Below are positions 1-64,000 of a stretch of 64,000 bases of DNA, piece after piece. This DNA comes from Eledone cirrhosa (lineage: Eukaryota). Below the pieces are notes generated by a model. The model saw nothing but the letters and a program-made list of their open reading frames with translations. It did no database searches and was not told the origin of the DNA. The translations under genes were made by a program, and so were the position numbers. Numbering within the stretch: position 1 is the stretch's first letter; the number at the start of each line of letters is the position of its first letter. The DNA lies in contig OZ024755.1 in the NCBI GenBank assembly GCA_964016885.1, forward strand, positions 16,368,001-16,432,000, written 5' to 3'.

Positions 1-166
1 GTAAACTGAAGGAGAGGTAACACATTCGCCATTCTGCTTACTGAACCACAAAGTAACAGTTGGGCTCAATCGATTTACTAGTTATTATATTGAGAAGAAA
101 ATGCATTGGAAATTTTATTATAAAAAAAGGAGATCATTATCTGTTTTTCTTTTATTATTATAAGTG

Positions 167-275
167 CTAGCCGAGGTTAACTTTGCCTTTCATCCTTACG
201 GGTCGATAAAATAAAGTACCAGTAATGTACTGGGTAATTGCTGGACTTGTGCCTAAAGTGGAAACAATTATTATA
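167..275 (+). mobile_element. tRNA-derived SINE fragment, Meta/MESC-like core
   Basis: gccgaggttaactttgcctttcatccttacgggtcgataaaataaagtaccag core; many similar copies in the window. Confidence 0.75.
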
Positions 276-1367
276 AGTGCTAGCAATTATGAGGATTTCA
301 TTTTTAGGAGGAATATTATTAAAGTGGGCCACACCTTGGTAATGTCAGTATTGGAATATTCTGTTGTGAAATAACCTTGGATCAGTGAACACATAAATGT
401 ACAATGTGAAACTCAGGCAACAGCAGGTTCATACTAACCATGCACAAGTGTATGTAATGATACCAATACGAGCAAACGAGGGAGCCACTGTGTGATAGCT
501 CGACCAGCATGAAATAGTAGCGCAGATATATACTTCAATCAAACAGTCTTATAAAGAAAATAAGCGGCCACATGTGATAATGTAGGCATAGATAGATAAC
601 AAAAAGACAAAAAAAAAAAGGACCGGCACGATTACTTTTGATCCTATGTTTGCTTAATTAAGGTCGACTTGAGTCTAAATAACCAAAAAATGAGGGAGGT
701 AGAATTTTAATCGTCTAGGATCTGGTATGTTCTGGTAAGATTGTGCTCCACTGAGGATTTCTTATAAGACTAAAGCATGTCCAGAGTTGTCACCATACTT
801 ACCAAAGATTAAACTCACTTCTTACAACATGCCCTCGTTTCATTAATTTAAATTTCGGGGTTGTTTCCCTTGACCATTATTAAAGCTGATGTATTTTTTC
901 CTCCTTCCTACATTAAGTGTCGTTAGTATCCATGTAATATGTACAGTAGACTTAGCAATTATAGGATTAGCAAGAGATGTTAGACGCGTAAAGAGATTTT
1001 TATATGCGGTCAAGACCAATTGTAAATATACAGAAATAGAAAATGATTCGAAGCCAAAAAAAAAATCATCAGAAAAAAGATAAATAAATAAGAGAATGGG
1101 TAGAAATAACATTTTACTGTTTACTCATGAAGGAAACAGCAGTGCCTAGCCCATGACTTTCTCAGCGTCTTCAAGACTACAGGAAAATGAAAGAAGTGGG
1201 TATGCTCAAACCAGAGACATGGCCCAAATGTTTGCAACAAAACTCTTCTAAAGACGCCCATGGGCCATTTGGTGGTGTTAAACCGGGTGGAGGAGTAATA
1301 CTCTCGATACCAAACCACCAGAAATCTCTTCTTGTCCTATGATACGAAACTATTTATCTTAAATTTA

Positions 1368-2326
1368 TCTATATATATAAAACTGTGGTTGTCTGTCTGT
1401 CTATCGATTTTTGGCACACATCTCCTCTTAGAATCTCTCACGGAATTGCACCGAAATTGCTATACTTGTACATTGAGCCCTAGCGAAGACATCGGAAAAA
1501 AAAATTTCAAATTGACCCGCCGTATGTGACGAAATCGAATATAATGTATCGATTTTTGAGCGTAAGTTATCAGTTATTTCCCTTTGTTCTGTTTACATTG
1601 AGCGTCTTACGTAAAAAATTACGCTGGCTTTCTCAGCGTTTAAAATGACATTAACACAATACACGAACAGTTGAACACTAAGCTTCCGTTTTGCTTCATT
1701 TCCATTTAAAAGCATTTTAAAACAATATTTTTACTTGAAAACAAGTCTATTTAAAGACTACGTAAAACAAGCAAATATTTCGTCGTTAGGCGTGCAGACA
1801 GACAGTCGTGCAGACAGACAGTCGTGCAGACAGACAGTCGTGCAGAGAGGTGATATAGGCGTGCAGACAGACAGTCGTGCAGAGAGGTGATATAGGCGTG
1901 CAGACAGACAGTCGTGCAGAGAGTTGATATAGGCGTGCAGACAGACAGTCGTGCAGAGAGGTGATATAGGCGTGCAGACAGACAGTCGTGCAGAGAGGTG
2001 ATATAGGCGTGCAGACAGACATAACTGATAATTTGGTTACGCTAATGTTTTTCTCTGCGTTGCAGTGTTTACATTTTCGATCTTTGTTAATAAATAACCA
2101 GTGCAGTTTTTATCCCCAGCATCCTCTTTTGTTATAACATTCGGGTTATCGTTATGTTTTCTTAACTTCATAAGGCATATTGTTGGTTGAGGGAATATTA
2201 ATCAAAAACACCACATGCAAGTCTGCACAGTAAACACTACAGTTTTTAAGCCAAAAAAGAAACTTAACATTGTAACTTTAACACAGCTACTGAGCAACCC
2301 CGAGCAACGCCGGGCTTTACTGCTAG
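1368..2326 (+). mobile_element. Non-autonomous Helitron
   Basis: 5' TCTATATATATAAAA start after an A; subterminal hairpin CCCG-AGCAACGC-CGGG (~2299-2314); 3' CTAG followed by T; internal minisatellite. Confidence 0.8.
1787..2021. repeat. 37-bp minisatellite inside the Helitron
   Basis: Unit aggcgtgcagacagacagtcgtgcagagaggtgatat, period 37 (1857, 1894...). Confidence 0.95.
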
Positions 2327-2344
2327 TATATATATATATATATA

Positions 2345-2488
2345 AGTTTATCCCGGGTAACCACAGTAAGTAAGGTACTCAATACAAAGCACAGTATAAA
2401 TATTTAATATAGAAAAGGCTTCTACAGGATTAGAACTGTTTCTTCCGAATGAAACAGTTCTAGTCCTGTAGAAGCCTTTTCTATATTA
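2345..2488. mobile_element. Penelope-like terminal fragment family A, fold-back hairpin with hammerhead 3' halves
   Basis: Near-perfect inverted repeat ~2405-2488; GAAACAG-ttctagtc-CTGTA in the arms; homologous to 26742, 34704, 49290, 61237. Confidence 0.7.
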
Positions 2489-2495
2489 TATATAT

Positions 2496-2583
2496 AACGA
2501 AGGAAGTGTGGTAAGGAACCAGGTGGACCATAACTAACCGTTCAGAACTAGTTGTCGAAACGGCCGGAGCTCCTGACTGTTTT

Positions 2584-2586
<3 letters not shown>
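2496..2586. mobile_element. Penelope-like terminal fragment family B (rearranged)
   Basis: cgaaacggccggagctc plus an inverted copy of the tail ggtccacctggttccttaccacac; flanked by (TA)n. Confidence 0.55.
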
Positions 2587-2629
<43 letters not shown>

Positions 2630-2954
2630 TGGAAAAAAGTGTGGACGCTAGAAAACGTTCAGTACAGATCACATTATAGAAAGAAAATGATAATAAAAAA
2701 GGGGTTCGAAAAGTGCAACTGGATTTTTATAACATGTATAAAAATTGATGTTAGCAAAGCCTGTTTTCTCCGTTTTGGATCTTCAAAACATCTGTTATTA
2801 GGTTAAATTGTTTTTTTTTTGTTTTGTTAAAACTGCTGCATGCTGATTAAAGAAGTCAAAACCTCTATTTGAGGGGTGGTATAAGCTAGACTGACTAAAA
2901 TTTGTCAGTTTTACTCATAGAGTTCTCCGACCATGTGTGTGTATATATACATAC

Positions 2955-2990
<36 letters not shown>

Positions 2991-3555
2991 TTTCTAATAT
3001 CAAGTTGAAGGGTTCGTTATAAGTCTCACCGGAATATATAAGATTCTTATTGTGAAATTTTAATTTTAGGTTTTTTTTTTTAATAAATATCCCTGTAATA
3101 TTTGGGGTTTATGAAAAAAAGGCTGGATTCCACCATTGGTGTAGCATGTGATAGAGAAATAAAATAACTAAAACACACAAACATTATAGACAGCGCCCTC
3201 TATCGGATAAAATAACTAAAACAAACACACAAACGTTATAGACAGCGCCCTCTATCGGAGACAGACTGAATTATTGATGTATATATTTTTTTCATCACAT
3301 CTGTTGCAGTTTTCATTCATTAAATATTAAGATATGAATAGGCTTTCTCCGTCTTTCTCTCTCTCTCAATCTTTCTTTCTCTCTCCCCTCTCTCTCTGTC
3401 TAGCTATCACTTTTTCTTTTACTCTCTTACTTTCATTGCGTATTTTTCTTTCTATCTTTCACGCTCCCACACACATACCCACACACGCGTCAAAGAGCAC
3501 ACACACATACATATACATATTTAGATACATACAGACATAGAAACATATCCGCATA

Positions 3556-3607
<52 letters not shown>

Positions 3608-3894
3608 CGTACATACATACGTACAAATACACACACACGCATCCATACGTACACACGTATATACATACATACATACATACATATACACGTATATACATAC
3701 ATACATACACACGTATTTACATACATACACACACACACATACATACATACATACATCGGTACGTACGTATGTACACAGAAGCACAATTCATTCATCAAAA
3801 TCGATGAATGTAATAGGAAACAAACATTTGTGTGTCGCTACAACTACTACAACAAACAGTCTAAGACAAACAGACTTCTCGACAAAATTAGGTT

Positions 3895-5090
3895 AGTGTC
3901 TGGCTATCCGACTGGCTGGCTGGCTGACAGACCAACTGGTTGTTTGGTTGGCTGGCTAGCTGGCTGGCAGGTTGTTTGGTTGGCTGGCTGACAGACCAAC
4001 TGGTTGTTTGGTTGGCTGGTTGGTTAGCTGGCTGGCTGACAGACCAACTGGTTGTTTGGCTGGTTGGTTGGCTGGCTGGCTGGGACACCAACTGGTTGTT
4101 TGGTTGGCTGGCTAGCTGGCTGGCAGGTTGTTTGGTTGGCTGGCTGACAGACCAACTGGTTGTTTGGTTGGCTGGTTGGTTAGCTGGCTGGCTGACAGAC
4201 CAACTGGTTGTTTGGCTGGTTGGTTGGCTGGCTGGTTAGTTGGCTGGCTGGCTGACAGACCAACTGGTTGTTTGGTTGGCTGGCTAGCTGGTTGGCAGGT
4301 TGTTTGGTTGGCTGGCTGACAGACCAACTGGTTGTTTGGTTGGCTGGCTGGTTGGTTAGCTGGCTGGTTGTTTGGTTGGCTGGCTGGCAGGCTGACAGAC
4401 CAACTGGTTGTTTGGTTGGCTGGCTAGCTGGCTGGTTGGTTAGCTGGCTGGTTGTTTGGTTGGCTGGCTGGCTGGTTGGTTAGCTGGCTGGTTGGCTGGC
4501 TGGTTGTTTGGTTGCATGGCTAGCTGGCTGGTTACTTGCTGGCTGGTTGTTTGTTTGGCTGGCTGGCTGGTTGTTTGGTTGGTTGGCTGGCTGGCTGGCT
4601 GGCTGGTTGATTAGCTGGCTTGTTGTTTGGTTGGTTGGCTGGTTGGTGGTGGTTGTTTGGTTGCATGGCTAGCTGGCTGGTTGCTTGCTGGCTGGTTGTT
4701 TGGTTGGTTGGCTGGCTTTGTGGCTGGTTGGTGGTTGTTCGTTTGGCTGGCTGGATAGTTGGTTATTTGGTTGCCTGGCTGGTTGTTCTGTTGGTTGGTG
4801 GTTCGTTTGGTTGGCTGGCTGGCTAGTTGTTGGGTTGGCTAGCTGGCTGGTTGGTTGGCTCTTGGTTGTTCTGTTGGCAGGTTTGATGGTTTGCAGGTAT
4901 GTTGGTATATTGGTATAGTTAGTGTGTTGGTTGGCTGGTATATTAGTATAGTTAGTGTGTTGGTTAGCTGGTATATTGGTATAGTTAGTGTGTTGGTTGG
5001 TTTGCTGGTATGTTGGTAGAGTTAGTGTGTTGGTTGGTTTACTGGTATGTTGGTATATTAGTATAGTTAGTGTGTTAGTTAGCTGACATC
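3895..5090. repeat. (GGCT/GGTT)n-based satellite with higher-order units, grading into a ~35-40 bp unit
   Basis: Recurring ctgacagaccaactggttgtttggttggctgg; later gtatagttagtgtgttggtt units. Confidence 0.9.
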
Positions 5091-5204
5091 CAAGTTAGTG
5101 TGTCGGCATGAATATATTCTTTGTTTTCGACTGTCTTTTGGTGAGAAACGAAAATGGAATGAATGAACAATAGAAGAAACTTGATTGATCTTCGAATTTA
5201 TTCG

Positions 5205-5430
5205 TTACCCGATGCTCTACCGACCCTACTGCCAATCTACCGTCCTTAGAACACCATGAAATAAGGATTTCTATTTTAGGCACAAGGCCAGTCAATTTTT
5301 ATTGGGAGGGGGGGTGGGCATTATATCGACTGCAGTGCCTTACCGATACTGTATTTTATCAACCCTACAAAGATGAGATGCAAAGTTGACCTCGGCAGCA
5401 TTTGAGCTCAGAATGTAAAGAGCCGGAAAA
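5205..5430 (-). mobile_element. Meta/MESC-like SINE copies (degenerate)
   Basis: Reverse complement of core (aaagttgacctcggc, ttgagctcag) and tail aggcacaaggccag. Confidence 0.65.
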
Positions 5431-5539
5431 AATATATAAAATAATAATTTATTCATTTATTTATCTTCTCCTTTCCTTCTCCCACTTATTCCTGAGAGAG
5501 TCGTGGGGACAGAGTCCTCAAACACTCCTGCCAGAAGCA

Positions 5540-5672
5540 ACTTCGCTCGTAAAATCTGTCCGGTGATTCTTTCCTGAGACGTTCTAACCACATGCCCATA
5601 ATATCAGAGCTGTGATCTCTCAATTCGGAGAAGTAGCGGCTCTAGAGACATTCTGATCTCCGAGCTACGCAC
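5540..5672. repeat. Dispersed repeat, second copy at ~60600-60735
   Basis: ctcgtaaa-tctgtcc-gattctttcctgagac...gagctgtga-ctctcaattcgga-aagtagcggctcta...tctccgagcta shared by both loci. Confidence 0.75.
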
Positions 5673-6029
5673 TTTATCAATTTATTTATTTATTTACCAA
5701 TCAATTTATTTTAACTTGCTTATACAGGTTTCTGATTTATATATATAATTGATCTTTATTGTCTACCTATTATATATATTCTGTTTACTGATTTATTATT
5801 ATTGTTATTATTGATTGTTTGTACCTGCCTGTGAATCGATGAGAGGGTCAAGGATTCCATGAAGGGATCGATCGATGGTCTAAAATGTTTGAGGAACTCT
5901 GCTTTATGCAGTCGTTCGATATGCTAAATATGACAGCCGAATTTTCTCCGGGTAATATTCTTCTTTGGGGACATTAAAGAATGTCTTTCACTGATAGATA
6001 TATAAAATACAAGTCGGATAGATAGATTT

Positions 6030-6330
6030 TCACTATTCGTTCCGATTCTCTGCACTCAGAGTTCAAATCCTGCCGAGGTCAACTTTGTCTTTCATCCTTC
6101 CGAGGTCGATAAATAAAGTACCAGTCAAGTACTGGAGACAATTTTCCCTCTATATCTCTTTCTCTCTTTTTCTGTATCAGAAACACACTCCTCTTCTTCT
6201 TCTCTGGAAGAAATCAACTACGTTCAGACCTGGATAAGGAGATGGGCTCTGACAGGTTTCAAATACCCAAGACACTCCGCATGTCACTACGGCCACTCTA
6301 CGACACCATCAGAAATTACAGGTCCATCCA
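6030..6330 (+). mobile_element. Meta-like SINE with distinct long 3' tail
   Basis: B-box gagttcaaatcc, core, pyrimidine tract, then cagacctgga-aggagatgggctc tail; similar copies at 12990, 22645, 31495, 43826. Confidence 0.7.
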
Positions 6331-6437
6331 TCCATATTTAAACACACATACACTCACATACATCCATATATATATACATACATCCATCCATATATATATA
6401 CATACATCGATCCATATATATATATATACACACACAT

Positions 6438-6799
6438 GGTGGCTGCCAACTCGTTTTCGAGTACGGCCACTACTTTATATCCATGTAGGAGAACCCCTAC
6501 CGATGCGCTGAACGAGTGTGACTTTTTAGTCCAGCCAGCGACTTGAAAACTCTGGTACAAACACTACACTTATGACAATTATTGACACATAGTGCTGGGC
6601 CCACGGTACCATGTAACGACAAGTGCAGAGAGATCTCCAGATATAAAGCAATGCCTGTGCCGTGAAGCTTTTATAGCGAGCAAAGGCACTGCACAAAGCC
6701 AGTCCCACTCTCTTAACCAAGATGATATTTACCAAAAAGAAGAACAAGTCAACAGCATTGGATACCATCAGAGTTGCAGGTGTTATATCAGAGTTTTCC
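6438..6799 (+). mobile_element. Probable 5' module of R4/Dong-like non-LTR retrotransposon
   Basis: Starts (cat)ggtggctgccaactcg after a CA/TA tract; highly similar to 17104-17464, which precedes an RLE domain. Confidence 0.6.
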
Positions 6800-7664
6800 T
6801 TCTCCTAGAATTCTGCCTTGACAAAGGCTAAGGGGTCATCTCTCCCGGTGATTTTGGATGGCCATTTACTCTTAAGAGCTCCTTTGCCCTTTGATATATA
6901 TATATATATATATACGTACATACATACATGCATACATATATACATACATATATAATTAAAAAAAAAGTATAAATGACTACAAAAAGAGACAAAGGAAGAA
7001 GAGACGAAAGATGGAAAGAAAGGAAAAACGTGGAGACAGAAAGAAAGGAAGGAAGGAAGAAAGGGTGAAAGGACTGGAGAGAAGGAAAAAGAAATGATGA
7101 ATGAATGAAAAAAAATAAAGATAAAATAAAATTTTACGGATGAATATAAAAAAGATTTGAAAAAGAAAGATATAGAGTGTGTAATGGGGGGGGGTTATCG
7201 ATATATAAGGAGGGGGTAAAGGTGATGGTGTGAGGATTTAGTGTTGAAGGTGGTGGTATTGGAGGTGGTGGTGTGAGGATGTAGTGGTGGTGGTTGGTGG
7301 TGGTGTGAGGATGTAGTGTTGAAGGTGGTGGTGGTGGTGGAGGTGATGGCGTGAGTATGTAGTGTTGAAGGTGGTGATGGAGGAAGAGGGGGAGTGAAGA
7401 AAAAATCACACACGTGAGAAGTAGAAATAAAAAGTAAGAGGGAGGGGTGGGGAAGAAGGCTGGGTGGGGGAGGCTTGGATGAGTGGGTATGTGAGTGAGT
7501 ACAGATCGAAGCAGATCGATAAGACGTCACTCGGCACATAATTCAGCTGTTCTTCGCGACACCACGTGATTCCCCCTACCCAACCCTCTCCACCAAGACA
7601 CACACACACACACACATTAACACACACACTAACATACTCATATACGATGGACTTCCGTTGGTTT

Positions 7665-7835
7665 CAACGATGAGTGTTCCAATTGTTTGATCAATGGAAC
7701 AAACAGCCTGCTTATGAAACTAACGTACGTGTAAGTGGCTGAGCATTCCACAGACACGTGTACCCTTAACCCAATTATCGAGGAGATCCAGCGTGACACA
7801 ATGTGACACTGATGGCCCTTTGAATTTACAGGTAG
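7665..7835. repeat. Dispersed repeat, second copy at ~30150-30300
   Basis: gatcaa-ggaacaa-ctg-atgaaa...gtaagtggctgagcatt-c-acagacacg...gtgacaca shared. Confidence 0.65.
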
Positions 7836-8019
7836 AGTCCATCCGACTGGCTTCCAAGCAGTTTCTGTCTACCCAATTTCATTCACAAGGCATGGGTCAC
7901 TTGCCCAAGATAATCATGCTGTGTGATCGAATGACTGCGTAGCAAACTGCTACGTCATTCAGTCCCCACGTTGCGTCCACATATAGGGATAGAAAGGGAG
8001 GGAGAGTTTCGGTTATAGT

Positions 8020-8042
8020 TTTAGGATTGGGAAGGGGTTACG

Positions 8043-8075
<33 letters not shown>

Positions 8076-8137
8076 GATCTGTTCAAATCTAGCTGTCGAA
8101 ACGGCCGGAGCTCAGCCGTCGGGGTCCTGACTCTTTT

Positions 8138-8184
<47 letters not shown>

Positions 8185-8358
8185 GAAATATATATTTTCG
8201 ATAGCTAGATTTGAACAGATCTAGCTGTCGAAACGGCCGGAGCTCAGCCGTCGGGGTCATAACTCTTTTCCTATTACCCACTCTACTACCCTATGTATCG
8301 AATACTCTGTTGCATTATGGACCACCTGGTATCTTATCACACATTCTTTGTTGTCATA
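8020..8358 (+). mobile_element. Two family B Penelope-like terminal fragments with hammerhead 3' half
   Basis: GAAACGGC-cggagctca-GCCGTC-gggg at ~8098 and ~8230; second copy preceded by a 14-bp hairpin and followed by the family tail; (TA)n separators. Confidence 0.6.
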
Positions 8359-8484
8359 TATATATATACATTAATCAATGAAAAAAAGAGTCAGTTGATT
8401 TGTAATCAACTGATTCTTATATATAACAGATGCCAAGCACTCAGTGGTATATATTTATCCGGAATATAATAATAATAATAATAA

Positions 8485-9164
<680 letters not shown>

Positions 9165-9269
9165 CTTCGTTTGTTTTGCAAGATTTCTTATCTGAAAACG
9201 TGTGTTGAAACAGATATTGTTATACTTTTATTGGCAGCATGACCCTCCCAAAGTATAGCAATATACATA

Positions 9270-9455
9270 CATGGTGGATTGGCAGTATCGGTAAAGAGTC
9301 AGACGCCATGCTTTGCAGCATAGAGTTATGGCTCTTTATGATCGGAGTTCAAATCCCGCCGAGGTTAACTTTGCCTTTCATCCTTACGGAGTCGATAAAA
9401 TAAAGTACCAGTAATACACTGGGGTAATTGCTGGCCTTGTGCCCAAAGGAGAAAA
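9270..9455 (+). mobile_element. Near full-length Meta/MESC-like tRNA SINE
   Basis: A-box-like tggcagtatcgg, B-box gagttcaaatccc, core, tail. Confidence 0.8.
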
Positions 9456-9582
9456 AAATTATTATTATTAGCTCAAACCATTTTATAACCAATATGATCA
9501 TACTAACATATTTAAAGTCAATAGAAAATCAGTGTAGTAAAATCAAAAGCACGAGTATAGTGAAACAAATTATTGGAGCGGC

Positions 9583-9810
9583 TGAACCCTTTAGCATTGA
9601 AACCGGCCATATCTGGCCAGAATTCTCTCACCTTATTCTGTTCAAACCGGCAGTAACTTTCCATTATACTGATGTTAAGGTATTGTTCTCAAAACAAATG
9701 ACATCAAAATTTCATAGATTCGATATTATGTGAGAGAATTATGTGAGGCAAAGCCTTTACCGTGAAAATATAATAGTAAATATAGAGTAATGTAAATACT
9801 AAAGAGTTAA
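9583..9810. mobile_element. piggyBac-type MITE
   Basis: tgaa-CCCTTTAGCATT ... AATACTAAAGAG-ttaa imperfect TIRs with TTAA-like target duplication. Confidence 0.65.
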
Positions 9811-9840
9811 ACCCCAAAAGCACCCTTAGCACCAGAAGGC

Positions 9841-9890
<50 letters not shown>

Positions 9891-10059
9891 CTAATGAATG
9901 GAACACGAGTAGCAGCAACTATACAACTTTGCCTTTCATCCTTACGGAGAAAAAAATTATTATTAGCTTCTATATGGTTACTCACCATGCTAGATATAGC
10001 AACCAAATATCCCTCAAATTACGTGATACAATTTTGTGTGTGCGTGTGTGTGGGGTGGG

Positions 10060-10345
10060 GTAGTCAATTAAATCAACCCCAGTGCGTTACTGGTACTTTA
10101 TTTTATCGACCTCATAAGAATGAAAGGTAAAGTTAACCTCGGCAGGATTGTTTTAGGCACAAGGTCAATATTTTTTTTTGGGGGGGGGGGAAGATCATTA
10201 AATCAACCCAGTACGTTGATGGTACTTTATTTTATCGGTAAGGTAAAGCTAACCCCGGCGGGACTTGAACACAAAACGTAAAATGATGTAACTATATGAC
10301 GCAAAGCATATTGTCAGATGCTCTACAGATTCTGCCAATCCACCG
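10060..10345 (-). mobile_element. Two tandem Meta-like SINEs
   Basis: ctggtactttattttatcg...aaaggtaaagttaacctcggc twice; head ending ctgccaatccaccg. Confidence 0.75.
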
Positions 10346-10519
10346 TTTAAAAATGAAAGCGTAAATACAGGACACATTGTATGTACTATGTCTAAATATT
10401 AGACGGTACAGTCACGGTTGGAACGTCTTAATCATAGGCTTACATAAGTATAGTGAGCGGGGGAGGCTTAGGCGAATCAACAATAGTTACAGAACTAATA
10501 ACATAATGAGTACTCAATA

Positions 10520-11312
10520 CACACACACACGTGCATATCTGTGCATGTGTGTGCGGTATGTGTACATGTATGTGTGTGTGCATGTATGTGTGTGTGCATG
10601 TGTGTGTGTGTGTGTGCATGTGGTATGTGTACATGTGTATATGTGTGTGTATGTGTCTGTGTGTGCATGTGTGCGTGTGGTATGTGTACATGTATGTGTG
10701 GTATGTGTACATGTATGTGTGTGTGCATGTATGTGTGTGTGCATGTGTGTGTGTGTACATGTATGTGTATGTGTGTGTATGTGTCTATGTGTGTGTATGT
10801 GTGGTATGTGTACATGTATGTGTCTATGTGTGCATGTGTGGTGTGTGTGCATGTGTACATGTGTGTGTGCATGTGTGGTATGTGTTCATGTATGTGTCTG
10901 TGTACATGTGTATATGTGTGTGTATGTGCATATGTGTGCATGTGTGTGTGTGTAATGGTTTTGGCATCAGCTTATATTATCGTTAACGGACTATATCAGT
11001 TTATGCCCTCTCTCACACACACACACACAATCACTTACAAACACACATCCGCCCAACCTCATTTACACAGACTCAGACACACAATCACTTACGTAAACAC
11101 AAACACACACAATCACATGTACATGACCCCCCCCCCCCACACACACACACATATTAACACAAACTCTCACACAACGCAACACAATCACTTACTTACAAAC
11201 ACACACACACACAAATATTCACCATTACTGTTGTCTGTTTCCAGCTATAAGTCATTCACCTTTTGGTTTCATTCACGGAAAAAATTACTACTCATATACG
11301 CACGTACTAATA

Positions 11313-11344
<32 letters not shown>

Positions 11345-11396
11345 CATTTGTACAGAAACATTACACACACGGCCCTCTCTGTGAGAGAGAGAGAGA

Positions 11397-11472
<76 letters not shown>

Positions 11473-11520
11473 TGTGGTGTGTGGTGTGTGGTGTGGTGTG
11501 GTGTGTGTGTGTGTGTGTAT
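10520..11520. repeat. Compound (TG/CATG)n, (CA)n, (GA)n microsatellite region
   Basis: Direct inspection; accounts for the CV/HT-rich ORFs. Confidence 0.95.
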
Positions 11521-11753
11521 TGTTTCTGTACAAATGAGAGCGTGGGCTTGTGAGTGCGAACGTGTTTGCATGGAAGAGTGCGTCTGTTGGGAGGGAGAGA
11601 GAAAGAGAATGAAACAGAGTGTGCGCACGAAGACTGACAAATACTTAGACACCCACAGGCACACACACACACGCACGCAAGTATATATGTATATATATAT
11701 CTATATATATTATTCGAAATGTTAACAAATGAAAAATATTCTCATAATCAAAA

Positions 11754-11828
11754 TATATACTTTATTATATATATATTTCAAAGGTACTGCATTGTTTTTT
11801 CAGTACGTCCTCATCAGACAAAATATAT
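11754..11828 (-). ncRNA. Type I hammerhead ribozyme (family C)
   Basis: Minus strand: atatattttgt-CTGATGA-ggacGTACTG...CAGTACcttt-GAA-ATATATATAT-A-ataaagtatat; 11-bp stem I with two G-U pairs, palindromic stem III. Confidence 0.7.
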
Positions 11829-12391
11829 GGTTTGATATATGACATACCGCTACGGTCTTGATTATTCAATTCCAGTATTGGCAATTGAGTGCTTCTAATC
11901 TATTGTAAAATTGTATTCGTTGAGTAATCAACGAACCATACTAATCTTTGGTTATTTATATATATATATATAAGTATATTCTTTTTTCCGACTTTTTTAA
12001 TATAATTCACTGAAAGGCAAAACTTGTCTTGTCTCTACCTGTTTTGTCATGTCCCAATGTGCACTGGATTGAAAATTATCAACCTTAAAACTCCTGAAAT
12101 TATAGTCATTTTCAGAGGTTCACTGAGAATAAGGGACTGTCAGGTTTTCCGGTTTTTTTTCGTTCCCACCCTATTTTGGATATGGTCACATACATATACC
12201 TACATTTCTATGCTTATAAATATACATACATATATCTATATATATATTTATATATATATATGTCTATATATGTATAATGCAAGTGATCAATAAATAATTA
12301 AAAATGAATTATTAATTAATCATTTTTGAAAATTGAACATTTAAAATTAATTATCTTATATACTCCCCCTACATCTCTCTCTCTCTCTCTT

Positions 12392-12431
<40 letters not shown>

Positions 12432-12526
12432 AGAGGGTGTAACTTGGAGTTACTGCAGGTTCACCGGGTGAGCACTCGATGTTTAGGTTCACTTCTGTGT
12501 TGAGGTGTAGAGCTATACAGAGTGTA

Positions 12527-12807
12527 ATATATTGAAAGGATAACAAGGACGATTGGTTACCCCTTCATTACATTTATTGGTAGGTGACGCGGTTTCGCCA
12601 CTGATCAGCTCAAGGTTCGATCTGTATCGATCTTACCCGACTCTAAACGCTACTAGCATTTTAAAGGGTCCGTTGAGCTGCCGATTATAGAGTCGGGTCA
12701 GATCGATACAGATCGAACCTTGAGCTGATCAGTGGCGAAACGCGCGTCACCTACCAATAAATGTAATGAAGGAGTAACCAATCGTCCTTGTTATCCTTTC
12801 AATATAT
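12527..12807. mobile_element. ~120-bp-arm inverted repeat with degenerate hammerhead
   Basis: Arms 12527-12645 and 12688-12807; ggt-CCGTTGA-gctgccgatt...gatcagtggc-GAA-ACGCGCGT-C-acc at 12667-12751. Confidence 0.7.
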
Positions 12808-12989
12808 ATATATATATATATATAAAGAGAGAGAGAGAGAGAGAGAGATTGTAAGTAAGCATTGGAGCATCTAATGAGTTGAAATGTTTAGAAATGTAGA
12901 GAATCTCGAACGCAGAAGAAAAGCAGTGAACACAGCCTTAGAAAGTCGGGTAAAATAGCTCTATCGATGGAAACCAGAAATATATACAG

Positions 12990-13245
12990 AACCAAAAAGA
13001 ACACGGTCAACATTACTTTTCATCCATTCGAGATCGATAAAAAAAAAGTACCAGTCTTGTACTGGTGCCGATTCTTCCTCTCTCTCTCCCTGTTTCTATT
13101 CTTCTCACGAAGAAATCTGCTGTACTCAGACCTGGAGAGGAGAAGCGCGCCACCAGGTTTTATAAAAAATGCCCTAGAAATGCCGTCTGTCAATACGGAG
13201 CCCTAACAACTCCTCCTTCGAGGGTTACGGGATCCTGCATGCATA
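12990..13245 (+). mobile_element. Meta-like SINE with long 3' tail
   Basis: Core then agaaatctgctgtactcagacctggagaggag...gagggttacgggatcc followed by catgcatacat. Confidence 0.7.
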
Positions 13246-13389
13246 CATTATACCCGACGAACATACATACGTGTATGGCTGTGACACATAAATACAAAGG
13301 TCATATTAAACATTTCTGAGGCCATGTTTGTACAATCCAAGTGCATTAGATGAGATCTAAGTCTAGTCTAAATGTAAAATCTGTCTCAA

Positions 13390-13622
13390 ACCCGGAGACT
13401 CGTCAGGCTAGTGCCTATCCCGGATTCAAGACCCCCCGCCCTGGACAGGACCCCAGTCCATCGCAGAGTTAAACTCACCTCAACTATTGCTGGTACTCAT
13501 TTTTAGCTGAGTGTGTTGGAGCAACGTGACATGAAGTGTTTTGCTCAAGAACACAACAAACATCCCAGTCCAGGAATCGAACCGACAACATTATGATCGT
13601 TAGTCCAACACCCTTTCCACTA
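13390..13622 (-). mobile_element. CORE-like tRNA SINE
   Basis: Homologous to 32105-32372; B-box reverse complement ggaatcgaacc. Confidence 0.75.
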
Positions 13623-13909
13623 TCCTGATGTGACAGGAGATAGCTTAAGAAATACTTAAAGAAACAAAGACAATGAAAATTTTAAAGCTTCAAGATGCAA
13701 CTTTAAAATGTTGGTTATGTTACACATTTCTCTAGATGTTATCGCACCTATGATCAACAGCTGTATATAGATGTTATCGAAGTACGATCTCTTCAATGCG
13801 CCATGATGTTACTTAAAACAACATACAATAACATCTGTAGGAAAGAATGAGTGGGCTGGGGGTAAATAAAGAGAATCCTCTTTGTTATGTTATTGAATAT
13901 GTACATAAG

Positions 13910-13955
<46 letters not shown>

Positions 13956-13956
<1 letters not shown>

Positions 13957-14219
13957 GGCTTTGTGCATTGCCTTTGCTCACTATAAAAGCTTCACGGCGC
14001 AGGCATTGCTTTGTATCAGGAGATCTCTCTGCACTTGTCGTCACATGGTACCATAGGCCCAGTACTATGTGTCAATAGTTGTCACAAGTGTAGTGTTTGT
14101 ACCAGAGTTTTCAAGTCGCTGGTTGGACTAAAAAGTCACACTCGTTCAGCGCATTAGTAGGTGTTCTCCTACATGGATATAAAGTAGTGGCCGTACTCGA
14201 AAGCGAGTTGGCAGCCACC
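13956..14219 (-). mobile_element. Probable 5' module of R4/Dong-like element
   Basis: Reverse complement of the 17104 module; same fixed end abutting (TATG)n. Confidence 0.6.
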
Positions 14220-14381
14220 ATGTATGTATGTATGTATGTATGTATGTATGTATGTATGTATGTATGTATGTATGTATGTATGTATGTATGTATGTATGTA
14301 TGTATGTATATGTATGTATGTATATGTATGTATGTATATATATATGTATATATATGTATGTATGTATATATATATATGTAT

Positions 14382-14420
<39 letters not shown>

Positions 14421-14714
14421 AGTATGTATATTCCCTCTGATAGTTTGTAAAATTTTTACATAGATCTATATGATATACATACCAACACTAACATATATAT
14501 CCTAGAAACGATCGTAAAATGATGAATTTTTTAATATAAGGAACTGTTTCTTTGTTTTTATTCATTATTTTTATTAATTTATCTTGACTCTGTTTTCCTG
14601 TATTTTTCATCGGAAAAAAAATTGTTGAATACATCTTCTCTTTTCATGATATTCGGATTACATTGAGTTCCTCATACGTATTGGACACTACCGTTTATTT
14701 TGGTAGATTTATCT

Positions 14715-14775
<61 letters not shown>

Positions 14776-14887
14776 TAAGAGGAATTCCAACTTTGTCTGA
14801 TTTACTCGTTTTATTGACAATCCTTTAAAATTTATAATGGTATTATAATGAAATAGTATGATAGAATATTAAATGTTAAGTGTTAAT

Positions 14888-14926
14888 TGAACAAGTACTT
14901 TCATGCTTTCGTAATCTTAAGGTTCA
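14888..14926 (-). ncRNA. Degenerate minimal hammerhead motif
   Basis: tgaac-CTTAAGA-ttacGAAAgcat-GAA-AGTACT-T-gttca; 5-bp stem I, palindromic stem III, G5->U core change. Confidence 0.5.
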
Positions 14927-14964
14927 TAATGTGTGGTGACAGTCAAGTTTGCAATTTTAAACTG

Positions 14965-17100
<2,136 letters not shown>

Positions 17101-17103
17101 CAT

Positions 17104-18348
17104 GGTGGCTGCCAACTCGTTTTCGAGTACGGCCACTACTTTATATCCATGTAGGAGAACCCTTACCGATGCGCTGAACGAGTGTGACTTTTTAGTCCAG
17201 CCAGCGACTTGAAAACTCTGGTACAAACACTACACTTGTGACAATTATTGACACATAGTACTGGACCCATGGTACCATGTGACGACAAGTGCAGAGAGAT
17301 CTCCAGATACAAAGCAATTCCTGTGCCGTGAAGCTTTTATAGTGAGCAAAGGCAATGCACAAAGCCAGTCCCACTCTCTTAACCAAGATGATATTTACCA
17401 AAAAGAAGAACAAGTCAACATCATTGGATACCATCAGGGTTGCAGGTGTTATATCAGAGCTTTCCATACATACATACATACATACATTCACCAAAGAGAT
17501 AGGGATGCAGGCAAAACACATAGATGTGATAACAAGTGCAGACTCTGCAGAACTAACATCGAGGATATCACCCATGTCATCAGCAGCTGTCCAAAGATGT
17601 CATCGCGGTACTATCTATCTATGAGGCATGATGTAGTGGCCAAAATACTGTACAATGCAGTTCGTAAAAAAGATAGCTCCGATAATAAACATTAAAAGCT
17701 ACAACAATGTCGAAGACATCCATGTACATAATACGAAAGAGTACTGGTGGAATGTTCCAGTAAAAACCCCAATAAAATGCAGGCATAACAGACCAGATAT
17801 TATGATATGGGACAGGGAGAAGAAAACATGCACAGTAGTGGAAATTAGCTGCCCAGCAGATGCCGATATAATATCAAAGATTAGTGAAAAGGAGAATATT
17901 TATGCATAACTGATGAGAAATCTGCAGATACTCCACCCTGATTACACCTTCATATTTATGCCTGTGATTATTGGGACACTGGGATATGTTAGTAACTGCC
18001 TCAATACAAATCTTGAGAAGCTAGGCTTCACAGGAACAGAAAGAACACAACTAGTTAGGAAATTACAAGTACAATCGATTAATGGAACAGTAAAAATATG
18101 TAAAACATTCCAAAAATTTTGCATCTAATAACTGCATATACACATGTACAGATAGAAAGCATATACACATACAACTCAAAACATACACATCCACACATGC
18201 AATAACATCCATATCTACACATGCATGCATACATACATATCTACCTAGTTGATGTTGTGTAAATTCCAATGAGAGAGTCTTGTGTCTATGTTAGAAACCG
18301 ACTCTCTCTCTATTGGTAAAACGTTCTGAAATTATAAAACCAGAAGAA
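17104..18348 (+). mobile_element. R4/Dong-like RLE non-LTR retrotransposon remnant: 5' module + (CATA)n + 3' end
   Basis: See the 17488-18128 entry; 3' UTR ends ttataaaaccagaagaa followed by (CATA)n. Confidence 0.85.
17488..18128 (+). pseudogene. C-terminal CCHC zinc knuckle + restriction-like endonuclease of an R2/R4-group ORF (frameshift and stop)
   Basis: CRLCRTNIEDITHVISSC (CCHC), RHD, HNRPDIMIWD...VVEISCP...KISEKENIY (PD-(D/E) RLE), PVIIGTLG. Confidence 0.9.
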
Positions 18349-19635
18349 CATACATACATACATACGAACAGTAAAGGAGTTTGGCTTGTAATTGAAAAGG
18401 ACAGTTTTATCAAACCCTGTGTCAAGCCGAATTTTCTCGAGAACTTCGTTAAAGGTGAATATTCAACTTCATGCCTGTTACTATTGCAGTTACAGTTCAT
18501 ATACCAACCCGCCTGGACCAATATTCTTAGATTTGTGGAGAAAGAACTTTGCTCCTTAAATCATATGCTATAAATGGCCACGATATCTGGAACCTTCGAA
18601 ATGTCTAAAACATTCTCACGATTCAAAGGATGAACACTTACACAAGAGATGACGACGATTTCCTTTTCTTTACAACCTTGCCACCAAGTAGGGAGCCGAG
18701 CAAAGATAAACTCAAAATTAAGAGAGAACATACATATATACATACAATCATACAGACAGACAAAAATATATACATACATACATGTATACATACATTTATA
18801 CATATATACAAACAATCATACATATATACGTACATACATACATACATGCATACAGACATACTGACAAAATTACATACATATATTCACACATACATATATT
18901 TACACACATACATAAATATACGCAGATGTACATACATGGTTACATACAGACAAAAATGCATACATAGATAGAGACGTACAGACAAAAATGCATACATATA
19001 TACACATACAGATATATACAAACATAATACATACAAATATATACACACAAATGCACACACACACACCCACACACACAGAGAGACAGAGAGAGACAGACAG
19101 AATGTATCCAGTCGTAAATGAAGTGATAGGTTGCTCCCTGCATTATATAGCAAATATGGTCATTACACGCCTAGATATGTGTAGGTGTGTCTGTGTACTA
19201 AAGTCTTTCTATCTATGTGTCTGCGTGTGATATTGTGGTTTTGTGTGCGTGTGTTTGCCTCGTTATTCTGTATGTATGTATGGCGTGAGTGTATATAGAC
19301 ACATATGTGTGTATATATATAGATATATGTGTGTCTGTGTATGTATGTAAGTGTGTGTAGATTCTCCTACATTACAAGATTTTCTCTGTAGACAACTATC
19401 ATACATCTCTCTCTATCTCTCTCTTTCTTTTTTTTTTGTCTGTCTCGCTCTCTTTTTCTTCTTTTCTTTCTTTTTCTTTTTGTCTGTTATACTCTCTCTC
19501 TCACTTCCTCTTTCTATCTCTCTCTCTCTATCTCACTTCCTCTCTCTCCCTCTATCTCATCGACATTCATTCTCTATTAAACACACACAAATACATAGGT
19601 GTGTGCGTGCGTGTTAGTATATACATATATATATA

Positions 19636-19670
<35 letters not shown>

Positions 19671-19765
19671 GTAGATAGGTAGATACACAAACACAAACAC
19701 ACACGCACACGCACACACACACACACAAAGACGCACATATAGATATACAATTCCCCATTAACAGG

Positions 19766-19789
<24 letters not shown>

Positions 19790-19796
<7 letters not shown>

Positions 19797-19958
19797 CAAA
19801 ATATTAACAAATGAAAGATATTCACATAATCAAAATATACGCTTTATTATATATATTTCAAAAGTACTGTGTTGTTTTTTTTCAGTACGTCTTCATCAGA
19901 TAAAATATATGATTTGATATATGACATACCGCTACTGTCTTGATTATACAATTCCAGT
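19790..19958 (-). mobile_element. Family C element with type I hammerhead (~19840-19910)
   Basis: Homologous to 11708-11875; tttat-CTGATGA-agacGTACTG...CAGTACtttt-GAA-ATATATAT-A-ataaa. Confidence 0.7.
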
Positions 19959-20049
19959 CAACACGAATGGACCTGTTGTTTTTATCTAAAGACATTTTTT
20001 TCCCAATTCCATCCCGTCCGTCCCCTCAATCTATCTTATTTCTCATTCT

Positions 20050-20086
20050 TTCTTCTGATGAAGGACTAGCGTCCGAAACGTTAGAC
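20050..20086 (+). ncRNA. Minimal Penelope-type hammerhead
   Basis: CTGATGA-a-GGAC-tagc-GTCC-GAAACGTTA; stem I weak; followed by ~85 bp tail and microsatellite. Confidence 0.65.
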
Positions 20087-20169
20087 CCTCTTCCTGCTAT
20101 GTCAAGCGTTAAGCTAATATATACCTTCCATATACTGTACCGATTGTGTTGTTATTTCTGTTTACATTT

Positions 20170-20206
<37 letters not shown>

Positions 20207-20413
20207 TATGTATATATATATATATATATATATACATACATATATATATATATACACATACATACATACATACATATATTTATATCCCTCCTCATATAGC
20301 TGCCCCTGAAATTCAGTCATATTTTTTAACGACTGTCAACATTTCGTTCTCTCTGTTTACATATCTTCCGATCTATCGATCTCTGTTTACAAATCTATCT
20401 ACCTTCCTATCTA

Positions 20414-20447
<34 letters not shown>

Positions 20448-20597
20448 CTGTATGTCTGTGTGATTGTGTGGCTGTGTATGTGTGTCTGTGTGTGTGATTG
20501 TGTGACTGTGTATGTGAGTCTGTGTGTGTGTGGCTGTGGGAGAATGTGTGGTTGTGTGCGTTTGTGTGTGTATGTGTTTGTGCGTCAGTATGTGCGC

Positions 20598-20651
<54 letters not shown>

Positions 20652-21021
20652 CTTATCTATCAATCCATCTATCAATCTAAATATTTTTCTATTTATCTGT
20701 GTTTAAGATTGTGAAGTTGCGTGGGAGTGAGATTGTGTGTGTGAAGTATGTATGTATGTATGTATGTATGTGCGTACGTATGTACGTATGTGTGTGTGTA
20801 TGTATGTATGTATTATGTATGTATGTATATATATGTACGTACGTATGTCTGTATGTATGTATGTGTGCATATATATATGTATGTATGTGTGTGTGTGTGT
20901 ATGTATGTATGTGTGTATATATGTATGTGTGTGTATGTATGTATATGTGTGTGTGTGTATGTATGTCATGTGTGTATGTCTATCTGTCTGTGTATATATA
21001 CATGTGTGTGTGTGTGTGTAC

Positions 21022-21064
<43 letters not shown>

Positions 21065-21563
21065 TGTATGTACTTATGTAAATATATATATGTAAACATA
21101 CATACATGAAATTGACAAGGAAAAAACAACATGAAAGACAATGTGTATGTGTCCTTGACACACTCACTCACACACACACACACACACTTACGCACATAAA
21201 AACGATATATGCATATATACACATATAAACGGCGCACACACACACACACGCAGAAATTATATGCGCGCGCACACAAGCAAATAACTTCTCGAATTCGCGA
21301 TTCATATTATATATCGATCGACATTTTAATTCATTATTACTGTTGTCTTCTCCTTTCCATAGAGGGCGCTCTACTCCGACAATATCTATTTCGCACATCA
21401 CCCGCCTACAACCGATCAGGTGACTTGATGGGGGTCCCCACCACCATCAACACCACCAACACTACTATCACCACCACCACCACCACCACCATATTGACCG
21501 AATAAAAAGAATTACATAGTACTCATCGCCCATTCGAAAGAATCTGCAGCCAACCAAACAGAG

Positions 21564-22477
<914 letters not shown>

Positions 22478-22644
22478 CAGAGAGACAGAGAGAGAGAGAG
22501 AGAGAAATACAGAAATACACACACACGTATATCTGTGTGTGTGTGTGTGTCTGTGTGCGTGCGTGTGTGTATATCGTCCATAAGACATTTTATAGAGCAT
22601 ATACAAATCTTTTTGTTGATGTCACTTATGTTTTACAACATAAT

Positions 22645-22885
22645 TGGCAGAGTCGTTAGAATGCTCTGCTGTCTTCACCTTACGAGTTCGATAAAAAAAA
22701 AAAAGTACGAGTCTAGTACTGGGGTCGATTCTTCTATATCTCTTTCTCATTCCCTCTCTCCCTCTCTATCCTTGTGTGTATTCAGAAGTGAAAAGGATTG
22801 GGCTCCGCCAGGTTTTAAAATACCCTAGAAACGATGCATACGGCACCCCATTGACTCCATCAGGAGTTACGGGACCATGGATGCA
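22645..22885 (+). mobile_element. Meta-like SINE with long 3' tail (internally deleted)
   Basis: Head ttggcagagtcgttag, gagttcgat, tail gggctccgccaggttttaaaa...ggagttacgggacc. Confidence 0.65.
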
Positions 22886-23149
22886 TGTTTTACAAGTATA
22901 GTATTTCAGGGTGTTGTTACGGTTTAGTTACGTTCATTTAATCTCCATCTCACCTATCATGGCCTCTGTATTGTAATATCCGTTCAGTGGTTGTGTACTG
23001 TTGTTTTCACAAGAGCAATGAACCTCAATGTATGTGGTAGAATTATGATGGATAATATATTTAATGTTAGAGGTGCACTTTAAATTTACATTTATGCTGA
23101 ATTTCTTATAACTGTGGTTAGTGGGTCTCTTTTCTCTGATTAGATAAAC

Positions 23150-23787
23150 ATATTACCGGAAGTACGAGTGAAGGATGTTAGCATGCCATTCTATGACAGC
23201 ATATAGTTACATCTCTTTACGATCTAAGTTCAAATCCCGCCGAGGTTAGCTGTGCCTTTCATCCTTACGGGGTCGATTTAATTGACTTCCCCATTTCCCC
23301 AAACATTGTTGGCCTTGCTCTTAAATCAGAAACCATTATTAAAACAAAATTAAAGGTGGCGGTTTGATAGTAATCGGTAGAGCGTCAGACAACATGCTTT
23401 GCGGCATATAGGTACGCCCCTTTACGTACTTTGAGTTCAAATTCCGCCGAAATTAGTTTCGCCTTTCGTCCATTACGGCATCGATAAAATGAAGTACCAG
23501 TAATGTACTGGGGTCGATTTCATCGACTTTCCCCTCGCGTAAAATTGCGGGCCTATATAAGAAACCATTATTAAAACAAAATAGCGGTGGATTGGCAGTA
23601 TCGGTAGAGGGTCGGACGCCATGCTTTGCAGCACAGTTACGTCTCTTTACGGACTGAGTTCAAATCCCGCCGAGATTTACTTTGCCTTTCATCCTTACGG
23701 GGTCGATAAAATAAAGTACCAGTAATACACTGACATAGTTGCTGACCTTGTGCGAAAAAGTAGAAACAATTATTAAAACAAAATTCA
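23150..23787 (+). mobile_element. Three head-to-tail Meta-like SINE copies
   Basis: Three gttcaaat-ccgccga B-box/core units (~23228, 23435, 23657), each ending aaaccattattaaaacaaaat. Confidence 0.85.
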
Positions 23788-24070
23788 GCTCAAGTTACTC
23801 TCAATCATTTAAACAAGGAGTATATTTTTGACACACTTCCTTTGGAAAGTTTTCTTGTTGTGGTTATTGTTTCTGTTGTTGGTTTACTCCGTTGAATATT
23901 TTGAATATTCTCATATTTTTCTCTTTCCATAATTACTTCCTGTCTATACTGAATTTTGGAGGGCGAGTGGGTGGCGTCAACGTGTGTATGGTTTCTTGAA
24001 GGCAGATGTGTCTGTCTTCAGTCGTTAGAATGAATAAATAACATAGTGTTAGAAACACCATGTTATTTAC

Positions 24071-24126
24071 TCATTCTGATGACTGAAGACAGATACATCT
24101 GCCTTCAAGAAACCACTGGTAAATGA
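24071..24126 (+). ncRNA. Type I hammerhead ribozyme within fold-back 23989-24115
   Basis: TCATT-CTGATGA-ctgaagacagat/atctgccttcaa-GAA-ACCA-c-TGGT-A-AATGA; intact core. Confidence 0.8.
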
Positions 24127-24754
24127 AATAATTATCTTATGTTGTTTATTACATAACTATATATATAAATATATATTTATATATATATATTTATATATAT
24201 ATATTTATATATATTTATATATATATTTATATATATATATTTATATTTATCTATATATTTATATATATATTTATATAAATATATATATATAAATATAAAT
24301 ATATATATAAATATATATATAAATATATATATATAAATATATATAGAAATATATAGAAATATATATAGAAATATATATATATAAATATATATATAAATAT
24401 ATATATAAATATATATATAAATATATATATAAATATATATATAAATATATATATATAATATATATATATAAATAAATATAGATAAATATAAATATATAAT
24501 ATATATATAAATATATATATATAAATATGTAGGAGGTGAGTTTTATTGTAGTACAATAAAGCAATGCAGATATCGGATAAGAAGCACTCTACAGTTTGTA
24601 GGACTGGAGTATACATAATATATAAGATCAAAAGATGGTTAAAGGAGTTCCATGTATTTTATTATGCGCATTTCAAAAACAAACATCATCATCATATGTT
24701 GATTTAAAACTGCACTATCCACAAGTGTTTTTTAGTCTTCATATCATGTCCTCC

Positions 24755-24825
24755 TGTTTTATCTGATGAAAACACAAATATTATTGCATGATGATGTTTG
24801 TTTTTGAAATGCGCATAATAAAATA
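24755..24825 (+). ncRNA. Type I hammerhead ribozyme within inverted repeat 24615-24864
   Basis: tgttttat-CTGATGA-long stem II-GAA-ATGCGCAT-A-ataaaata; intact core, 8-bp stem I, palindromic stem III. Confidence 0.8.
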
Positions 24826-24864
24826 CATGGAACTCCTTTAACCATCTTTTGATCTTATATATTA

Positions 24865-26742
<1,878 letters not shown>

Positions 26743-26757
26743 GTTTTAATATAGATG

Positions 26758-26808
26758 AGATTCTACAGGACTAGAACTGTTTCATTCTTTAGAAATCATC
26801 AAGAATCT
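26758..26808 (-). ncRNA. Family A hammerhead (C3->U)
   Basis: AGATTC-TTGATGA-tttc-taaa-gaat-GAA-ACAG-ttctagtc-CTGT-A-GAATCT; 6-bp stem I. Confidence 0.7.
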
Positions 26809-27219
26809 GGCTTTCCCAAAATAAATGTTGTGGTATTTATATCTCTTCAGGTGGTAGGAGAGGGTGGGGAGTGGGATGGTTGGAGGTCATTGGTTGAAAG
26901 AAAAGGGAATTCATTAAAAGCTAATTCTTTAAGGCTATAATTTATATTTAGAGTGACAAAGGCAGAAAGAATTCTATAAACAAGTTTCTCTTAAGCTAAC
27001 AATGCCTATATTTCAGGTGTCTATAAGATGATTGGGGGTCGGTCATGCTTTATGGATTTAAAGAAAAAGGAAATTCTTTAAAAGCTAATTCTTTAAAGCT
27101 CTAACTAGAGTGACAAAGGCCAAGAGAATTCGATAAACCAGTTCAAGATATTGAGTGCCTATCATATCATTATTGTCATATTTCTCTTAAGCCATATTCC
27201 AGGTGTCAACAGATACATT

Positions 27220-27503
27220 CACACACACACCCACACATATATATACATACACACACACATATATATATATATGTATATATATTTATATATATATATATAT
27301 ACACATACATACATACATATACACATACATACATTCATATATATATGTATATATATACATATATATATACACATACATACATATATATGTATATATATTT
27401 ATATATATATATATATATATACATACATACATACATATACACATACATACATTCATATATATATGTATATATATATATATATATATACACATACATACAT
27501 ATA

Positions 27504-27552
<49 letters not shown>

Positions 27553-27637
27553 AAACATACATATGTATATATGTATATGTATATATATATATATGTGTAT
27601 ATATATATATATGTATATATATGTATATATATATGTG

Positions 27638-27671
<34 letters not shown>

Positions 27672-27831
27672 TATATACACATACATACATACATATATAC
27701 ACATACATATATATACACATACATACATACATATATATATTACACATACATATATATATATACACATACATACACACACACATATATATACACATACATA
27801 TATATATATATATATATACACACATACATAC

Positions 27832-27862
<31 letters not shown>

Positions 27863-27950
27863 CATATATATATACACACATACATATATATATATATATA
27901 CATATATATATACACACATACATACATATAATATATATATATATATACAC

Positions 27951-27995
<45 letters not shown>

Positions 27996-28040
27996 CATAC
28001 ATATATATATATACACATACATACATATATATATATATAC

Positions 28041-28071
<31 letters not shown>

Positions 28072-28318
28072 CACATACATACATACATATATATATACAC
28101 ATACATACATACATATATATATATACACATACATACATATATATATATATACACATACATACATATCTATATATATACACATACATACATATATATATAT
28201 ATACACATACATACATATATATATATATACACACATACATACATATATATATATATACACACATACATACATATATATATATATACACACATACATACAT
28301 ATATATATATATACACAC

Positions 28319-28360
<42 letters not shown>

Positions 28361-28411
28361 CATACATATATATATATACACACACACACACATATCTATA
28401 CACATACATAC

Positions 28412-28458
<47 letters not shown>

Positions 28459-28515
28459 TATCTATACACATATATAAACACATACAAACACATCTACAGA
28501 AATACACATATATAC
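27220..28515. repeat. (TA)n/(CACATA)n array
   Basis: Direct inspection. Confidence 0.98.
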
Positions 28516-28902
28516 ACAATTGCATACAGACTACATATATTGATGTTAAGACATTATCAAAGGCGGCTTGCCTGGATCGAGACAATGCTTTAACGACTAT
28601 CAATATGTAAACCTTTGTCGTTCGAAACTATAGCAGACGACAGGCCTGCATAAACTGGCTGTGAATGTAGCTAAACAACTTCGGAATATCTACTAAAATG
28701 GAAACACCATTTATTGCTTTTACCTTCTTTCTTTTGATTATATAATTGACGAGGTTGTAGTAAAAATTGAATGAATTTAGTTACTGGGTCTCTCTCTCTC
28801 TCTCTCTCTCCTCTCTCTCTCACCTCCTGTCTCTCAAAGATACATTAAAACGGGTGTAGCGTCTAATATATATATATATACATATATATATAAATTAATA
28901 TA

Positions 28903-28933
<31 letters not shown>

Positions 28934-28987
28934 TTATATACATATATTAATATATGTGCGTGTATATATGTATATATATATGTGTGC

Positions 28988-29025
<38 letters not shown>

Positions 29026-29043
29026 ATATAGTTGGAAAATAGT

Positions 29044-29079
<36 letters not shown>

Positions 29080-29158
29080 ACTATTTTCAACTATATCAAG
29101 CGTAAAACTAATATATTTACTCTTTGTGCTGTGACGTTTGCTTTATTTATTTACCTTT

Positions 29159-29204
<46 letters not shown>

Positions 29205-29208
<4 letters not shown>

Positions 29209-29337
29209 AATAAGGGCGCTGCGGAGTTGCAAATGGGTTACATATGAAAAAGTTTGTCCTTCATCAGTGATCTTCCAACCATCATAGCGATGAAATGCCT
29301 ATGATGGTTGGAAGATCACTGATGAAGGACAAACTTT

Positions 29338-29345
<8 letters not shown>
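29205..29345. mobile_element. Fold-back fragment of the element at 49495-49871
   Basis: Inverted repeat 29242-29345; homologous to gaagatcactgatgaaggac...catatgtaacccatttgc at 49520-49570. Confidence 0.7.
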
Positions 29346-29393
<48 letters not shown>

Positions 29394-29984
29394 CTTTATG
29401 GCTTAGTGAGCCTTGTTACAGAGGAGTTTCTCCTTCTCATACATAGGGTCTTCAGAAATGACGATACTGTGTGAGCAGGTGAAAATCTCAACAATCTTCA
29501 AAATTCACTGAAGTTATAATACGTTTGGCATACTAGCTTCTATTCTAGTTATATAAACCTATTATTTATCAATCCTTAACTGTGTGGGTACCTATCTAGT
29601 TAGTTCCAGTTGAGTTGGATCAAACAGCCTGTTCTTGAAATAGGGTGAGAGATACATTCGATTTGATCTATCCATTCCAGTTCTTGGCTAGTATTTTATT
29701 TTTATCGACCCATCGATCTAGGAGGCCTGAAAAGCAAATGTTGCTTTGGTGGGATTTCACCCCAGAACGTAAAAGAACGTAATTAAATAACGGTTTCTGA
29801 TTTAGGCTCAAGGCCAGCAATTGGGGGGGGGGGATATACTCCTTGTTTAAATGATTGGAGTGACTTGAGCTAAATTTTGTATTAATTGTGATTTTGGATT
29901 CTAGGTACAAGGCCTACAATTTTGTGGGGAGAGGGAAAGTCGATTAAATTGACACCAGTGCATTACTGGTGTTTTATTTTATCA

Positions 29985-30095
29985 AAATTAAGTGTTTTGC
30001 TCAGGAACACAACACACAACCCAGTCCAGGAATCGAACCCACGACATTATGATCGTAACTTCAACACATTTACCACTAGGCCACGTGACTCCACT
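29985..30095 (-). mobile_element. CORE-like tRNA SINE head fragment, following Meta-like SINE remnants at 29680-29985
   Basis: aagtgttttgctcaggaacac...ggaatcgaaccc...accactaggccac. Confidence 0.7.
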
Positions 30096-30850
30096 TCATA
30101 TTAACAGGACCGATAGAATAACGTACTAGTCAAGTACTGGAGATCTATTTGCAGTAGTCGCACTCCGTCGGTTGCTACGACGAGTGTTAAAATTGATAAG
30201 ATCAACGGAACAACCTGTTCATGAAATCATGTAAGTGGCTGAGCATTCTACAAACACGCAAACACATAACATAGTTCTCATGGAGATTCAGGGTGACACA
30301 AGAACTTTTCAGCACCCCGATATAATAGCATTTCCCAATGAGTTTGTAGGGCGTTGAAGGCTGCGGTGATATATGTGTGAAATTAAATAATTATATTAAA
30401 ACCTGACATCGGATAGTAGTTATGGCTCACCATGTATTTATAATTTCTCGCTAACTGTACTGTGTTGGCCACACCTGTAGCGAAATATTGTGTCATTCTG
30501 TCTAGAATGACACACATTTTGAACAGAAGAGGAAAAGCCATATGTTTGAGGTCTTGAAGGGCAAATTTACATCAACTGGGAGTCTATTGTCAGGCTTAGA
30601 TCGTTGGGAGGTCTGCGGTGTTTATCAAACTTCAATAACAACGAAAGTACGTGATTTATTTCACTTAGAGACCGAACCCCGGCCTGATAGAAACAGCAAC
30701 CAAATCTTTCTTAAAGCACAATCTTTAAAACAAGAGGAAAACACGTGGCTGGAATGCTTTTGATCACCGTTCTACTTACTCTATTAGAACTACGTTGACG
30801 GTAAACAACAAAATTTGTTAATTTCCTGTTTATTTTAATATATTATATAT

Positions 30851-31165
30851 CAGGAGTGTGCAACATATTCCATTGGCGGGCGACTTTTGAATATTGGAGT
30901 AACTATTAGGGCCATTAATATTTATTAAGCACTATTCCAAAGATTCATCACTTCTTTCCATAACATGGAACTGAGAAATTATTACACCCATAACCCCATC
31001 AGTGAAGCCCTTTAGTATAGGTCAACTAACAGAAAATTGTATTACAGTTACGAAAGAAATTCTAAATTAGCCTACCCTACAAGGTGAAAATTAAAAACGG
31101 TCACTGCGGACTACTCTGACTGGTCAGGTGGGCCGGATTGTCGCCCGCGGGCCGCCGGTTATATA
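30851..31165. mobile_element. Degenerate hAT-type MITE
   Basis: caggagtgtgcaac left end and ggccggatt-gcccgcgggccgccggtt right subterminal motif typical of hAT/Charlie MITEs. Confidence 0.5.
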
Positions 31166-31494
31166 TTAATTCTGTATACACTTTTCAGTATCTTAATATT
31201 AGAGATATTAAAATCAATTAAGCTGACCACAATATATTACTGGGACTTATAAATGTATATATTACTGCTAATTAAGACTATATCAGATGTGTTAATCGGC
31301 CGAATGTGTGTCCATTTTCAGATCCTCCAGGATATTTGTTTAAACGATTGACAAGATTCCAGGCCTAATTCGCTTACCGAATGGGATGGAACTCGTCAAA
31401 TCGGACCAAGGAAACCATGTTTCCATTGGATTTTCCATTGATAATATTATCTACCCTTTGCAAATCCTGGAAGAAGGAGCAACGTCAAATCAAA

Positions 31495-31740
31495 CTCGGC
31501 GGAACCCATCTCCTCTCCATGTCAGAATACAGCAGATTTCTTCCAGAGAAAAGGATAGAATGGAAGTGAGAAAGATATATAGAGAAATAATCGACCCCAG
31601 CACTAGACTGGTACTTTTTGACATCGAATTGATGAAAGGAAAAGCTGACCACGACAGGATTTGAACTCAGAGATCAGAGCCGAAACGGGTACTGCAAAGA
31701 ATTCTATCTGACGTTCTAACAATTTTGTCAATTCGCTACA
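31495..31740 (-). mobile_element. Meta-like SINE with partial long tail
   Basis: cccatctcctctcca...gcagatttctt, ctggtact, gatttgaactcag. Confidence 0.65.
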
Positions 31741-47759: not shown

Positions 47760-48192
47760 AAGACATGGTTGGTTGGTTGTCAAATTGTTGTGAGGCAACT
47801 TCTTCACTATATTTCTTACCAAGACATAGTTGTTTAGTGGTTAAATTGTTGTGGGGCAGCTTCTTCACTATATTTCTTACCAAGACATAGTTGTTTAGTG
47901 GTTAAATTGTTGTGGGGCAGCTTCTTCACTATATTTCTTACCAAGACATAGTTGTTTATTTGTTAAATTGTTGTGAGGCAGCTTCTTCACTATATTTCTT
48001 ACCAAGACATAGTTGTTTAGTGGTTAAATTGTTGTGGGGCAGCTTCTTCACTATATTTCTTACCAAGACAGTTGTTTAGTGGTTAAATTGTTGTGGGGCA
48101 GCTTCTTCACTATATTTCTTACCAAGACAGTTGTTTAGTGGTTAAATTATTGTGAGGCAGCTTCTTCATTATATTTCTCACCAAGACATGGT
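47760..48192. repeat. ~61-bp minisatellite, ~7 copies
   Basis: accaagacatagttgtttagtggttaaattgttgtggggcagcttcttcactatatttctt. Confidence 0.95.
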
Positions 48193-49193
48193 TGTAAACT
48201 TGGTAATAAAAGCAAAGGAACCATGACAAAAAAAAAACCAAAAAACTAAAAAAGCCCCAAAGGAAAACGAAAAGCTGTGCATTTGTTCTTAGAATAGCAT
48301 GGAACAGAATAGATCTTTCTCCACGAAAGAGCAGCAAAGATCTATATTTGAAGGCTTCGTTGTGGCCCATAGCAACGTTCAGATCTTGTATTCTTGCATT
48401 AAGCATTTCTTCGAACCAATCTCCCCACAGTCTCTATCTCCTCATCGAAATACGAACCTGCAACCACCCATATTTTATATATCACAGCTGCAATAACATC
48501 ATCCAGCTATTTAGATAACTGAGACCAAGGAAGACATAGTAAGACTGCAGACATAAATTCTACTCCTCGGTTTAATAAAATGAATATAAAATTATCATAA
48601 CTCACCAGAGATGTTTTTGGACCAGCATTTTCTCTATAAGAAACAATGTAAAGCCATTTTGCTAACTGTGGATTAATAGAAGGAATTTTTTCCATTGAAA
48701 ATCTAGAGAAATTATTTATTAGCGTGGGTGGAGAGAAGTAGAGAAAGCAGGAGCACGAAGACGTACACAGAAAACCAGAAATTATTATAATATGGTGGAA
48801 TAGATAGAGAGTGCAGATTGAAATTCGTCGAGGAAAAAAAAACAACGTTTTATCAGTATTTTTAAAAATGGCTATTTTATTAGATAACGACGATAATGAT
48901 AACGATATAGATGGAATAGATGAGTGGTGGTCAGACGATAGATATAAAGCATAAGACAGTAGGAATAATAAGCATTGACAATGGTGATGAAAGAGATGAT
49001 TATGCAACAACGATTATAACGACGTCTACGATACAAGTAATACTTATTCTCATATCTCTCTCAATATATAAATACATTAATATATGTATATATTCATAAG
49101 TGAGTGTAGCCATTTGTAAGCTAGGGTCTGTACATTTTTTTCATGCTATGCGTGTACCTTTATTTACTTCCATATATATGTATGTGTGTGTAT

Positions 49194-49270
<77 letters not shown>

Positions 49271-49750
49271 ATCTTTATTATATAAATGGAAATGACTTCT
49301 ACAGGACTAGAACTGTTTCATTCACATGGTGTTAACCCCCGACAAAAAATCGGGAATCTATATACATACACATATATATATATATATATATTTTTTTTTC
49401 GTTGCATTACCATCTTTGTTTGTTTACTGTCTCGCTCGTTTCCCCTATTTACGTGTCCCAACGACTTTCTTTAGCCGTTGGTATATGATCTTTAAAGCGA
49501 TGAAATACCAATGAAGGCTGGAAGATCACTGATGAAGGACTAATTTTATTCATATGTAACCCATTTGCAACCACGCAGCACGCCATTTTTTCATTTCCAC
49601 CACCTGTTTTACCCCATTTTAATTTTATTTTATTTTGATCATGCTTTTATTTTTTATTTCATTCGCACCGTTTCCTCCCACCCCCTTTTCGCTATATGTC
49701 TCTCCACCACTCCCCTACACACCCTTTGAACTCTCGTCCCACACACTTTT

Positions 49751-49784
49751 CACCTGAAGAAGGGCTTATGCCCGAAACGTCGTT
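49751..49784 (+). ncRNA. Minimal Penelope-type hammerhead in the 3' segment 49495-49871
   Basis: cac-CTGAAGA-a-GGGC-ttat-GCCC-GAAAC-GTC-gt; AATAAA ~40 nt downstream, then (TA)n. Confidence 0.7.
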
Positions 49785-49870
49785 CCCAACCACCACCCCA
49801 CTCTCAAGAGCGTGAAATTAATAAACATTCGTTGTACTGCCTCTCTGTTTTGTTCCTGTTCAAATTTTCC

Positions 49871-49947
<77 letters not shown>

Positions 49948-50180
49948 ATAATCAACGAACTAGAGGAGGGACAGTAGTCGTGAATTTTACAGGCTCTCCC
50001 TGACCTAAGATTGATGCGGCTGATAGCCAAAGGTAACATATTGCAAGCCAATAATATCTGCAGAAGAAAAAATATGGGTGAGTGGTGAACAAGGAGCTCT
50101 GATCTGAATAGTTGCAAGATAATGAGCTCTGGTAAAGGTAGCCAACGAACAAATGGCAGGGCTGTTAAACGAGGCAGCCT

Positions 50181-50230
<50 letters not shown>

Positions 50231-50333
50231 CTAAAGTGCCATATATATATATAGACACACACACACATATATATATATATAACTTTATGAATAAACTAAT
50301 GATATATATATAGAGAGAGAGTGAGAGAGAGAA

Positions 50334-50441
<108 letters not shown>

Positions 50442-50674
50442 ATATATATATATATATATATAGCCAATCAATATAATTAAAAATGCTGTCCAAGAACAAA
50501 TTTTAAGGATTAATTAGAGAGATTTTTATTTTAATGGAATTTAATAAAAGTGACCTTTCACTAGATAAATTGTATAAGATCATGTACTAAGGGCTGGGCA
50601 CCACATTCGGAATTTTGACTAAAATCGCCATTCCACCCCTATACAAATATCTAAAGATGTATATTTGGAAGAAG

Positions 50675-50716
<42 letters not shown>

Positions 50717-50734
50717 TAATATTATATATTATAA

Positions 50735-50871
50735 TATAGGAATAATGTTTAACCCCGACGCCAGAGCTCTGCCGTCGGGGTTAAACATTTTCCTATTACC
50801 CACTACTACCCTAAGTATTGAGTACTCTGGTGCGTTATGGTCCATCTGGTTCCTTACCACACTTCTTTCAT

Positions 50872-50872
<1 letters not shown>
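50735..50872. mobile_element. Family B fold-back element
   Basis: Palindrome centred on gagctc (stem III loop) plus family tail. Confidence 0.65.
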
Positions 50873-50935
<63 letters not shown>

Positions 50936-51169
50936 TGCATACACAAGGTGAAAGAGAGAGGGGGCGGTTAAGAAGGTTGTGTTGTAAAAAGATATGCCAT
51001 ATGGCTACATACGACATATAATATATACTGGTGTTTATATATAGTGCAGAAAATGTGACAAAGATTTAAAAAATGGCGTAGAATGGTGTAGAGATAACCT
51101 TTCCTATATAGATGTAAATAGATGTGAAAATCGTATTAAATTAACATTTATCGTTGCAAACACACACAT

Positions 51170-51213
<44 letters not shown>

Positions 51214-51560
51214 TTGCACGTAGATTCTCACGAACACACACACACACACACGTGTGCAAACACACACAGGCAGACGACACATTCATAGATATACGAGCAG
51301 ACGACACTCTCATATACACATAAATAATGTTACACTCTAAGCATATCCGCACGACTTTTACAAGGAGAAAGGTCGTATGTAATGTATGTACAGATGTATG
51401 CATACATGTGTTTATGTGAATTCATGAATGTTTTGTATATCTATATATTTGTGTGTAAGTGTGTGTGTGTGTGTGTCTGTGTGTGGAGAGAAAGATTGAA
51501 AGAGGGATAAGATATATATATATATAGATATAGGTAGATAATAGACAAATAGATAAATAG

Positions 51561-51591
<31 letters not shown>

Positions 51592-51607
51592 GATAGATAA
51601 GTAGATG

Positions 51608-51659
<52 letters not shown>

Positions 51660-52152
51660 CTGTTGCAGTTGACACCTCTCATTCGCAATGTCTTTTTCAC
51701 ATTATGGCAAGGAAAAAAGAAATTGAAGAAATGTCAAACTAGGAATTAACAGATGGTCGTTCGAGAAACGTGGCATAAGCTAATCCAAAAGGCCCAGTTT
51801 TCGGCGATGTGATACTGCTAATAAGACTTCTTGTCCTTGTGTATGTATGTTGTTTAATTGATTGTATGAATCTATGTGTGTACGTATATATGTGCGTTTG
51901 TATGCGTGTGTCTTTGTATATGTAAGTAAGTATTTATGCACGCTTGCATGTATATATATGCATGTATGTGTGCATGTATAGCAACATTGCAAGACTGTAT
52001 CAGTGCCTGGTTTAGCGTATTTCAAAGTCTTTCTTTCACTAAATTCTATGAATGGAAGACATGGGGAATGAAGAGTTTGTATATATATATATATATATAT
52101 AATTTGTATTGATTATCAGTGTGTATATGGTATATATATATATACTGCTGAG

Positions 52153-52221
<69 letters not shown>

Positions 52222-52702
52222 GCATACACATACTGGCAATCAATACAAAGTAGTTAGCGATATATATATTTATATATATATAGATGTATTGGATTTATTG
52301 TCGGCACGTTGCCGAACACAGCCAGTCAATCAACAGATAGTATTAGTATTAGCAGTAGTAATAATAGCTGTTGTTGTTGCTGTTGTATAACCTCAGGAAA
52401 CAAAAAGAAAAAGAAACATGATTAGGTAGGCCTACTGTCAAAGACGATCCGGATGTGACCATCTCGTCTTATGATCACATACAACGTATCTAGGACCACG
52501 TTTTACAGCGGCTTCATTCCATTTTATAAGGCGGCATGTGTTTTGATGAAGATTTTGGCTGTTGTGTCTTGTCGCCAGAGCAGGCTTGAAGACGATTCTA
52601 CCTTTCGGTCATTCCAATATTAGTTGATATCATATATATATATATTCACACATAAATACATACATACATATATACATAAATTACCGATATCATATAAAAC
52701 AT

Positions 52703-52734
<32 letters not shown>

Positions 52735-52801
52735 CAGTTGGCTCACTCGACCTGTTATAAACAGCAGTCAAATCTCACTTTAATCGCATCCACGTCTCTT
52801 A

Positions 52802-52860
<59 letters not shown>

Positions 52861-53561
52861 AGCACATTAGACAATACAGTTCTTCATACATATATAATTA
52901 CGAATATGAATGCGCGATGGTCACGATTGGAATGACACCCCCAACCCCCTAACCCCCGCCCCACACCCGCGATATGTTATGACATCGGGAAGGACAACCA
53001 GAACAACAACAACAACAGCAACAACAGCAACAACAACAAAAACGGCGGCAACTATAACAGCAACAACGATGCAACAACATCAGCAAAGCACGACGGCAAA
53101 GCATTTTTTGGGGAATGGAAGAGAGAGAGAGCCTTTCGAAACGTGTAGTCCGCAATAGAGGCAACAATTCTTAGCGGCAACCAAGCAGTCGTTCATTCAT
53201 ATCGTACATACATAATGAATTTCTTTGACAAACGTGTGCAGTGTGTGTGAGAATAGTAGTAAAATCGTTACATACTTACATTAGATGCATTTGTGCTCAA
53301 ATTCTAGTATGTCTTGTCTCTCAGAGATTCGCGGTGTACATATGTGTGTGTTGTGCGTGTACGTACGCATATATATATATGTAGATGTGTGGCTGTGTGT
53401 AAGTGTGTGCGCGTGCGTAAGCGTGTGCGTGCGTAAGAGAGAGAGAGTGTGTGTGTGTGTGCGTGTGCGTGTGCGTGTGTGTGTGTCCCCGTGTCCGTGT
53501 GGGCTCAGTTAATTTCCGCTTCAGTTAATGCTTGACCGTTTCAACTGACATATAGACCCAC

Positions 53562-54975
<1,414 letters not shown>

Positions 54976-55299
54976 AACAGCACTGTTATGTATGCATATA
55001 TGTAATAACATGTCTAGTGAAATACTGTGCATCGATGATATAAGATGATATAAGATGATGATGATGATGATGACGAAAACGGAGAATGAGAAGAGGAATG
55101 AACAGAAGAAGAATATGAAGAATTAAGAGGAAGGTGGTGGTGGTGATGACGACGAGGAGGAGGTGGAGGAGGGTGTCAAGAAGAAGAGGAAGAAATAAAG
55201 AGCATGCTGACGTAAAAGCAAAAGTGCAAGCTGTTGAACAAATGAATGAATGAGAGAATGAATGAATGGAAGATGGCTGAAGGATAATGAATGTGACAC

Positions 55300-55547
55300 C
55301 ATAGAGATTGTAGAGACAGATGGGGGGGGTGGTATTGTTGGGAGAGAGATAGGGGTGAGGGGGTATTATTGGGAGAGAGAGGGGGTGGAGGAAGAGAGAT
55401 TGTAGAGAGAGAAGGCGGAGAGAGAGAAGAAGAGAGATTGTAGAGAGGGGGTGAGAGAGAAGAAGAGTGATTGTAGAGAGGGGGAGAGAGAGAGAGAAGA
55501 TATTGTAAAGAGGGGGAGAGAGAGAGAGAGAAGAGATTGTAGAGAGG

Positions 55548-55597
<50 letters not shown>

Positions 55598-55851
55598 ATT
55601 GTAGAGAGGGGGAGAGAGAGAAGAGATTGTAGAGAGGGGGAGAGAGAGAAGATATTGTAGAGAGGGGGAGAGAGAGAAGATATTGTAGAGAGGGGGAGAG
55701 AGAGAAGAGAGTTTGTAGAGAGATAGAGAGATAGAGAGGGGGGAGACTAGAGAGATAAGGAGGCTCTTGTAGGGAGAGAGAGGAAGAGAGAGCAGAAGAG
55801 AGATTATAGATAGAGAGAGAGGGGGTGAGGGTATTTCGTTGGAGAGAGAGG

Positions 55852-55899
<48 letters not shown>

Positions 55900-56460
55900 T
55901 AGGGGGTGAGGGGGGTCTTGTAGGGAGAGAGAGGAAAAGAGATTGTAGTGAGAAGATAGATAAGCGACGTGGTGAGGGTAGTGAGGGTGGAGGGAGGGAG
56001 AGAGGTGGTGAAAGGGTGCGAGTGTCATGTTGATAGAGAGGAGGAGAGAGGGAGAGAGAGAGAGAGCGGTAAGAGAAGGGATGAGAGTGTCTTGTTGATA
56101 GAGAGAGACTGAGTGTGAGAGAGAGCGGGAAAGAGAGAGACAGAGAAGCTAGAGAGAGACGGGGAGAGAGAGAGACAGAGAGAAAGAGACAGAGAGAAAG
56201 AGAGAAGTAGTGAGAGAGAAAGAGAGAAGTAGTGAGAGAGACAGAGACAGAAAGAGAGATAGCGTGTGATAGGTTAATGGGGGGGGGGAGCGGAGGAGAG
56301 AGTTTGAGAGAGCAGGGGAGAGAGTTTGGGAGAGCATGGGGAGAGAGTTTGAGAGAGCAGGGGAGAGATTTTGAGAGAGCAGGGGAGAGATTTTGAGAGA
56401 GCAGGGGAGAGAGTTTGAGAGAACAGGGGAGAGAGAAAGAAAGAGAGAGAGAGAGAGAGA
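55300..56460. repeat. Polypurine (GA-rich) low-complexity region with ~20-28 bp units
   Basis: gattgtagagagggggagagagagaa and tttgagagagcaggggagaga units. Confidence 0.9.
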
Positions 56461-56549
56461 CATCTAAAAAGATCATTGTACATGACAAATCACCGATGCA
56501 AATCAATTTATCCAAGTAGCAAAGGTGTGGTTGGTAGAGAGAGAGAAGC

Positions 56550-56583
<34 letters not shown>

Positions 56584-56815
56584 GCTCACTGTCAGGAAAA
56601 AAAAAAAAAAAAGCAAACAGAATATTTCGAAATTTAAAAAAAAAAAAATTTGAAAAATATTTTTTAAAATTAAAAATAAATTAATAAAATAAAAAATAAA
56701 TATAAGCAAGAAAAGAAGTCAAGCAAAAAAAGAGGGGGGTGGGGTGGAAATGAAAGACAGAGAGAGAGAGAGAACATGGAGAGGGAGAGAGAGAGGGAGG
56801 GGAGTGGTGGAGATG

Positions 56816-56857
<42 letters not shown>

Positions 56858-57222
56858 TAGATAGAAAGACAGCAGGGTGTTGCATGTAAAAAGAAAAATA
56901 AAGAAAAATAAAGAAAAAAAAAGAAAAGAAAGAAAAAAGAAAGGAAGAAAAAAAGAAAGGAAGGAAGAAGGAAAGAATGAAGGTAAGAAATTAAGGTATC
57001 AGTGAAAATGCACGTACCTTGGCAAGCGGTTAGTGAAATGAACGGGACCTATTAGATGGCTGAGAGGAGCATTGTAAAGAAATGTTGAATGAAGCTAAAT
57101 GTAAAAAGTAGTAATAGAGTAAGGAGGTAGTAGTCTATCTTAGCCATGGCCCACCTACACAGAAATATCCGCAGTTGCTATTGGTAACCGCTCACATTTT
57201 CGTACGTTCGTCAGTTACCTTT

Positions 57223-58482
57223 TCGTGAGATGATATTCCTGGTTGTCTGCCGGATTAGCTAGCTGGTTAGTTCGGTTGTCTGTCGGATTAGCTAACTGGT
57301 TAGTTCGGTTGTCTGTCGGATTAGCTAACTGGTTAGTTCGGTTGTCTGCCGGATTAGCTAACTGGTTAGTTCGGTTGTCTGTCGGATTAGCTAACTGGTT
57401 AGTTCGGTTGTCTACCGGATTAGCTAACTGGTTAGTTCGGTTGTCTGTCGGATTAGCTAACTGGTTAGTTCGGTTGTCTGTCGGATTAGCTAACTGGTTA
57501 GTTCGGTTGTCTGTCGGATTAGCTAACTGGTTAGTTCGGTTGTCTGCCGGATTAGCTAACTGGTTAGTTCGGTTGTCTGTCGGATTAGCTAACTGGTTAG
57601 TTCGGTTGTCTACCGGATTAGCTAACTGGTTAGTTCGGTTGTCTGTCGGATTAGCTAACTGGTTAGTTCGGTTGTCTGTCGGATTAGCTAGCTGGTTAGT
57701 TCGGTTGTCTGCCGGATTAGCTAACTGGTTAGTTCGGTTGTCTGTCGGATTAGCTAACTGGTTAGTTCGGTTGTCTGCCGGATTAGCTAACTGGTTAGTT
57801 CGGTTGTCTGTCGGATTAGCTAACTGGTTAGTTCGGTTGTCTACCGGATTAGCTAACTGGTTAGTTCGGTCGTCTGCCGGATTAGCTAGCTGGTTAGTTC
57901 GGTTGTCTGCCGGATTAGCTAACTGGTTAGTTCGGTTGTCTACCGGATTAGCTAACTGGTTAGTTCGGTCGTCTGTCGGATTAGCTAACTGGTTAGTTCG
58001 GTTGTCTGCCGGATTAGCTAACTGGTTAGTTCGGTTGTCTGTCGGATTAGCTAACTGGTTAGTTCGGTTGTCTGTCGGATTAGCTAACTGGTTAGTTCGG
58101 TTGTCTGCCGGATTAGCTAGCTGGTTAGTTCGGTCGTCTGCCGGATTAGCTAACTGGTTAGTTCGGTTGTCTGCCGGATTAGCTAACTGGTTAGTTCGGT
58201 TGTCTGTCGGATTAGCTAACTGGTTAGTTCGGTTGTCTGCCGGATTAGCTAACTGGTTAGTTCGGTTGTCTGCCGGATTAGCTAACTGGTTAGTTCGGTT
58301 GTCTGCCGGATTAGCTAACTGGTTAGTTCGGTTGTCTGCCGGATTAGCTAACTGGTTAGTCCGGTTCGTGAGATGATATTCCTGGTTGACTGCCGGATTA
58401 GCTAACTGGTCAGTTTGGTTCGGTTGCATTGATTTCATTTCGTTGACAGCAGGATTGGCTAGCTGGTTAGTTCGGTTGTCTG
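57223..58482. repeat. 33-bp minisatellite, ~34 highly homogeneous copies
   Basis: ggttgtctgYcggattagctaactggttagttc; bounded by direct repeat tcgtgagatgatattcctggttg. Confidence 0.97.
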
Positions 58483-58879
58483 AGTGCTGGATTTGCTAAA
58501 TGGTTGGCTTCAATGTCTTAGAGTTGACCGGAAGAGGGAGGATTTGATAGATATTCTTAGAAGCAATCACCTCCTCCCCTCGGTCAACTCTAGGGTCACC
58601 CGGCCTTTCAAATCAATTCTAGCCAAACCTTGTATCCATTCTTCAAAAGGTCTCTCACAGCAGTCTGCCACTACAACTATCCCCTGCCCCCTCCTCTCCC
58701 CTCCTTCTTCTACCCTCTCCAGTCACAACTAAGCTATTAGCAGAGAAGGATGGGCAGAGAAATGAACTCTCATGTGAAAATTAATTTTTCTTCTCCTTTT
58801 TATTTTTATTACTATCCCTATTTGTACAAATATGCAACTTAACAATATTCTGCATATCCGCAATTAACAATGCATATAA

Positions 58880-59412
58880 TGGTTTTTCTCACATCTCAGA
58901 TGTGAGAAAAACCACAGACCCTACATCTCAACTCTACTTTTGAAAAGCAGAAGAACAGCGAAACCGGTAAAGGAACCAAATAAATATATATATTTTTTAA
59001 AAAATAAGACTCCAGTTGCATTTTCGATTTCATCTTTTTTTCTTTATATATATATATATATTTATATTCAAATATTCATATATATATGTGAGAAAAACCA
59101 CAGACCCTCCATCTCAACTCTACTTTTGAAAAGCAGAACAGCGAAACCGGTAAAGGAACCAAATAAATATATATATTTTTTTTAAAATAAGACTCCAGTT
59201 GCATTTTCGATTTCATCTTTTTTTCTTTATATATATACATATTTATATTCAAATATTCATATATATATGTGAGAAAAACCACAGACCCATCATCTCAACT
59301 CTACTTTTGAAAAGCATAAGAACAGCGAAACCGGTAAAGGAACCAAATAAATATATATATTTTAAAAAAAATAAGACTCCAGTTGCATTTTCGATTTCAT
59401 CTTTTTTCTTTA
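58880..59412 (+). mobile_element. Three tandem ~181-186 bp units each with a minimal hammerhead (U3-A8 core); retrozyme or PLE pLTR-like
   Basis: Units start 58900, 59086, 59267; ctt-TTGAAAA-gc...gc-GAA-ACCGGT-A-aag; short fold-back at the left edge (58880-58914). Confidence 0.65.
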
Positions 59413-60204
59413 TACTTTCACTCGTGTAGGACACCTCGGTTATTTTTCATTTTGTAAAAAAAACCTCACTTTTTAATCTATATATATATAATTTCAGCGA
59501 GATCGTATTTCGGCGGGGGCCAAAAAGAAAACGAAACGCAATCCTCGAGATATGAGGCAAGCGCTCAATGGACTAAAAGAAGACCAGAGCAATTAACATA
59601 CGTTATAAAGGGCAGATAAAATGAAAACAGTGGTCGTGAGGCCATCAGTCACCGGAGCCAAAAACAAAACAAAAAAAAACGAAGCAAGATAAACAAACAG
59701 GTTAACAAAAGAATTTATATATATATATATATATATATATTCAAATACATACTCGAGGGTGTTAAAGTGCCAGCATTTTAAGTTCTTAGTATACATTCGT
59801 CTCATATCTAAAGAAATTAAACATTTGTTACCAATGTGATTTTTTTACGTAATCGTTTCGTTTCCTTACGTTTATTATTTGCTATTTCTTTTTCGTTTTT
59901 TTTTTCTTTTGATTATTTGTTTTGCTTTGTTTTTTTTTGTTTTTTTTTTAGTATTTTACGAACACGTTAATATCTTTCCTCTTTGATAGATTTACAGAAT
60001 TTAAAAGTCTTCCATCCACACTAGAAGACATGCAAAAATTCCTTCAATTTCCTGTTCCCTTCTGCTTAACAACGAAAGCCTAGTAACCACTTCCAAACCA
60101 CATGTTTGCCGTTTCTTGAGAAATATTTAAATTGTCACTGGACAATGATTGGGGAGGGCGATGGCGGGGGTGGGTGGGTAAAAGCTATATATATATATAT
60201 AATA

Positions 60205-60415
60205 ATAGTTTCTTATGTAGGCACAAGGCCAGCAATTTGGGGGGAGGGGAAAGTCAATTAAATCGCTCCAGTGCGTGACTGGTACTTTATTTTATCGACC
60301 CCGTAAGAATGAAAGGCTAAGTTAACCTCGGCGGGATTTAAACTCAGATAATAAAGGGCCGTAACTCTATGCTGCAAAGCATGGCGTCCGACCCTCTACC
60401 GATACTGCCAATCCA
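60205..60415 (-). mobile_element. Full-length Meta-like SINE
   Basis: Tail, core and head all present. Confidence 0.85.
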
Positions 60416-60806
60416 CGAGAGTAAGTATACTCATTTACATGGTGATTTTAGCAATGCAATGAGGGTCATGCAGAGCTGTTATACATTTATGGTTTATATA
60501 TAAAACCAAAATGCTTTAATTCTTTGGTTTTATAAGGCTCATGGATCTTATCCAACCATCTTGCTCGAGGTTTACCCCTGGGTCTCCTGTCGGTTGGTTT
60601 TGCTCGTAAATTCTGTCCAGCGATTCTTTCCTGAGACATTCTCACCATATGCCATAGTATCGGAGCTGTGACCTCTCAATTCGGATAAGTAGCGGCTCTA
60701 CCTGGAGTGACTCTTTCATCTCCGAGCTATGCGTTGCTCCAAAGACCCTTCGGGGGTTGTGAAGTATATTGGCTCATTGACTTTTACTTTACTTTCGGTA
60801 CTACAT

Positions 60807-60932
60807 TTCAGGGACTATGTTGAAAAATAAACCTCATTTGGTCATTCCATGAGAGTATCTTTGCCAGCCTCGGAACTTTTCAGGGACTTTGTTGAATAAT
60901 GAACCTCATTTGGTCATTCCATGAGAGTATCT
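60807..60932. repeat. Tandem duplication, ~73-bp period
   Basis: ttcagggact-tgttgaa-aat-aacctcatttggtcattccatgagagtatctt twice. Confidence 0.85.
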
Positions 60933-61236
60933 TAGTCAGCCTATGAACTTCTCAGCCGACCTCCGTGTGATAAATCATAAACACCGTGTTATATCTAATT
61001 TGCTCTGATGCTAAGTAACTGTGAGAGAAAGGAGGAAGATGAATATGTTGCCTGGGAAACAGTAGAGCGCCACCAATGATAGAGAATGGACTAATACCTC
61101 AAGAGAAAGCCACCTGATCTCCGGCTGGTTTATACTTCTTAAATGTAATAGATATTACGTGGATATTAACTTAGAAATAGGACAATGACTCAACACACAC
61201 AATCACACACGTGCGTGCGCGCGTGTGTGTGTATAT

Positions 61237-61358
61237 CTCCGGTTCAATCGGGGGTAACCATAGTAAGTAACGTACTCAATACATAGCAGAGTATAAATAA
61301 TTAATATAGAAATGGCTTCTACAGGACTAGAACTGTTTCATCCGAAGGAAATCATCAT
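61237..61358 (-). mobile_element. Family A terminal fragment with truncated hammerhead
   Basis: Minus: tgatga-tttccttcggat-GAAACAG..CTGTA-gaagcc plus tail gtattgagtac. Confidence 0.7.
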
Positions 61359-61407
61359 CTATATATATATATATAGTTCAGTAATTTTTGTTAGTTACTG
61401 GAGCTTT

Positions 61408-61441
<34 letters not shown>

Positions 61442-61481
61442 TGTATGTATGTATGTATGTATGTATGTATGTATGTATGTA

Positions 61482-61512
<31 letters not shown>

Positions 61513-62374
61513 ATGTGTGTATGTGTGTGTGTGTGTGTGTGTGTAAAAAGAGACGAGTGACTTCAATGATGGTTGGTATGCTTCAATAATCCGATGATAT
61601 ACAAGTCATTCAACGAGTTATTTTTGTGACTAATAACAGTGAAGTCATTCTTCACTGTTTTCAAATATATCTTATTGTACCAAGGATTTTTCTAATTTTC
61701 CACTAGACACACACATATATATACAAATGAGAAAACTCATCGCCAGAACAACCGTTAAAATAGCTAAATGCTGTCAAAGACAACGATGGGTAAAAATGCC
61801 TCAAAGGACAGAGATCAGCAGCCCGTGGTCAACAGAGAGACAATTCACAAGGTGGGTGACAAGCAGATGAAAGGAGAAGGAGGACAAGGAGCAGTGTTTT
61901 GGTGCACAGAAGTGACAGGAAGAGGAAAGAAATAAAGGCGATGGACAAGACAAGTTTACATATACACATCTTCACCATCATCAACTCTCAAACTAGCAAA
62001 ATGGTTTCGCACGATTAACTTATTTTAATATACTTCTGAATAAAAAAAAAAAACACTGATAAATTTATAATTTTAATGTCTGTAAACATACACAAGCTTA
62101 TACTTTACACTGGAAAATTAAAATTCCATGCTTGAATGCACCTTGCTTTGAATCCTCTATTATTATTATTCTTGATAACTTGCCTTATGAATTAAACAAT
62201 TTATTGTTATATATATTTCCTGAAGAGATACAGTTTGAACAAAGCACCTATAATGGAGTAAATAATTAGCTGGTAATATCCAGTTCTCTCCACAAATGGA
62301 TGGAATATTCTAGCCGCGTTGAAACGTCCGTAACGATGTATAAATAATAATAATAATAATAATAATAATGTTTA

Positions 62375-62650
62375 TACTTTTGGCACAAGGCCAGCAATTA
62401 CCCCAGTGCTTTATTTATCGGCCCCGTACGGATAAAAAGCAAAGCTTGCCTCGACGGGATTTGAACTCAGACCGTAAAGGGCCTTAACTCTATACTGCAA
62501 AGCATAGTGTCTGACGCTCTACCGATACTGCCAAACCACAATAATAATTGATTCTACTATAGGCACAAGTCCAACAATTGGAAGAGGAGGGGAAAGTCGA
62601 TTAAATCGACCCCAGTGCGTGACTGGTACTTTATTTTATCGACCCCCGTA
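62375..62650 (-). mobile_element. Two tandem Meta-like SINEs
   Basis: ggcacaaggccagc...gatttgaactcag...ctgccaaacc; second partial copy. Confidence 0.75.
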
Positions 62651-62658
62651 AATATATA

Positions 62659-62693
<35 letters not shown>

Positions 62694-63444
62694 ATTATAT
62701 ATATATATTTGTATGTGTGTAACCAGCATAAGAAATGTACTGTTTCCATATATATATCTATATACAATAACAAGGTCGAAACTGTCGAATTGATCGTATT
62801 GTTTGTGTTTAACAATCCCAAGAGCCTCCTTTGCTGATTAGAAAACCTACATCGGTCGTTTGAGACAATAGGTCATTGATATCAGCTATTTATGATAATA
62901 GCAAGACAACTAGTTCTTCCCAATGCCTGCGTAGCGACGACCATTGGTGTCTTCTGTGACTTTATTTACTGCGTAGTTATGTTATGTTTGGTTTACAGAT
63001 AGACGTGGTGGATTTTCTAGATGAGAGACTTAGCGCTACCGCAAATAAATGAATGATTAGATAAATAAATAAATAAGGCATTTACAGCTATCTTTATAGA
63101 TTTATATGGCCTTCTACAGGGAGACACCATATAAAAGGGTTTTGGGGGTGTTATAATGATAGGGGCAAATAAGTAAATAAGGAATTTACAGCTCCTATCA
63201 ATGTAGATTTATCTAGCCTTCTACAGGGCGACATCATATAGAAGGGTTTTGGATTTTTGGGGGTGGTGATGGTGTTATAATGATAGTTTAAAGATGGCTA
63301 CACAATTTAGACATCATTCGTCCATCATTTAGTAAAAGTTCTTCTTCTCTCCTTGTGGTTTTCAAGAGAAATTCTGGCAACAGACACCATTCAGGTGATT
63401 ATCACATGAAATTCTATTCCATACGTACATGGTTTTTCTTCCTT

Positions 63445-63660
63445 GTTGAACGGATCCAGCATTCCTTATCTCGTGTGGAATTTTAACTAATTTAAGTCAA
63501 AAGGTTGTAGTGATCGAAGTTTTGGGGATGTCACTAGGTTCAACAGGTTGTGAGCTGATATAAGATCGATTTTAGAGAAAATCGTGGCTTCGTTCAACAA
63601 GGAAGACAAGCCATGTGTGTTTGGCGGGGTGGAGTTAGGATTGAGCGTGCACCTCAAAGG
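63445..63660 (-). pseudogene. Degenerate Ty3/Gypsy reverse transcriptase fragment
   Basis: Manual translation with frameshifts: ATIFSKIDLISAH...PVEPSDIPKTSITTTF...IRNAGS, matching the Gypsy RT pattern FSKIDL..AY.Q......D..KTA..TPFG....MPFGL.NA. Confidence 0.7.
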
Positions 63661-64000
63661 TGTCTGTAGCCAGAATTTCTCTTAAAAACTACGCGAACAG
63701 GAAAACATTTACTAAATGATAGACCAATTAGAATTATGCCTAAATTGTATAGCCATTTTAAAACAATCTGGATCTAATATATGAGATTTAGAAAAATCAT
63801 ATTAACGGGTATGAAGAAAATATAAGTGTTGATCGAATGAAAAATCCATACGCCTTTGAATCCATTAAAACTAATAATGATAAGACTGAAATATTTTGCT
63901 CCCACACCTACAACTACGGATATTAAGAAGGATAGAAAGGTCCGTTACCAATAAAAGCGACAGGAGGGTTCATTCGCCAACAAAATATTCTCATGTATTT

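What the first reader, a model, noticed from the sequence alone, without database searches (positions are those of the whole stretch)
24615..24864. Intact hammerhead with palindromic ATGCGCAT stem III in an inverted-repeat island between two giant TA arrays
tgttttat/ataaaata stem I (8 bp), CTGATGA at 24763-24769, long stem II, GAA, ATGCGCAT, cleavage predicted after A24817. The 3' half and tail are duplicated in inverted orientation at 24615-24692, the architecture expected for a PLE insertion with an inverted partial pLTR. One of the best candidates for an active ribozyme.
Basis: partly seen in the sequence, partly recalled or inferred. Interest (0 to 1): 0.75.

Follow-up and report, generated by a model that had tools for sequence, protein, structure and literature searches.

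The report
Head-to-head Penelope stub with hammerhead
The hammerhead motif is real but is a standard part of the end repeat of a very abundant jumping gene and is predicted to be a poor cutter at this site; the more useful result is that the family's copies suggest each insertion is likely built from two DNA copies started on one RNA and joined head to head.

Summary
The type I hammerhead (24755-24825) and a perfect 78-bp inverted repeat are present. The whole 337-bp island is one of about 14,000 insertions of a Hydra-clade Penelope-like element (PLE) in (TA)n. A near-full-length parent with an RT/GIY-YIG ORF carries the same repeat. This copy is a poor ribozyme candidate: stem III needs a dimer, pair 10.1-11.1 is A-U, and in a read-through RNA the inverted arm sequesters it. 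99 of 101 sampled arms run through the cut site. Of interest is the family's record of how it inserts. Copies are a tailed arm and a tail-less arm joined head to head. The arms share haplotypes (730 of 739 sites), the tail-less arm usually reaches further, and about 57% of starts sit at one 5' position, often with an untemplated G. Best reading: two target-primed cDNAs on one RNA, short copies running off a likely capped start. Hydra PLEs, their hammerheads and inverted repeats are published; I did not find this mechanism in print. The scan noted similar stubs in two other genomes.

The parts
24158..24528 (.). left (TA)n target array, 371 bp
24528..24614 (-). PLE tail, about 85 nt (pLTR positions about +173 to +259); its outer end is the inferred first reverse-transcription start site. 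Single copy. In the parent it continues into the ORF leader.
24615..24692 (-). tailed arm: pLTR +95 to +172, 5'-truncated, holds only the 3' half of the hammerhead
24693..24693 (+). junction base C (matches the parent's base at -1, or a slipped triplet; not the untemplated G seen in other copies)
24694..24864 (+). tail-less arm: pLTR +1 to +171; +1 is the family's 5' hot spot (inferred transcription start); the 3' end merges into (TA)n at the inferred second start site
24755..24825 (+). type I hammerhead: stem I 24755-62/24818-25, CTGATGA 24763-69, stem II 24770-24805, GAAA 24806-09, palindrome 24809-16, predicted cut 24817/24818
24856..28446 (.). right TA-rich array, 3.6 kb

Best explanation
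The island is a short head-to-head insertion of the terminal repeat of a Hydra-clade Penelope-like retrotransposon in a TA microsatellite, likely made when both target strands primed reverse transcription on one RNA at two sites about 85 nt apart and the two DNA copies were joined at their far ends. Shown: family, parent ORF, TA target, two fixed 3' ends, head-to-head layout, fixed 5' hot spot. Inferred steps: (1) the GIY-YIG endonuclease nicks both strands of (TA)n; (2) one 3' end primes at the tail end (+259), the other at +172 to +177; (3) the upstream-starting, tail-less cDNA leads and the tailed cDNA follows by displacement, so it is usually shorter; (4) on an RNA that begins at the pLTR promoter both cDNAs can go no further than +1, where the cap is often copied as an extra base; RNAs that read through from upstream give the long copies; (5) the ends are joined by micro-homology. 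The hammerhead rides along uncut; it would cut only as a dimer, perhaps with protein help, and in this copy is predicted to be sequestered.
For: Family: 14,312 exact tail-end matches, control 0. Parent L074 has the repeat twice around an 808-codon open frame with Hydra motifs. Target: TA beyond the tail in 85 of 87 and beyond the tail-less arm in 45 of 46 with that end in view. Layout: 59 of 87 show an adjacent inverted arm in view. Two primings: the tail-less arm reaches further 5' in 37 of 40 unequal pairs (2 complex ones set aside), and 15 of 18 among uncensored short copies, p=0.008 (tally by eye); fold-back copying of a tailed first strand cannot give that. One template: arms agree at 730 of 739 diagnostic sites versus 28% discordance on shuffling; an arm ending at +1 is never paired with one passing upstream (17/0/0/10, p=1e-7); in the 9.6-kb copy L229/L230 both inner pLTRs share an 8-nt indel and a tail variant absent from the outer ones. 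5' end: 14,480 matches at +1, only 6,176 continue upstream. Untemplated base next to +1 is G in 8 of 17 cases, p=0.008 against 19% G (by eye); the parent has C there. Short and long copies share haplotypes. Prior biochemistry: a PLE protein nicks and extends both strands and has two RT starts that define the tail; hammerhead mutants still insert (PMC11167929). Penelope has an internal promoter in its pLTR (PMC2377424).
Against: The sample is the first 43 Mb of one contig, chosen on an exact tail-end match; 28 of 87 had no partner arm parsed or in view, which favours 'tail-less arm longer' among long copies. Arm identity could partly come from conversion after insertion (5 one-copy variants are shared by both arms, 27 are not), and two RNAs from one source locus would also match. 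The genome-wide G count (2,570) does not discriminate, since 5 of 13 ATA micro-homology sites in the other arm also follow a G. The window copy itself has C at -1. In vitro the two start sites showed no strand preference, so pairing of unlike sites is unexplained; 2 sampled copies (L055, L113) show tail sequence on both arms.
Confidence: 0.65

Rival explanations
1. Two primings, but on two RNA molecules held by a protein dimer, usually from the same source locus.
Against: Two free RNAs, each with 5' and 3' pLTR sites, should mix short and long arms; 0 of 27 informative pairs are mixed. Many haplotypes coexist yet arms match.
Confidence: 0.17
2. One cDNA is made, folds back at a micro-palindrome and copies itself; the spacer later flips.
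For: Junctions show micro-homology and many centre on the CATATG palindrome (1,722 pattern hits, each perfect centre counted up to twice); arms are nearly identical.
Against: Needs the tailed arm to be the longer one; it is longer in 3 of 40. Flipping would give at most half. Does not explain kilobase spacers.
Confidence: 0.06
3. +1 is an RT pause or a palindrome-collapse hot spot on long templates, not an RNA 5' end.
For: +1 lies in CATATG beside an imperfect hairpin; long arms pass +1, so templates extending upstream exist.
Against: Untemplated G next to +1; no pair in which one arm stops at +1 while the other passes; 6,176 arms read through unchanged.
Confidence: 0.15
4. The island is an independent non-autonomous retrozyme that spreads through hammerhead-cleaved circular RNA.
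For: Core intact in 66 of 71 copies and all 8 common helix variants keep pairing, so the motif is under selection in source elements. Starts at +125 are somewhat more frequent than at +126 (343 vs 214 hits).
Against: Only 1 exact tail-to-+1 junction in the genome; no tandem monomers seen; 99 of 101 arms cross the cut site; short copies share haplotypes with ORF-bearing ones; inner and outer pLTRs of L229/L230 differ, which a monomer circle cannot give.
Confidence: 0.05

Closest known systems
Hydra clade of C-terminal-endonuclease PLEs (Craig et al. 2021, PMC8557442; section 11, section 15, passages and supplement part 2 read), including Hydra-1_Obim of Octopus bimaculoides
   Same: RW(K/I), DKT, CxCX5C linker, CxxC and CxH around E and N, C-terminal GIY-YIG, canonical hammerhead near the 3' end, (TA)n target; an inverted 5'-truncated copy is noted for Penelope-13_HM.
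   Different: Unit is 3.7 kb (most are under 3 kb), with an Asn-rich insert and a long 3' UTR; hammerhead sequence differs from all listed Hydra motifs (long stem II, A-U at 10.1-11.1, even palindrome); tail about 85 nt versus 30-40 bp; about 14,000 copies.
Poseidon PAc of Anolis (Frangieh et al. 2024, PMC11167929; parts 1-2 of 4 read)
   Same: Two RT start sites bound the tail; AT-rich target; both strands extended; hammerhead not needed for insertion.
   Different: That work is in vitro and does not link the two starts to inverted repeats, to one RNA or to a fixed 5' run-off; here the starts lie upstream of the ORF (ATG at +344).
PLE hammerheads with palindromic helix III (Cervera and de la Pena 2014, PMC4209133; parts 1-2 of 4 read)
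   Same: Type I motif in pLTRs, dimer-dependent, mostly solo; opposite-strand pairs 100-700 bp apart were noted.
   Different: Lacks the unpaired base after A9 and the G10.1-C11.1 pair; activity untested.
Non-LTR retrozymes (bioRxiv 10.64898/2026.07.22.740005; parts 1-2 of 5 read)
   Same: Short non-coding PLE-derived repeat with a type I hammerhead.
   Different: Not tandem; inverted; made from the coding element's own RNA.
L1 twin priming (recalled, no call)
   Same: Two target nicks prime on one RNA, giving an inversion joined by micro-homology.
   Different: In L1 the second primer lands at variable sites and copies a different segment; here both starts are fixed and copy the same segment, giving an inverted duplication in most insertions.

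Membership tests
Type I hammerhead ribozyme | CUGANGA, GAAA, UH core with helices I and II | tested here: met
Type I hammerhead ribozyme | Stable helix III as monomer | tested here: not met
   2 pairs plus GCGC loop; 8-bp intermolecular duplex -10.5 kcal/mol, as in dimer-type motifs
Type I hammerhead ribozyme | Structure kept by variation | tested here: inconclusive
   8 of 8 common variants keep the pair but all are one-sided G-U/WC swaps; no two-sided change
Type I hammerhead ribozyme | Mg2+-dependent self-cleavage | not testable with these tools
   genomic proxy at +125 inconclusive
Penelope-like element | Single ORF with RT and GIY-YIG endonuclease in the parent | tested here: met
   L074, motifs read from translation and alignment; Pfam gave no significant hit; many of 37 homologues carry PF26215
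Penelope-like element | pLTR partial tandems, inverted copy, one-sided tail | tested here: met
Hydra clade | RWK, DKT, CxCX5C, CxxC..E..N..CxH, C-terminal EN | tested here: met
   RWK reads RWI in L074, RWK in 5 of 7 aligned homologues
Hydra clade | (TA)n insertion and canonical hammerhead | tested here: met
Hydra clade | Placement in the RT phylogeny | not tested
   no reference sequences loaded
Neptune clade | CX2-5CxxC linker and CCHH motif | tested here: not met
   linker is CxCX5C; my first label, dropped
Non-LTR retrozyme | Head-to-tail tandem monomers each with a hammerhead | tested here: not met
   1 exact tail-to-+1 junction; none tandem among short copies

The most novel reading that the evidence does not exclude
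These thousands of stubs are a fossil record showing that PLE inverted pLTRs and the one-sided tail arise by obligatory twin priming on a single RNA, and that solo head-to-head pLTRs are 'strong-stop' products ending at the capped transcription start, with the cap copied into DNA. That would answer the stated open question of how PLE inverted structures form, without any need for hammerhead cleavage.
Probability: 0.55. Interest if true: 0.65.

Novelty: new member of a known kind. Interest (0 to 1): 0.45.

Why it matters
The motif itself is ordinary. How PLEs make their tandem and inverted ends is named as unsolved in Craig 2021 and Schostak 2008. This family gives young, abundant copies with three base-precise landmarks (+1, about +175, +259) and an open ORF, so the twin-priming model can be tested by counting in the assembly and in the existing in vitro assay. 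It also gives genomic support that the hammerhead is not cut in most templates.

Tried and rejected
Rfam: no match. Circle of pLTR plus tail: 1 junction only, rejected. First guess that CATATG is the element's end: wrong, the parent continues upstream. Neptune label: rejected. Fold-back model: rejected on arm lengths. Cleavage fossil: starts at +125 versus +126 gave 343 versus 214 hits, with 21 of 30 and 16 of 30 called junctions (3 of the 21 are 3-nt deletions); the neighbouring base is not an independent control and several junctions are micro-homology sites, so inconclusive; the planned count of palindromes centred on stem III was not run. The base after the tail (CATA or CATTA) does not separate short from long copies. 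No RNA holder listed. Contigs of four runs show tail ends followed by TA but cannot show starts or expression. A link between this element and giant TA arrays: not supported; flanks of the 30 top copies are mostly 10-70 bp and other giant arrays in the window have no match to it. over-filtered hits and was replaced; one search crashed and was rerun. Literature searches listed no paper joining twin priming with pLTRs; subscription papers such as Evgen'ev and Arkhipova 2005 and Arkhipova 2006 were not seen and may hold a similar model. Supplements of Frangieh 2024 and the bioRxiv preprint were not read. PMC12602865 and PMC13282606 (passages) had nothing relevant; PMC3846280 parts 1-3 of 5 gave background only.

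Full report
Observation. The motif and the inverted repeat are as described. Three such hammerheads occur in the window and none in 200 shuffles; Rfam misses them. The genome is a 3.0-Gb animal assembly; a cephalopod is inferred from recalled SINE sequence and an Argonauta homologue, not shown.

Family. The whole island 24530-24856, including 85 nt left of the finding, recurs across the genome (743 candidates, 40 scored), and the 30 loci fetched lie in TA repeats. A 20-mer at the outer left end has 14,312 exact matches, control 0. I took the first 100 in genome order; 87 were fetched singly and used for counts, the other 13 were seen only in longer loci. [quoted passage not shown] RW(I/K), DKT, CxCX5C and CxxC/CxH match the Hydra clade as defined by Craig 2021, whose supplement lists an Octopus member and Hydra hammerheads, none with this sequence. 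Numbering from the A at window 24694 as +1: cut after +124, tail-less end +172 to +177, tail end +259, ATG +344.

Anatomy of insertions. Most copies are a sense arm ending at +259 and an inverted arm starting near +177, meeting head to head, with TA outside both (85 of 87; 45 of 46). An adjacent inverted arm was parsed in 59 of 87; the rest run out of view, are interrupted or have one arm. The window copy has the tail-less arm reaching +1 and the tailed arm stopping at +95, the commoner asymmetry.

Two primings. A single cDNA that folds back must have the tailed arm longer or equal. The tail-less arm reaches further in 37 of 40 unequal pairs (2 set aside) and in 15 of 18 short, uncensored pairs (tallied by eye). 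A tail cannot be added to a sense strand copied from a tail-less cDNA, so both arms were likely primed on RNA. This fits the in vitro finding that a PLE protein nicks and extends both strands from two start sites bounding the tail.

One template. In 32 copies with overlapping arms, arms differ at 52 of 4,291 positions, against about 5.7% to other copies, and agree at 730 of 739 diagnostic sites against 28% discordance when shuffled. Arms ending at +1 never pair with arms passing upstream (17, 0, 0, 10). In L229/L230, a 9.6-kb insertion whose arms each exceed one unit, the two inner pLTRs share an indel and a tail variant that the outer ones lack: both arms copied the same linear template in register, and it was not a monomer circle. 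Conversion after insertion or two RNAs from one locus remain possible for the identity, less so for the length classes.

Fixed 5' end. 14,480 matches begin at +1 and 6,176 continue upstream; an 18-mer 24 nt upstream has 5,082 (two subfamilies only). The parent has C at -1, yet where an untemplated base abuts +1 it is G in 8 of 17 cases (by eye), and 11 of the first 30 G loci are untemplated, 5 are one-base centres, 9 are explained by the other arm, 5 are other (by eye). The raw G count of 2,570 (A or T 2,848) is not itself evidence. I infer run-off at a capped start, in line with Penelope's internal pLTR promoter. The window copy has C there. Short and long copies share the same haplotypes, so stubs are by-products of the coding element. 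Long arms that cross a whole unit pass +1 or stop elsewhere (L074, L228, L229, L230, L055, L076), so they need read-through templates.

The ribozyme. The core is intact in 66 of 71 copies and all 8 common helix variants keep pairing, none two-sided. Helix III needs a partner; A-U replaces G10.1-C11.1; the island transcript buries the motif. 99 of 101 arms cross the cut site. Starts at +125 are about 1-2% of arms and only modestly above +126: inconclusive. Its role is likely in tandem transcripts of the parent, not here.

Verdict. New family in a known clade, known motif, known architecture. The mechanistic reading was not found in nine searches of open literature, but older closed papers were not seen. 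Earlier scan notes describe similar stubs elsewhere as ordinary. Interest 0.45.

Noticed in passing
window 19899 and 11817, minus strand (position of CTGATGA): Two more type I hammerheads of another family, with (AT)n palindromic stem III, each ending in TA repeats; relatives occur beside several fetched loci.
   Followed up: partly
L074 3571-5964 minus, residues about 590-660: Asn-rich insert between RT and the CxCX5C linker, absent from 7 aligned homologues; recalls the N-rich inserts of Adineta Penelopes.
   Followed up: no
L229/L230 (G000:C1:54.09-54.10 Mb): About 9.6-kb head-to-head insertion, each arm longer than one unit, 8 differences in 2,515 aligned ORF bases.
   Followed up: yes
L074 pLTRs at 6309 and 2599: The two pLTRs differ at 6 places upstream of the cut site and none from +125 to +259; L228 does not repeat this pattern. 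Unexplained.
   Followed up: partly
L017, L041, L062, L114; L172/173, L183/184, L197: Arms or internal jumps that begin at +124/+125, and three perfect palindromes centred there; possible rare use of cleaved RNA.
   Followed up: partly
L131: About 190 nt of unrelated, partly palindromic sequence captured between the two arms.
   Followed up: no
L144, L145, L153, L154, L163: In one-base centres the G sits on the tail-less arm in all five; L017 is the reverse.
   Followed up: no
window 23964-24125: A near-perfect palindrome of about 160 bp just left of the TA array, containing CTGATGA on the + strand at 24076; not analysed.
   Followed up: no
window 14965-17100, 32825-34153, 37027-40310: Other kilobase TA-rich arrays without this element.
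   Followed up: no
L032-L034 (G000:C19 35.4, 37.1, 38.6 Mb): Three copies with the same flanks: segmental duplication or assembly redundancy, counted as one event.
   Followed up: no
L074 7069-9225 minus: The parent copy's 5' end abuts helicase-like frames resembling a Helitron (label recalled).
   Followed up: no
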